A stretch of 64,000 nucleotides of DNA from an uncultured Gammaproteobacteria bacterium (lineage in GTDB: Bacteria; Pseudomonadota; Gammaproteobacteria; UBA9214): contig CAVYZN010000009.1 of NCBI GenBank assembly GCA_963773065.1, forward strand, positions 1 to 64,000, in the 5' to 3' direction. The translations under genes were made by a program, and so were the position numbers. Below are positions 1 to 64,000 of this stretch, in pieces. Every line of letters starts with the position of its first letter. Positions within the stretch are counted from its first letter, which is position 1. The notes beneath the pieces were generated by a model. It ran no database searches, was not told the DNA's origin, and saw nothing but the letters and a program-made list of their open reading frames with translations.

Positions 1-11
1 TGCTGGCCGAG

Positions 12-725
12 GTGTTAATTCTGCCGCGAATGTGGTGTGAGTTCATGCCGCTGAATCTGAATATCAAGGCCTGCACCTATCGGGTCCACACTGGCAAGTC
101 CGAACTGCGTCTTTATGCCGGACGCAAGTTTTACCAGACACCTGCAGAGAGTTATCTGTTGCAGTATCAGTTCCAGGTCATTAAACAGCAGAAAGATAAC
201 TTCGTGGTCGTGTTGACCGCCCCCGAAGGGCCTTTTGGCAGCCGTAACTATGTGATCCTGGTGGAAGCCATCTCGGTGGACGATCACAGTTTTCTCCGCA
301 TTCACGTCTCCTATGACACCAGTTACTGGAGTCGGCTGCTTACCTCTACGTATCTCGGAACTTTAGGGGCCGGCAAGGTCGGCTTTACTGTCATCGAACA
401 AACTGCGCAGGGCGAGCCCGTGTATGTCGAGGGACACCGCGGCATCACGGAACGCAACGCCATGCGTTATTATCTGGCCATGCTGGCATTTCTGGATACC
501 CTGACGGTACCTTCGGAGCAACGCTTTGACGCGTGTACTGAACGCTGGTTTGATCTGACCGAACGGTATCACAAGCATTTATACGAACTAGACAAGGTTG
601 ACTATCTGGAGACCAAGCGTCGGGAGAGGCAGAACCAGCTGGCATTGCAGGCCGCAATCGATAGCAGATGCCCCTTGTCCGGCCCGGAGTGTACCCGACT
701 CGCCCCGATCCCGACCCGGCCCTGA
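12..725 (+). CDS. hypothetical protein (probably 5'-truncated by the window edge)
   Basis: 237-aa ORF with protein-like composition running from the window start; no family recognised. Confidence 0.6.
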   Translation: MLILPRMWCEFMPLNLNIKACTYRVHTGKSELRLYAGRKFYQTPAESYLLQYQFQVIKQQKDNFVVVLTAPEGPFGSRNYVILVEAISVDDHSFLRIHVSYDTSYWSRLLTSTYLGTLGAGKVGFTVIEQTAQGEPVYVEGHRGITERNAMRYYLAMLAFLDTLTVPSEQRFDACTERWFDLTERYHKHLYELDKVDYLETKRRERQNQLALQAAIDSRCPLSGPECTRLAPIPTRP

Positions 726-947
726 CTCCCTTCCCGGGGTGCACCGCCACGCCGCCTGCGTCACCAGGGACGTACGTTTGAATTAGCCCGGCGCACATCC
801 TGGCCAAAACACGTTCACCTCGGCCTCGTCGGCATCCTATGAACAATCAATTTGCGTCGGCTGACATCGACCCGAGACAGAAGTACGGCGTCTTGGCTCA
901 AAGATTGGAAGGTAACAACCCATCTGTCGATGCACGATGGCTCAACC

Positions 948-2576
948 TCACAACTGCTGTTCGACCGGCAGGATCATGATCAAGCCGGACATGAAACGCT
1001 GGCCGAAGGTCGTCTGCGGTTCCTCGTAGTAGCGCACCTCGGCGCCGTCCACTCGGGTGACCCAGTACAGATCGCCATCCTGGTCCAGCATCACCCGGTA
1101 ACTGTTCTCCGGCCGCACCCCTTCATCCATATAGGCGATCACCTGCTCGGCCAGCTCCGGACTCTCCACGTACAGGCCGGCCTCGGTGTTGATGTCCGAG
1201 GAGCGGAGATCCAGATTGAAACTGCCGATGAACACCGACTCCCGGTCAAACACCACGGCCTTGGTGTGCAGTGCCGCCTTGGACTCGCCCCGCCAGGCCC
1301 GCGTCTTGCCGACCATGGAATCGGGACGATACTCGTACAGCTCCGCCCCGGCCTCGAGCAACTCCTTGCGCCGCTTGGCGTAGCCGGCGTGGGCGGCCAC
1401 CACGTCGTTGGAGGCCAGCGAGTTGGTCAGCACCCGGATCCGCACACCCCGATCCGTCATCTGTTTCACTATCTCAAGCGCCCTGTCCCGCACCACAAAA
1501 TAGGCCGACTCGATCAGCAACTCCTTCTGCAGCGTCTGAATCTTTTTGTCAAACGCCTTGAATATGACGCCTGCCTGGATACCTTGCTCAATGGCAGCCG
1601 GGTCGTTCCACACGATTCTCCCCGGCGCCCAGATGAACTGGTCACGGATCGAACTAAGCTCCGACCTCAGCGCGGCGACATCCTGGTCCAGCGGATACGG
1701 GTAGGGGTTTTCGGCAAGCCAGTCACGCACCGTCATTCGGGTCGCGCGCAGGTCCGCCTCGGTGTAGGGGCGATCGACCAGCGCGGCGATCGGCACAGCC
1801 CAGTCGCCGTTCCAGAAATAGTCGAACACGGTCGAGATCTCCCGCACCACCGGCCCCGCTGCCGCGATATCCAAGTCCCGGAAGTTGGCATCGGTCGCCA
1901 CGTTGAAGTAATGGTTGCCGATGTTGCGCCCGCCCACGATCGCCAACGCATTGTCCATCACCATGATCTTGTTGTGCATGCGGTGATTGACCCGGCCCAA
2001 ATCGGTCAGAAAATCGAACACCCGCGCACTGCGATTGGCAAAGGGATTGAAGACACGGATCTCGATATTCGGGTGCGCATCCATGGCGGCGACCATCGCA
2101 TCGCGGCCCCCCAGGTTTATGTCATCGACCAGCAGACGGACCCGCACGCCCCGGTCCGCGGCCTGCATCAGGTGCTCCGCGAGGATCCGGCCCGTGGCGT
2201 CCGCCTCCCAGATGTAGTACTGCGCATCCAGAGTCTTCTCCGCCAGATCGACCAGCGCGATGCGGTCCGTGAAGGCCTGCCGACCGTAGCGGATGATCGC
2301 AAATCCCGACTCGCCCGGATGCTGCTGCGCCGACTCCTCGAACAGCTGGCCCACGCTGGTGTCCAGGTAGTCGTGAAACGCGGTCGACGTGATGCGCGGA
2401 TATTCCTTCGGCACCGTCGCGCAACCCGCGAACAGTACGCACGTCAACAGAAGCAGACAGCACGACCTGAATACGCGCGCACCCTGTCCGGTGGCGTGCG
2501 AACGCTGCCCTAAGTACAGAGTGGTGCCGGACGCGGTGCAAATTGAATCAACGAGCGTGCTGTTGTTTGTCCTCAT
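948..2576 (-). CDS. phospholipase D family protein (ClsC/YmdC-like cardiolipin synthase), probable lipoprotein
   Basis: Two HKD motifs (HNKIMVMD, HTKAVVFD), SFNLD motif, lipobox-like FAGC; true start probably downstream of 2576. Confidence 0.9.
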   Translation of the reverse strand: MRTNNSTLVDSICTASGTTLYLGQRSHATGQGARVFRSCCLLLLTCVLFAGCATVPKEYPRITSTAFHDYLDTSVGQLFEESAQQHPGESGFAIIRYGRQAFTDRIALVDLAEKTLDAQYYIWEADATGRILAEHLMQAADRGVRVRLLVDDINLGGRDAMVAAMDAHPNIEIRVFNPFANRSARVFDFLTDLGRVNHRMHNKIMVMDNALAIVGGRNIGNHYFNVATDANFRDLDIAAAGPVVREISTVFDYFWNGDWAVPIAALVDRPYTEADLRATRMTVRDWLAENPYPYPLDQDVAALRSELSSIRDQFIWAPGRIVWNDPAAIEQGIQAGVIFKAFDKKIQTLQKELLIESAYFVVRDRALEIVKQMTDRGVRIRVLTNSLASNDVVAAHAGYAKRRKELLEAGAELYEYRPDSMVGKTRAWRGESKAALHTKAVVFDRESVFIGSFNLDLRSSDINTEAGLYVESPELAEQVIAYMDEGVRPENSYRVMLDQDGDLYWVTRVDGAEVRYYEEPQTTFGQRFMSGLIMILPVEQQL

Positions 2577-3028
2577 TTTCGTCTCCCGGGGTATTCGTCA
2601 TTCTAGCCCATCGACCTGGCAGCGCACGTTCACACACGTGTCGCTGCGACCGCCACGATTGTCCTGCCGGTCTTCACGGCGCTAATTATGCCACTCCACA
2701 CCGTCGGCGGTCGCCAGCAGGATCAGCGCAAGCTCCGCTCCGGGCGGTGCGGTGCCTTTGCAGCATGAACGGGCGTAGCTATTGTGCTATGTCCCAACAA
2801 GGGCGAGGTGGCGACCGTGACTGAATCGCCCGACAATCCCTAACGGCAACACCGCAAATGGAAGCATGATTCTTGCGTATTGCTTGGTTGTGATGCGCAG
2901 GAAGCTCCTGCTCTTGTTTGTTCCTTCGCGTCTTTCCTCCCAACGTTTGATAACGTAGTGCCTGCCGCCACGGTTTCCAGTTACTTGGGCCACCAGGCAG
3001 AATCCGAGGCGCGGAATGGGAGTTTCGG

Positions 3029-3427
3029 TCACTCCTTTTCTATGTCAATCCGAACACTCTTGACCGTGGAGCTGACCAAGCTCAGGTCGAAATTGTCCGC
3101 TCCGCCCTTTTTCTTGACCAGAACATCCTCTCCATCATCGACCTCCACGTTGTATTGATCCTCTGGCAGTTGCGCAGCGAAGGCATCACTGATGGCTTCG
3201 GCAACCTTGTTTTCGCGGGTCCCGTCTTTCACCGTCACACGAACCTCGATGGCCTCACCACCGTCGGGTGTAACGTGAAAGACGATTTCACCATCGGAAT
3301 TCGCGCCCTCGCTCACTTCGATGCGCCATTTATTCGAAGAACCCGCAAAGGCAGCAGAAGCTGAAAGCCCAAGCAGCGCAAGCAACGCGATGGTTTTGGT
3401 CGCGGGTTTGAGATGATGGATATTCAT
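3029..3427 (-). CDS. secreted hypothetical protein
   Basis: Signal peptide (ALLALLGLSASAAFA) followed by an acidic beta-rich region. Confidence 0.7.
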   Translation of the reverse strand: MNIHHLKPATKTIALLALLGLSASAAFAGSSNKWRIEVSEGANSDGEIVFHVTPDGGEAIEVRVTVKDGTRENKVAEAISDAFAAQLPEDQYNVEVDDGEDVLVKKKGGADNFDLSLVSSTVKSVRIDIEKE

Positions 3428-3486
3428 TTGCATTCTCCTCCAATTAAGATGCGGCTTTTCAGGCATGACCAGGAAGCATAAATGAT

Positions 3487-3690
3487 GCGGTAGCGATCAC
3501 CGCGGGCGCCTCGGCTGCCGCCACGACCGCCGGCAGTTCCGCCGGTGCGAGCGACAGCATGCAGAATGCGACCACGACCACCGCGGGCACCGAATACCAC
3601 AAAGGTATAGCCGTGTTCACCGTCACCAAGGGTGGGTTGATGTACGAGGCGAGCATCGGCGTGCAGAAGTTCAGCTATACGCCGAAGTGA
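3487..3690 (+). pseudogene. C-terminal fragment of a Ysc84/SYLF lipid-binding protein
   Basis: Translates as AVAITAGASAAATTAGSSAG...KGIAVFTVTKGGLMYEASIGVQKFSYTPK*; no start or N-terminus. Confidence 0.7.
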
Positions 3691-3863
3691 AGCGGCTTGG
3701 GTAGGTGTCTGTAAAGCTAGCCGGCACGGTTGGTCGGCTTTCAGTGATAAACGAACTGTAATTGGAAGCTGGTGCGAGATTAAACCGCTGAGATTGCCTT
3801 GTAGACATGAACACCGCATACCGGTTTTATCTTCCCTGTACCGACTATACAATATCGCCATTA

Positions 3864-3895
3864 GCCCGTAAGCCGCTTACTTGCGGCCTACGGGC
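3864..3895. repeat. REP-like palindrome
   Basis: GCCCGTAAGCCGC-ttactt-GCGGCCTACGGGC hairpin with GTAG on the reverse strand. Confidence 0.45.
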
Positions 3896-3987
3896 AGTAC
3901 AAGAATTACCCGCACCCTAACCGTTCCGATAGACTTGTGCAACAGCAGCATATATTCTTCGTAATATTTAGCTAATATGCACCGATA

Positions 3988-4584
3988 GTGCCCACGATGC
4001 TTAATGCACAACCAGTAGCAACCCTGCTCAAGGGGGCGGGTCTCGCCACGATCCCAAACCTGCTGTCCTTCGCCCGGATCGTCGGGGTAACCTTAGCGGT
4101 CATTCTCTACTTGGGAGGGCACGGTTGGCTGGCGGTGGCGATAGGCACCGTCGCCGGCCTGACCGACCACCTCGATGGCTACCTGGCGCGTCGGCTTAAG
4201 CAAGAGACTTCCCTTGGAGCCATGCTGGATCAGACCGCTGACAGTTTCACAACGGCGATCCTGCTCGCCATGCTCGTCGTCACGGGCGGTATCCCGTTCG
4301 CCTATCTGGTGATTTTCCTGTTAAGGGAGTTCTGGGTTGGCACCGTGAGGCGGTACGGCGCGACGGTGGGCATAGAAATTCCATCGATCGCGCTGGGTAA
4401 GTTGGCGACGGCCGTGATCTACTGGGCCATTCTAACTGTGGCGGTGGTCAATCTGCCCGATATACCCGCGCGGGTCGTGACACCGGTGCACTGGATAGGA
4501 CTTGTGGGCCTGGGTGTGGGTCTGGCCATCAGTTGCCTGACGGGCTGGCGCTATACAATAGCTTTGGGGGGTAAGATGGAGTGA
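3988..4584 (+). CDS. CDP-alcohol phosphatidyltransferase (PgsA-like)
   Basis: IPNLLSFAR and the DxxDGxxAR...GxxLDxxxD signature (TDHLDGYLARR...GAMLDQTAD); membrane segments. Confidence 0.9.
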   Translation: MPTMLNAQPVATLLKGAGLATIPNLLSFARIVGVTLAVILYLGGHGWLAVAIGTVAGLTDHLDGYLARRLKQETSLGAMLDQTADSFTTAILLAMLVVTGGIPFAYLVIFLLREFWVGTVRRYGATVGIEIPSIALGKLATAVIYWAILTVAVVNLPDIPARVVTPVHWIGLVGLGVGLAISCLTGWRYTIALGGKME

Positions 4585-5735
4585 AACCGATATCCACAAC
4601 TACTACGCGGCGCGGCGCTGAAATCCTGCTCTGTCCGGGTCCTGTCATGCTGTCCCCTGGCGTCAAGGCAGCACTTACCGACTGTGAGATAGGACACCGC
4701 GATACGCGCTTCTCGCAGCTGGTTACGCGGGTGCGGCACAATAGCCGCCACGTCTTCCGCTCTGGAGATGAGCACAGCATCCTTTTCATCGGCGGACCCG
4801 CGACGGCTGCAATTGAAGCGGTGTGTGCCTCGCTCCTGCCGCCGGATGCCAGGGTGCTCGTGCCCGTCAACGGGTCATTCGGAGCCCGTATCGCGGAGAT
4901 CCTGAATGTTCACCAGATCCCCCACACCACGGTCGATTTCGGATTTGGTAAGCCTTTCGATCTGGATCATATCGAGGCGGTGATTGCGGCGGAGCGCCAG
5001 TGCGGGTTCACTGCGGTGGCGATGACCCACCATGAGACGTCAGCGGGCCTGCTCAACCCGGTGGCGGCTGTCGGTGCCCTGGCGCGGCAACACGGCCTGA
5101 AACTGATCGTCGACGCCACGTCGAGCGCAGGCGTCGAGGACCTGGATGTAACGCGCGATGGGATCGACGCGTGCATCACGACCTCCGGAAAATGCCTGCA
5201 TGCGGCGCCGGGGCTGAGCCTTGTCTGCGTGCGACGCGACCTGCTCGAAATGTCCAGGCTAATACGCGCGCGCAGTTATTCGGTGGACCTGCATCGTTTC
5301 CATGACCAAATGGAATTCAACGGCCAGACGCCGTTCACAGCCTCTGTACCCTTGTTCCTTGCGCTCGACCGCGCGCTTGAAGAACTTCTCAATCGGGGCA
5401 TCGATGAACGACGACGCGTCTACTGGCGGCGCCGCGAAATACTGGCGGCGGGAATGGTGCGGATGGGGTTACCGCTGTTGCCGTTGCCACCGGGGAGTGA
5501 AGCCGCCTCGATTCTTACGGTCGGCGTTCCGGGAACACTCGGCTTCGACGCGCTTTACGCGGCCGTCAAGGATCATGGCTACCTCATCTATGCCTGCAAG
5601 CCGCCGCTGGCGCCGGACTACTTCCAAATCGCGGTCATGGGAGAATTGGCGGACGATGAGCTCCATGAATTTCTCGAGATTTTGCAGTCGCTGATGACCA
5701 CAGTACCGGCGCGTTACCTCACTATGATAGCCTAG
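4581..5735 (+). CDS. class V PLP-dependent aminotransferase (PhnW/AGAT-like)
   Basis: LLCPGP, HHETSAGLLNP, IVDATSS, TSGKCL (PLP lysine); GTGA overlap with upstream gene. Confidence 0.88.
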   Translation: MKPISTTTTRRGAEILLCPGPVMLSPGVKAALTDCEIGHRDTRFSQLVTRVRHNSRHVFRSGDEHSILFIGGPATAAIEAVCASLLPPDARVLVPVNGSFGARIAEILNVHQIPHTTVDFGFGKPFDLDHIEAVIAAERQCGFTAVAMTHHETSAGLLNPVAAVGALARQHGLKLIVDATSSAGVEDLDVTRDGIDACITTSGKCLHAAPGLSLVCVRRDLLEMSRLIRARSYSVDLHRFHDQMEFNGQTPFTASVPLFLALDRALEELLNRGIDERRRVYWRRREILAAGMVRMGLPLLPLPPGSEAASILTVGVPGTLGFDALYAAVKDHGYLIYACKPPLAPDYFQIAVMGELADDELHEFLEILQSLMTTVPARYLTMIA

Positions 5736-5752
5736 CCCGCGGGTGATCAAAA

Positions 5753-6250
5753 TTGACAGGAAAAGAAGTTTCACCGGCCGTCAACACGGGGGTATTCCGC
5801 AGCTGGCGCCATGTTCTCGCGTTCGGTCTCGGTAGCGGACTGGCCAGGTTTGCGCCGGGCACGTTCGGCACCCTCGTTGCAATCGCCTTCTACCTTCCCC
5901 TGAGCCAGCTGCCGCACTGGCTTTATGCAGTCTGCGTGATCTCCGCCTTCGCCTTTGGTGTCTGGCTTTGCCAAAGCGTCTCGTATGACCTCGGTGTGCA
6001 TGACCATGGCGGCATCGTGTGGGACGAGTTCGTCGGTTACTGGATCACGATGTTCCTCGTGCCCGTTAGCTGGGTCTCGGTCCTGGCCGGGTTTGCGCTG
6101 TTTCGCCTGTTCGACATCTGGAAACCATGGCCGATTCGCTGGATCGACAAGCACGTGCAAGGCGGCTTCGGCATCATGCTGGATGACGTGATTGCCGGCG
6201 CGGCTGCCTGTATTATCCTGCACTCCCTTCGCATGGGCGCCGGTTTTTGA
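5753..6250 (+). CDS. pgpA: phosphatidylglycerophosphatase A
   Basis: GLGSGL..APGTFGT, HDHGGIVWDE, FRLFDIWKPWPI, GIMLDD motifs. Confidence 0.92.
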   Translation: MTGKEVSPAVNTGVFRSWRHVLAFGLGSGLARFAPGTFGTLVAIAFYLPLSQLPHWLYAVCVISAFAFGVWLCQSVSYDLGVHDHGGIVWDEFVGYWITMFLVPVSWVSVLAGFALFRLFDIWKPWPIRWIDKHVQGGFGIMLDDVIAGAAACIILHSLRMGAGF

Positions 6251-6586
6251 ACTATCGGCCGTTGTCGTTCCCGAAATCATGTCAACGTGCAGCTACTGCT
6301 GAATGACGTGAGAGATACGTCCGTGACGGTGCTGCGTTTCCGTGTCTCGTATAGTGAACACATTGGTTTCAGAACGCTATTCACGTCTACTATCAACGAT
6401 GGTGTCGACAAGGGGTCGTAAGCATCGATGTTAGTCTGCGACTCTGGCTGTTTTTCAATTTGGAGTTAGCCAGATGCACCAATCCATAACAGACCGGTAG
6501 CAGATGACCAGGGGCTGGCGCGTGAGGATTATACCGTGCGCTGAAGGTTATCGTAGACTATATACAGTTGTCAGAAACTAACTTCC

Positions 6587-6994
6587 ATGAAAATCGAGTA
6601 CTTGCAAACACAGATTGTTACTGTAGTGACCATCGCATTGGCTGCGTTTTTCTTATTGCTTGCTTCTCACGGTTATGGTGGCCAGCTAGCGCACCTTGAT
6701 AAAACCGTCCAACATCTGATTGCCCATGTTGCCCAATCAGGTCTGACCTTTATTCGAAATGACGTACGCTATACCGGAAAGGAAGCCTCCGAACACATGC
6801 AGAAAAAATACGCGCATTTCAGGGACAAGATAAAAACACCTGAAGATTTTATTGAACTGTGTGCGAGCCGAAGCCTGCTGAGTGGAAAACCCTATCTGGT
6901 CATTAATGAAAAGGGCGAGATAATCAGTACCAACGAATGGCTGAGGACCGAGTTGGGGGTGTATCGGACCAGCGTCGCCGGTGAGTCTCGTTAG
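6587..6994 (+). CDS. DUF5329-family exported protein
   Basis: FIRNDVRY..EA..HM..KY...FIELCASRS..SGKPY pattern. Confidence 0.75.
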   Translation: MKIEYLQTQIVTVVTIALAAFFLLLASHGYGGQLAHLDKTVQHLIAHVAQSGLTFIRNDVRYTGKEASEHMQKKYAHFRDKIKTPEDFIELCASRSLLSGKPYLVINEKGEIISTNEWLRTELGVYRTSVAGESR

Positions 6995-7906
6995 ATGGTG
7001 CATGTTTTCAACATAAGCCTCTACTGCATCGGAGGGCTGCTTCTGCTTATCTTGCTGTTGCCTTCTTGTGCAACAACGCAGCTTCATTCAACACCACCCG
7101 TGCACTACTACCACGATGCAAGCATTCCGTATCAGGGTGACCGGCACTCCGATGAACACGGCCTCAAGGTCATGACACTGAACGTAGCCCACGGGCGCGG
7201 GACCAGTTTTCATCAATTGCTGCAGTCTTTAGATCAGACCGTGAAAAATCTGGATAGCATCAACATGTTACTGAAACAAGCAGCTCCGGATATTGTTGCT
7301 CTTCAGGAGATCGATGGGCCTTCGTTCTGGAGTGGCAATTTCAACCACCTGGAATATCTTGCAAGTCACAGCATGTTTACCCGTTCGATTCAGGCGTCGC
7401 ACGTTGATGCGATAGGACTTTCCTATGGTACAGCACTGATGTCACGACAGGAGATGTCGAACCCGCAGGCGGTTACATTTGACCCCGCACTTTCACTGGT
7501 ACCCACGGGTTTTGTGGTATCGACCATTAGCTGGCCGGGGAGGGACAGCATCGACATAGATATAGTTTCTGTCCATCTGGATTTCATGAGTGGTTCGGCC
7601 AGGAAAAAACAGGCAGACGAACTGATTGAAGTTTTACGTGCCAGAAACAATCGCCTGATTATCATGGGCGACCTGAACTCAGGATGGCTCCAGCAGGACT
7701 CGGCAGCACAGTACCTGGTTGAAAAACTTGGACTAAAGGCGTACCAACCGGAAAATAGCAAGCTGATCACCTTTCCCGTGCTTGGCAAACGCCTGGACTG
7801 GGTCCTGATATCACCCGGTCTTGAGTTTTCTTCCTATGAAGTTATCGGAACCGATATTTCTGATCATCGTGGTGTACTTGCCGAGCTTACGCTTTCTGAC
7901 TGGTAA
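6995..7906 (+). CDS. endonuclease/exonuclease/phosphatase (EEP) family lipoprotein
   Basis: MTLNV, LQEID, GDLN, LDWV, SDH catalytic motifs; lipobox-like LPSC. Confidence 0.88.
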   Translation: MVHVFNISLYCIGGLLLLILLLPSCATTQLHSTPPVHYYHDASIPYQGDRHSDEHGLKVMTLNVAHGRGTSFHQLLQSLDQTVKNLDSINMLLKQAAPDIVALQEIDGPSFWSGNFNHLEYLASHSMFTRSIQASHVDAIGLSYGTALMSRQEMSNPQAVTFDPALSLVPTGFVVSTISWPGRDSIDIDIVSVHLDFMSGSARKKQADELIEVLRARNNRLIIMGDLNSGWLQQDSAAQYLVEKLGLKAYQPENSKLITFPVLGKRLDWVLISPGLEFSSYEVIGTDISDHRGVLAELTLSDW

Positions 7907-8149
7907 ATAATGGTGGTGGAGTCGCCAGTGTATGGCGACATTTCGCTCTAATCGACTCACTTGTGTGCCCGTAGGGTGCATAAACCGGATTGACTGTAAT
8001 GTCGTGCAGGTGATCCAGTTCAGCCACCGCCTTGTGGGGCATGTTGCGGCACAGTTTGTCCACCTCCAGGACAAAGCACTGTGTAGAGCGGGTTTTGTGC
8101 CAGCCCGATCCCCCCGCGACAGGGTCAGCTCACATAAAGAATCCAAGTT

Positions 8150-8872
8150 TCACTGTTTAGAATAAAAAACAATCTTTTTAATAAAGGCGTCAGCGCCACC
8201 TTTTGTGTCGTCGGTGTTCATTTCAAACGCAAAGCCTGTGATGGGCGGCGTCTTATCCTGTTTGAAAACATCTCTAAATCGATTGTCGACCTCAAAGTTG
8301 GTGGCAATGGTTTGCCCCATAGGCGCGCCATTGGATACACAAAAGTAGCGCCCTCCTTCCTTGTATAAAGCACCGAGGTACATTCTATTTACTTGTTCTT
8401 TCTGGCCGATGAACGCACTGAGGAAATACGGAGCGGCGTTGATGCCGAAAGGCAAGCCGCTACTCAACTTCTCGTCGCCAAAACTGAAAATGACGCCAAT
8501 CGGCACCCGTTTATTTCCTTGTTCCCAGTCTGCACCGATTGGAAAGCGGTTCACACCCCATTCAATAACAATATGATCTACTTCGGGGACGTAATCTGGC
8601 TTGCCAAACTTTAATCCGAACATGGCTGTCAAATTTTCGTTCGTGCTTATGCGCAGCCCCTCATTCTCAAACTTTAAATGTAACTTCTCAGCTTCGAGAA
8701 ACTCATCGAATCCCTGCTTCTTGAGCCATGTGGATGCATCGATATTCTCTTTCTGGCCGAAATCTATGGTATATAGAACCTTGGGTTCAGCGCGCGCGGC
8801 TGGTATTTCACCCATAGTTATGGCGATTCCAAGTAACGCAGCACCTAGGCAGTTCATGAAAATTAGGTTCAC
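8150..8872 (-). CDS. exported hypothetical protein
   Basis: ORF with signal-peptide-like N-terminus; lower-GC stretch. Confidence 0.65.
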   Translation of the reverse strand: MNLIFMNCLGAALLGIAITMGEIPAARAEPKVLYTIDFGQKENIDASTWLKKQGFDEFLEAEKLHLKFENEGLRISTNENLTAMFGLKFGKPDYVPEVDHIVIEWGVNRFPIGADWEQGNKRVPIGVIFSFGDEKLSSGLPFGINAAPYFLSAFIGQKEQVNRMYLGALYKEGGRYFCVSNGAPMGQTIATNFEVDNRFRDVFKQDKTPPITGFAFEMNTDDTKGGADAFIKKIVFYSKQ

Positions 8873-8891
8873 GCCGTCTGTCCCTTGGCGG

Positions 8892-9329
8892 TTATTGGTT
8901 ACGACAAGCGCCGAAAAGCAAAACTCCCTTTGTATCTGCAAGGGAAGCTGCCGACAATTCACCATTCGATTTTCCAATTCTTGCCACCCAACCAGTACCA
9001 TCTTGGGATAAAGGCGAATCCGGGTTCGTGCCATGCAGATAGAGCACTTCATTGACCGAAGATATACTGTCGATCTTTTCTCTGTCGAGCTGGTGGCCAT
9101 TCTCATAAACGGCCATCGATTTTTCTGCAATATCAATCGTAAAGATCTGTTTTCCATCGATGTGGACAACCTCGCCCCAGCTACAGCTATGATCCCCATG
9201 CACGCACATCTGGAAATATTCAAGCTCGCATACGATGTTTTTTTTGAAATCGAGGGCTACTGCACCGCTGCACCATGGCGCCAACCACAACATGAGCAAA
9301 CAAACGTGAGTTTTTAATCGATTTGCCAT
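8892..9329 (-). CDS. exported hypothetical protein with Cys motif
   Basis: Signal peptide, C-x6-C-x5-C and terminal FGAC. Confidence 0.65.
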   Translation of the reverse strand: MANRLKTHVCLLMLWLAPWCSGAVALDFKKNIVCELEYFQMCVHGDHSCSWGEVVHIDGKQIFTIDIAEKSMAVYENGHQLDREKIDSISSVNEVLYLHGTNPDSPLSQDGTGWVARIGKSNGELSAASLADTKGVLLFGACRNQ

Positions 9330-9763
9330 TTTTCTTCCCAGTGATGTCGGGCATGAGTAAGGAGTCACCTGTGCGTGCAGGGCGTATAGGGAATGCTATT
9401 GATTTGGTTGACATCCACAATACGAAGGTTAGCTGCTCACTGATGGTAGTGCATTATATAAGCATAAACGCCCTTTGGCCTAACTCGACAGTTAGGAAAG
9501 ACACTGAAGCGACGAGCAGTGGCATCCCGGGACAGGTTTTTGCATCGCCTTTGGCGCGAGATTTCGGTGGTTTCACTTCAACCTTCCGACCCTAGCGCGG
9601 CGAGTGTATCGGTTGCTATCGCCGCGATCTCCGGGACGATATATTCCGGCCTTTCCTGTCGATAATTGCATGCTGGGCTTCGCCATCCAGCATTGAGAGC
9701 ATATGACTACAATGTGCAATTAGCATGGCCAGGGCGTGTCATAACGAGCAGCGAAAATGACTT

Positions 9764-9880
9764 TGAAGTGGTCTGATACATCCGGACACCGAGTTAAAGC
9801 GGTAAAATGCCATGACGAGGTGAGCGATGACAACAGAGACGAGAAGGCGTCGGAACTACACGGAAGATTTCAAGCGGGAT
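9764..9880 (+). mobile_element. IS3-family left end and orfA 5' fragment
   Basis: TGAAGTGGTCTGATACATCCGGACAC end followed by MTTETRRRRNYTEDFKRD. Confidence 0.7.
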
Positions 9881-9913
9881 CATTCTGTCCAACTAGTGCT
9901 GACGGGGAACAGT

Positions 9914-9980
9914 AAGGAACGGTTAAATGGGTTGCTGAAATATTACCATCGGGAATCCGCATGAGTATTTTGACCACACG
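9914..9980 (+). mobile_element. 3' fragment of an rve integrase-core transposase with element end
   Basis: ERLNGLLKYYHRESA* followed by TTTGACCACACG; same type as 19415-19528. Confidence 0.55.
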
Positions 9981-10101
9981 GGAATCAGGACCCTGCCTCC
10001 AGACTCATTTCATATTGGACAATACTTTGAGTTGATTTGTCAGTGCCACCTGCTAGACTGAATTTACAATATTTTCAACGCATAAAGGATTCAAGCCCAC
10101 C

Positions 10102-10404
10102 ATGAAAAACCTTCTGATTACACTCGCACTGATACTCACGCTTCCCGCCACAACCTTTGCCGATGTGGACTGCAGCGATGTAAAAAGCAAAAACCAGGAC
10201 GAATGCGTCCAGGCGAAACGCAATAACAATAACAACAATCGCAATAACAACATCAACTGCAGCAACGTAAAGAACAAAAATAGAGACGAATGCGTTGAGG
10301 CCAAATACAACAATAAGAAGGACACTTTCGATAAGGACGATGTCGAATGCCGCAATGCCGAAGACGCCGACGTTCGCCGGGAATGCCTCAAAAGGAAATA
10401 CTGA
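10102..10404 (+). CDS. small secreted Cys-repeat, Asn-rich protein
   Basis: Signal peptide, three C-x10/11-C repeats, poly-Asn tract. Confidence 0.75.
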   Translation: MKNLLITLALILTLPATTFADVDCSDVKSKNQDECVQAKRNNNNNNRNNNINCSNVKNKNRDECVEAKYNNKKDTFDKDDVECRNAEDADVRRECLKRKY

Positions 10405-10414
10405 TCGCCAAGGT

Positions 10415-10716
10415 ATCGACATCCGCTGCGCGACTGGAGAGCGAAGCGATGGCGTGTAGTCTAGGAAGGCGTAGGCGCGGGCGTATGGCCGTAGTGGCGC
10501 GGGGCCGATAGGTCCCGAGCCGGCGAAGGGCATATGCAAGCGCATCCGACACGCCGTCAAGCCATTTGCGGCAGCGCGGCGTAGCCAGCGCCGAGCGTGC
10601 GATGGTGTGGCGAAGCGGCGCGGACGCAGGGCGGCCGGGGCATAATAGGCTGTGGTGTCAAGCGAGGGCGAAACGACGACTTGGTTGTCCCGTTTCGCAT
10701 CCTGAGCGTCACGACA
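10415..10716. repeat. ~300-bp GC-rich non-coding repeat, copy 1
   Basis: Aligns with 32587-32886 and 34411-34626; ends CGTTTCGCATCCTGAGCGTCACGACA. Confidence 0.85.
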
Positions 10717-11341
10717 CGCTTGGGATTCTGGAAGCTAGATAATGACGACCTTACGCTGCACATGCTGGTGTCCCCGGAGACGAAGAGCGGCCAGAATCCT
10801 TTCTATCGCGAGAGCTATCGATATCAATACGTAACAGCCAAGGTAGTGGAAACGAAGCCGGATGCCTTCGGGGTCATTGTGGGTACGAATGTAGAGGCTG
10901 GGATATAGACGCTTAACAGATGTCCGTGAGTACGCAAGTAACGACGGGGCTATGCCATGTATTCCCGGTGTTGAGTTGCGCCAAATGGTGAGCCAGAGCT
11001 TGCGGTGGTCAGTGACCCAAACGTAGTACCGCAAGTAAATAACAAGGCGATGAAATCGAGTGAATGAGAATGGTAAGTCCGTCTGGAAATGCGGGGGGTT
11101 GAAGGACCATGGCTTGATTCCAATCAAGGTACAAACGTATTTACTCATGGCATTGTCTCCTTAAACTGTTTACCGGGATACTCCGGCTGTCTGCGGACCG
11201 TGGAGGGGATGGCAGTTGCCGGTGTGTTCAATCAGGGCGGACATGGCTTGCCTCCTTGTCCCGCTCCCTATGGCTGCCAAGGTACGCCTGCCCGCCTTTG
11301 GAGACTAAAGCCGTTTATGCAACGAACCGGACGAATCGGCC

Positions 11342-12379
11342 ATGAGTGAATCACCCGTCGACATCGCCATACTGATATTCCCCGAGAACAGCGCGTCGGT
11401 AATCTATGGCCTCTACGATCTGTTCATGTCGGCGGGACGCGACTGGGGAGTCATCACGGAGGGGCGACCCGGACCGGAGCTCATCCGACCGCGGCTGGTC
11501 GCCCGGCACGGGGAACCATTCGAGGTGAGTAACGGCATCTGCATCACGCCGCATGCCACACTGCGGGATTGCCCGCCGGTTGACATCATCTGTGTGCCCG
11601 AGGTCAACCTGCCACCAGGCGAGCCTCTCGCAGAGCGCTACCGTGAGGAAATCGAATGGCTCAAACAGCGCCACGGGCAGGGTACGATGCTGGCCGCCGC
11701 CTGCTCAGGCGCGATGCTGTTCGCCGAGGCGGGCCTGCTGGACGGACAGGCGGCCACCACCCACTGGGCCTGGTGTGATGTGCTGCGGGAACGTTTCCAT
11801 GCTGTCCAGGTGCACGAACAGCGCGCGCCGGTCATCAGCGGCGAGGGTCAGCGTCTGGTCATGGCAGGCGGCGGCACGTCTTGGCTCGATCTCGCGCTCT
11901 ACCTGATTGCGCGCAGTGTCGGTGTCGAGGCGGCCATGCAGGTGGCGCGCATCAATCTCATCGACTGGCACCAGATCGGGCAACAGCCCTTCGCACGACT
12001 GGCGCGCACGCGGCAGGTGGAAGACGCCGTCATCGCGCGCTGCCAGACCTGGATCGCGGAGCACTACCCGGAACCGAATCCGGTGCGCAGCATGGTGCGC
12101 CTGTCCGGGCTGGCCGAACGCACTTTCAAGCGCCGCTTCCAGCAGGCGACCGGCATGCCGCCGCTCGAGTACGTGCACGCCCTGCGACTCGAAGAAGCCA
12201 AGCAGATGCTGGAATCGGGCGATCTTCCTATCGAGGCGATCGCCAACGAGGTCGGCTACGAGGATGCGGGCTATTTCAGCCGCCTGTTCCGGCGCAAGGT
12301 AAACCTCACCCCCGCTCAGTACCGCAAGCGCTTCGGTGCCTTGCGCAGGACGTTGACAACGGGTGAGGCTGCCGGGTGA
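11342..12379 (+). CDS. GlxA-family transcriptional regulator (DJ-1/PfpI + AraC HTH)
   Basis: AACSGA, ATTHW, ERTFKRRF, VGYED..YFSRLF. Confidence 0.93.
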   Translation: MSESPVDIAILIFPENSASVIYGLYDLFMSAGRDWGVITEGRPGPELIRPRLVARHGEPFEVSNGICITPHATLRDCPPVDIICVPEVNLPPGEPLAERYREEIEWLKQRHGQGTMLAAACSGAMLFAEAGLLDGQAATTHWAWCDVLRERFHAVQVHEQRAPVISGEGQRLVMAGGGTSWLDLALYLIARSVGVEAAMQVARINLIDWHQIGQQPFARLARTRQVEDAVIARCQTWIAEHYPEPNPVRSMVRLSGLAERTFKRRFQQATGMPPLEYVHALRLEEAKQMLESGDLPIEAIANEVGYEDAGYFSRLFRRKVNLTPAQYRKRFGALRRTLTTGEAAG

Positions 12380-12499
12380 AAACCGGCAGCTGTCATGAAG
12401 GCGCAAATGCCTTGTATCGGAGCTACCGCAGCGTGCCCGCATAAAGCGGTGCGAATGAACTGGTGCAAGCAATACAATCATTTTATCCACAGCCATCGC

Positions 12500-13102
12500 A
12501 TGACCGAGATCCCCATCGATCGGACCGGCCAGCCCGAGGTGATTGCCGCGAGCGACGGCAGCCTCACCGTCATCGTCCCGATCCGGATCAAGCGTCGCGG
12601 TCTCCGCAAAGTCGTGACCTTACCGGACGGCGGCCATATGCAGCCACGCCCCTGGGAAGATACGCCGACGCCGCTCCGACTGGCACTCGCCCGCGGGCAC
12701 CGCTGGCTGGCGATGCTGGAATCGGGTGAGGCGAAGTCCATGAAGGAGATCGCCCGACGTGAGGGGGTCGACGACAGCTACGTGAGCCGTATGGTCAACC
12801 TGACCACACTGGCACCCGAAATCGTCGCCGCCATCCTGGAAGAGACGCTGCCGCCGGAGGTGACGCTGTTCGAGCTGGAGGCGGGGATGCCGTTGCTGTG
12901 GGAGGAGCAGCGGGGGAGGGCTGAAGATGGATCGATGACCCGTTTCGAGCGACCTGAACCGTCAATGGCGGTGGTGCATTACTTCATGACGACGATGTCG
13001 TCGGAGTGGGCGTCGGCGTCAATCACCGAAACGCCAAACCCAAAACAAGGTAACCGCAGCAATATTCTTGTAAATTCGCGTTCCGGCAGCCCCGTAAAAT
13101 AA
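12500..13102 (+). CDS. small phage/island protein typical of serine-recombinase elements (often mis-labelled LacI regulator); run-on C-terminus
   Basis: VPIRIKRRG.RK, ALARGHRW..MLESG, YVSRMVNLTTLAPEIV..IL, PLLWEEQR; similarity appears to end ~12915. Confidence 0.75.
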   Translation: MTEIPIDRTGQPEVIAASDGSLTVIVPIRIKRRGLRKVVTLPDGGHMQPRPWEDTPTPLRLALARGHRWLAMLESGEAKSMKEIARREGVDDSYVSRMVNLTTLAPEIVAAILEETLPPEVTLFELEAGMPLLWEEQRGRAEDGSMTRFERPEPSMAVVHYFMTTMSSEWASASITETPNPKQGNRSNILVNSRSGSPVK

Positions 13103-13116
13103 TTTTGGAGAAACAC

Positions 13117-13145
13117 TAGACAGACTAGTCTGTATGATATAGCAT
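13117..13145 (+). promoter_or_regulatory. sigma70 promoter overlapped by a palindromic TetR operator
   Basis: TAGACA-17 bp-TAGCAT; palindrome ACAGACTAGTCTGT (13120-13133). Confidence 0.7.
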
Positions 13146-13152
13146 TATTCCC

Positions 13153-13758
13153 ATGACCAAACGAGACAAGCTGAACGGGAGTCAGCCGCGGGAGCGGATC
13201 ATGAGCGTTGCATCGGATCTCTTTTACCGGCAGGGCTATCGCGCCACTGGGATTAACGAGGTGATCGAGAAGTCCGGTGTTGCGAAGGCGACCTTCTACA
13301 GCCATTTCCCGAGCAAGGACGATTTGGCTCTCGCCTATCTGCAGCAGCTGAAGGATACCGAGGCCGTGTATGTGGACAGCGCCATCCGGGCCGCCAAAGG
13401 CCGGGCCAACCGCTTCCTGGCGGTGATACGCTCGCTGGAGCCCTGGTTGCTGGATACCGAGTTCCGCGGCTGCGCCTTTATCAACATGGCCTCCGAGATA
13501 CCGGATCCGAGGCATCCGCTGCGGAAAGTGGGACGGGAGGTCTACAACCTCGTGCGCGAGCAGGTAGCGGCACTGGCCGAAGAATTGATCGCCTCGGATG
13601 CCAAGAAATATGGGCATCTGGATGCTAAGGAACTGACCCGTGAATACATGGTGGTCTTTACCGGCGCCATCTCGCTGGCCGAGATCTACCACGCAATTTG
13701 GCCGGTTAAGGATGCCCTGAATACGGCGCGTCGCTTGATCGGTGAAAAACCCGGGTAA
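13153..13758 (+). CDS. TetR/AcrR family regulator
   Basis: LFYRQGYRATGINEVIEKSGVAKATFYSHFPSK, FRGCAF. Confidence 0.93.
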   Translation: MTKRDKLNGSQPRERIMSVASDLFYRQGYRATGINEVIEKSGVAKATFYSHFPSKDDLALAYLQQLKDTEAVYVDSAIRAAKGRANRFLAVIRSLEPWLLDTEFRGCAFINMASEIPDPRHPLRKVGREVYNLVREQVAALAEELIASDAKKYGHLDAKELTREYMVVFTGAISLAEIYHAIWPVKDALNTARRLIGEKPG

Positions 13759-13777
13759 ATTTTTTTACCCAAAACAT

Positions 13778-13795
13778 AGACAGACGAGTCTGTCT
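13778..13795. promoter_or_regulatory. second TetR operator
   Basis: AGACAGAC-GA-GTCTGTCT, near-identical to the operator at 13117-13134. Confidence 0.7.
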
Positions 13796-14123
13796 TTAAT
13801 CGATCGAGTGAGGAGAATGGTAATGACCCGCCTACAGACCTACAGCCACGAGCATATTCTCGGCAAACCAATCGCCCTGAAGGCCCTAGTGCGCTTCGGC
13901 GATGGAGAACTGAAGCATAGGAGTTGTTCACACAGATACAAACCGGCAACAAATATCCCCTTGCGCGAAATCATGCTGATACACGCCGGGCCTAGAGTTC
14001 TTTCCATGCAGGGGCGGTCATGCGGATGGGAAGGTAGGACGCCTCTGCAGGCGGGGGAGTTTAACCGGTAATGGGAAAACAGACCCGAATAGCAAACCTC
14101 ATACCGAACTGGAGACACGTGTC

Positions 14124-14357
14124 ATGCAAACGAAGAAGGCCAATGTTGTTGTGGATTTGAAGCATACCCCGACCCGGGACCGTATCGACGAGCTGGAATG
14201 CGAGCTCGACGGAATCAACGGCGTGTCCCGGGCCCAGACGAGTTCGCGGTCGAGCCGTCTGGTACTCGTGGATTACGACCCGGAGATCATCGACTCGCAA
14301 GAGATTCTCGGCGCCGTCGTGCGCCGCGGATACGACGCGCGGCTGATCGGCATGTAA
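14124..14357 (+). CDS. HMA-like ferredoxin-fold small protein without CxxC
   Basis: L..INGV...LVLVDYDP..I....I...V...GY.A pattern; GGAG RBS. Confidence 0.7.
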   Translation: MQTKKANVVVDLKHTPTRDRIDELECELDGINGVSRAQTSSRSSRLVLVDYDPEIIDSQEILGAVVRRGYDARLIGM

Positions 14358-14394
14358 TCGGGGATCATCAACCATCACTGGAGGAGTCATCATC

Positions 14395-15153
14395 ATGAAC
14401 AGAATTGCAGTCTTTGTTTACGGCGCCGTCAGCTACAGCATCTTTTTCGTTACGTTCCTGTACGCCATCGGCTTCGTTGGAAATTTCATCGTGCCGAAGT
14501 CCATCGACTCGTCACCGCAAGGCCCGCTGGGTCAGGCATTGCTGGTCGATGCATTGCTGCTCGGACTCTTCGCCGTTCAGCACAGCGTCATGGCGCGCCC
14601 GGCGTTCAAGCGCTGGTGGACACGGTTCGTGCCCAAGCCGGTCGAGCGCAGCACCTACGTGCTGTTTGCGAGCCTGGCGCTGATCGCCTTGTTCGCTTAC
14701 TGGCAGCCGGTTGGCGGCGTGATCTGGAACGTGCAGGATCCGGTCGGCCAGGCCGTGCTCTACGGGCTCTGCGCCTTCGGCTGGGGACTGGTACTGGTGG
14801 CGACGTTCCTGATCAACCACTTCGATCTCTTCGGTTTGCGCCAGGTATGGCTCCATCTGCGCGGAGAAGAATATCGCCCGCTCACCTTCGGCACACCCGG
14901 CCCCTACCGGCTCGTGCGCCATCCGCTTTACGTCGGCTTCATCATCGCCTTCTGGGCGACGCCGATCATGACCGCGGCGCATCTGTTCTTCGCGCTGATG
15001 ACGACGGGCTACATCCTGATCGCCATCCGCCTCGAGGAACACGACCTCGTGTCCGAGCACGGATCGCGTTACGCCGAGTACCGCAAGCAGGTTCCGATGC
15101 TGGTACCGCGCCTGGGTGGTCGTCCGTCCAGGGCCGGTACGGAGTCGGTCTGA
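14395..15153 (+). CDS. mddA: methanethiol S-methyltransferase (ICMT family)
   Basis: FLYAIGFVGN..VPKSID, QHSVMARP.FKRWWT, ERSTYVL, INHFDLFGLRQV, VRHPLY. Confidence 0.8.
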   Translation: MNRIAVFVYGAVSYSIFFVTFLYAIGFVGNFIVPKSIDSSPQGPLGQALLVDALLLGLFAVQHSVMARPAFKRWWTRFVPKPVERSTYVLFASLALIALFAYWQPVGGVIWNVQDPVGQAVLYGLCAFGWGLVLVATFLINHFDLFGLRQVWLHLRGEEYRPLTFGTPGPYRLVRHPLYVGFIIAFWATPIMTAAHLFFALMTTGYILIAIRLEEHDLVSEHGSRYAEYRKQVPMLVPRLGGRPSRAGTESV

Positions 15154-15208
15154 GTCAACGGGGTGGTGCGGCGTGTGCCGCACCACCCGCCGATGAGGAG
15201 AATCAGAG

Positions 15209-15349
15209 ATGAATGCAGTGATCGATATCTCCCAACGGTCGTTCTGGAAGCGCCTGGGGTTGGCCGGCTTCACGTTCTTTCTGTTGAAAGGCTTGGTGTG
15301 GTTGTCCGTGCCGGTGGTGATGTACCTGATGGGCGCCGCGGGGCAGTAG
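15209..15349 (+). CDS. 46-aa single-TM small protein
   Basis: GAGGAG RBS; MNAVIDISQRSFWKRLGLAGFTFFLLKGLVWLSVPVVMYLMGAAGQ*; absent from the ORF track. Confidence 0.65.
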   Translation: MNAVIDISQRSFWKRLGLAGFTFFLLKGLVWLSVPVVMYLMGAAGQ

Positions 15350-15420
15350 CGCGGCGAATGCAAATTCAACCAATTCATTTTCATTAGCCGTTCGCGAATC
15401 CGCGCGACAAGGCCGCAACG

Positions 15421-16188
15421 ATGGAGGATCTGGCCATGGTGAAGACGTTGCTTGCCGCTGTTTTGGCGTTGTTCTCCTTGACTGCTAACGCCTCGCAACT
15501 GGTCCGTCTGGAGGTCGACCAGCACGCGAATAGCTACACCTTATACGTGGTAATGGAGCTTGATGCGTCAGCCGAGACGGTCCGCGCTATCCTGACCGAC
15601 TACGCCCATCTTGACCGTCTCAACGCCTCGATCACCGCCAGCGAGATCACCGATGCCAAGGACGACGGCACGGTCCGGGTGCTGACCCGATTCGAGAACT
15701 GCATCCTGTTCTTTTGTATGACCATGCAGCGGGTGGAGGATATCACCGAAGACGTCCAGGGCCGTATCCTGGTCGCTTTGGTACCTGATGTGTCCAGCTT
15801 CCGCTCCGGGCAAGCTTCGTGGGAGGTGAAGAGTATCGGGTCCGGGAGCCGCGTCATTCACCGTGCGACACTGGAGCCGGATTTCTGGCTGCCCCCCTGG
15901 ATTGGCACTGCCATCCTGAAGGCTACACTGCGCCGCGAGATCAGGGCGAGTTTCGAAAACCTCGAATGCCTGGCGCGGACGAATGCCCTGTCACATCCCA
16001 CGGTTCAGACGGCAGTAGCGGCGGAACACCATTTGAACGTGGCCCATGAGGTAACCAAACAGGCCGATGATCGGACTCGACTCTCTCCCATGGCGGTGCA
16101 GGCTCGTGAGGCGATGGATACCCGGGGTCTGACCGTAATGGCCGACGCCGGCGACCTCAAGAGCGAAGCACGCTTGTCGTGCCATTAG
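15421..16188 (+). CDS. SRPBCC/START-family exported protein with C-terminus fused to an IS1182 transposase fragment
   Basis: VRAILTDYAHL..LN, EPDFWLPPWIG; tail VQTAVAAEHHLNVAHEVT...TVMADAG resembles the IS1182 DDE region. Confidence 0.75.
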   Translation: MEDLAMVKTLLAAVLALFSLTANASQLVRLEVDQHANSYTLYVVMELDASAETVRAILTDYAHLDRLNASITASEITDAKDDGTVRVLTRFENCILFFCMTMQRVEDITEDVQGRILVALVPDVSSFRSGQASWEVKSIGSGSRVIHRATLEPDFWLPPWIGTAILKATLRREIRASFENLECLARTNALSHPTVQTAVAAEHHLNVAHEVTKQADDRTRLSPMAVQAREAMDTRGLTVMADAGDLKSEARLSCH

Positions 16189-16395
16189 CCTCGTGGCGGA
16201 TTGGCTGGAGCGGAGAACCCGCGTGGACGTGGCGCGCCTGGATGAGTACGCGGAAGATGCGCCTGCCTACCCCTGGAACTTCAACGCCTGAGCGAACATA
16301 TGTCCGTTCTTTTTTCTTTTTTGCGCGTTGCATCTCTGGTAGGGTGAACGCGTGCCGCTTCCGGCGCGCGTCAACCCTGAAAGGAGAAAGAACGC

Positions 16396-16977
16396 ATGAG
16401 CGATAAGGTTGTGAACATTGATGTGTCGAAATATGCCCCCAGCGGGTGGGTTCCGGGGGCTAGCGGATCGAATGGACCGGACCCGTTTTCGGTCAGCGGC
16501 GTGCAGGACCGCAAGGCGGTGGTGCAGAGGCTGCAGGCATCCAAGGCCCGGTTTGAACAATCAGAGTATCAGATGGGTTTCGATACCGGTGCGCGGTGGG
16601 CTGCCAATGAGGCACCGTACTACGCGCTCCGCTGGTTTGACGCCAATGAGAAGGACTGGGCCTATCGGTGGGAAGATGCGGTTGACCACGCCCGCCAGGG
16701 CATTCCGGAACATGGGCGACTCGACGGCTGGATCTATGAGCGGCTGTTCTCATTTGTCAACGAGGAGCAACGCGCGGAGGTCCCGCCCTGCGGTGAGTTC
16801 TGGGCCCGCGTATTTAACCATGGGTTTGACCCGAGGTTGTTCAGCCCGACCGTTGATGAGCTCAAGGGGTTTTGCGACGCCGCTCGCAAGGTCTACCAAC
16901 TGACGTATGAGAACGTTCACTATTTGCCCCTGGTCCAGAAGTCCAGCAAGCAAGCGGAGACCAATGACCCCGCCTAA
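16396..16977 (+). CDS. hypothetical protein
   Basis: 193-aa ORF with strong AAGGAG RBS and a downstream hairpin. Confidence 0.7.
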   Translation: MSDKVVNIDVSKYAPSGWVPGASGSNGPDPFSVSGVQDRKAVVQRLQASKARFEQSEYQMGFDTGARWAANEAPYYALRWFDANEKDWAYRWEDAVDHARQGIPEHGRLDGWIYERLFSFVNEEQRAEVPPCGEFWARVFNHGFDPRLFSPTVDELKGFCDAARKVYQLTYENVHYLPLVQKSSKQAETNDPA

Positions 16978-17002
16978 CCTGTTCTGCCCTCCGCCCCCTG
17001 CC

Positions 17003-17034
17003 AAAAAGGCCCGGAGCGATTGGCTCCGGGCCTT
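17003..17034. terminator. intrinsic terminator hairpin
   Basis: AAAAAGGCCCGGAGC-gattg-GCTCCGGGCCTT. Confidence 0.7.
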
Positions 17035-17577
17035 ATCAGAGTGGTCTGGCCTGCTGGCCGAAAAGGAGCGGGAGGGATTTAACCTGCTAACGCAGGACGG
17101 ACAAGCGACAGAGCAGGAGCGGGCGACTCACTGGATCTGACCCCGACCATCGTGGCGGGGCTTTTTCTCAAGATAAGTCCGAAATGGGCCGCAAAGAAGG
17201 TATCACCGGCAGATGTACTTATGACCGGGTTGCAGCAGAACGGACTCTTCCGGGAGATCAACTCATCGGTTCAATCGGAAAACTATCGTTAGATCAAAAG
17301 CTGCCGTTTTATTTTGTCCAGTACCCATTGGGTGAAACTTCTGATGTTGGCGAGTAGTGCAAAGACGGAAATGTGTTCGCTTTGCTGCGCCGTACCTGAT
17401 CGTTCAGCGTCTTTCGGTAAAGGCGACTCGCTTTCATGTCCGGAGTGCCCGACCTGGCTGGCGACAGTTGTTCCGCCTACTGGTACCGGTGATTGGCAGG
17501 ATCCTCGATGCCTGGGAAGAGGAATAAACACGGCGAAAAAGCCCAGGGCCGAGGCCAATACTCGGTAACCGTTAACG

Positions 17578-18765
17578 ATGCCTCACCCATCACAGCGTTG
17601 GATCGCCCACGTTGACCTCGACGCCTTCTTCGCCAGCTGTGAACAGCGGGAACATCCCGAATACCAGGGGCGTCCGGTCGTCGTCGGCGCCCAGCCCGGG
17701 CATCGTGGCGTGGTAGCCGCCGCCTCGTATGAAGCGCGAAAATTCGGCATCCACTCCGCCATGCCGATTTCCGAAGCCTGGCGCCGCTGCCCGGACGCGG
17801 TGTATGTGCGCCCCGATATCAACAGATACCGGCAGGTCTCTCAGCAGGTGTTGCGGATACTCGAAACCATCACGCCGACCGTGGAAGCGGCCTCCATCGA
17901 CGAGGCCTACCTGGATGTCACGGGACTCGAGAAACTGATTGGCGCGCCCGAAATGATCGGGCGCGAGATCAAGCAGCGCGTCTTCGCACAGACGGGCCTG
18001 ACCGTCTCGGTGGGCCTGGGACCCAACCGGCTGATCGCGAAACTCGGCTCGGAATACCGCAAACCCGACGGCCTGACGGTGGTCACCCCCGACCAGGTCC
18101 TGGACTTCCTGGCGCCCATGCCGGTTGCCAATCTTCGCGGCCTTGGACGTCAGACACAGAAAATCTTCGACCGCTTGCGTATCAGCACCGTCGCGCAGCT
18201 GCGCGCCGTCCCGTTGCAAACGCTGGCACAGCACTTGGGGCAGAACGCCGCCGCGAGTTTTCACCGCCAGGCCTTGGGACTCGCTTCCGACGAAGTCGTG
18301 CCGGACCGGCAACGCAAGAGCATTTCCAAGGAAACGACATTCGAGGCGGATATCCGCGATAAGGCCATCCTGCGCGACGCCCTGCGCGGGCTGGCGTCCG
18401 ACGTCGCAAGAACCGCGCGCCGGGAAGGTCTGTCCGGAACGGTCGTCACACTGAAAATCCGTTTCGAAGGATTTGAAACCCACACGCGTCAGCACAAACG
18501 GGAAGCGTCAACCAACGACGAACGCGAAATCCTCAAGACCGCCTGGCACCTGTTTCAGAATGGCAACCTGCCGAAGAAACCGGTCCGGCTCATCGGTGTG
18601 GGCATCAGCGGCTGGGAAGACAAACAGCCGGTTCAGGCGGACCTGTTCGACAAACCCGAAGAGCCGCAAGGCAACCCGCGGCTGCTGAAGATTATCGACG
18701 CCGTGACAGAGAAATTCGGCAAGGGGATGTTGCAGATCGGACCGGGAAGGAAGGCTGGGGAGTGA
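17578..18765 (+). CDS. dinB: DNA polymerase IV (Y family)
   Basis: HVDLDAFFASCE, SYEARKFGIHSAM, SIDEAYLD, KPDG, RKSISKETTF; QADLF clamp-binding motif. Confidence 0.95.
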   Translation: MPHPSQRWIAHVDLDAFFASCEQREHPEYQGRPVVVGAQPGHRGVVAAASYEARKFGIHSAMPISEAWRRCPDAVYVRPDINRYRQVSQQVLRILETITPTVEAASIDEAYLDVTGLEKLIGAPEMIGREIKQRVFAQTGLTVSVGLGPNRLIAKLGSEYRKPDGLTVVTPDQVLDFLAPMPVANLRGLGRQTQKIFDRLRISTVAQLRAVPLQTLAQHLGQNAAASFHRQALGLASDEVVPDRQRKSISKETTFEADIRDKAILRDALRGLASDVARTARREGLSGTVVTLKIRFEGFETHTRQHKREASTNDEREILKTAWHLFQNGNLPKKPVRLIGVGISGWEDKQPVQADLFDKPEEPQGNPRLLKIIDAVTEKFGKGMLQIGPGRKAGE

Positions 18766-19017
18766 GTTAGATGTAATCCGCCTGTATCCTACCCGGCTGC
18801 CGCCATTTGCGCGCCATGCTCAGCAAACACACAAAAGTTATGCCCCGTCGACCATCATGATGACCATCTATCGCTGGGGATGGATAGTCCTGAATCGCGA
18901 GTGGTGCAGCTGCCAGCGCTTGGAAGGTAATACAATCTCCAGAAGTCGGTGGCCTACATCATCATTATGAACGTTTGGCCGCATGATAGCGTGCGATATG
19001 AGTTTTCGGGAACGACA

Positions 19018-19414
19018 GCGCCCTGGGCGTGACTTCCAGCGCCAGAACTGGCGAAAGCCCTGACGGTGCCATCGGACGAGTGTCTGGGGCTGGACAATGA
19101 CCAGCGCGTCACGCCAGTTGAATAACCGGGAAAGCAGCACGAGCGCAACTCGGATCGGTGTGTCAGGCCGGCGAGGTTTGGCTTTGCGCTCCTGGAACAT
19201 GGCCAATTGTTTACGCAGGAAGAGATTCTCGGCAGCGAGCGCGCTCTGCGGGCGTAGGGTAAGCCAGAAGAATGCGGCCAGGTCGCCGAGCAGCGTAATT
19301 ATCGTTTTGACACCTTCCATGACGGGCAGTATCTTGCCATATCATGAAAGGCAGCGCGATTCGAAGGTAACTTCATCCCTAAGAATCTACAAGATTCAAT
19401 TATTGCGGACGACA
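19018..19414 (-). mobile_element. truncated IS481-like rve element (5' end + N-terminal transposase)
   Basis: LAAENLFLRKQL...RWHRQGFR; end TTATTGCGGACGACA; paralogous to 27609-28803. Confidence 0.8.
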
Positions 19415-19528
19415 ACGGTCAGTTCAATTGATGAGCCAATTCAATGCCGCGAACGCCTTGGCGGGATGCTCAATTACTACTATCGTGAAGCAGCTTGATA
19501 GTACACGTCCCATTTATTGCACCACACG
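19415..19528 (+). mobile_element. 3' fragment of an rve integrase-core transposase
   Basis: IQCRERLGGMLNYYYREAA* followed by TTGCACCACACG. Confidence 0.65.
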
Positions 19529-19546
19529 CGGTAACGAATGATCGGG

Positions 19547-21298
19547 CTAAAGGGTTTTCAAGTATTCCAGCAGCGCTTTCTTATCTTTCTCTAAAAGTGT
19601 GGTGCCGAATTCATGCCCGCAGCGGCTGTTCCCGGAGTTTCGCTCACTGCAATCGGTCGTCTTCAGTGTGTAATTGAACCTGGTCTGATCGACAGCAAGT
19701 CCAATATTGACCGTGTCGTAAGCGGGGCCAATCTTGAATGCACTGACACGTTCAGCTGCCGGCTTCAGCAACTCGGCCAGGGTCGGTACCGAACCATTGT
19801 GCAGATACGGGGCGGTAGCCCAGATTCCTTGCAGCACACGAGATTCATACGCAAACGAGGGAGCAGCAGGCACAGCCTTCTGCGTATTAAACGCGCCTTT
19901 AAGATCTTCGATTCCCGGTTTTAACTGCGAAACTTCACGCAACACCCTATCCCTCACATCCGGTGGAACCACCACCGGAAGGTAATGTTGGAGAATAGTT
20001 CCGGTGACCGATGTTCTCAATACATTAAAGGCCGAGTCCTGGGGTTTCAGCGGCTGGTTTATGAAGGGAACTTCGGCACCTGAGAGCACGCCGGTATCAA
20101 CAGTTCTGGCAAGAACGTTGTATTCCCTGGAATCCGTATCGACATCCTGAACCGGTGTAGCCCAGGTGTTATGGACAAGGGATCGGTGCGCGCCATCCTT
20201 GATTTCATGACAACCGGCGGCACAGCTCTGATCAAAAATCGTCTTGCCTTTGGCGGCTAGCGTCTTATCCACCGCCCACGGCCATTTCGGCGGGCCAATC
20301 CTTCGGATCAAAGCCTCCAGTGCGTTTAACCCATGGAAGTTTGCAGAATTGTTTTCCGTATAATCGATCCCGAGTATCCGCGACTCGTCCTTTTTGGGGT
20401 GGAAAACGGCAAACACGCCGAAGACCTCGCCGAGGTTACGGGAGAGGCCCAAGATGTCGTTGCCGTTGTCTGCAAAACCTGGCCATTGTGTCTTGTCTTG
20501 AATCGCCGCGTTCCAGAGAAACGGATAGTGAACCGGCGCGTCGGCACGTTGTATGTTATCGGGAATTAAGTAGTTTGGCGGTGGACCGATATCGAGGCCG
20601 ACGAGCCGGTTGAAGATCATCGACACGGCGTCGAGCCGCGCCGGACCCCAAGGTTCCTTGGGCAGCGCGCGTTCCATGATCGTGTGATAAGGCACGTACC
20701 ATGCCTCCACCTCCTTGCGCAGTTGCGCCTCTTTATCAGGCGACAGAAATGAACCTAACACCGCACGGGCGAAATCCGAAAATACTTTTGGGTTGGCAAG
20801 TACTGTATTCACCGCAGTATCGAGGTCGGCAAGGAAGCTTTGGAAATCGACAATAGCCGGGCCGCCATCTATTCGATAGGCGGTATCGGAGACCTCAATC
20901 TGTCGCGTGTGGCAGGCTGAACACGTCATGCCGATGGTTCCACCACCACTTCCGCTAGCGACCATGAAGCCCACTGGCAATCCGGGTGGATTGCTGGCTT
21001 CATTGGGCAAATAGCCGTACCGGCTAAGGCTGTCCGCCAGGAATGGTTCACCGTTCGTTTGCTTTAGGGCGAACATCCAGCGATAAGGCATGATTCGCGA
21101 GCCCTGGTCGCGGCTATAGAAATCATCCCGAAGATCCGGTCTCCAGTCCGCCCCCTGATCGGTTGGCACTGGTGCCGACGACGTCGCCATGACTTTCGAC
21201 GGTGACACAAGCATTATCATACCGATAGCCATGCCGGCAAGCATCCCGATTCCAAATGCAGATCTGATTTTCATTTGATTCTTCCTCTCCCACTTCAT
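19547..21298 (-). CDS. exported di-haem cytochrome c (RoxA/MauG/peroxidase-like)
   Basis: Signal peptide; CSACH and CAAGCH haem motifs; PYLHNGSVPTL; GNSRCGHEFG. Confidence 0.85.
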   Translation of the reverse strand: MKWERKNQMKIRSAFGIGMLAGMAIGMIMLVSPSKVMATSSAPVPTDQGADWRPDLRDDFYSRDQGSRIMPYRWMFALKQTNGEPFLADSLSRYGYLPNEASNPPGLPVGFMVASGSGGGTIGMTCSACHTRQIEVSDTAYRIDGGPAIVDFQSFLADLDTAVNTVLANPKVFSDFARAVLGSFLSPDKEAQLRKEVEAWYVPYHTIMERALPKEPWGPARLDAVSMIFNRLVGLDIGPPPNYLIPDNIQRADAPVHYPFLWNAAIQDKTQWPGFADNGNDILGLSRNLGEVFGVFAVFHPKKDESRILGIDYTENNSANFHGLNALEALIRRIGPPKWPWAVDKTLAAKGKTIFDQSCAAGCHEIKDGAHRSLVHNTWATPVQDVDTDSREYNVLARTVDTGVLSGAEVPFINQPLKPQDSAFNVLRTSVTGTILQHYLPVVVPPDVRDRVLREVSQLKPGIEDLKGAFNTQKAVPAAPSFAYESRVLQGIWATAPYLHNGSVPTLAELLKPAAERVSAFKIGPAYDTVNIGLAVDQTRFNYTLKTTDCSERNSGNSRCGHEFGTTLLEKDKKALLEYLKTL

Positions 21299-21450
21299 TG
21301 TTAATTGGATGAGATAATCAACTCAATTCAGCGTCCAGGCAATTATGCGCTTCCATGGCGTCGCGTAGGCGAAGATTGCCGGAGAATCGCTCCACGAGAC
21401 ATCCTATGGCGCACGCCTTAGGTGGGTCAAACTCAAAATCACAGATTCAG

Positions 21451-21466
21451 TACGTAGAAATACGTA
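21451..21466. promoter_or_regulatory. TACGTA-N4-TACGTA motif, copy 1
   Basis: TACGTAGAAATACGTA ~150 bp upstream of the cytochrome gene. Confidence 0.6.
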
Positions 21467-21729
21467 TTCGATTGGAACGCATGAAGGTCAGGGATGGATG
21501 TGGTTGACCCCCCCGCTGCTCTTTCGCCTGAGCCATCATCGAGAACGGCAACGAGGACTGCATCGCCTGAATGGATACCCGCGTAGTGTCATGTGTTGAG
21601 TCATTGAAATTATTCATCGTCGATTAAATTGGAACGCATGAAGGTCCGATTTTGGTATGGGACGCCATTAGGTTTGCAAACCTAAATGTTTGCATCCATA
21701 TTGATCACCTAAACGCTGTAGCGCTCACT

Positions 21730-23178
21730 TCATAAACTTCCGAACAACTTTTCAAGCTGGCTCCTGGCTGCCGCGACCGCTTGGGTGATGTCCCCTGAAA
21801 AGGCGTCGGCTACACTGCGAACCTCTTCAAGGGACACCGCGGACGCATCGCGCAATTCACGCGATATGCTCATCGATATTACTTGCGTTCTGGGGAAGCC
21901 GTTTCGCCAGATAAAGCAAGCTCTTCTGCATGTCGTTGAGCGGGATAGATTTCGCTCGGGCCAATTCGCTCGGGGTGGCAATATAAGGCAAGGCATCCAG
22001 TCGTGCCGGCCCCAGGTTATCCGGAGTCGGGAGAGTCAGCGCATCTTCCAGATCCGGCGCGACGGCGTCGCGGTTGCTCAGCGGTGCACCGAGATTGAAT
22101 CGGTTGCGCAAGGTCGCCAAGATCGATGTGTGGTCGTAGGGCACGTTGCCGGAAGGTCGAAGCACAGTACCCTGCCGGATATAAGGCGAGACGATAACCG
22201 CCGGTACGCGCACCCCGTATCGGTCAAAGTTGAAAGGGGTGGTGGGGTCTGGGCCGGGCGGTGTCGCCGACGGCGGCGGAACGTGGTCGTAGCACCCGCC
22301 ATGTTCATCGTAGGTGACGATCAGCAAGGTTTGCGTCCAACCCGGGCCGCTACGCAGGCAGTTATAGACGTCTGCGATCAACTGTTCGCCCAGAGTCACA
22401 ACGTGCGGCGGATGCTGATCGTTTGGCAGGCTAACGTCGGAGAAATAGCGTGGCTCGATGAATGAGTAGTTTGGCAAGCTTCCGTGCTTGGCGTCATGAC
22501 GAAACTCGTCATAGAAGCGAAAGGCGCCCAGATGCGGCCATAGCCGCGACAGGGTCAGCGACTGCGGTATGTCATGGAAATAGATTTTCCAGCCGTTATC
22601 GATGTTGAGGTCCTCGAATCGATTGAAGATGGTCGGCATCTCATAAGGGAAATGCGGGGGCGAGTTGTTTTCGTAGCCGTTGGCGGTACCGGTATGGACA
22701 AAAAAGCGGTTCGGCCAGGTCTGGCAGGGCGCCGCAGCGTGCCACCGATCCGAAACGGCAAACTGTCGTGCGAGCCGGCTGATGACCGGCACCTGCTCCG
22801 GCGAGTAGTAATGCATGATGCGGTCCGGAAGGTAGTCTTCGGATGGTTGACCAGTCTGGCTCTGGTAGTTTTTGACGAAGCCATTCATCGGCGGCACCTG
22901 CTCCGGATTAGGTATCTCGGGAGAGCCAAACAGCTGAGTATTAATGTCGGTCCAGAGTTCTCCCGGATCAGGGTCGGGAATTCTCATGGCGTCCTCGTCG
23001 GTACCACTGTCCACCCCAGACAGACACCGGCGTGCCGCTCAGATCAGGGTTGTTTTCGGTTCCCGTCAGACCGTCGAATCCGTCGGATATTCGGGTATAG
23101 CCGTCCCAACATGCTGTCGAACGAACGGTTCTCAAGCATCAGCACGACCACGTGTTGGATCTTGTCCAATGCTCCCAT
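21730..23178 (-). CDS. phosphoesterase / phospholipase C family (alkaline phosphatase superfamily), frameshifted
   Basis: IQHVVVLMLENRSFD, TWPNR, DQHPP, YDEHGG.YDHV.PP, YGVRVP, YDHTS; shifts near 23030 and ~21870. Confidence 0.85.
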
Positions 23179-23226
23179 CTGTCTCCCCTTTGCAAATGTG
23201 TTCGAATCAGTTGGCCGTGACGTGGA

Positions 23227-24137
23227 TCAGGGCGCGTCCGTGCGCTCGGGTTTCTCGCCAGTACCACGCAGATGAATGAATTTTGAAAGCAGGTCGAACC
23301 AGAACGGTGCGCCGAGCGTCAGTGCCAATGCGGTAAGCAGGAGCCCGGCGAGTTTCAGCAATGCATCCATGAAATCGATAGTGGATGCCTGATTGCGATG
23401 CCATCCGATCGGTAGCGGCCGAAGGTCGTCCTCAGCCACGCGTATTTGTTCCACGGCTGCCGTCAGAGTCTGGCCATTCGCAGATTCAACCGCGGGCGGT
23501 TTGCTGCTCACCACATGCTCAGCAACCTTGACCATCTGCTCGCGCAGTGCGCTGTCTTGCCACAGTGCTTTACTGACAGTAATGGTGTCGGCGTTGATCC
23601 CTGCGGCGAGCAATAATCCAATGCCGAAGGAAACGTATTTCAGCTTGCGTTGGTAGACGCCACCCAGACGATCCATGGTGTTGTCGAACCAGATGGCGAC
23701 ACCATTCGCGCAGTTTGGTCAGATCGTTGTCCGCAGCAATAATATGCGCCAGCAGGATGTCGCGGATATTGCAATCGGGGAGATTCTTGATGGCATCCTC
23801 GATCTCGGAAAATCCCTGTAGGGGTTTAGTGGGGTCAAGACTACCCAGCAGAGCCATGGCAAACACCTTACCGGAAATATAGGAGGGATGACCACTTTTG
23901 CCCGGCTTGCCACCGGCAGTCGACGCGCTTTTGGCACCATCGATCAGGCCATGGTTGTAGAAATCATTGCGCAGCGGCGTGATGGTCGATGAGTTGTCCG
24001 ATGCCGGATGCAAGAGACTTGGCACGCCATCCGAAAACGGTGGCCAGGAGTTCGTTGGCGACGGTGCAAAATATGCTGAGTGCCAGGTACATCAGGACCA
24101 GGCCGATGACGACCTCAATTACCCCATTGGAACCCAT
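23227..24137 (-). CDS. conserved hypothetical membrane protein, frameshifted
   Basis: MGSNGVIEVVIGLVLMYL...FYNHGLI...PSYI...MDRLGGVYQR...LPIGW...GAPFWFDLL across three frames; GGAGG RBS. Confidence 0.75.
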
Positions 24138-24202
24138 CGATCCTCCCCAAAATGTGTGACTTTGGCCGCGTGCGTTATGGTCATGCGGAATTTTACGACA
24201 GA

Positions 24203-25096
24203 CTAGACCAACGTACTGAGAATGGCCTGGGCAAATTGCTTTGCTCCGGTGATATTGGGATGGCCCACGGATGCCCGATAGCAGAGATCTCTCCGGATGG
24301 GGTCCCGCTCATCCAGGTCGCAGGCAGCGTGCCGCTGGCGTCTGACCGGATCTTCGGGGGACGAATCCGCCTTGATCCCCCAAAGCCAAGCATCCGGCGC
24401 CAGGACCGAATTCGACGCAGTAAACGGGACCTGCGCAAACCGCACGCGCTTTCCGCCCTGCTGCTGATTGATCTCCGTCACTGCCTTCCCGAGGCAAGCG
24501 CCCGACTTTTCATTGGACATCCGGCAGTGGTCAAAAATTTTGTCAAATACGATGTCGCCGAGATTGGTCAACAGTGGCGTCAATTGCACACCGTACAGTC
24601 CAAGAAAATGGGGCAGCCGGATTGGATCACTCTCGCGGCTTAGAATAGGGAAGTAGCTCGGCACGACAATTCTGGTCGCAGGATTGGTGAACTTGGCAGT
24701 TACCTGACCAAGGAGCGTCAGCATGTCCAGATAGCAATGCTGGTTGATGAGTTCGTGCAGGTCGTCGCTGTCGGTCAGAGGATTGACGATAGTAAAGACA
24801 TCGACGTCGTTGATGCCACCATTGACTATGACCACATCCGCCGCTTCCGGACGATTCTCGTAGGAGGCGCATTGCTGGATGACAGTCGAATACGAATCGG
24901 GGACTTCCCCATCAAGGGCCGGCTTGCTGATCGTAGCGCAGACACCAATGGTGGCACCGGAATGGGCCAAGACCGTGAGACTGCTATTATCGGGAGTTTG
25001 ACTGGGCAGCTGCGAGTAAACCAAGGTCGAAAATTTTTGCGCCGGCAGCAAACCCTGACCCCAGGTCACCGAATCGCCAAGCACGATCATTCTCAT
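24203..25096 (-). CDS. SGNH/GDSL hydrolase
   Basis: LGDSVTWGQG, AHSGA, GGIND, GHPN blocks. Confidence 0.9.
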   Translation of the reverse strand: MRMIVLGDSVTWGQGLLPAQKFSTLVYSQLPSQTPDNSSLTVLAHSGATIGVCATISKPALDGEVPDSYSTVIQQCASYENRPEAADVVIVNGGINDVDVFTIVNPLTDSDDLHELINQHCYLDMLTLLGQVTAKFTNPATRIVVPSYFPILSRESDPIRLPHFLGLYGVQLTPLLTNLGDIVFDKIFDHCRMSNEKSGACLGKAVTEINQQQGGKRVRFAQVPFTASNSVLAPDAWLWGIKADSSPEDPVRRQRHAACDLDERDPIRRDLCYRASVGHPNITGAKQFAQAILSTLV

Positions 25097-25257
25097 GGAA
25101 AGCTCTCGCCCAGATGAAGGATTCGCTCGAACCAAGTCGCCCTTTAACCAGAGGTCAATTCGCTACGAGCATAGAATAGCTCAGAGCAAAGACTCGACAC
25201 AAAGATTCAAAGCACGAAAAATGCCATTGTAATAGCGGCCACAGGTGGCAGACGCAA

Positions 25258-25273
25258 TACGTAGAAATACATA
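25258..25273. promoter_or_regulatory. TACGTA-N4-TACGTA motif, copy 2
   Basis: caaTACGTAGAAATACATAttg ~160 bp upstream of the SGNH gene. Confidence 0.6.
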
Positions 25274-25313
25274 TTGATCGCTGATTCGAATGGTACGCAT
25301 AAAGGCCAAGGGA

Positions 25314-25485
25314 GGTAAATAACGACCGCGCTGCCCGCCCGCCTGACCCATCATTGCCACAACATCGAGACCGTCGACAGGACAGCACCGCCAGTGTCGG
25401 TAAGGAAGGGAAGCCTGGAAAAACGACCAAATCCTCACCCGGACGGATCATGCAAAACACGGGTCAACTTTCGCTGAAAACAACA
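25314..25485 (+). mobile_element. IS21-family istB 3' remnant and right end
   Basis: Degenerate TTAL.RLTHHCHNIET; ends GGGTCAACTTTCGCTGAAAACAACA. Confidence 0.6.
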
Positions 25486-25690
25486 ATCAGATCTTTCAAA
25501 GTAGCGCTCCCGCCCACCAAAGCCGAAAAAGAAGCCATCGCCACTCTCCGACATGGACGCAGAGATCGTCGCGCTGGAAGCCGAACTCGCCAAGGCCCGT
25601 CAACTCAAGCAGGGCCTGATGCAGGAATTACTCACTAAGAGGATACGACTCGTATGAAAATTTCCACCGTCCTCAATCACATCGACCCAC
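25486..25690 (+). pseudogene. type I RM HsdS C-terminal fragment overlapping a DUF262/GmrSD-like N-terminal fragment
   Basis: LPPTKAE..AIA..SDMDAEIVALEAELAKARQLKQGLMQELLTKRIRLV*, ATGA-coupled to MKISTVLNHID. Confidence 0.7.
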
Positions 25691-25762
25691 AAAAACATCA
25701 AGAATCCAGTTAACGCATGCCATAAATGGTCGAGGTTCTTGCATCACTCCAATCTACGAGGC

Positions 25763-27298
25763 TCAACCGATTTCCCCGACCACAGCTTCTGGTATCATGA
25801 AGTTTATTGGATGAATCGTTTTGGTGAAGGGATGTGGTTCGCCCTCCACATGCCAGTTCGCCCAAATACGCTGGCTGGCGTCCGGTTCCAGCGCGAGCCA
25901 ATTGCGCGCACCGATATAGTGATGCCGTGTTCCGGGGAATTCAGTCATTATGGAAGTGATGTCGCGATCATCCGACATTTCCTTGCCAACCATGTTCTCC
26001 AGAAAGTACAGCACCATGCCTGGTGGAGCGGGGTGGACAACACCGGAAGAGGTTAGTTGCGTTAGTGTGCGGCTCGACGTTTCAGCGCTGTTTCGAATAC
26101 TTTTGATCACGCCTACTGCGCCCACATGCACATCGCCCGATAGTAGCGTGACGCGGCATGTTTTACTTTCGGAGAAAGTCAGTAGACGGTGAATTAGGCG
26201 CAGGCGTTCCTGCTTGTGCGGGTTGCTGTTCCAGTGGTCGCGTAGATCGTCTTCCAGTTCCTGCTGTCCAGGGAAAATCGAAAGCGCCTTTTCCAGAATG
26301 GAAAAATCCGGATACACCACCGGGATGGAACTCATCACCAGAAGATGACTGCACTGGTTCGGCAGTGCGCTTAGCCAATCGTACACAGCTTTCCAGGTGA
26401 GCTGGGAAATCACCTGGCTGTCTGTTCGCTCGCTGCGCATGTCCAGCGCCAGGATCGTTAGCGGCCCTAAATTCAGTCCCAAGTTGAAAGCCGTCTGCCC
26501 GGCAATGGCGGAAGGATGGGTTTCACCCACCGCGAGCTGCATTTGGTACAGGTGAAAACACGTACGCGCACTTGCATAAATGCCGCGATATACTTGTGAA
26601 TTCTGCAGGCGCGGGTCATACGACCCCCAGCCGTCAAAAATATCGTGGTCGTCCCACATCATCACAGTTGGAATGCAGGCGAACATGGCTGCCATGTCTG
26701 GCTGGCTCCAACGCTTGATATAGAGCTCGTGGTAAAAACGGTCTACCATCTTCGCCATCGTAGCGTTGTACGGGCGTGTTGCTTTTTCTTCCAGAGGTAG
26801 CGCCAGCCAGTTATGCAGCGCGGGAATGGTGTCAAACATCGAGTCCGCATATACCTGATCGCCACCCATCATTAGTAGGTGATAGGCGTTTTTCGCGTGT
26901 TTATTGCTGATATCAGTCCACAGTACATACGGATTCTTGCAATCGTTCATCAGCTTGAAAGACGAAAAGCCGTTGCACGAAACGTAGGCCATATTAGGTA
27001 TGGTATCTTTGGCTGGAACCGAAAATGTGTGCGTGATTCCCGCCAAGCTGTAACTGACCTGTTGCGCCGTGACCTTGAGCGCGATATCCAGATCAAACCG
27101 CCAGAGCTGAATATTGGGCGTGTTAGCCGGATACATCCCGAGCGAAGTGGCCCTAACCGTGGTCGGGTCAGCCTGATCCATTTGCCAATTTAGTTGTGGC
27201 GCAGTATCACCTGCGTCTAAAACTATCAGCACAGAAACACGCCAGCATTTATTAACGATTCCCCTAAACGACAATATCGGTCCAAGTTTAAGCGTCAC
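25763..27298 (-). CDS. PhoD-like metallophosphatase (no signal peptide)
   Basis: SCNG, GGDQVYAD, WDDHDIFDGWGS, DMRSER, LSGDVH. Confidence 0.88.
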   Translation of the reverse strand: MTLKLGPILSFRGIVNKCWRVSVLIVLDAGDTAPQLNWQMDQADPTTVRATSLGMYPANTPNIQLWRFDLDIALKVTAQQVSYSLAGITHTFSVPAKDTIPNMAYVSCNGFSSFKLMNDCKNPYVLWTDISNKHAKNAYHLLMMGGDQVYADSMFDTIPALHNWLALPLEEKATRPYNATMAKMVDRFYHELYIKRWSQPDMAAMFACIPTVMMWDDHDIFDGWGSYDPRLQNSQVYRGIYASARTCFHLYQMQLAVGETHPSAIAGQTAFNLGLNLGPLTILALDMRSERTDSQVISQLTWKAVYDWLSALPNQCSHLLVMSSIPVVYPDFSILEKALSIFPGQQELEDDLRDHWNSNPHKQERLRLIHRLLTFSESKTCRVTLLSGDVHVGAVGVIKSIRNSAETSSRTLTQLTSSGVVHPAPPGMVLYFLENMVGKEMSDDRDITSIMTEFPGTRHHYIGARNWLALEPDASQRIWANWHVEGEPHPFTKTIHPINFMIPEAVVGEIG

Positions 27299-27426
27299 GG
27301 AAGTCTTCCTCGAAAAAGTTTTATTCTACATCTTTACGGTTTACGCATCATGGCCGCGTAACGACCTCCATAACCGGTATCTAAAAGCAGAGAAAAGAAG
27401 CTAATTAATACATCTGTTCTATCCAA

Positions 27427-27442
27427 TACGTATTTCTACTTA
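27427..27442. promoter_or_regulatory. TACGTA-N4-TACGTA motif, copy 3 (inverted)
   Basis: TACGTATTTCTACTTA ~130 bp upstream of the phoD-like gene. Confidence 0.55.
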
Positions 27443-27608
27443 CGTTGGTTTTCTTTGTATGTACTTGTCCTTCCCAATAATTCGTACTAACTGATATTCT
27501 TGATCTTTTTCAGGTACTGCGCCAGTCTTTTTTTGGCCATATTTGCAGCTGAAAAGGATCGAGAACGATGAAACTCATTGTCTGTGCGCTGGTTGCATTT
27601 GTGACCAC

Positions 27609-28803
27609 TGTGCTCCGCAAATATTCATGCGGCCTTCGGCAGCAAGACGTATTCATGATGTAATCCACTCAGGATGGGGTGGGCCATCACCTTAAGATGA
27701 TTTGGAATGCGATGTCGATGTGTTTGTAGTGCGACAGGGAGATCGGGTGGTGGGTCCGGTATGCCTGGGCCGAGACTGGAATGAGGCCGCCCTTTGTTGT
27801 AATGCGTCACCCAGTTTCTCGTGATGCTTCGCAGATGGGATTCGGTTATCGGGATAAAGTAGTCAAGGCATTCGCGCCGGAGTGTGCCGATCACGCGTTC
27901 ACAGAGGCTGTTAGCTTTCGGGCTTCTCGGTGGTGATCTTAGAACACGAAGCCCCATATGCGAAACCGATTGATCAAGCAGGGGCGAGAAAATGCCGTCG
28001 CGATCATTGATGAGAAAACGGTAGCCATGGTCTGATGGGTTGGCTTCCCGTAGTTGCTGAAGCGTCCACACGGCCGTTGGGTTGGTTGTCACATTGCAAT
28101 GTACAATCCGCCAGGACTGATGTTCGATGACTATAAAGACGTAGAGCAGTTGGAATGTGGCGGTAACGACGACACAGAAGTCGCAGGCCAGTATGGCCGA
28201 GGCATGGTTACGAATAAAGGTCGACCAGCGTTGATCCTTGCGTGGATGTCCTCGTGGGTGTTTTCGCATATATTTTGGTACGGTACGCGGCGATACGCGA
28301 ATACCCAGCTTGAGCAGCAATTCATTGGCAATGCGCTCCTCGCCCCAGGACGGATTACTCATGGCCATCTCACGGATCAGGTGCCTAGGCTCTACGGGTA
28401 TCAGCGGGCGCCCCGGCCGTAATTTCCAGCACCAGAACAGGCGAAAGCCCTGACGGTGCCATCGGACTAATGTCCGGGGCTGGACAACAACCAGCGCATC
28501 CCGCCAGTTGAATAACCTGGAAAGCAGCACGAGTGCAATTCGGATAGGCGTGTCAGGCCGGCGTGGTTTGGCTTTGCGCTCCTGGAACATGGCCAATTGT
28601 TTGCGCAGGAAGAGATTCTCGGCTGCGAGTGTGCCACGCGGGCGTATGTTGAACCAGACGAACGTGGCCAAGTCACTAAGAAGTTGGATTATTATCCTGA
28701 CGCCATTCATGATTGCCAACATCATGCCATCTTAGGTCCAACGGTGCGATTCTATGGCGACCAGCTCGCTAGAGGGCGTGGACTTCTATTTTTGCGGATG
28801 ACA
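27609..28803 (-). mobile_element. complete 1195-bp IS481-like element
   Basis: Imperfect TIRs TGTGCTCCGCAAATA / TTTTTGCGGATGACA; CCAC direct repeat on both sides. Confidence 0.85.
27625..28725 (-). CDS. rve integrase-core DDE transposase
   Basis: NPSWGEERIANELL.KLG, ACDF, DRD, ERVIGTLRRECLD, YNKGRPH. Confidence 0.9.
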   Translation of the reverse strand: MMLAIMNGVRIIIQLLSDLATFVWFNIRPRGTLAAENLFLRKQLAMFQERKAKPRRPDTPIRIALVLLSRLFNWRDALVVVQPRTLVRWHRQGFRLFWCWKLRPGRPLIPVEPRHLIREMAMSNPSWGEERIANELLLKLGIRVSPRTVPKYMRKHPRGHPRKDQRWSTFIRNHASAILACDFCVVVTATFQLLYVFIVIEHQSWRIVHCNVTTNPTAVWTLQQLREANPSDHGYRFLINDRDGIFSPLLDQSVSHMGLRVLRSPPRSPKANSLCERVIGTLRRECLDYFIPITESHLRSITRNWVTHYNKGRPHSSLGPGIPDPPPDLPVALQTHRHRIPNHLKVMAHPILSGLHHEYVLLPKAA

Positions 28804-28883
28804 CCACCCTTCGTCGAGCTCACCGCAACCTAGTTCGTCTCAGAGTGCCACAGGGCGGACAGTAGAACAAATCCGCTGAATAC

Positions 28884-29265
28884 TCAGACCGGAATCCCGA
28901 ACGCGTCCACCGTCACGTTCTTCCCACTCTTGTTCTTCGCACCGACCAGCTTCCCCGCATCATACTTGTAGCGCAGGAAGATCCCCTGGCCTGGCGCCGG
29001 CGTGAGGAGCAGACTGATCGTGTCGTCAGGCGAGGGACGCTTGCAGCAGTTGCCGTGTCGCGGCGTCGCGGCGCGGCCCCACGAATCGTCGCCGACATAC
29101 AGAGGTGCAACCTTCGGCAGATCCCATCGTGGGATGCGGAAGTAGTCCATCTCCGTGAAGAACTTTCCGTAGTTGGGCTGCCCCGGATCTCCGTCCGGGT
29201 CCGGCGTGACTATCGCGCGCAGCTGCGTGACCGCGGTGGACCACCGCTTGAGCGCCGCGTCGTTG
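28884..29265 (-). pseudogene. 3' fragment of an unknown gene truncated by the adjacent IS
   Basis: Open frame without its own start, fused to the IS fragment. Confidence 0.4.
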
Positions 29266-29269
29266 CCTG

Positions 29270-29675
29270 TATCGGTGGGCGCCCTGGGCGCGACTTCCAG
29301 CGCCAGAACAGGCGGAAGCCCTGACGATGCCACCGGACGAGTGTCTGGGGCTTGACAACAACCAGCGCGTCACGCCAGCTGAATAACCGGGAAAGCAGCA
29401 CGAGTGCAATTCGGATCGCTGTGTCAGGCCGGTGAGGCTTGACCTTGCGCTCCTGGAACATGGCCAATTGTTTGCGCAGGAAGAGATTCTCAGCAGCGAG
29501 CACGCTCTGCGGGTGTAGGGTAAGCCAGAAGAATGTGGCCAGGTCGCCGAGCAGCGCAATTATAGTTTTGATACCTTCCATGATGGGCAGTATCTTGCCA
29601 TATCATGAAAGGCTGCGCGATTCGAAGGTAACTGCATCCTTATGACTCAACAAAAATCAATTATTGCGGATGACA
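29270..29675 (-). mobile_element. truncated IS481-like rve element
   Basis: Near-identical to 19018-19414; end TTATTGCGGATGACA. Confidence 0.8.
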
Positions 29676-29698
29676 GGATGATACCCATAACATTCAAA

Positions 29699-29729
29699 TG
29701 TTGCGCGTTGCGCAACACGGCGCTATACT
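29699..29729 (+). promoter_or_regulatory. higBA promoter with palindromic operator
   Basis: TGTTGCGC-GTT-GCGCAACA; -35 TTGCGC, 17 bp, -10 TATACT. Confidence 0.75.
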
Positions 29730-29735
29730 GCCTTC

Positions 29736-30014
29736 GTGATACGGACAATTCGCCACAAAGGCTTGCGCCGATTTTATGAAACCAGCAGCACATCGGGGAT
29801 ACAGTCCGCGCACGCGGGCAGGCTCCGTCTTCAGCTCACCGCTTTGGATACCGCGTACACCATTCAAGACATGGACATCCCGGGTTTCAAGCTGCATCCG
29901 CTGAAAGGAAAACTGAAGGGCCGATGGGCCATTTGGGTGAGTGGCAACTGGCGTCTGACCTTTGAATTCAAGGATGGTGATGTCTATTTGCTTGATTACG
30001 AGGACTACCACTGA
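29736..30014 (+). CDS. higB: HigB (RelE/ParE family) toxin
   Basis: MIRTIRHKGLRRFYE...PGFKLHPLKG...VSGNWRLTF...DYEDYH. Confidence 0.92.
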   Translation: MIRTIRHKGLRRFYETSSTSGIQSAHAGRLRLQLTALDTAYTIQDMDIPGFKLHPLKGKLKGRWAIWVSGNWRLTFEFKDGDVYLLDYEDYH

Positions 30015-30304
30015 TGAGCATGCATAATCCACCGCATCCCGGGGAATTCATTCGCGAGGTGTATTTGACGCCTTATGGCTTGAGTGTACGTGCGCTGGCC
30101 GAAAGCCTGGGTGTTTCGGCGTCCACCGTGACGCGCATTATCAACGGTTATAGCGGCATCAGTCCGGAAATGGCGCTGCGCCTGTCCAAGGCGCTCGGGC
30201 GTTCCGCGGAAAGCTGGCTTGCCATGCAGCACAATTACGACCTGTGGCAGGCAAAGCAAACCACGGATCTTTCGGGCGTTACCCAAATCGAGTTTGCCGC
30301 CTAA
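30014..30304 (+). CDS. higA: HigA antitoxin
   Basis: MHNPPHPGEFIRE...ISPEMALRLSKALG.SAESWL.MQ..YDL. Confidence 0.93.
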   Translation: MSMHNPPHPGEFIREVYLTPYGLSVRALAESLGVSASTVTRIINGYSGISPEMALRLSKALGRSAESWLAMQHNYDLWQAKQTTDLSGVTQIEFAA

Positions 30305-30503
30305 CAGACCGGGAGAAAAAACGGGATAGACTTGATTGGACAAGGGCTGGCAGCAGGCAAATATATTTATCCTGTGCATTTCAGAACTGCATCAGGGGCG
30401 TCTTCTAGCTACCCGGTTGTAACAGGCGATCCAGTTACAGGAGGATACCCGGCCGGCGTTGGATAAAGTGTTGAAGGCGGTGAACTGATCGAGGTTACGG
30501 AAA

Positions 30504-30809
30504 ATGGCTAAGTCAATCCTGAAAGCGATGTACAAAACGGCAAAGGGTCTGCACAAGGCGGGCACGCTGGATGCCATGACCATGCGTGAGTTCGACGCGC
30601 TGTGCCTGCCGCCGGTGAAGACCTATATGCCCGCACAGATCAGGCGCCTGCGTAAGCGCTACAAGGCCAGCTAAGCGGTGTTCGCGGTGTACCCGTACAC
30701 CAGTTCTTCGACGGTGCAGAAGTGGGAGCAGGGGCAGAAGAAACCGAACGGCCCTTCCTTGAAGCTGCTGAACCTAGCCGACGCACATGGCCTGGAGGCG
30801 CTGGCCTGA
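30504..30809 (+). pseudogene. HTH antitoxin (HigA-2/YiaG-like) with internal stop, preceded by a toxin 3' remnant
   Basis: TMREFDALCLPPV...YKAS*AVFA...VQKWEQGQKKPNGPSLKLL. Confidence 0.75.
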
Positions 30810-31256
30810 GTATTGCGCGACGCGCCTGGCTCAAAGTGTTACATCATCCGGCGGCGGCAGGTCTTCGTCCACATCCGGGAAGGATGTGTCCAGTGGCTCC
30901 AGGGTAGAGAGCGCGGCAAGTAGCCGGCCCACTGCCTTAGTTTTCAGCGAGGGACTGCTCAAGAAGATTCAGAACCACCGACCGTAGACGCCTGCGGACG
31001 ACATGTTCGCGGATTACATCCGTGACCCTCGACCTGAATTTGATAGTGGGCATGACAGGAGCATGGCCTCCGAATCCAGAGGCGTCAACCAATCTGCTGG
31101 CTGATCAGTACCGAAATCCACGGTAACTGACTTCGGGATTTTTACGGGACACGGTCCAGCGCGGTTATGCACTGTTATGCAATCAAGGCAACGGACGTCC
31201 CAATAAAACATTTGTAGAACAATACGATACAAGCCAACTCTGTCACTCGAGATGCC

Positions 31257-32159
31257 GTGCTTGCGTGCGTGCGTTCGTACCGCGAACGCATGGCGGATTA
31301 TAGCCGGATGCCGGTACTGGACGTGTGGTACGCGAACGTCGATATCGAAAAGCTGCTCCCGACGATTAAAGATGAACAAGCCCGCAAGCGTTTCCAGAAG
31401 CGACTGGCCGCTGCCCGTCAACGCCGGGTGCTCGAACACGATTTTCCAAAGCTCGCCGCCATGGCCGGCCAGACGCCGACCATCAAGGACAACCCGCCCC
31501 TGATCTACCACCCGCATGAAGAGGGTGTGGAAGATCTGCTCGCGCGCGCCCGGGCGGCCTATGCCGACTACCGGGAATCAATACAGGAAGACCGGCGTGT
31601 GCTCATCGACCGTTTTGAGATCAAGGACATCGCGATCAAGGTGGTCGGGGTCGGCAGCGTCGGTACCTTTTGTGCCGTGATTCTGATGATGGCGAGCGAG
31701 CAGGATCCGCTCTTTCTCCAAGTCAAAGAGGCGCGCGCATCGGTCCTTGAGACGTATGCCGGCAAAAGCATCTACGCCAATCATGGGGAGCGTGTCGTGA
31801 ACGGGTACCGACTCATGCAATCGGCGAGTGACATCTTCCTCGGCTGGACGAGAGGCAAACTCGGCCGGCATTTCTACATCCGCCAGCTCAAAGACATGAA
31901 GATCGCACCTCTCGTCGAATGGTTCAGCCCGGTCATGATGAACCAGTATGCCGAGATCTGCGGTTGGACGCTGGCGCGGGCTCACGCCCGCTCCGGTGAG
32001 CCCGCACGGATCAGCGGGTACCTCGGCAAGACCGACACTTTCGACAAAGCCATCGCACAGTTCTCAATGGCCTACGCGGATCAGAGCGAACGCGACTATG
32101 AGATCCTCAAGAAGGCGGCGCAGGACGGACAGGTGGAAGTTTTCATGGAACCGGAATAA
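31257..32159 (+). pseudogene. DUF2252 family protein, 5'-truncated
   Basis: KVVGVGSVGT, DPLFLQVKEA..SVL, MQSASDIFLGW, LARAHARSG; N-terminal part missing. Confidence 0.8.
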
Positions 32160-32187
32160 CAGGGACTGAAAATGATGATGATTCTAG

Positions 32188-32365
32188 GAGCCTGTCGGAT
32201 TTAACTGGCTTAGCCGGTCGAATATGGATGGGCTAACCGTAAGGGAACGGAGCGGCGATGTCGGGCAAATTCCAGACGATTGATCAAGACACCGGGTATT
32301 TGTTGCCGCCCTCGTTGCAGGATTGGCTGCCGGAGACGCACCTGGCGCGATTTGTCGTGGATACA
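32188..32365 (+). mobile_element. IS1182-family left end and transposase N-terminal fragment
   Basis: CTAG then GAGCCTGTCGGATTT; MSGKFQTIDQDTGYLLPPSLQDWLPETHLARFVVD. Confidence 0.75.
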
Positions 32366-32395
32366 CGTCGCCCAAGTGAGATGACCAGGACCACC

Positions 32396-32455
32396 ATGCC
32401 CGAGGTCATCCTGCATCAGTGGGAAGTTTCACCTTTCTGCGGCAAGGTGCGAACC
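32396..32455 (+). pseudogene. glutathione S-transferase N-terminal fragment
   Basis: MPEVILHQWEVSPFCGKVR. Confidence 0.5.
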
Positions 32456-32586
32456 CCTGGTTCCGCTTCTACAGGTGGGAGAAGCGGGATCTTCGAGCAC
32501 AACTGAGGATCAACTGATCCAAGCCTTCGTTGCCCAGGGGCGAGTGGGAAGGTGAGGCCGGAAAACCGGCCCGGAGGACCGGCACC

Positions 32587-32886
32587 ATCGACCGCTGCGC
32601 GCCATGGAGAGCGAAGCGAGGGCGCGTAGTCCCTGGTAGGCGTAGGCGCGGGCGTATGGCCGCAGTGGCGCGGGGCCGATAGGTCCCGGGCCGGCGGAGG
32701 GCATATGCAAGCGCATCCGACACGCCGTCAAGCCATTTGCGGGAGTGCTGCGTGAGCCAGCGCCTAGCTTGCGACGGTGTGGCGAAGCGGCACGGACGCA
32801 GGGCGGCCGGGGCACAATAGGCTGTCGTGACAAGCGAGGGCGAAACGGCGACTTGGACGTCCCGTTTCGCATCCTGAGCGTCGACA
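32587..32886. repeat. ~300-bp repeat, copy 2
   Basis: Aligns with 10415-10716. Confidence 0.85.
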
Positions 32887-32981
32887 CGTGGGACTATCTG
32901 GCGAATTTCGACACGCGGCTGGGATTAAACAGACTGGGCGCGGTTTGAGGCCGCCATGACTAGCTAGAGGTGATAGAGGAT

Positions 32982-34250
32982 ATGTCCAAAAAAATTGCAG
33001 GGGGGCTGACGGCGCTGATTCTGGCACTGTCTGGGATTCCGGCCGAGGCCGCTGGTCTGTGGCTCTACGAAATGGGCACGCCCGATGTGGGCACGGCGAG
33101 CGCCGGCATGGCCTCGCGCGCCGATGATGCCGCCACGGCCTTCGCCAACCCCGCGGGCATGACCCGGCTCGCGGAGTCGCAGCTCATGCTGGGGGTGCAG
33201 CCGATCTACGCAGATATCAAATTCGATACCCAGAGTTCCACCTTCGGCGGCGGGAACGGCGGCAATGCGGGCGGTCTCACACCCACGGGCAGCCTGTCCT
33301 ATGTGCACAGCGTGTCGAACGATCTCAAGCTCGGCTTCACGGCCGGTTCCTACCTGGGCCTGGGGGTCAAGTTCGATGATACCTGGGCCGGACGCTACTA
33401 TATCCAGCAGGAGGATTTTCTCACCGGCATCGCCAACGGCGCGCTCGGCTACCGGGTGAACGACTGGCTGTCGGTCGGCGGCGGCCTGTCGCTGGTCTAC
33501 GGCGAACTCGGCGCCCAGACGAACATCAACAACGTACTTGACGGGCAGCCGGATGGCCGCATGAAACTCGATGCCACCGACACGGACATCGGCTGGAATG
33601 CCGGTCTGCTGATCGAACCCCGTGCCGGCACGCGCCTGGGGCTCACCTACACCTCCAAGGTCGATCTCAAGTTCAAGGATCAGACCTCGTTCCATGGCCT
33701 CGGTCCCGGGCTGGATTTTGCCCTGACCCAATCCGGGCTGAAAGGTGCGGACACCACGTTCGACTTCACCCTCCCGAATCAGGTGATGCTGAGCGGCTAC
33801 CACGAACTGACCCCCGACCTTTCGCTCATGGCGGATCTGGGCTGGCAGAACTGGTCGCAATTCGGCCAGATCGGCTTGTCGATCGACTCGACGACTTCGA
33901 CCAGCACGACGGTGGACGCCCACTTCCAGGACACCTGGCACACCGCCCTCGGCGCGCGCTACCGGCTCAACCCGCTGTGGTCCGTGTCCACCGGGTTCGC
34001 CTACGACAGCTCGCCGGTCACCAATTCCAACCGCTCCATCGTCCTGCCGGTCGACCGCCAGTACCGCTACGCCCTGGGGCTGCAGTACGACTGGCGCAAG
34101 AACATCACCTTTGGCGCCGCCTACGAGTACATGGACGCGGGCAGCGCACCGGTCAACCAGACGGCTGGGCCCCTGAAGGGCGATATCCAGGGCCGGTTTA
34201 AAGACGATGCCTTCAATATCCTGGCGCTCAATGTGAACTGGAAGTTCTAG
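32982..34250 (+). CDS. FadL/OMPP1/TodX outer-membrane transport protein
   Basis: Signal peptide, GLWLYE.G...G.ASAG...DAA....NPAGM, terminal Phe. Confidence 0.92.
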   Translation: MSKKIAGGLTALILALSGIPAEAAGLWLYEMGTPDVGTASAGMASRADDAATAFANPAGMTRLAESQLMLGVQPIYADIKFDTQSSTFGGGNGGNAGGLTPTGSLSYVHSVSNDLKLGFTAGSYLGLGVKFDDTWAGRYYIQQEDFLTGIANGALGYRVNDWLSVGGGLSLVYGELGAQTNINNVLDGQPDGRMKLDATDTDIGWNAGLLIEPRAGTRLGLTYTSKVDLKFKDQTSFHGLGPGLDFALTQSGLKGADTTFDFTLPNQVMLSGYHELTPDLSLMADLGWQNWSQFGQIGLSIDSTTSTSTTVDAHFQDTWHTALGARYRLNPLWSVSTGFAYDSSPVTNSNRSIVLPVDRQYRYALGLQYDWRKNITFGAAYEYMDAGSAPVNQTAGPLKGDIQGRFKDDAFNILALNVNWKF

Positions 34251-34289
34251 CGCCATGGGGACACCAATCGATGACTGTAGCCTCAGGTA

Positions 34290-34408
34290 GGCTGTTTCCT
34301 CCGGGTAGGCAATGACGCTATCGAACCGCTTGAAAAGTCCGCGAGTAAGCTATTGATTCGTAATGAGCGCATCTGCGGTGCTTCCGGACTTCGGGTTTTT
34401 GAAGCTGG
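34290..34408. repeat. duplicate of island-end DNA at 35411-35530, with IHF consensus
   Basis: Shared CCGCTTGAAAAGTCCGCGAGTAAGCT.TTGATT..TAATGA; IHF site AATCAATAGCTTA on minus strand (34346-34358). Confidence 0.8.
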
Positions 34409-34410
34409 CT

Positions 34411-34626
34411 GGGGCCGAGAGGTCCCGAGCCAGCGGAGGGTATATGCAAGCGCATTCGAAACGCCGTCCAGCCATTTGCGGGAGTGCTGCGTAACTGGCG
34501 CCGAGCTTGCGATGGTGTGGCGAAGCGGCACGGACGCAGGGCGGCTGCGGCAGAATAGGCTGTCGTGACAGGCGGGGGCGAAACGGCAACTTGGATGACC
34601 CATTTCGCATCCTGAGCGTCACAACA
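34411..34626. repeat. ~300-bp repeat, copy 3 (5'-truncated)
   Basis: Aligns with the 3' 215 bp of copies 1 and 2. Confidence 0.85.
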
Positions 34627-34721
34627 CTCTTAATCTGCGAACAACGAGCTTGTTACAGCCGTCGTCGACCTATCGCTTTAGAACGCACCTCTGACAACAT
34701 GATTCCGAGGCACGGAGTGCG

Positions 34722-35075
34722 TTAACAGGTGACATGCAGAATCGCGTTGATGTCAGCGGGCTTAAATTTCTCCAGTAATTCGCATACCTCGACGGTTGGC
34801 ATCGCGATAACCTCTACCCCTTTTCTGCGCGCTTCTTCGTACACTTCGGGCATAACCGGGAGACTTCCATACGCGCCGGTTCCGACGAAAAGTTTCCGGC
34901 CGCGCCATGGGATATTTTCCTCTACCGATAGCGGGGTGTGGCCGAACTGGGTTCGATAAGTCTTTGACAATCGCTTTTTACGCTTTCGTACCTTGCCCCT
35001 TTCAATAACAACATCATAGTCGTAATGCTGGCCCTCAATATCGATCTTTCCGAAGGTGACTAGTCTCATCTTCAT
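34722..35075 (-). CDS. Mth938-like (DUF498) protein
   Basis: FGKIDIEG..Y..DVVI, VGTGAYG.L.V, AILHVTC. Confidence 0.85.
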   Translation of the reverse strand: MKMRLVTFGKIDIEGQHYDYDVVIERGKVRKRKKRLSKTYRTQFGHTPLSVEENIPWRGRKLFVGTGAYGSLPVMPEVYEEARRKGVEVIAMPTVEVCELLEKFKPADINAILHVTC

Positions 35076-35652
35076 GGTGTGCCCTCCGGTTCCTCGGTCT
35101 GAATACGGGAGAGGGTTTCTGCGTGTTTACAAGGCGCATGCCCGGCGTTTTGCAAGGTGCTTACGGGTTTGCTACCGATAATAAAAGCGTAGCACGGCGC
35201 GCGAGGGACATTGCTGATGTCGTCGCACTGCCTATACCGGAGCATCGAGTGTAGCCACTGTGAAGAGCCGTCGGAGGGTGGGTATAGGGTATCGATCCAC
35301 TTCGTCTGCGCCGCGGGGCTGTTTGACCTTCCGCACAGGGCATAACTAGGCGTATCGCGCACGCAGAAGCTGAAACGCTACTCGTTTCGGGCCAAAGGCA
35401 ACCGCTGGTTGGTTATTTCCTCCGAGTAGGCAATGACGCCATCCAACCGCTTGAAAAGTCCGCGAGTAAGCTGTTGATTTGTAATGACCGAAATTTTGGA
35501 TGCTTCCGGACTTCAGGATTTTGACGCTGGGCGAGGCCGAGAGAAGAAGGGCCCGGAGAGAGCGGAATGGGGCCTTGAGGGGACTTCCGGGCTGGGTCAC
35601 GAAGTCCGCAGGCTTCCGCAGGAACCCCCGCGAACACGCGGCAACTCCGCAA

Positions 35653-35683
35653 TAAAAAAGGCCAACCGAGAGTAGTTGGCCTT
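35653..35683 (-). terminator. intrinsic terminator after the ssrA fragment
   Basis: AAGGCCAAC-tactctcg-GTTGGCCTTTTTT on the minus strand. Confidence 0.8.
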
Positions 35684-35690
35684 GAGGTAT

Positions 35691-35755
35691 TGGTGGAGGG
35701 GTGCGGAATCGAACTGCCGTCCGCAAGTACTCCGTAGTCAGGAGTACATGCCTAA
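35691..35755 (-). pseudogene. decayed 3' end of tmRNA (ssrA att-site fragment)
   Basis: GCATGTA...ACTTGCGGACGGCAGTTCGATTCCGCACCCCTCCACCA; no 5' half or tag frame. Confidence 0.7.
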
Positions 35756-36190
35756 GTTTGACCGTTTGAACATTCCCTCGATCCGGCCAGCCGAGTAACT
35801 CTCAGCAAACTGCATAGACGAATCTAGGACGATGTCTCTCCCGAGAACGAATCTCGCCGCTCATAGGCCGGCGTGGCGGTACTTTCCTAATTTCGATGTT
35901 TGGAGTAGGGCGGGGTGATGCACATAACTGGGTCACTATCGAGACAAGACAACTGCTGCAGTGGTTTGATCGGAAACGGGGTTAATGACAGCCAAATAAT
36001 CCTGCGGGGATCAATTGTGCATCGTTATGCATTGTGGTGCACAGGTTACGACGGGCGCCACGGTAAGTATTGAATAAAAAGGCTGAAAAACTAACTTTCT
36101 GTCCTTTTTTATATCGCGCGTGGACCGGGCGCCTGGCGGTTGCCTGCCAGAAGTATCAGAGGTGCCACGAAATACTCTGACATGAATTGT

Positions 36191-37174
36191 TCACCCCAGC
36201 TTTCTCGCCAAATCCTCCGCCTTTAAATGCGTGTAACGGCGTAGCATCCGCAGATCCTTGTGGCCGGTGATAGTGGCGACCTCCATGATATTGAGACCCT
36301 TCTCGAACAGTCGGGTGGTGGCCTCGTGGCGCAGGTCATGGAACCGGAGGTCCTCGATGCCGGCCCGGCGCACCGCGCGGATGTAGGCGCGCTTGATAGC
36401 CTCGGTGGTGATGCCGGGGAAGACCTGGCCATGCAGGCTGCGGGGCAGGGCGCGTAACACCCGAATGGCGGTCGTTGACAGCGGTACCGTCCGTGCCTCG
36501 CCGTTCTTGGTGTCCGGCAAATGGGCAGTGCGGCGGCTCAGGTCGATGTGCTCCCAGTGCAGGCGGATGAGTTCCCCCTGGCGCATCGCGGTCTCCAGTG
36601 CCAGTTGCACGATGGGCAGCAGCCAGGGATTGCGCGCCTCCTGGCAGGCGGCCAGCAGTCGGGGTTCTTCACCTGCCTGCAGGCGTCGGTCCCGCGGTCT
36701 GCCGTTCGCCGGCAGTTTGATATCGCGTACCGGGTTGTGTACCTGGATGCCCCATTCCTTGCGGGCCACTTCGAACACATGGCCAAGCAGCACCAGATCC
36801 TTTTTGACGGAGGCTGAACTGACTTTCCGCAACCGTTCATCCCGAAACCGGGCGATATCCACACCGCGAATGCCGGCGACAAACCGCTGGGCGAGGGGAT
36901 GTCGCATGAAGGCCCGCAGACGGTTGGTCTCGGGTACTGCACCTTTCTTCAGTGGAGTGACTTCTGACAGGTAGCGTTCCAGCAGTTCCTTGAGTGGGGT
37001 GGATTCGGCCTCAGCGCGGGAGACGAACACGCCCTTGTCCATCTCGACTTCGATGAGGCGTGCCCACTGCTCGGCTTCGGCACGTGTCTCAAAGGTCTTG
37101 GTTTGCAGGGGTTGGCCCTTTTTCCGGACCTGTGCCTGCCATTGATAAGGGCCGCGTTTTCTGAAGGTTGCCAT
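36191..37174 (-). CDS. tyrosine integrase, Rci/HP1-like
   Basis: LALETAMRQGE, TKNG, FHDLRHEA, GHKDLRMLRRYTHL catalytic residues; next to the tRNA 3' end. Confidence 0.93.
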   Translation of the reverse strand: MATFRKRGPYQWQAQVRKKGQPLQTKTFETRAEAEQWARLIEVEMDKGVFVSRAEAESTPLKELLERYLSEVTPLKKGAVPETNRLRAFMRHPLAQRFVAGIRGVDIARFRDERLRKVSSASVKKDLVLLGHVFEVARKEWGIQVHNPVRDIKLPANGRPRDRRLQAGEEPRLLAACQEARNPWLLPIVQLALETAMRQGELIRLHWEHIDLSRRTAHLPDTKNGEARTVPLSTTAIRVLRALPRSLHGQVFPGITTEAIKRAYIRAVRRAGIEDLRFHDLRHEATTRLFEKGLNIMEVATITGHKDLRMLRRYTHLKAEDLARKLG

Positions 37175-37202
37175 CGCCACACTCCGCTCGTTCGCGAACG
37201 AG

Positions 37203-37274
37203 TGTGACAACGCTGTGACAAATAATCAGTTGGAAACCAATACAGGGAATGTCGTGGTTTTTAACTGATTGATT
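37203..37274. promoter_or_regulatory. att arm: TGTGACAA direct repeats and IHF site
   Basis: TGTGACAA at 37203 and 37214; AATCAATCAGTTA (minus, 37262-37274) matches WATCAANNNNTTR. Confidence 0.6.
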
Positions 37275-37278
37275 TAAA

Positions 37279-37355
37279 TGGTCGGGGTGAGAGGATTTGA
37301 ACCTCCGACCCCTGCCTCCCGAAGGCAGTGCTCTACCAGACTGAGCTACACCCCG
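37279..37355 (-). tRNA. tRNA-Pro(CGG)
   Basis: CGGGGTG acceptor stem, anticodon arm CTGCC-TTCGGGA-GGCAG, GGTTCAAATCC, encoded CCA. Confidence 0.96.
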
Positions 37356-37356
37356 A

Positions 37357-38358
37357 TTAATACGTGCGATTGACGGAAAATTCCGCGAGGTTGTACAGGG
37401 CCTCTTTGTAGGTGGATGCCGGTAACGCATCCAGTGCCGCAATGGCCTGGTCGGCTTCCCGTTGCGCGGCCTGTGCAGTGTACGGGATGCTTCCGGTTGA
37501 TTCAATGGCGGCGAGTACGGCTGATATGTTTTCATGGCCGCCGTTCTCGATGGCCTTGCGGATGAGTTGTGCCTCGCCCGGGGTACCCTTGCGCATGGCG
37601 CGAAGCAGGGGCAGGGTCGGCTTGCCCTCGGCCAGGTCGTCCCCGATGTTTTTGCCGGTATCCACGGGCGAGGCGCTGTAGTCCAGAACATCGTCGATCA
37701 ATTGGAAGGCGATGCCAAGGTGCAGTCCGTAGCTGGCCAGCGCGGTTTCAACCGCATCCGGCTGCCCGCCCAGGATCGCGCCGATCCGCGCGGCGGCCTC
37801 GAACAGCTTGGCCGTCTTGCGGCTTATCACATCCATATAGCGCGCCTCGGTAGTGTCCGCATCGTGGCAGTTCAGTAATTGCAGCACTTCCCCCTCGGCA
37901 ATGGTATTGGTCGTATGCGACATGATTTCCATGATGCGCATATTGTTGGCCTCGACCATCATCTCAAAGGCGCGTGAGTAGAGAAAATCACCGACCAGGA
38001 CACTGGCCTCGTTGCCCCAAACGGCATTGGCGGTCATGTTGCCGCGTCGCAATTGTGAGGCATCGACCACATCATCATGCAACAGGGTAGCGGTATGGAT
38101 GAACTCGATCACCGCGGCCAGGTTGATATGCTGGTCGCCCTGGTAGTGGCAGGCGCGTGCGGAAAGCAGTACCAGCAGGGGGCGCAGTCGCTTGCCGCCG
38201 CTGTTGATGATGTAATTTGAAAGCTGGTTGATCATGGCCACGTTGCTGTACAGGCGCGATCTGATCAAAATGTCCACCGTCGCCACGTCGTCGGATACGA
38301 GCGCACGTAGCGCATCCACGCTAACCATAACCTGCTGATTGGAGATAACTTCCTGCAT
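37357..38358 (-). CDS. ispB: octaprenyl diphosphate synthase
   Basis: GGKRLRP, LLHDDVVD, FQLIDDVLD, GKNIGDDLAEGKPT; divergent from rplU. Confidence 0.95.
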   Translation of the reverse strand: MQEVISNQQVMVSVDALRALVSDDVATVDILIRSRLYSNVAMINQLSNYIINSGGKRLRPLLVLLSARACHYQGDQHINLAAVIEFIHTATLLHDDVVDASQLRRGNMTANAVWGNEASVLVGDFLYSRAFEMMVEANNMRIMEIMSHTTNTIAEGEVLQLLNCHDADTTEARYMDVISRKTAKLFEAAARIGAILGGQPDAVETALASYGLHLGIAFQLIDDVLDYSASPVDTGKNIGDDLAEGKPTLPLLRAMRKGTPGEAQLIRKAIENGGHENISAVLAAIESTGSIPYTAQAAQREADQAIAALDALPASTYKEALYNLAEFSVNRTY

Positions 38359-38458
38359 TCGTGTGTCGATATGTCCGGATCCAGCCGGCGACTCGCCTGA
38401 TACCTGGCGGACTCGCTAGTCTAACGATCTTAAATGCCATGTACCAGAAGGTATTTGA

Positions 38459-38487
38459 TTGACCTTAAAGAGAGCAATCATTAAAAT
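38459..38487 (+). promoter_or_regulatory. rplU sigma70 promoter
   Basis: TTGACC-17 bp-TAAAAT. Confidence 0.7.
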
Positions 38488-38534
38488 GAGCGGCCTTTTT
38501 CAGGATTCTGTGTAGTGTACCTGGAGTGTCTGAC

Positions 38535-38843
38535 ATGTATGCGGTGATCAAAACCGGTGGTAAGCAGTACCGCGTCTCGCAAGGAGACACCTTGAGGATT
38601 GAGAAACTGGAAGCGGGTGAAGGTGAATCCGTCGAGTTCGAGCAGGTGCTGATGGTGGGCGAGGGTGACGATATCAAAATCGGCGCTCCTTACTTGGATG
38701 GCAGCCGTGTGGCCGCCAGGGTCAAAAGCCATGGCCGCGCCGACAAGGTTGAAATCATCAAGTTCAAACGCCGCAAGCATCACATGAAGCGGATGGGACA
38801 TCGTCAGAGCTACACCGAAGTGGAGATCACCGGCATCTCGTGA
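38535..38843 (+). CDS. rplU: 50S ribosomal protein L21
   Basis: [14 protein letters not shown]...GHRQ. Confidence 0.98.
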
Positions 38844-38870
38844 TGGACCGCGCGTTTAGAGGATTATTCG

Positions 38871-39128
38871 ATGGCACATAAAAAGGCAGGCGGCAGTACC
38901 CGTAACGGCCGCGATTCCGCGTCGAAGCGGCTCGGCGTCAAATGTTTCGGTGGTGAGTCGGTGATTGCCGGCAACATCATTATTCGTCAGCGGGGCACAC
39001 GTTTTCACGCCGGCAGTAACGTCGGTTGCGGCAGAGACCATACCCTGTTCGCCAAGAGCGACGGTACGGTGCGGTTTGTCCAGCGCGGCACCAAAAATCG
39101 CAAGTTCGTCGAAGTGGTTGCCGGCTGA
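38871..39128 (+). CDS. rpmA: 50S ribosomal protein L27
   Basis: [16 protein letters not shown]. Confidence 0.98.
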
Positions 39129-39152
39129 ACCCGACCTCTGGCGTGATTGATC

Positions 39153-39177
39153 AACCCCGCCACCGCGCGGGGTTTTT
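39153..39177 (+). terminator. intrinsic terminator
   Basis: AACCCCGC-caccgc-GCGGGGTTTTT. Confidence 0.75.
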
Positions 39178-39229
39178 CATTTTGAATAGGCAGCGTGGTC
39201 ATTCATAAATTCACCTAACCGGGTAATAA

Positions 39230-40342
<1,113 letters not shown>

Positions 40343-40414
40343 AGTAACCTTTGAAACTCTCGCTACACGGCGGGTCTCCACCGGCGCGGGAAAGGGAGCG
40401 GACTTCTGGCAAAG

Positions 40415-41542
40415 ATGTCGAAACAATTGAATACCCGCGATTGCAAGCGCTGGGTCATCAAGATCGGCAGCGCCCTGCTGACGGAAAATGGCCGTGGCTT
40501 GGCGGTGGGTGCGATCGACGGCTGGGTTGAACAGATGGTCGCCCTGCGCAAGGAAGGGCGTGAATTGCTGCTGGTCTCATCCGGTGCGGTGGCCGAGGGC
40601 ATGACGCGGCTGGGATGGACCCGGCGCCCGCACGCCCTGCACGAATTGCAGGCGGCGGCGGCCGTCGGCCAGATGGGCCTGATCCAGGCCTATGAATCGC
40701 GTTTCCAGCGATACGCCTTGCATACCGCGCAGGTGCTGCTCACCCATGATGACCTCGCCGATCGCCAGCGTTACCTGAATGCGCGCAGTACCTTGCGCAC
40801 CTTGCTCAGGCTAGGGGTGGTGCCGGTAGTGAATGAAAACGACACGGTGGCAACCGAGGAGATCCGCTTCGGCGACAATGACACGCTGGCGGCGCTGGTG
40901 GCCAACCTGGTGGAGGCCGATCTGCTGGTGCTGCTGACCGACCAGGTCGGGATGTATGACGGAGACCCGCGCAGGAACGCACAGGCTACGCTGGTCACCG
41001 AGGCGCGCGCCGGCGACGCGGCGCTGGAAGCCATGGCGGGGGATTCCGGCGGGGTGCTGGGAAGGGGCGGCATGTTGACCAAGGTGCGGGCGGCGGCGCG
41101 GGCGGCGCGTTCCGGAACGTTGACGGTGATCGCCTCGGGCAAGGAGGAAAATATCCTGCAGCGCCTCGCCACGGGCGAGGCGCTCGGCACCCGGCTGTTC
41201 CCGGCCAGTGTGCCGCTCGCCGCACGCAAACAATGGCTCGCCGGGCGGCTGCAGGTTCGCGGGTATCTGACGCTTGATGAAGGCGCCATCAGCGTTCTGC
41301 GGGCGGCGGGCAGGAGCCTGCTGCCGGTCGGTGTTACCCGGGTGGAAGGTGATTTCGAGCGCGGGGACCTGGTGGTGTGCTACGCGCCTGGGGGTGCGGA
41401 AGCGGCGCGCGGCCTGGTGAATTACAGCGCCGAGGAATCACGCCGGATCATCGGGCATCCCAGCCACCGGATCGAGGAAATCCTGGGTTATGTCGATGAA
41501 CCGGAACTGATTCACCGCGACAACCTGGTCCTGATGGGTTAG
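40415..41542 (+). CDS. proB: glutamate 5-kinase
   Basis: VIKIGS, VSSGAV, NENDTV, FGDNDTL, GGMLTK, PUA domain. Confidence 0.97.
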
Positions 41543-41630
41543 CCGAACATTTCCCGGAAAAGACCGGTCGCTTAGACCGCGCTCTCTGGCTTGTTGAATG
41601 TATAATCCAGGTGAACGGCGCGCCTGGTGA

Positions 41631-41891
41631 TCAGAGCGCGCGGATATGCTGGTTGAGGCGGCTCTTGTGGCGAGCGGCCTTGTTTTGATGAATCAGACCC
41701 TTGCCGACGGCGCTGTCGATGATCGGGACCGCCTTGCGGTAGGCTTGCATGGCGACCTCGGAATTGCCGCTGCGGATGGCGGCAAAGACCTTTTTGATCG
41801 AGCTGCGCAATTCTGAGCGCTGACTGGCGTTGCGCTGACGGCGGTTTTCCGCCTGCCGCGCCCGCTTGGTTGCTTGTGCTGTATTAGCCAA
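41631..41891 (-). CDS. rpsT: 30S ribosomal protein S20
   Basis: ANTAQATKRARQ...KAARHKSRL; TTG start. Confidence 0.97.
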   Translation of the reverse strand: MANTAQATKRARQAENRRQRNASQRSELRSSIKKVFAAIRSGNSEVAMQAYRKAVPIIDSAVGKGLIHQNKAARHKSRLNQHIRAL

Positions 41892-41928
41892 AGGATGACT
41901 CCTGACCGGGATGGTTCAAAGGCGGCGT

Positions 41929-41957
41929 ACTATGCGGATTTTTGGTTGTTTTGTCAA
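41929..41957 (-). promoter_or_regulatory. rpsT sigma70 promoter
   Basis: TTGACA-17 bp-CATAGT. Confidence 0.65.
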
Positions 41958-42202
41958 TCGCGGTACGGCATGAAAGCCGGGCGTGTGTCGCATTGGCTGC
42001 CCCCGCGCGGCATGATCGGCGGTGATCGGGCCTGCCGGGGCATCCCGGCCACGTGCCCCGGGAAACGCAGGTGCAAACCAGTGCACGGGGCAAGCCCTGC
42101 TGTTAAGCTATCGTTCCCTCAGCGAGCGTTACATCAGAGCTGCCAATCTTCTCGAATAACCGTGCGGCCGGGTAAACCACCACGGCGTGCATGGCCCTGT
42201 GT

Positions 42203-43783
42203 ATGAGCGCCAAGCTACTAAAAAATACTGTGATTGTTGGCGCGATGACGCTGATATCCCGGGTGTTGGGCCTGGTGCGGGACATGGTCATGGCCTGGTT
42301 CGGCGCCACGGCCGGCATGGATGCCTTCTTCGTCGCCTTCAAGATCCCGAATTTCCTGCGCCGCCTGTTTGCCGAAGGGGCCTTCTCGCAGGCCTTCGTG
42401 CCGATCATCTCCGAGTACAAGGAACAGCGTTCCCATGCCGCGGTGCGGGACCTGGTCAACCGGGTGGCCGGTACCTTCGGCGGGGTACTGATCCTGATTA
42501 CCGTGGTGGGCGTGCTGGCCAGCCCGGTCGTGGTCACGGTGTTCGCCCCGGGATTCCTGTATACGGACAGCGCCAGATTCGACCTGGCATCGCAGATGCT
42601 GCGTATCACCTTTCCCTATATCCTGTTTGTTTCGCTGGTGGCCTTCGCGGCCGGCATACTCAATACCTATGGCCGCTTTGCCACGCCGTCGCTCGCGCCG
42701 GTGTGGTTGAACGTCGTCATGATCGGCGCCGCGTTGTTCGTCGCCCCCCATCTGGAGCGGCCGGTGCTGGCGCTGGCGGGCGGGGTGTTCGTTGCCGGCG
42801 TGGTGCAGGTGCTGTACATGCTGCCGTCGCTGCGGCGCATCGGGTTGTTGCCGCGGCCTCGCTGGGACATCCGGGACGAGGGCGTGCGGCGCATCATGAG
42901 GCTCATGCTGCCGGGCATATTCGGTTCCTCGGTCGCCCAGATCAACCTGCTGCTCGACACCCTGATCGCCTCCTTCCTGGTGACCGGCAGCGTGACGTGG
43001 CTGTACTACTCCGACCGACTGGTGGAATTTCCTCTCGGCGTTTTCGCCATCGCCCTGTCGACGGTCATACTCCCGAGTCTCTCGCGCAGTCATGCCAACG
43101 CCTCTGAAGAGGAGTTTTCCGCCACGGTTGACTGGGGCCTGCGTCTGGTGCTGCTGGTCGGGATACCTTCGATGATCGGCCTGATCATACTGGCGCGGCC
43201 CGTGCTGGCCACGCTGTTCCTTTATCATGACTTCACGCTATGGGATGTACGCATGGCGAGTCTGAGTCTGATGACGATGTCATTCGGATTGCCGGCCTTC
43301 ATGCTGATCAAGGTGCTGGCCCCGGCATTCTACTCACGCAAGGATCCGCGGACGCCGGTGCGCATCGCGGTGATCTCCCTGGTGACCAACCTCTTGTTCA
43401 ATCTGATCATCGTAATTCCGATGGTGCGTCTGGGGGTGCCCGGCCCACATGCCGGGCTGGCGTTCGCGACCTCCATTGCCGCCTATGTCAATGCCGGGCT
43501 GCTGTTCCGGGTTCTGTACCGTAAACGGATTTATCAGCCGCACGCCGGATGGCGGAAATATCTCCTCCAGCTTGGTTCGGCCGCCGCCGCGATGGCCGGT
43601 GTGTTGCTGTGGGGAGCTCCGGCCCTGGCGGAATGGGCCGCCTGGCCTGCCGGACATCGTGGTCTGGTCCTCCTCGCCTGGGTATGCGCGGGACTGGCGG
43701 TTTATTTCCTCACCCTGCGCGCCGGCGGCCTGCAGGTCTCGACGCTGTGGACTACCGGGCATGCGGCCGAGGAGGGTGCATGA
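42203..43783 (+). CDS. murJ: lipid II flippase
   Basis: SRVLGLVRD, PNFLRRLFAEGAFSQAFVP, YSDRLVEFPLG. Confidence 0.97.
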   Translation: MSAKLLKNTVIVGAMTLISRVLGLVRDMVMAWFGATAGMDAFFVAFKIPNFLRRLFAEGAFSQAFVPIISEYKEQRSHAAVRDLVNRVAGTFGGVLILITVVGVLASPVVVTVFAPGFLYTDSARFDLASQMLRITFPYILFVSLVAFAAGILNTYGRFATPSLAPVWLNVVMIGAALFVAPHLERPVLALAGGVFVAGVVQVLYMLPSLRRIGLLPRPRWDIRDEGVRRIMRLMLPGIFGSSVAQINLLLDTLIASFLVTGSVTWLYYSDRLVEFPLGVFAIALSTVILPSLSRSHANASEEEFSATVDWGLRLVLLVGIPSMIGLIILARPVLATLFLYHDFTLWDVRMASLSLMTMSFGLPAFMLIKVLAPAFYSRKDPRTPVRIAVISLVTNLLFNLIIVIPMVRLGVPGPHAGLAFATSIAAYVNAGLLFRVLYRKRIYQPHAGWRKYLLQLGSAAAAMAGVLLWGAPALAEWAAWPAGHRGLVLLAWVCAGLAVYFLTLRAGGLQVSTLWTTGHAAEEGA

Positions 43784-43841
43784 AACACCGCCCGGGTGCT
43801 ATACACTAGGCTTTTGTTCGGGCGGTCTCGGCTAAATTACC

Positions 43842-44768
43842 TTGGAACTGGTTCGCGGCATTCATAACCTGCGTCCCCGCCACCGGGGGTGCGCCGCTAC
43901 CATCGGTAATTTCGATGGCGTGCACCTCGGGCACCAGGCCGTGCTCGGGCAATTGTCGGAACACGCCGAGATGCTGCGCCTGCCGGTAACGGTCATCATG
44001 TTTGAACCACAACCGCGGGAATACTTCACCCCGGAGAGGGTGCCGCCCCGATTAACGCGGTTGAGGGAAAAGGTGGAGGCGCTGCGCCGCTTTGGCGTGG
44101 ACCGGGTGCTTTGTCTGCGTTTTGGCGACTTCCTGGCCAAGCTGTTGCCGGAGGAGTTTATCCGTATCATCCTGCTGGAAGGGCTGGAGGTGAAATATCT
44201 CGTGGTCGGGGATGATTTCCGGTTTGGCAGGGGCCGGGCCGGGAATTTCACACTGCTCGATCGCGCCGGGGCCGCCCATGGATTCTCCGTCGTGAATATG
44301 CATACCTTCAATATCGACGGGAAGCGCGTCAGCAGCACGCGCGTTCGCGAGGCGCTGGGGGCGGGTGACCTGGTGGCGGCGGAATCCCTGCTGGGCCGGC
44401 CCTACCGCATGAGCGGCCGGGTGGCGCATGGCGACAAACGCGGGCGGACGATCGGTTTCCCGACGGCCAATATCTTCCTGCACCGCAGCGCAACACCGGT
44501 GCAGGGCGTGTTCGCGGTGGAATTGTTCGGGGTGGAGGGCGAACCCGTGCGGGGCGTCGCCAATGTCGGAAACCGTCCGACCGTGGACGGCACGCGCAGC
44601 CTGCTGGAAGTTCACCTGTTCGATTTCAACCGGGATATCTACGGGCGCCACGTGCAGGTCGATTTCCTGCACAAGATCAGGGCGGAACGGCGTTTCGAGA
44701 GTATCGATGCCCTGCGGCGGCAGATCGAGGACGATGCGACAAAGGCGCGCGCCTGGTTTAAAGGCTGA
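43842..44768 (+). CDS. ribF: riboflavin kinase / FAD synthetase
   Basis: IGNFDGVHLGH, GDDFRFG, SSTRVR, GRTIGFPTAN. Confidence 0.97.
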   Translation: MELVRGIHNLRPRHRGCAATIGNFDGVHLGHQAVLGQLSEHAEMLRLPVTVIMFEPQPREYFTPERVPPRLTRLREKVEALRRFGVDRVLCLRFGDFLAKLLPEEFIRIILLEGLEVKYLVVGDDFRFGRGRAGNFTLLDRAGAAHGFSVVNMHTFNIDGKRVSSTRVREALGAGDLVAAESLLGRPYRMSGRVAHGDKRGRTIGFPTANIFLHRSATPVQGVFAVELFGVEGEPVRGVANVGNRPTVDGTRSLLEVHLFDFNRDIYGRHVQVDFLHKIRAERRFESIDALRRQIEDDATKARAWFKG

Positions 44769-45247
44769 TTCACCGCAGAGACGCAGAGGACGCCGGGTAT
44801 TTATTAAAATATTAAAGATCCAAAGCACTGAATACCAGGGAGGGTATATATGGGCGATGCAGGTCTGTTAACAGGCCGGATAATTTCAGCGGCTATCGAG
44901 GTACATCGTTATTTAGGCCCTGGATTGCTTGAATCAGCGTATGAGCAATGCCTGTGCTGGGAATTACATCAAAGGGGAATAAATTTTGAGAGACAGGTGG
45001 ATTTACCGATAACTACAAGGGTTACAGAATGGATTCGGTTATCGCTTGATCTCGTCATGACCACGTGGTTGTTGAGTTGAAAGCGGTCAGGCAACTGGAA
45101 AAGATCCACGAAGCACAACTCCTGACCTATCTGAAGTTAACGGGAAAACTTGGTCTTTGTTGAACTTTAATGTCGTGCTTTTGAAAATGGTATTAAACGT
45201 ATTGTTATCGTTTATAACTTCGCGTCCTTCGCGCCTCTGCGGTGAAT
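44768..45247. mobile_element. inverted-repeat-bounded element carrying a GxxExxY gene
   Basis: Arms ATTCACCGCAGAGACGCAGAGGACGC (44768-44793) and GCGTCCTTCGCGCCTCTGCGGTGAAT (45222-45247), 23/26 complementary; AT-rich interior. Confidence 0.75.
44850..45210 (+). pseudogene. GxxExxY protein (PD-(D/E)XK nuclease family), frameshifted
   Basis: [19 protein letters not shown]...; later frames give YRLDLV, VELKAV, HEAQLLTYLKL, LNFN, GIKRIV. Confidence 0.85.
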
Positions 45248-45253
45248 TAATCA

Positions 45254-48101
45254 ATGGCTGATTACAAAAATACCCTGAATCTTCCCAACACGGCTTTCCC
45301 CATGAAGGGCAATCTGCCCCAGCGCGAACCGGAGATACTCCAGCGCTGGGAAGCCATGGACCTCTACGGCACGCTGCGCGAGGCCTGCCGGGGACGCCCG
45401 CGATTCGTGCTGCATGACGGGCCGCCCTACGCCAATGGCGACATCCATATCGGCCATGCCGTCAACAAGGTCCTGAAGGACATCATCGTCAAGAGCAAGA
45501 CCCTGAGCGGGTTCGATGCGCCCTATATTCCCGGTTGGGACTGCCACGGCCTGCCGATCGAACTCAATGTCGAGAAGCAGGCCGGCAAGCCCGGCGTCAA
45601 GGTGGATGCGGCGCAGTTCAGGAAGGCCTGCCGCGAATATGCCAGCCAGCAGGTCGAAGGCCAGCGGCGTGATTTCATTCGCCTGGGGGTGGTGGGCGAT
45701 TGGCGGAATTCCTATCTCACCATGCAGTACCGCATCGAGGCCGATATCATACGCGCGCTGGGCAGGATCGCCGGGAACCGCCACCTCACCAAAGGCTACA
45801 AACCGGTGCACTGGTGCACGGATTGCGGCTCCGCGCTGGCGGAGGCCGAAGTGGAATACGAGGACAAGGATACTTTCGCCATCGATGTCCGCTTCCCGGT
45901 GCTGAATGAGCAGGCGCTGCTCGCGCGCTGTCACCATACCGAGGGACATTGCGGAGAAGGCCCGCTGGCCGTCGTGATCTGGACCACCACACCCTGGACG
46001 CTGCCGGCCAACCGCGCGGTCGCGCTCAATCCGGCGCTGGACTATGTCGTGGTGCAGTGCGATACCGGCCACGGGCAGGAGCGGCTGCTGCTGGCCGATG
46101 CGCTGTTAAAGGACGCCATGGGCCGTTTCAATGCGGAGAAATACCGAGGTGCTGGCCTATTGCAAGGGGAGCGATCTGGAAGGGCTGAAACTCGCGCATC
46201 CGTTCTACCAGCGCGAGGTGCCGGTCATACTCGGCGAACACGTCACCACGGAGGCGGGCACCGGCGCCGTTCATACCGCGCCCGGGCATGGCCAGGAAGA
46301 CTATATCGTCGGACGCCATTACAATCTGGCGGTCGACAATCCGGTCGGCGGCGATGGCCGGTTTCTTCCGGATACCGAACTGTTTGCCGGACAGCATGTC
46401 TTCGTGGCCAACAATTCCGTCATCGAGGTTCTGAAGAGCCGCGCGGCGCTGGTGCATGAAGAGAAGCTGCGGCACAGTTATCCGCACTGCTGGCGGCACA
46501 AGACGCCGATCATCTTCCGCGCCACGCCGCAATGGTTCATCAGCATGGAGCAGAATCATCTGCGCACGGCGGCATTGAGCGAGATCCGGCAGGTCGAATG
46601 GACACCGGAATGGGGGCAGGCGCGCATCGCCGGCATGGTGGAGAATCGCCCGGACTGGTGCATCTCGCGCCAGCGGACCTGGGGTGTGCCGATCCCGCTG
46701 TTCGTGCACAGGGAAAGCGGCGAACTGCACCCGGACAGCGCCAGCCACATCGAGTCCATCGCCCGGCGCGTCGAAGAGCGGGGTATCGAAGCCTGGTATG
46801 AACTGGATCCGGCCGAGCTGCTCGGCGGCGCTGCTCCCGATTATGAAAAGGCGTCCGACACGCTGGATGTCTGGTTCGACTCCGGCGTGACCCACTTTGC
46901 CGTGCTGCGGCAGCGCGAGGATCTGGCGTTTCCGGCCGACCTCTACCTGGAAGGCTCCGACCAGCATCGCGGCTGGTTCCAGTCTTCGCTGCTCACCTCG
47001 GTCGCCATGTGCGGCATGGCGCCCTACAAGGCGGTGCTGACCCATGGCTTTACCGTCGATGCCGGCGGCCAGAAGATGTCCAAATCCCGAGGCAATGTGG
47101 TGGCCCCGCAGAAGGTGGTGAATGCGCTCGGCGCCGATATCCTGCGCCTGTGGGTGGCCGCAACCGACTACCGCGGCGAGATGTCGGTCTCGGACGAGAT
47201 CCTGAAACGCATGGGCGAGGCTTATCGCCGCCTGCGCAACACCGCCCGTTTCCTGCTCGCCAATCTGAACGGTTTCGATCCCGCCGCGGACCTGCTGGAT
47301 CCGCGGCAAATGCTGAGTCTCGACCGCTGGACCGTCGATCGTACCCGCTTGCTGCAGGAACGGGTGCGACAGGCTTATGACGATTATGAATTCCACCGCA
47401 TCTATCAGCTCGTGCACAACTTCTGCACGGTGGATATGGGCAGCTTCTATCTGGATATCATCAAGGACCGGCAGTACACCACGCGTGCCGACGGCATCCC
47501 GCGGCGCTCGGCGCAGACGGCGATGTACCACGTGGTCGAGGCGCTGGTGCGCTGGTTCGCGCCGATCATGAGTTTCACCGCCGAGGAGATCTGGCAGCAC
47601 CTCCCGGGACCGCGCGCCGCATCGGTTTTTCTCTCGACCTGGCATGAGCTGCCGCCGGTCTGCCCTACGGACTCCGAGGTCCGGCGGCACATGGATGCCG
47701 ATTACTGGGACCGGGTCATCGAGGTGCGTGAGGCGGTCAGCAAGGAACTGGAGAAGTTGCGCGTGGGCGGCGGGATCGGTTCCTCGCTCGATGCCGAGGT
47801 GGATCTCTATGCCGATGCGGAAACCGCCGGACTGTTGCGCGCCCTGGAGGACGAGCTGCGCTTCGTGCTGATCACTTCCTATGCCCGCGTCCATGACGCC
47901 GCCGCCCGTCCGGCCGAGGCGGTTGAGGCCGGCGTTCCCGGACGGCAACTGTGGCTACGGGTTGCGCCTTCGGCGCACGCCAAGTGCGTGCGCTGCTGGC
48001 ACCATCGCGAGGACGTGGGTGAGAATCCGCAACATCCCGAACTCTGCGGCCGTTGCATCGAGAACATCGCGGGCGACGGTGAATTGCGCCGTTACGCCTG
48101 A
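45254..48101 (+). CDS. ileS: isoleucyl-tRNA synthetase (one frameshift near 46140, probable assembly error)
   Basis: [35 protein letters not shown]-terminal zinc finger. Confidence 0.96.
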
Positions 48102-48125
48102 ACCCGTCTTGCGGAGCAATCGAGC

Positions 48126-48602
48126 ATGAAATGGTTCTGGCTTGCCGGGGTGGTGCTGATCCTGGATCAAGGCAGCAAATGGATCGCCGATTCCCTGTTG
48201 GATCCGCACGACTCCATCCCGCTGCTGCCGATCCTTGCCCTGCGCAAGACCTACAATCCGGGCGCGGCCTTCAGCTTTCTGAGCGATGCCGCCGGCTGGC
48301 AGCGTTGGTTCTTCGTCGGGTTGGCGTTAGTGGTTATCGTCGTGCTCGTGGCCTGGCTGCGGCGTCTCCCCCAGGGGCAGGGACGCATGGCGCTTGCGCT
48401 GGCGCTGATACTGGGCGGGGCGGCGGGCAACCTGATCGACCGGTTGCTCTACGGTCATGTCATCGATTTCATCGACCTGTATTACCGCGCCTGGCACTGG
48501 CCGACGTTCAATATCGCCGATTCGGCGATCACGCTCGGCGCCGCGCTGCTGCTGCTCGATGCCTTCCTGGGGCGCAGGGAAGAAACCCCGGGAAAACAAT
48601 GA
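48126..48602 (+). CDS. lspA: lipoprotein signal peptidase
   Basis: DQ.SK, NPGAAFSFL, GA.GNLIDR, VIDF, FNIAD. Confidence 0.97.
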   Translation: MKWFWLAGVVLILDQGSKWIADSLLDPHDSIPLLPILALRKTYNPGAAFSFLSDAAGWQRWFFVGLALVVIVVLVAWLRRLPQGQGRMALALALILGGAAGNLIDRLLYGHVIDFIDLYYRAWHWPTFNIADSAITLGAALLLLDAFLGRREETPGKQ

Positions 48603-48643
48603 GCGATGTGCGCCCTGCAGTGATGACATCCAGGGGGGCAGTT

Positions 48644-49291
48644 TTGACCAGACGTGTGAAATATCCCATCGGCGCGGGCAGCACCGTCACCCTGCATTTC
48701 TCGCTCACGCTGGAAGACGGCACGGTGGCCGAAAGCACCCTTGATGGTGAGCCGCATACCTTCATCATGGGTGACGGGTCGCTGCTGCGCGGTCTGGAAC
48801 TGGCGCTCTACGGCCTGCGTCCGGGCGATACCCAGCGCCTGCTGCTGCACCCCGAACAGACCTTCGGGATGCGCGATCCGGCCAACATTCATCACCTGCC
48901 GCGCGCGGAGTTCGCTGACGACATCACCCTGGAACCGGGCATCATCATCGGCTTCACCGACACCGGCGGCGAGGAGATACCCGGGACCGTTCTGTCCGCG
49001 ACCGAAGCGGCCGTCGAGGTGGACTTCAATCACCCGCTGGCGGGCCATGCCGTCACCTTTGACGTGGAAATCATCGACGTGATCCCCGCGGATATCGATG
49101 ACCGCCGATTGATGTTCACCGCAAAGGCGCAGAGGATCGCAGAGAAAATACGTTGCTTCAAAGTGAAACCATTGATCAACGCGAAAGATTTCTTCAGAAT
49201 CATGGCAAAAGATCCAGTGCGTAAATCGGTTTCTTCATTGAACAGCAATAGTTTTTCTCTGCGTCCTTTGCGTCTTTGCGGTGGATGTTGA
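48644..49291 (+). CDS. fkpB: FKBP-type PPIase SlpA/FkpB (frame runs through the downstream repeat element)
   Basis: [29 protein letters not shown]; lspA-fkpB-ispH synteny. Confidence 0.9.
49115..49285. repeat. gene-less copy of the GxxExxY-type inverted-repeat element
   Basis: TTCACCGCAAAGGCGCAGAGGATCGCAGAGAAAA ... TTTTCTCTGCGTCCTTTGCGTCTTTGCGGTGGA. Confidence 0.8.
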
Positions 49292-49359
49292 ACTTGTTTG
49301 CATGGTGTACCCTACGATCAGTTCATACGCACCTTGCACCCAGGTTGAATCAACCCGCC

Positions 49360-50292
49360 ATGCAAATCCTGTTAGCCAATCCCCGCGGATTCTGCGCCGG
49401 CGTCGACCGCGCGATCGAGATCGTCGAGCGGGCGCTGGAACTGTTCGGCGCGCCGATCTACGTCCGGCATGAAGTGGTGCACAACCGCCATGTCGTGGAA
49501 GGTCTGCGCGCGCGCGGCACGGTGTTCGTCGATGAATTGGACGAGGTGCCGGACGGCGCCACCGTCATCTTCAGCGCCCACGGCGTCTCCCGGGCGGTGC
49601 ATGAGGAGGGGGCGCGTCGCGGCCTGCGCGTGTTCGATGCCACCTGCCCGCTGGTCACCAAGGTGCATCTCGAGGTCAGCCGCCACGCGCGGGAAGGACG
49701 CGAATGTATCCTGATCGGGCACAAGGGACACCCGGAGGTGGAAGGCACCATGGGCCAGTACGATGGCTCCCGCGGCGGCGCCATGTACCTCGTCGAGACA
49801 CCTCATGATGTTGCGCAGCTTGCGGTCAGGCGCCCGGATAACCTGGCGTTCGTCACCCAGACCACCCTCTCGGTCGATGACACGGCGTGCGTGATCGATA
49901 GGCTGCGGGAGCGGTTCCCGCGTATCCAGGGACCGCGCAAGGATGATATCTGCTACGCCACCCAGAACCGGCAGGATGCCGTCAAGGCCCTGGCCGGAAG
50001 ATGTGATGTCTTTCTGGTGGTCGGCTCACCCAACAGCTCCAACTCCAACCGGCTGCGCGAAATCGCGGAAAAGCAGGGCGTGCCGGCTTACCTCGTGGAT
50101 GAGGCGGATGAGATCCGCAGGGAATGGGTGGCGGGCAGGCGGAGCGTCGGCGTCACCGCCGGCGCCTCCGCGCCGCAGGCGCTGGTCAACGGCGTGGTCG
50201 AACGGCTGCGCGCCTGGGGCGGTGAAGTGGTGGTGGAGTCACAGGGCCGGCAGGAGAAGGTGACATTTTCCCTGCCGCGGGCGCTGCAGTAG
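49360..50292 (+). CDS. ispH: 4-hydroxy-3-methylbut-2-enyl diphosphate reductase
   Basis: [40 protein letters not shown]. Confidence 0.97.
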
Positions 50293-50330
50293 GCGCCCCG
50301 GCTAGGCAATATGGCTGACGGCGCGAAAGG

Positions 50331-50750
50331 CTATTTCCAGCAATCGTCTAAGGGCAGGGAGCCACCGCTGATAGTCTTTACTCCCTGTGAAGTCAGGGTA
50401 AAGGTTCCGCACTTGTCTTTTACCTGCGTACCTTTTCGCGCGGCACTGACCGTGAAGCCTATATTGTCCTGAGCGACGATAGTCAAGGTGTAATAATCGG
50501 AAGCGAAGGAAGGAAAGACATCGGCGACGGCGATGTCGGTGCCATCGGCCTTGGTATAAGTGCCTACATCGGAATAATGCCGCTCCATGCGATCCGCCAA
50601 CTGCAGCAGCGCGCTCATGCCATCGGCGCGCCGCGACTTCATGACCTGGTCCCGGTAAGAGGGGTAGCCGATGGCGGCGATAATGCCGATGATCGCCACC
50701 ACGATCATCAGTTCCATCAGGGTAAAACCACGCATCTTGTTCGGCATCAT
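50331..50750 (-). CDS. pilE: type IV minor pilin PilE
   Basis: GFTLMELMIVVAIIGI, PSY..., DKCGTFTL...CW. Confidence 0.9.
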   Translation of the reverse strand: MMPNKMRGFTLMELMIVVAIIGIIAAIGYPSYRDQVMKSRRADGMSALLQLADRMERHYSDVGTYTKADGTDIAVADVFPSFASDYYTLTIVAQDNIGFTVSAARKGTQVKDKCGTFTLTSQGVKTISGGSLPLDDCWK

Positions 50751-50829
50751 GATGTTTCTTCCTGTACCAGTCGTCGTTGCCTCGCGCACGGCCGGGAACG
50801 GCCGGCCGTGCGCGAGGGAGGGTTGCTGT

Positions 50830-53800
50830 CTACTGCCTTATATCGACCCAGTTGCGGCGGCCATAGGCGAAGTTGGGGCCTTTGGCCTCGAGGTCGATCG
50901 TCTCGATGGTCGTCACATCGGCGGGGGTTCCGTCGATCGGTGGACGAATTACCGCTGCCACCGTCATCCAGTTGGCCCTTGTCGATGTCGAGGAGTTTCT
51001 GCTCCGGGACATGGCCGGGGGCATAATCACGGTACTTGTCATACTGGGCCAGGTCCGGATTGTCGGCCAGCAGTTGACCGAGTTCCAGCAGCGCCTGGTT
51101 GATGGCTGCCTCGTCGCTGTAGCGCCTGCGCCGCTTCCAGCGCCTGCAGGGCCGCGGCGTATTGCGTCGACCAGGCTCCAGGATCGGGTCGGTCAGTTTC
51201 TTGTATTCACCGTAGGTCAGGCCGCCGAGCTCGATGTTGACCTTGCCCGCGTAGTTGGGGTCGCCGTAGCACGGGGTGCTGGCGGGGTCCGCATTGCGCA
51301 TTTCATCCACCAGGGCGCTGTAGTGCCAGAACATGGTCACTTCATAGAGCAGGCCGCTCTCATTCGGACCCTTGGTGGTGTCGTCGGCCGTGATGGTCCC
51401 CTTGCTGCTGACCGTAAAGGCCTTGGCAACGGTGCCACCAAAACGGGTTCCCTTGTTGTTCGGCAGGGTGCTTGCAGCCTGCAGCGTGTATTCAGCCGCA
51501 TTGGTGCCGTTGTTGACCTTGAGCAGTTGCACCGTCAGGGCGCCGTTGCGCCAGCGGTAGCCGGACCCCTCCTTGCTGGGCAGCGCGGTGATATGCAGGT
51601 TCTTCGCCGGATCGCGCAGATAGTCCATCGGTGGTACCGATTTCGGATCCACGCCGCCGCAGTTGTTGTAGGTTTTCGGTGTCACCGTACCTGCCTTGAT
51701 CGCGGCCACGGCCGCCTCCGCCCGTGTCAGGGTGGCCCGGTCCGTGTAGCAGATCTTGTCCCGGTAGTCGTGCAATCCCAGCACACACGCCGGCCGCGTG
51801 GCGTGGATGCCCGCCTTGAGTATCGACTGCTGCCCGAAGCCGACGCGCAGCGTCGGTGTCTCGCTGAGCCCGTGCTGGATCGCATAGTCCCCGGTGGGGC
51901 AGGTCGTACTGGGTCTAGCGTAGATATCCGCCAGGGTGAAGACGAGACCGCCGCCATTGACGGTATCAACCAGCGCCGAGGGCGCCTTCCCGCTTTCGAG
52001 CTGGGCGGTGATCATGTCCTCGTAGGCTTTCACCGGCCAGGTGCGGCAGCCGATCTGCAGGATGCCGTCGTTGGAACGGTCCGCATTGGCCAGCACCACG
52101 ATGAACTTCTGGTTCGGATCGAGCGGCGTGGTGCCCCCCAGGGCATAGACCTCGGACTGCATGCTGCCTTCGGCGACGCCGTTGGCGTCGGTCTGCAGGG
52201 TGTCGTAGGCCCGGTTCAGTTCGCCTTCCACGGCCTCGATGCACTTGTCGCCGCTGCTTGTCGACACCGTGACCTGCTTGCTATTGGTGGCGGTGCTGCA
52301 GGGCGCCGAGACCGCTGACGACGGCTTCCAGGCTGGCCAGGCCGCGCCGCGGTTCCAACTGGAACAGATCAACCCAGGTGACGCCGTTGATGGTGTCGTA
52401 CTCGTGCACATGGCCGTCAACGCCGCGGCCCAGCCCGTCGCTGGTCGTGACGTTGTAGCCCTCGCTGTGCTTGCTCACCGCGTTCGGGGCGACGCTCCCG
52501 CCCAGAAAGGCGGAATTCGGGCTGTCCGTTTCCACGTCGATATGGCCGTTGAAGAAGGGCCCGGACGGCGCCGGGAGTGGCGGGAGCGGCAGGATGATGC
52601 CGTTGATGAACATCTTGTCGGTGCCGAGCCTCAAGCGGGCGAAGGTCGGCTGGGCGATATTGCCGACGCCCAGCCCCAGGGCGACCGGCGCCTTGTGGGG
52701 TGCCGCTGACCGTAACGGTATCGCCGTCGTCGAGAACGTTATCGCCGTTCAGGTTGTAGACCACGGTGTTTAGGCGCTCAGTGTGCCATCGCCCCCGGTG
52801 GCATAGTCCAGCGACATGACCCAACTGTCGCCCTCCAGCGTGCGTGTGCCGCAATTGAGACCGGTCGGGTTGTTGCTGACGAACTGCACGCGGCCGGCGC
52901 GCACGAAGGGCGTGCCCAGCAGCCGCTCGCCGCAATTCGGCAGCGCCACCGTCCAGCCCTTGTGCAGGGTGCATGAGGTCGACGGGAACGGGCAGCGGTA
53001 ATTGACCGCCTGCTCGGTGGGGACGATCCGTACGTTTTCCGTCGGACCGCCGCTGATGAACTGCTTGCTGGTTTCGGCCAGCGTCTGGGTCTGCAGGTCA
53101 GAGCTGTCGTAGGGCAGACCGGCCTTGAACGCCGTCACGACTGTTGTGTCGGTCGAAAGATATTCGGAGGTATCGATCCAGATGCCATAGATGGCCTGTT
53201 TCTTGATGAAGTTGCCGGAGCCGGCGGGGTCCTCCCCGTCATTCAGGGCATCCTCGATGCTGAAGACGCTGCCGGTACCGAAATAGACCATGTAGCCCTC
53301 TTCGGTCGGATGTTTAGCCACGGTCGGTGCGTTGCTGATAGGCTGGTCGGGACTGCCATCGAAAACCTTGATGTAGGTACTGGCTCCCGGGTTGGACTGG
53401 TTGATTTCGAACATCCACAGGTCGCCATTGAGGTCGCCGGCGAAGGCCAGATCGGGTATGTCGTCACCATCCGTGCTGAGCAGCGTGGGCGCCGACAGGC
53501 CGCCGAGGCTGCCGCTGACCGTGACGGTATGGACGGTGTTGAAGTCATCCAGGCTGACGAACTTCAGCGTGGTGGGGTGCCCGCTGGCCGTGCTGTAGCC
53601 GTTGCCGGTGATGATGTACCAGTCGGGGTCGGCATTGTCGGTCCCGAGCGGGGCGATCTGCGGTTTGCCGTAGATGTAGCCGAAGCCGTCAGACAAGGTT
53701 TTTTCGAACAGGATCTTGCTGCCGGTGAAGGCCGGGTCGGTCATGTCCAGCGCGAACAGGCCGGCGAAGCCCGGACCGCCCCCGCCGGCGAGGATGGTGT

Positions 53801-54682
53801 GCCAGTTGGCGCCGATTTGCGCGGAACCCTCATTCAATTCACCGCCGAGGTAATAGGTGTGATTGTAGGCCTGATCGCGCGCCGCCAGCAGGCTGAGATT
53901 GCCGATGACCATGGACGGAATATAGGCAAACACCTCGGAGCCGTCCGCCTCGTCGAGGATATGCAACATGCCGTCGTTGGCGGGTGCGGCGATACGCCCG
54001 GCGCGGCTGGCGTTGGCGGTCGCGAAGGCGGTATAACCGGTCACCTTCCCAAGCAGTTCCTTGGGTGGGCCGATATAGACCAGTGAAGTGGTGATGTCGC
54101 CCAGCAGGCTGTAACGGGTGCGGAAGTAGCCGTCGATTGACTCTTTCGTTGGTATGGTCGCCGCGGATGTAATTCAACACGTCACTGCCGTAGGGATCGG
54201 CATTGATGGTCGGGTCCGCCGACGGCCGCCGTCACGGTGGCGGGATCCAGCGCCGTCCTTTGGGTCGGGCTGAGCTTGTCCCAGAAGAAGTTCTTCTGGC
54301 CGGCGTTGTTGGTAATGATATTGCGGTTCTGCCAGTAGTTGGAATCAGCCGCTTCCTCGGCGGCAAACGTGGCGCGCGCCATCCAGTTGCTGCCCGGAGC
54401 CGAAGGGGGATTGGAACCCACCAGCGCATCCGTTGTGCGGGTGCCATCCGCCAGGATGTCGTACTCGATGACATCACCCTGCCATGCCCCGTTCTCGAAC
54501 CATGGCCGGTAGGCTTTGGTGGCGCCCGCGGTGAGATCCCTGTCCTGCATCGCATACTGTCCGATCGTGACCGGAGGCTGGGTTGAAGGATTGAATACCA
54601 CGACGGCAAAGATCAGTGTGCTGATGCCCAGCGCCAGCAGCGCAACGATCTTCAGATGACGGTTTTTGGTTGCTATCTTCAT
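50830..54682 (-). CDS. pilY1: PilY1/PilC adhesin with several frameshifts and a long C-terminal extension
   Basis: WQGDV, ANDGMLH, EVFAYIP, FAGDLNGDLW, MVYFGTG, KGW.VAL across frames; lies between pilX and pilE. Confidence 0.8.
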
Positions 54683-54698
54683 GGTGCTTCTCCAGTGA

Positions 54699-55302
54699 TC
54701 AGGGCGTAGGCGGCAGTGGATCGGTGACGACCACCGACTGCACGATGCGTTTGGCTCCGCGCGAGCTCTCGCTCTGCGCGGTTACCAGAAAAACCTGCAC
54801 GATGGCGCCGGGCAGGGGGTTGATTGTGCCAGTGTACGAGGCATCTTCGCCCTTGCTGTTATCGAGTCCCCGCGTTCTCAATGACATATTCGCCGGTGCC
54901 GTCGTCCGCCGTGCCGTCAGCATTCGTGTCGCTGCCATCGGCGTTCATATCGGGGATCGAAATTTTTTCGCTGGTGAAGGGCCACACGAGGTCCTTCGGC
55001 GTCCCACCGGGGGTCGTATCCACGGTGTAATACTGGTCATCGTCACCCCAGGCGCCAAACGGCACGACCCCTGCTTTGGCGATATCCTCGATATCCTTTT
55101 CGCCTCTTGCCAGCACGTACTCGGCATTGTTGAGGGCGGTCGTCTGGAACTGGGCATTGCCCGACATCAGGTTTTCAAGCCGGGAGAGGTTCATGCCGAA
55201 GACGCCGAGGATGGTCAGGATCAAGAGAAAGATCAGCGCCATGAACAGCGCGGCGCCGTCTTGCCGGTGTGCCGCGGGTAGCTGGTGTCGGGTGTATCGC
55301 AT
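54699..55302 (-). CDS. pilX: minor pilin PilX (frameshifted)
   Basis: QDGAALFMALIFLLILTILG...LENLMSGN...AE. Confidence 0.82.
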
Positions 55303-55316
55303 AATCGGATCTCCGC

Positions 55317-56325
55317 TTAGCGGTTGCGCAGCCTGATGGTCGAGGTATAGAGCTGGCGGCGGTAACCGTCGTTGGGCGTGTAATTCGCGCCGGCCATGGT
55401 GTAGGTTGACTCGTTGGTAAAGCCGGTTTCCGGACACTCGGCGCGCACCAGCAGCCAGATGCGGGCGGCGATGACCTGGCCCCACATGGCATCACCGGCG
55501 GCCGCGGCATCCAGGTAGCTGTCGACGGAATTGTCGTTGTCGGTGTCCACGCCGTACTGGACCTGGAAGTCATCCACGCCGTAGGCGATTTCCTCGGTGG
55601 CCAGTGCCCCGTTCACCAGTGTCATACGATACAGCGACGGGACTTTGCCGGCCGTGGGGCACTTGTCGTTCGTGCTGGCGGCATGAATGAAATAGCCGTG
55701 GGCCACGAGCTCGGCGGTTCTGACCGCCGGGGCGTCGATGAGTCGGGACACGCCCGTCACCCTCGCCATCACGCTGCCCTTGAACAGCCGGCCTTCGAAC
55801 AGCGAGGACCGCAGATAAAACTGGTCATTTTAATAACTTCGGGGTGGTCACGCCACCGACTTCCCAGGGCGCGGCATAGCGCAGCACCAGGATATCCCCC
55901 TTGTGAACCGTATCGGCGGGCAGGCAGGTATAGCCCGTGCGGGTGTCATTCTTGCCGAAGATCCGGTGGGTCAGCATGCGCGCCCAGTTTGACATCCGCA
56001 CAGGTGCCGTCATCGGTGGCCACCTTGTCGCCATTCTGGCCCCGCCCGGTGTGTGATCCTCGATTGCGGTGATATCGGCATTGCCGCCCCAGAAGCCGGC
56101 CCGGCGCACGTCCTGCTCGAGGGTTTCCATGGCATAGCGGCCGTTTTCCTGCAGGCGTCCCAGCGAGTCCTGCACCACGAAGCTTTTCTTGGAGCTGAGA
56201 AAGATTTGCCCTATCCCCGCCAGCAGAATCAGGGTGATGACCAGCGCCACCATCAGTTCAACCAGGCTGAAACCGCGGTTAAGGCTGGGCAGTCTGGATA
56301 GGTTATTTCCGTTGCTCATGTTCAT
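55317..56325 (-). CDS. pilW: minor pilin PilW (frameshifted)
   Basis: GFSLVELMVAL, LQENGRYA, DVRRAGF, QVQYGVDTD, TIRLRNR. Confidence 0.85.
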
Positions 56326-56820
56326 TCCGAGTAGACCAGGCGAAAACAGCGGCGATCGTCTTTACTGAGTGGCGGGCAATTGATGCCGGTAGCGCCAGAG
56401 CGCGCCTCATCCCAGTAGACCGTGATGATATGGGTAAGGCCGTCGCAGCCGTCCGCTGTATCGCATTGCGTGATCTCGCTGGCGCCGCCGGGCAGCCTGT
56501 TCACGCTGTCGCGCCACTCGGTGAGGTCGGTCAGCGCCGTGCCGGTGGCGCTCGTATCCCCCGGGGCATCGGTCAGGCCAATGACATACTCGCCTGCACG
56601 CTGACTCCCTGTGAGGGTTGGCGCGCATGCGGTCGGTGATGTCATAGGCCGCCTGTGTGGCCAGCGTGCGCATGGTGGCCATCTGGTTGGAGCGCAGTCC
56701 CGTGGTCTGCAGCGCGGCCAGTCCCAGCAGGCCGATGGACAGGATCAGCAGGGCGATCAGCACCTCGAGGAGGGTGAAGCCGTGCTGGTTCTTTTCCTGG
56801 ATGTATGTTTTGCCTGGCAT
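56322..56820 (-). CDS. pilV: minor pilin PilV (frameshifted)
   Basis: GFTLLEVLIALLILSIGLLGLAALQ, DRMRAN, ITVYW. Confidence 0.87.
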
Positions 56821-56837
56821 CGTCGTCATATCCCTGT

Positions 56838-57416
56838 TCAACTGCATGCGCACTTGCACGTCGAGACCAGGGTGTGTCCCTGTTGTGTGACTGTCAATCT
56901 TGCGGGCCTGATTTTTCTCGCAGTTCTTGGCCTTGAGCGTGAATTCAACCGTTTTCACCATTTTCATCTGGACAGCTAGTTGGGTGATAGGTGGTGCCAG
57001 ACAGGCCGGTGGGGAGAAAACGCAACGATTGTCGGCATGGTTGTCAAGGTACTCCCCGATGAAAGACCGGTGCGGGTCGCCATGATGCAGTCTTCCGTTT
57101 CGAGACACTTACCCGTGCCGACATCCGGGGCATTATTGAGGTTCAGGTCCGAGAAAACGATCCAGCCGTCCGCCCAGGTGTCCTTGCCGGTGCACGTTGC
57201 CTGGTTACTACTGGCGCAGACCACCGCATTCGTGCCGCGTTTCAGGGCTTCGCTGCGCGCGAGCTGGATGGCGGAGACCAGATCATTGGTCTGACCCGTT
57301 ACGCGGTTGTTCTTGATAAAGTCCTGGAAGGACGGAACGCCCGCGGCCAGCAAGATGGTCAGCACGACGATGGTGATCAGTAATTCCACCAGGGTAAATC
57401 CGGAATCGTTATCCAT
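56838..57416 (-). CDS. fimT: FimT/FimU minor pilin (frameshifted 3' end)
   Basis: GFTLVELLITI, ARSEALKRG, W..GWIVF.D. Confidence 0.82.
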
Positions 57417-57795
57417 AGTCAATGTATTACAAACCTCGCTCATCAATGTCATCCGCTATAAGATAAGCGGCTGATATTACCCGACAGGCGGCCTGTTTGC
57501 CTCGAATTGTGCGCCAGTTTTCCGGCAGTTCTTGCCGGAGAAAGCGCGCGTAGTCTGGCAGACTTTAGAAAACTCTCAAGGTATTCCACTCGTCCGCAGG
57601 GAGAGGGCTGGAGTGGTGAGCCGGTACGGCTGAATCGTGTTAACCCCTGATCCCCCGGCACCGCCCCTGTGTGTAAAGGGGGAGATTCATAACGGCGCCT
57701 CTCGTTATCGGTAGGAAGGCGGCGTGCTTTACCCGATTGCTGCCTGCCCGGGATCGGTTGACAGGTCAGGATGACGTGATGGCGAGTGACTATTA

Positions 57796-58896
57796 ATGAT
57801 GGACTGTATCGTCGTGGGCGGTGGTCTGCTGGGACTGTTGAGCGCGCGAGCCCTAAGCCAGGCCGGGGCCGCGGTCACCCTGCTGGAACGGGGAGAGACC
57901 TGTCGTGAATCCTCCTGGGCCGGCGGGGGGATTTTGTCGCCACTGATTCCCTGGCAATATCCGGATGCGGTCTCGGCGCTGGTTACCTGGAGTCAGCAGG
58001 CCTATCCGGTTTTGGCCGGGGAATTGCAGGTAGAGACCGGCATCGACATCGAATGGGTGCGGAGCGGTCTGCTGATGCTCGATGTCGAGGTTGACCGGAT
58101 GATCGAGGATTGGGCGGAGCGCTATGATTGCCGGCTGCTGGCCCTCGATGGAGTTCAGACAAAATCGCTGGAACCGTGCACTGGCGGACGGTTTCCGGTC
58201 TTCGATCCTCATGTCTGATGTGGGGCAGATACGCAACCCGCGTCTTTGCAAGGCTCTGCGCCTATCCCTGCATCTGCGGGGCGTCGCCATTCACGAGAAC
58301 ACGGCCGTCCTTGGGCTCATCGCGCGGGGTGGGGTGATTCAGGGGGTCAGGACAGACCGGGGGGAATACCACGCTGGACGGGTCGTTATCGCCGCCGGCG
58401 CCTGGAGCGCGCAGTTGCTCAAGGACTCCGGGCTGGAACTTCCCGTCAGCCCGGTGCGCGGCCAGATGATTCAGTTCCGGGCCCCTGCGGATATGCTGAA
58501 GCATATCGTCCTCTATCAGAACCATTATCTTATTCCTCGCCGGGATGGCCTCATCCTGGCCGGCAGCACCGTGGAATACGCCGGTTTTGACAAGTCGACG
58601 ACGCCGGAAGCGCGCGATGAACTGATGCGACGGCAATCGCCCTCGTTCCGGCATTGTCCGATTGCGAGCTTGTCAGGCAGTGGGCCGGTCTGCGACCCGG
58701 ATCGCCGGACGGGGTACCCTTTATCGGTGAGCATCCGCGGATTCAGGGTCTGTTTGTGAATACCGGTCACTTCCGCAACGGCGTGGTGATGGCGCCGGCA
58801 TCGACACGGGTTCTTCTGGACCTGATGCAGAACCAGACCGGTTTTACGGATCCTGCTCCCTATGCGATTGAGAAATATGTGAAATCAAATGCTTGA
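57796..58896 (+). CDS. thiO: glycine oxidase ThiO-like FAD oxidoreductase (frameshifted)
   Basis: VVGGG..G, SSWAGGGILSP, PVRGQM, WAGLRP, GHFRNGV. Confidence 0.85.
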
Positions 58897-58944
58897 AACG
58901 GCCGGGCGTAGACGCTGGGCAGGATTGCGGATTATACTCAGTAC

Positions 58945-59385
58945 GTGGAAAAACACTCTCATAGACAAATGCTTAGCTCACATGATCTGGCGGGGCTGCT
59001 GAAAAGCCATGATATTCTTCCGACCCGCCAACGGGTGATAATCGCGCGCGTGCTGTTTAACCGCGTCCAGCACCTTTCCGCCGATCAGGTAATGCAGTAT
59101 GTGAATGACGGCAGGGACCATGTTTCCAAGGCTACGGTCTATAACACGCTGGGACTGTTTGCGCGCAAGGGGCTGATCCGCGAGGTCATCGTGGACCCCA
59201 CGCGGGTGTTCTATGACCCCAACACGAGCAATCATCACCATTTCTACAACATCGATACCGGCGAACTCAGGGACATCGAGGCTACCGAGCTTGCCATTGA
59301 AGCGCTGCCTGAACTGCCGGAGGGGACGGTAGCCGACGGTGTTGATGTCATTATCCGCCTGCGCAACACCGCACAAACACACTGA
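58945..59385 (+). CDS. Fur-family regulator, Irr-like
   Basis: TRQR, HLSAD, SKATVYNTL, HHHFY; no CxxC. Confidence 0.88.
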   Translation: MEKHSHRQMLSSHDLAGLLKSHDILPTRQRVIIARVLFNRVQHLSADQVMQYVNDGRDHVSKATVYNTLGLFARKGLIREVIVDPTRVFYDPNTSNHHHFYNIDTGELRDIEATELAIEALPELPEGTVADGVDVIIRLRNTAQTH

Positions 59386-59454
59386 GTCTGCATTGGCCGG
59401 CCGTTGCCACTTTTGCTTCCTGTACCATCGTCGTTCTATACTCCCACGCCGCAC

Positions 59455-59530
<76 letters not shown>

Positions 59531-59571
59531 TTCCATCCTTACACGAGTGTATTTTCGAAGCGCCCTCTATA

Positions 59572-59693
59572 GTGTTCATCCATAAACACCGTTCTCACCG
59601 CAGAGACGCAAAGGACGCAGAAGAAATTCTTTAACGGAAACAATTAAACACTTTGCGCCTTTGCGGTGAGTTTATTTCTTTATGGATGAACAC
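59572..59693. mobile_element. MITE with perfect 15-bp TIRs and TA flanks, containing the GxxExxY-type arms
   Basis: TA|GTGTTCATCCATAAA...TTTATGGATGAACAC|TA; inner CTCACCGCAGAGACGCAAAG / CTTTGCGCCTTTGCGGTGAG (59594-59670). Confidence 0.78.
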
Positions 59694-59970
59694 TATTTTG
59701 AAGGACAGGCTGCAAACGAGTTGGCAAAACCTGTATAGTCGTTACCCGGAATTTCTGGTTGCTTGCATACCCGGCATGAGTCTCTGGTCGCGGTCTTTTC
59801 TAAGGGTGTCTTGCCGCGCGGTGATTGGCGAGGCAACCCGTTAAGTGACTTCTCACCATTGGCAAGTCGGGGATCCCTCTCCTCTCTCCCGGCCGTTAAA
59901 CCGTGAAAATCCGATGAGGCTCCTGTGTCGCGGGTTTTTCATTATGGAGAGTGACAGGCACTACCAGACT

Positions 59971-61791
59971 ATGATCGAGAATCTGCGAAATATCGCCATC
60001 ATTGCGCATGTAGATCACGGCAAAACTACCCTCGTTGACCAGCTTCTGCGCCAGTCGGGAACGCTGGATGCACGGGTTGTGATCCCTGACCGGGTGATGG
60101 ATTCCAACGACCTGGAACGGGAACGCGGTATCACCATACTGGCAAAGAACACCGCCATCCGCTGGGGCGAGTACCGGATCAATATCGTTGACACCCCCGG
60201 CCATGCCGATTTCGGCGGCGAGGTGGAACGCGTGCTGTCGATGGTCGATTCGGTGCTGTTGCTGGTGGATGCCGTGGACGGACCCATGCCGCAGACGGGT
60301 TTTGTCACCCGTAAGGCCTTCGCGCAGGGGTTGAAACCGATAGTCGTCATCAACAAGATAGACCGGCCGGGCGCGCGTCCGCACTGGGTGCTCGATCAGA
60401 CCTTTGAGCTCTTCGATCGCCTCGGGGCCACCGATGAGCAGCTCGACTTTCCCGTGGTTTACGCCTCCGCCCTGCTGGGTTATGCCGGCGTCGAAGCGGA
60501 CCGGCTCAGTAACGACATGACGCCGCTGTTCGAGGCCATTGTGCGACATGTCGAACCGCCACAGGTGGACCCGGAAGGCCCGTTCCAGCTGCAGGTGTCT
60601 TCCCTGGACTACAGCAGTTATGTCGGCGTGATCGGTATCGGTCGTATCACCCGCGGCCGCGCAAGGGCCAACATGCCGGTTACCGTCGTGGACCAGAGTG
60701 GCAGGCGGCGCACCGCCCGCATACTGCAGATCCTTGGTTTCCTGGGTCTTGAGCGGGTAGTGGTGCCGGAGGCGCAAGCCGGTGACATTATTGCCTTCAC
60801 CGGTATCGACGGGCTCAAGATATCGGATACCCTCTGCGACCCCTCCAGCGTGGAAGCCTTGCCGCCACTGTCCGTAGATGAACCCACCGTCAGCATGACC
60901 TTCCAGGTCAACAATTCACCCTTCGCGGGACGTGACGGCAAGTACGTCACCTCGCGCAACATCCAGGAACGACTCAATCGCGAGCTGCTGCACAACGTGG
61001 CATTGCGTGTGGAAAACACCGGAGACCCGGACAAGTTCCGGGTGTCCGGGCGGGGTGAGCTGCATCTGGCCATCCTCATCGAGAACATGCGCCGCGAAAG
61101 CTATGAACTCGGTGTTTCCCGGCCCGAGGTCATTATCCGGGAAATCGACGGCGTGAAACAGGAACCCTATGAACAGGTGACCGTTGATGTCGAGGAGACG
61201 CACCAGGGTACCGTGATGGAGAAACTGGGCGCACGCGGCGGTGAACTCACGGATATGATGCCGGATGGCAAGGGCCGGGTGCGGCTGGACTATATCATGC
61301 CATCCCGCGGACTGATCGGCTTTCGCACCGAGTTCCTCACCGGGACGCAGGGCACCGGATTAATCTACAGCGTGTTCTCCCACTACGGTCCCATCAAGCC
61401 GGGTGAATACGGGCAGCGCATCAACGGTGTCCTGATTTCCAACGGTGCCGGGAAGGCGCTGGGCTACGCCCTGTTCAATTTGCAGGAAAGGGGGCGGCTT
61501 TTTATCGGTCCTGGCGACGAGGTCTATGAGGGCGCCATTGTCGGCATCCATTCCCGCGGCAATGATCTGGTGGTCAATCCGCTAAAGGCGAAGCAGTTGA
61601 CCAACATTCGGGCGGCGGGCTCGGATGAAAACATCCTGCTGACGCCGCCCATACGCATGAGCCTGGAGCAGGCGCTGGAATTCATCGACGATGATGAGCT
61701 GGTGGAGGTGACGCCGCACCACATCCGGTTGCGCAAGAAGCAGCTTCTGGAGCATGAGCGCAAACGGGCATCACGCATTGCCTCGGCCTGA
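59971..61791 (+). CDS. typA: translational GTPase TypA/BipA
   Basis: [38 protein letters not shown]. Confidence 0.97.
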
Positions 61792-61888
61792 GTGCAATCA
61801 CACCTGCCGTTGCGAATTGGCCCGCTTCAGGCGGATCTGTTCACAATGAACCTTAGAGATATTAACAACAGTTCGGTGGCTGCGACGT

Positions 61889-62461
61889 CTATGGAGTGCA
61901 GGTCGAGATATTGTCGCTGTACATCTTCGGGATTCCGCTGGGCGCCACGACGATCTGTCTGCCATTGTCTTTTCCGCGGTTGTCGCAGATCGACATCATA
62001 GCGGTAGCCCCGCCTTCATTGGTGGAACCGTTCGGGTTGAATTCCAGGTTCTTATTCCAGGCTGAGCTGGTGCGTATATTGACACCGGATGGCGCGGGCT
62101 GTCCGCGGCGTAACAGGATATCGCTGCCTGCGTCGTAGACACTGTTCGCGGCGTTACCGTTATCGGCGAAGATGAGATATCCCCAGGTCCAGGTATATTC
62201 GGTTGGTGAATCGATATTACATTGCGGCGTGCTCGCATTGGGATTCTTGCTTCTGCACAGGATGACACGCACGTCCCGCTTGGCCGCCTCGCTGCGCGCA
62301 AAATGGATATCCGTGATGACGTCGTTGACCCGTGTTGCCAGCCGGTTGTCCTTGATGGTGTTGCTCACGCTGGGTACGGCGGTCGAAAGAATGATGGCGG
62401 CGACGCCCAGTGTGATAATCACCTCAGGAATCGTGAAGCCTCTGCAAGTTTTCTGTCTCAT
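61889..62461 (-). CDS. GspH/FimT family pseudopilin
   Basis: GFTIPEVIITL, ARSEAAKR, ICDNRG. Confidence 0.85.
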   Translation of the reverse strand: MRQKTCRGFTIPEVIITLGVAAIILSTAVPSVSNTIKDNRLATRVNDVITDIHFARSEAAKRDVRVILCRSKNPNASTPQCNIDSPTEYTWTWGYLIFADNGNAANSVYDAGSDILLRRGQPAPSGVNIRTSSAWNKNLEFNPNGSTNEGGATAMMSICDNRGKDNGRQIVVAPSGIPKMYSDNISTCTP

Positions 62462-62606
62462 GTGATCGCCCGATAATGTGGATAAACGACTGGCGGACAA
62501 GGTTGTCCACCAAGGTCGTTATCGACGGTAGTAACGATTTCTGTATACCGCCAATGACGGGTATCGGGCTGATGTCAGGCGCCGCATCGGTGGCGGCGAT
62601 CGTGGA

Positions 62607-63446
62607 CTAGAGGTGAAATCTCATTGATAGATCAATGGCATGAAGGTTCTTCGTCAGTGCGCCGGTGGAAATGAAGTCGACCCCTGTTTGAGCGATGTCG
62701 CGGATATTTCCCAGCGTGATCCCCCCGGAGGCCTCCAGCCTGGCACGGCCGTCGACCAGTTGAACGGCGCTGATCAACGCCGCGATAGTGAAATTATCCA
62801 GCAGCAGGATATCCGCCCCTGCCGCCAGTGCTTCCATGATTTGCCCCTCATTCTCCACCTCTACCTCAACCGGCAGTCCCGGGCTGATCTTGCGGGCGGC
62901 CTGCACGGCCTGCTGGATGGAGCCGGTTGAGGCTATATGGTTTTCCTTGATCAGAATACCGTCATACAACCCCATGCGGTGGTTATGGCAACCGCCGATG
63001 CGTACGGCATACTTCTGCGCCTGACGCAGGCCGGGGATGGTCTTGCGGGTATCCAGGACCTTGACCGAGAGCCCGTTTACCGCATTGGCGTATTGACGCG
63101 CGCAGGTGGCAGTACCTGACAAGGATTGCAGAAAATTCAGCGCGGTCCGTTCACCGGTAAGGATGTGTGCCGCAGGGCCCCGGAGCGTACAGAGGACTTG
63201 GCCGGGGCGGATCGCATCTCCGTCTCTTGTTTCCCAGTTTACCGTGATGTCGGTATCCAGTTCGGCGAACACGGCATTGAACCAGGCCATGCCACACAGT
63301 ACGGCCGATTCACGGCTGATGACGGTTGCGCTGGCCATCCCACCTGCCGGTATCAATGCGGCCGTGATATCACCCGTGCCGATATCCTCGGATAATGCCT
63401 CGCGCACGCTATGCAGCAGCGCGCCTTCAAGAACTTCGAGCAGCAT
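62607..63446 (-). CDS. nadC: nicotinate-nucleotide diphosphorylase (carboxylating)
   Basis: EDIGTGDIT, ERTALN, DTRKT.PG, NHRMGLYD, LLDN, EASGG. Confidence 0.97.
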   Translation of the reverse strand: MLLEVLEGALLHSVREALSEDIGTGDITAALIPAGGMASATVISRESAVLCGMAWFNAVFAELDTDITVNWETRDGDAIRPGQVLCTLRGPAAHILTGERTALNFLQSLSGTATCARQYANAVNGLSVKVLDTRKTIPGLRQAQKYAVRIGGCHNHRMGLYDGILIKENHIASTGSIQQAVQAARKISPGLPVEVEVENEGQIMEALAAGADILLLDNFTIAALISAVQLVDGRARLEASGGITLGNIRDIAQTGVDFISTGALTKNLHAIDLSMRFHL

Positions 63447-63803
63447 TCAGGTAGAAATTTCCAGCAGTTCGATTTCGAATATCAGGGTGGCGTTGGGCGG
63501 TATGACGCCACCGGCGCCGCGTGCGCCATAGGCCAGAACGGGTGGGATGACGAGGCGACGGATTCCCCCTACTTGCATGCCCTTGACGCCTTCATCCCAG
63601 CCGGGGATGACGTAGCGGCAATCCAGGGGAAAGCTGAAAGGTTCATCGCGGTCCCGGCTGGAGTCGAACTTGGTGTGATCTTCCAGCCAGCCGGTGTAAT
63701 GGACAATCACGGTCTGGCCTCTGCCCGTGACAGTTTCGCCAGATCCCGGTTTGATATCCTCATAGCGTAAACCGCTGGCGGTGGTGGTTTCAGTCATGGT
63801 CAT
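63447..63803 (-). CDS. FKBP-type peptidyl-prolyl isomerase
   Basis: VHYTGWL, FDSSRDR, VIPGWDEG, IPPNATLIFEIEL. Confidence 0.95.
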   Translation of the reverse strand: MTMTETTTASGLRYEDIKPGSGETVTGRGQTVIVHYTGWLEDHTKFDSSRDRDEPFSFPLDCRYVIPGWDEGVKGMQVGGIRRLVIPPVLAYGARGAGGVIPPNATLIFEIELLEIST

Positions 63804-64000
63804 GTTCCTCCACTGAATCTATGCCGGAATAGTTCAGGGCAAGTGTATTTCCCCGCCGGCTAATGTCCAGTTTCTTCAGAAAAACAATTCCAGGCAGGAC
63901 GAGGTTCCGAGTCAGGCCACGATGGATATCGCCCAACTGTACTCCCTCATGGTTGTTTACGATGCATTCGATGCTGCCATTAACCACAGGGTGACGCTGA
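63790..64000 (-). CDS. possible 3' part of a retropepsin-like aspartyl protease (partial)
   Basis: Weak resemblance only (VQLGDI...FLKKLDI...GNTL.L); cut by the window end. Confidence 0.3.
   Translation of the reverse strand, partial: QRHPVVNGSIECIVNNHEGVQLGDIHRGLTRNLVLPGIVFLKKLDISRRGNTLALNYSGIDSVEEHDHD

Follow-up and report, generated by a model that had tools for sequence, protein, structure and literature searches.

GxxExxY nuclease genes enclosed by inverted heptamer arrays form an apparently undescribed cassette system

Results

A GxxExxY gene between inverted heptamer arrays separates ribF and ileS

The window, by which we mean the whole 64,000-nucleotide stretch of DNA analysed here, carries a cassette (44769-45246) between ribF and ileS, in which a GxxExxY gene is enclosed by inverted arms of three phased heptamers each. 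The features are as follows.

43842-44768, plus strand: ribF, the upstream host gene; its stop codon adjoins the left arm
44769-44797, plus strand: left arm, terminal TTCAC and three phased heptamers of the GAG type
44838-44844, plus strand: Shine-Dalgarno-like GGGAGGG, conserved in alleles A and B
44850-45217, plus strand: GxxExxY gene, allele A
45218-45246, minus strand: right arm, three heptamers and terminus, beginning immediately past the homologous stop codon
45254-48101, plus strand: ileS, the downstream host gene, with one additional base near 46146 compared with three relatives
49115-49285, no strand: gene-less arm doublet between an fkpB-like and an ispH-like gene
59570-59695, no strand: composite, with an arm doublet (59594-59670) inside a MITE that has the same ends as a 1.69-kb DDE insertion sequence

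The left-arm heptamers occupy 44774-80, 44782-88 and 44791-97, the third being decayed, and the names fkpB and ispH are those that we take to apply from the ORF translations and gene order. An earlier reading of the letters alone (the sequence-only reading) had described an AT-rich insert fitted exactly between the two host genes and bounded by inverted arms, and the description held. The insert starts at the ribF stop (44766-44768) and stops 7 nt before the ileS ATG at 45254, its GC content is 0.44 against 0.63-0.64 in ribF and ileS, and its 26-nt arms (44768-44793 and 45222-45247) are 88% (23/26) complementary. Two pieces of the enclosed gene exceed the TIGR04256 cut-off, and the N-terminal piece also matches PF13366, as expected of the GxxExxY gene that had been proposed. 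The same arm pair does recur twice more in the window without a gene (49117/49283 and 59596/59668, besides 44771/45244); the motif thus occurs six times, in three inverted pairs, against 0.01 expected from 100 shuffles. Other details required correction. The repeat unit, given as about 9 nt, is 7 nt long (CGCRRAG), each arm having three units separated by spacers of 1-2 nt. The repeat family had been called palindromic; a single arm is a direct heptamer array with no palindrome. The 59594-59670 pair, placed directly after a stop codon in an operon, lies within the composite about 40 bp past a tRNA-Thr (59455-59530), and the composite is missing at that place in genomes G001, G002 and G351.

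Neither a sigma-70-like promoter nor a terminator was found in 44600-45400, and the strong Shine-Dalgarno-like site is present in both alleles; the gene is therefore probably expressed by read-through from the host operon. An Rfam search of 44000-60000 returned tRNA as its sole match and no described RNA family.

The window copy of the gene is broken. Compared with intact homologues, it carries about ten deletions of 1-3 nt and zero insertions, all within 45011-45211, and it is 89% identical to the intact alleles of loci L196 and L198. One contig of 308 nt, assembled from an RNA run (depth 2.5) and differing by five substitutions, has the seven bases that are missing in 45011-45064, which does not prove transcription of the gene. 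Decay and assembly error had been left side by side as causes. Given deletions confined to about 200 bp, the RNA-run contig and intact alleles at 89% identity, a local consensus error is, by our own estimate, much the likelier. When the flanking 8 kb were aligned to three relatives, these agreed on one frameshift, in ileS. The ileS copies on contigs C9 and C10 are out of frame at the same place (window 46146), which suggests a systematic sequencing error. None of the sequencing runs checked contained more than 29% of the words. In three DNA runs the gene is uncovered and joints skip it, with unknown letters between; these joints may be gene-less alleles or other doublets and were left out of all counts. 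The bin, with 6.3% contamination, contains another ribF-ileS locus on contig C10, where an intact gene lies in arms.

The protein is a predicted minimal PD-(D/E)XK nuclease

The GxxExxY protein has 126 residues, and across 107 sequences E28, D68, E78 and K80 are invariant and Q92 and Y96 near-invariant. A confident structure model (pLDDT 95.6) comprises a minimal PD-(D/E)XK core and a QxxxY helix, a motif name that we presume to carry over from RecB/Cas4 nucleases. The closest folds are Cas4, lambda exonuclease, Hjc and other PD-(D/E)XK enzymes; all are weak matches (best E 0.001, best Z 7.8), and the top ones all fall in the PD-(D/E)XK superfamily. No solved structure of a relative was found by sequence, and a protein atlas gave no usable match. 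The protein is thus predicted to be a minimal Cas4/lambda-exonuclease-like nuclease. Values of dN/dS lie between 0.05 and 0.17 in the seven computable pairs (about 0.1), and the gene is under purifying selection. The family is large, 21,066 clusters at 50% identity being matched at E <= 0.001, and also includes tandem two-domain proteins of 240-295 residues (P0121-P0134). The function of PF13366 is given as unknown (PMC3424549).

Inverted arms flank GxxExxY genes across phyla

For each locus, the 300 bp before the gene were compared with the 200 bp after it and the best ungapped inverted match was scored, with a cut-off of at least 14. This score was reached by 36/42 family and class loci (partial or short-flank loci excluded, one near-duplicate retained) and by 64/81 loci from cross-phylum and viral scans, a set drawn from the best 80 of 593 matches to a one-subfamily motif with one short locus dropped. 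In total, 100/123 GxxExxY loci from 14 phyla have matched arms, compared with 7/595 random small ORFs, one of these seven being the GxxExxY gene of C10. The flanking-repeat enrichment proposed as a check on the sequence-only reading is therefore evident across taxa. Together, the shuffles and the random-ORF control rule out arms by chance or artefact. Mismatched locus pairs reached the score in 7% and 13%, and a direct-orientation control did so at 22/81 loci, matches that probably stem from nested doublets. The 23 low scorers include 11 with heptamer pairs on both sides and four with none on either side.

Arm type also follows the protein. On a tree of 98 loci from 13 bacterial phyla and one archaeal phylum (a quick tree, with 53/95 forks open), arm class changes 27 times versus 49.5 when shuffled (0/200), and a starred four-phylum clade has one arm type in common. 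The anticipated covariation of arm and protein is thus present, part of it being expected from linkage and descent alone.

On crude ORF calls, the upstream gene is co-oriented in 71/90 loci and the arm lies -4 to +16 nt from its stop in 44/71 of these. Short intergenic gaps together with the need for read-through expression can explain this placement, described earlier as landing just after stop codons. There is no common neighbour gene, the upstream genes being trpE, trpD, metH, nuoE, thyA, sufB and many others. Among 50 scanned, most are unrelated core genes, with trpE found five times and trpD and metH three times each; these three appear to be recurrent landing sites. At L038, L101 and L130, in three phyla, the gene ahead of the cassette is metH or the N-terminal half of it, and the arm types differ.

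Among 301 genomes of the class, at least five arm-pattern matches occur in 20/45 gene-bearing and 15/256 gene-less genomes (odds ratio 12.9; tallied by hand with a pattern of one arm family only, many genomes being fragmented, the G242 search count being a lower bound and the unpublished G063 one gene-less, arm-poor row). Arm abundance is therefore linked to the presence of the gene, as had been suggested. Gene-less arm-rich genomes (15/35 arm-rich genomes have no GxxExxY match) are real exceptions, and in G042 and G124 all listed arms sit on one long contig. Conversely, 25/45 gene-bearing genomes have fewer than five matches to the single arm pattern tested. Contigs C21 and C48 of G313, a genome without a GxxExxY match, carry BIME-like alternating arm arrays with a spacing of about 136 bp.

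Arms are dispersed as gene-less doublets

Scanning the genome of the window (G000) with two mismatches allowed yielded 161 arms, in 57 dispersed inverted pairs resembling the gene flanks and 47 singles. Two pairs exceed 340 bp, both with GxxExxY; the remaining 55 are gene-less. A class of doublets of about 82 bp has extra outer ends that match a 1.69-kb element with DDE_Tnp_1 and DUF772 domains, presumably IS5-like, which is present in three copies.

C9:233141-234835, first copy of the 1.69-kb DDE insertion sequence
C11:250883-252571, second copy
C27:40850-42538, third copy

One MITE without an arm doublet lies at C8:186413-186461. The MITE context accounts for 50/139 strict arms, and 89/139 lie outside it. 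A DDE transposase, matching terminal repeats and target duplication are all missing from the gene-bearing cassette and go only with the outer MITE of the 82-bp class. Tracking of a RAYT or DDE transposase by the repeat family had been named as a result that would speak against a nuclease-driven system. No arm lies within 1.5 kb of any of the 10 Y1/RAYT-type loci of G000, and RAYT as the driver of arms in this genome is accordingly rejected; for the 50 arms in the DDE-matching MITE, the objection does in part apply.

We compared six non-MITE doublets with up to four congeners. The arms stay at orthologous sites while the interiors turn over, and copies absent from these sites look like imprecise deletions. 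The search for target-site duplications at the six sites gave imprecise deletions or one 4-nt microrepeat (relatives 80-90% identical). Most "empty" sites likewise resemble imprecise deletions, and no clean recent insertion was found. The 49115-49285 site is nearly empty in G002 and has different interiors in G001, G004 and G009. No cargo gene recurs in 19 wider doublets from nine genomes and one in G000; they contain nested repeats, host genes or N gaps, with no GxxExxY remnant by tblastn. Doublet interiors (L240-L248; window 49115-49350 in relatives) gather REP-like hairpins and MITEs into nested mosaics. The arms of L010, L016, L215 and L236, like many arms of G000, carry an element of about 48 nt inserted at fixed positions, and a cassette sometimes has it on both sides. 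A 23S_rRNA_IVP four-helix-bundle gene (L192; G000 C6:32342-32693) has inverted arms of its own, built from another 7-nt unit that is remote from the GxxExxY arm type, and is possibly a parallel gene-in-arms system.

Two alleles alternate at an old site

Allele A (window, L196, L198; mostly GAG heptamers) and allele B (C10, G001, L194, L205; AAG heptamers) are 66-71% identical and alternate at ribF-ileS within the genus. Between the window (A) and C10 (B), both flanks are 95-97% identical and the gene 71%; between G001 (B) and L196 (A), ileS is 99% identical and the gene 66%. A and B hosts compared on the ileS side are 98-99% identical. Within B, dS is 0.15-0.32 versus 0.48-0.79 for ileS, so that the alleles are closer than their hosts, and the two copies in G009 have flanks of 89-91% and genes of 70% identity. 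Single contigs may be short-read chimeras, and some metagenome contigs may be chimeric at the arms, but the pattern recurs in several independent pairs. The ileS genes of L137, L196 and L205 are 97-100% identical and their ribF genes 82-94%, and an ileS sweep with a breakpoint at the cassette is possible.

The insert is not a fresh, precise insertion. By eye, 21 of 22 gene-less junctions of the family with both flanks retain a remnant of the last codons of the gene and/or a decayed right arm, the exception (G006) having neither, which argues that the cassette is ancestral to the family, old at this site and repeatedly lost. Thirteen metagenome ribF-ileS junctions contributed six further gene-bearing copies. 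TTATAA from the last codons is conserved in 20/22 gene-less junctions (L138-L161); as a guess, it may have been co-opted as the ileS -10 box.

Dispersed arms can resemble the resident cassette. The left arm of the G001 cassette begins AACGC, and G001 has 59 dispersed AACGC arms, some at orthologous doublets. The remaining four genomes of its genus have 0, 7, 7 and 0 such arms, with none in G000; G001 also retains 217 ACCGC arms. G014 has five arms of its own variant, and G007 its own arm only.

The arms resemble phased protein sites on DNA

In the 61 of 92 elements that could be parsed, the two arms agree at heptamer positions in 96/98/75/94% (shuffled 52/90/46/51%) and in first-spacer length in 100% (shuffled 58%), and the spacer letters agree in only 53/49% (shuffled 44/37%). 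Matching heptamer letters and spacer lengths with barely matching spacer letters are the pattern expected of protein sites, whereas an RNA stem or template-switch correction would not be expected to give it, and we interpret the arms as probable phased protein-binding sites on DNA. Of the arm mismatches in the 92 elements, 99 would be G-U compatible in the coding strand, another 99 in the opposite strand, and 122 are transversions; without strand bias and with unmatched spacers, an RNA stem is rejected. Both arm classes have a sharp outer boundary at YT-CACC. No clear residue separates the three main arm classes, mutual information mostly splitting two subfamilies; position 8, T in 31/39 CAC-GAG and 6/31 CGC sequences, is a weak lead to specificity.

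Discussion

From the observed layout, conservation, allele alternation and arm-allele coupling, we infer binding, cutting and a causal part in repeat spread. Our favoured explanation, to which we give slightly more credence than doubt, is a selfish nuclease-and-repeat system in which the nuclease binds and cuts its own arms and the repair machinery of the host recombines these with one another. The 126-residue enzyme would be made by read-through of the operon, recognise the phased heptamers of its arm type in double-stranded DNA and nick or cut at or near them. Because a hydrolytic nuclease of this size cannot join DNA, host repair must be assumed to join arm to arm by recombination. Such recombination would exchange whole cassettes at occupied sites, replace the interiors of gene-less doublets and rewrite dispersed arms towards the resident type. 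New sites, existing doublets included, would be seeded now and then, and doublets would additionally hitchhike in MITEs of other transposases.

It is rather unlikely, though worth weighing first, that the gene is a passenger or under balanced polymorphism, with a cell-level or addiction-type role (self/non-self cutting, repair or defence). The arms would then be operator or protection sites spread by the IS5-like MITE transposase or host recombination, and alleles would alternate by homologous recombination under frequency-dependent selection. MITE-borne doublets are indeed the most uniform class, the ribF-ileS site is old and often decayed, and recombination tracts would end at a divergent cassette even without a nuclease. 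GxxExxY is also rare on plasmids (7 of 72,556 records) and was found in none of 50,697 phage records and at two loci in IMG/VR. However, 89/139 arms lie outside the MITE, the loci have no neighbour in common, PADLOC returned no defence family besides weak Cas4 scores, and no other gene recurs in the 19 wider doublets, which contain nested repeats or host genes.

Less probable again is a transposon without a transposase, its arms being ends with three binding sites each; the nuclease would excise the arm-bounded unit, which host factors would insert where the DNA is rich in A+T. Tn7 and Mu ends have several binding sites each. Elements of 430-660 bp sit without an intron at dozens of unrelated sites, the YT-CACC boundary is sharp in both arm classes, gene and arm type are common to several phyla, and a single empty MITE fits blunt, duplication-free insertion of a doublet. 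Nevertheless, genomes hold one to five copies, near-identical ones were not seen at separate sites, the doublets are old and occupy orthologous positions throughout the genus, and the element lacks a DDE, HUH or recombinase partner. A cassette acting at the RNA level in the manner of 23S rRNA intervening sequences, with arms pairing in the operon mRNA and the insert looped or cut out, is highly improbable: insert RNA folds shut on the arms (z = -2.98), upstream genes are mostly co-oriented and the 23S_rRNA_IVP gene of G000 likewise has inverted arms, but G-U compatible mismatches are balanced between strands beside the transversions, spacer letters are unmatched and the arms stand in opposite sense in 6/98 elements.

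The selfish nuclease-and-repeat system has a bolder form, which we offer tentatively and would sooner expect to fail than to hold: mobile DNA of a new kind, free of transposase, recombinase and reverse transcriptase, in which a lone Cas4-like nuclease with allele-specific recognition of heptamer arrays moves its own cassette, spreads gene-less doublets and converts repeats throughout the genome to its own type, and rival alleles compete for fixed core-operon sites in bacteria and archaea. The REPtron-like nuclease system first proposed survives in its family-wide gene-in-arms layout, arm-type tracking, genome enrichment and lack of a RAYT link, and gives way on the palindromic arms and the age of the site. 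If true, this reading would supply a function for a very large orphan nuclease family, account for a class of repeats that abounds in many uncultured lineages and show that REPIN-like repeat populations can arise by a second route of unrelated chemistry. Cognate versus non-cognate recognition is directly testable, as one site has two natural alleles whose arm words differ, and an enzyme of 126 residues that reads short phased arrays is a potential tool. The GxxExxY/PF13366 literature searched makes no mention of flanking repeats, nor did the literature searched (10.1101/2021.01.26.428298 included; subscription journals and bioRxiv supplements excluded) describe a gene-in-arms system; the cassette system is real and apparently undescribed.

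Comparison with known systems

IS5-like MITEs carry about a third of the arms in G000, but the arms themselves do not match the IS ends and gene-bearing cassettes lack those ends. Intervening sequences of 23S rRNA carry four-helix-bundle (PF05635) ORFs and resemble the cassette in having a small ORF between inverted arms within a transcribed unit; the cassette differs in its nuclease fold, its position between protein genes and the lack of any sign of RNA-pairing selection. Tn7 has a multi-site end layout. Its TnsA is likewise a PD-(D/E)XK nuclease tied to mobile DNA (PMC3424549), whereas the cassette, at less than 700 bp, has no DDE partner, no targeting proteins and no duplication found. PD-(D/E)XK homing endonucleases such as I-Ssp6803I (PMC3384342) and free-standing or insertion-element endonucleases (PMC11855218) resemble the cassette in being small restriction-fold nucleases inserted at a conserved site, where they are gained, decay and are replaced; the turnover of alleles at ribF-ileS would fit such behaviour. 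Homing endonucleases cut the element-free allele, have one site per family and often lie in an intron or intein, whereas the cassette has no intron or intein, occupies dozens of unrelated sites and has conserved arms with hundreds of gene-less copies.

The closest likeness is to REPIN/RAYT systems, REPtrons and TIRtrons. In these (PMC3116915, PMC5581495, PMC3733652), a low-copy, mainly chromosomal gene has a flanking repeat, further copies of which lie scattered between genes as inverted doublets, the repeat type matches the gene, and repeats may outlast it. The RAYT enzyme is HUH/Y1 and its REP a hairpin, a palindrome with a GTAG or CGTC tag, whereas here the enzyme is PD-(D/E)XK and the arm a direct array of three heptamers. 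Of the trait "low copy, mainly vertical", low copy number and rarity on plasmids apply here, yet allele exchange takes place both at a fixed site and between phyla, with cross-phylum clades. The cassette is REPIN/RAYT-like in effect, not a member.
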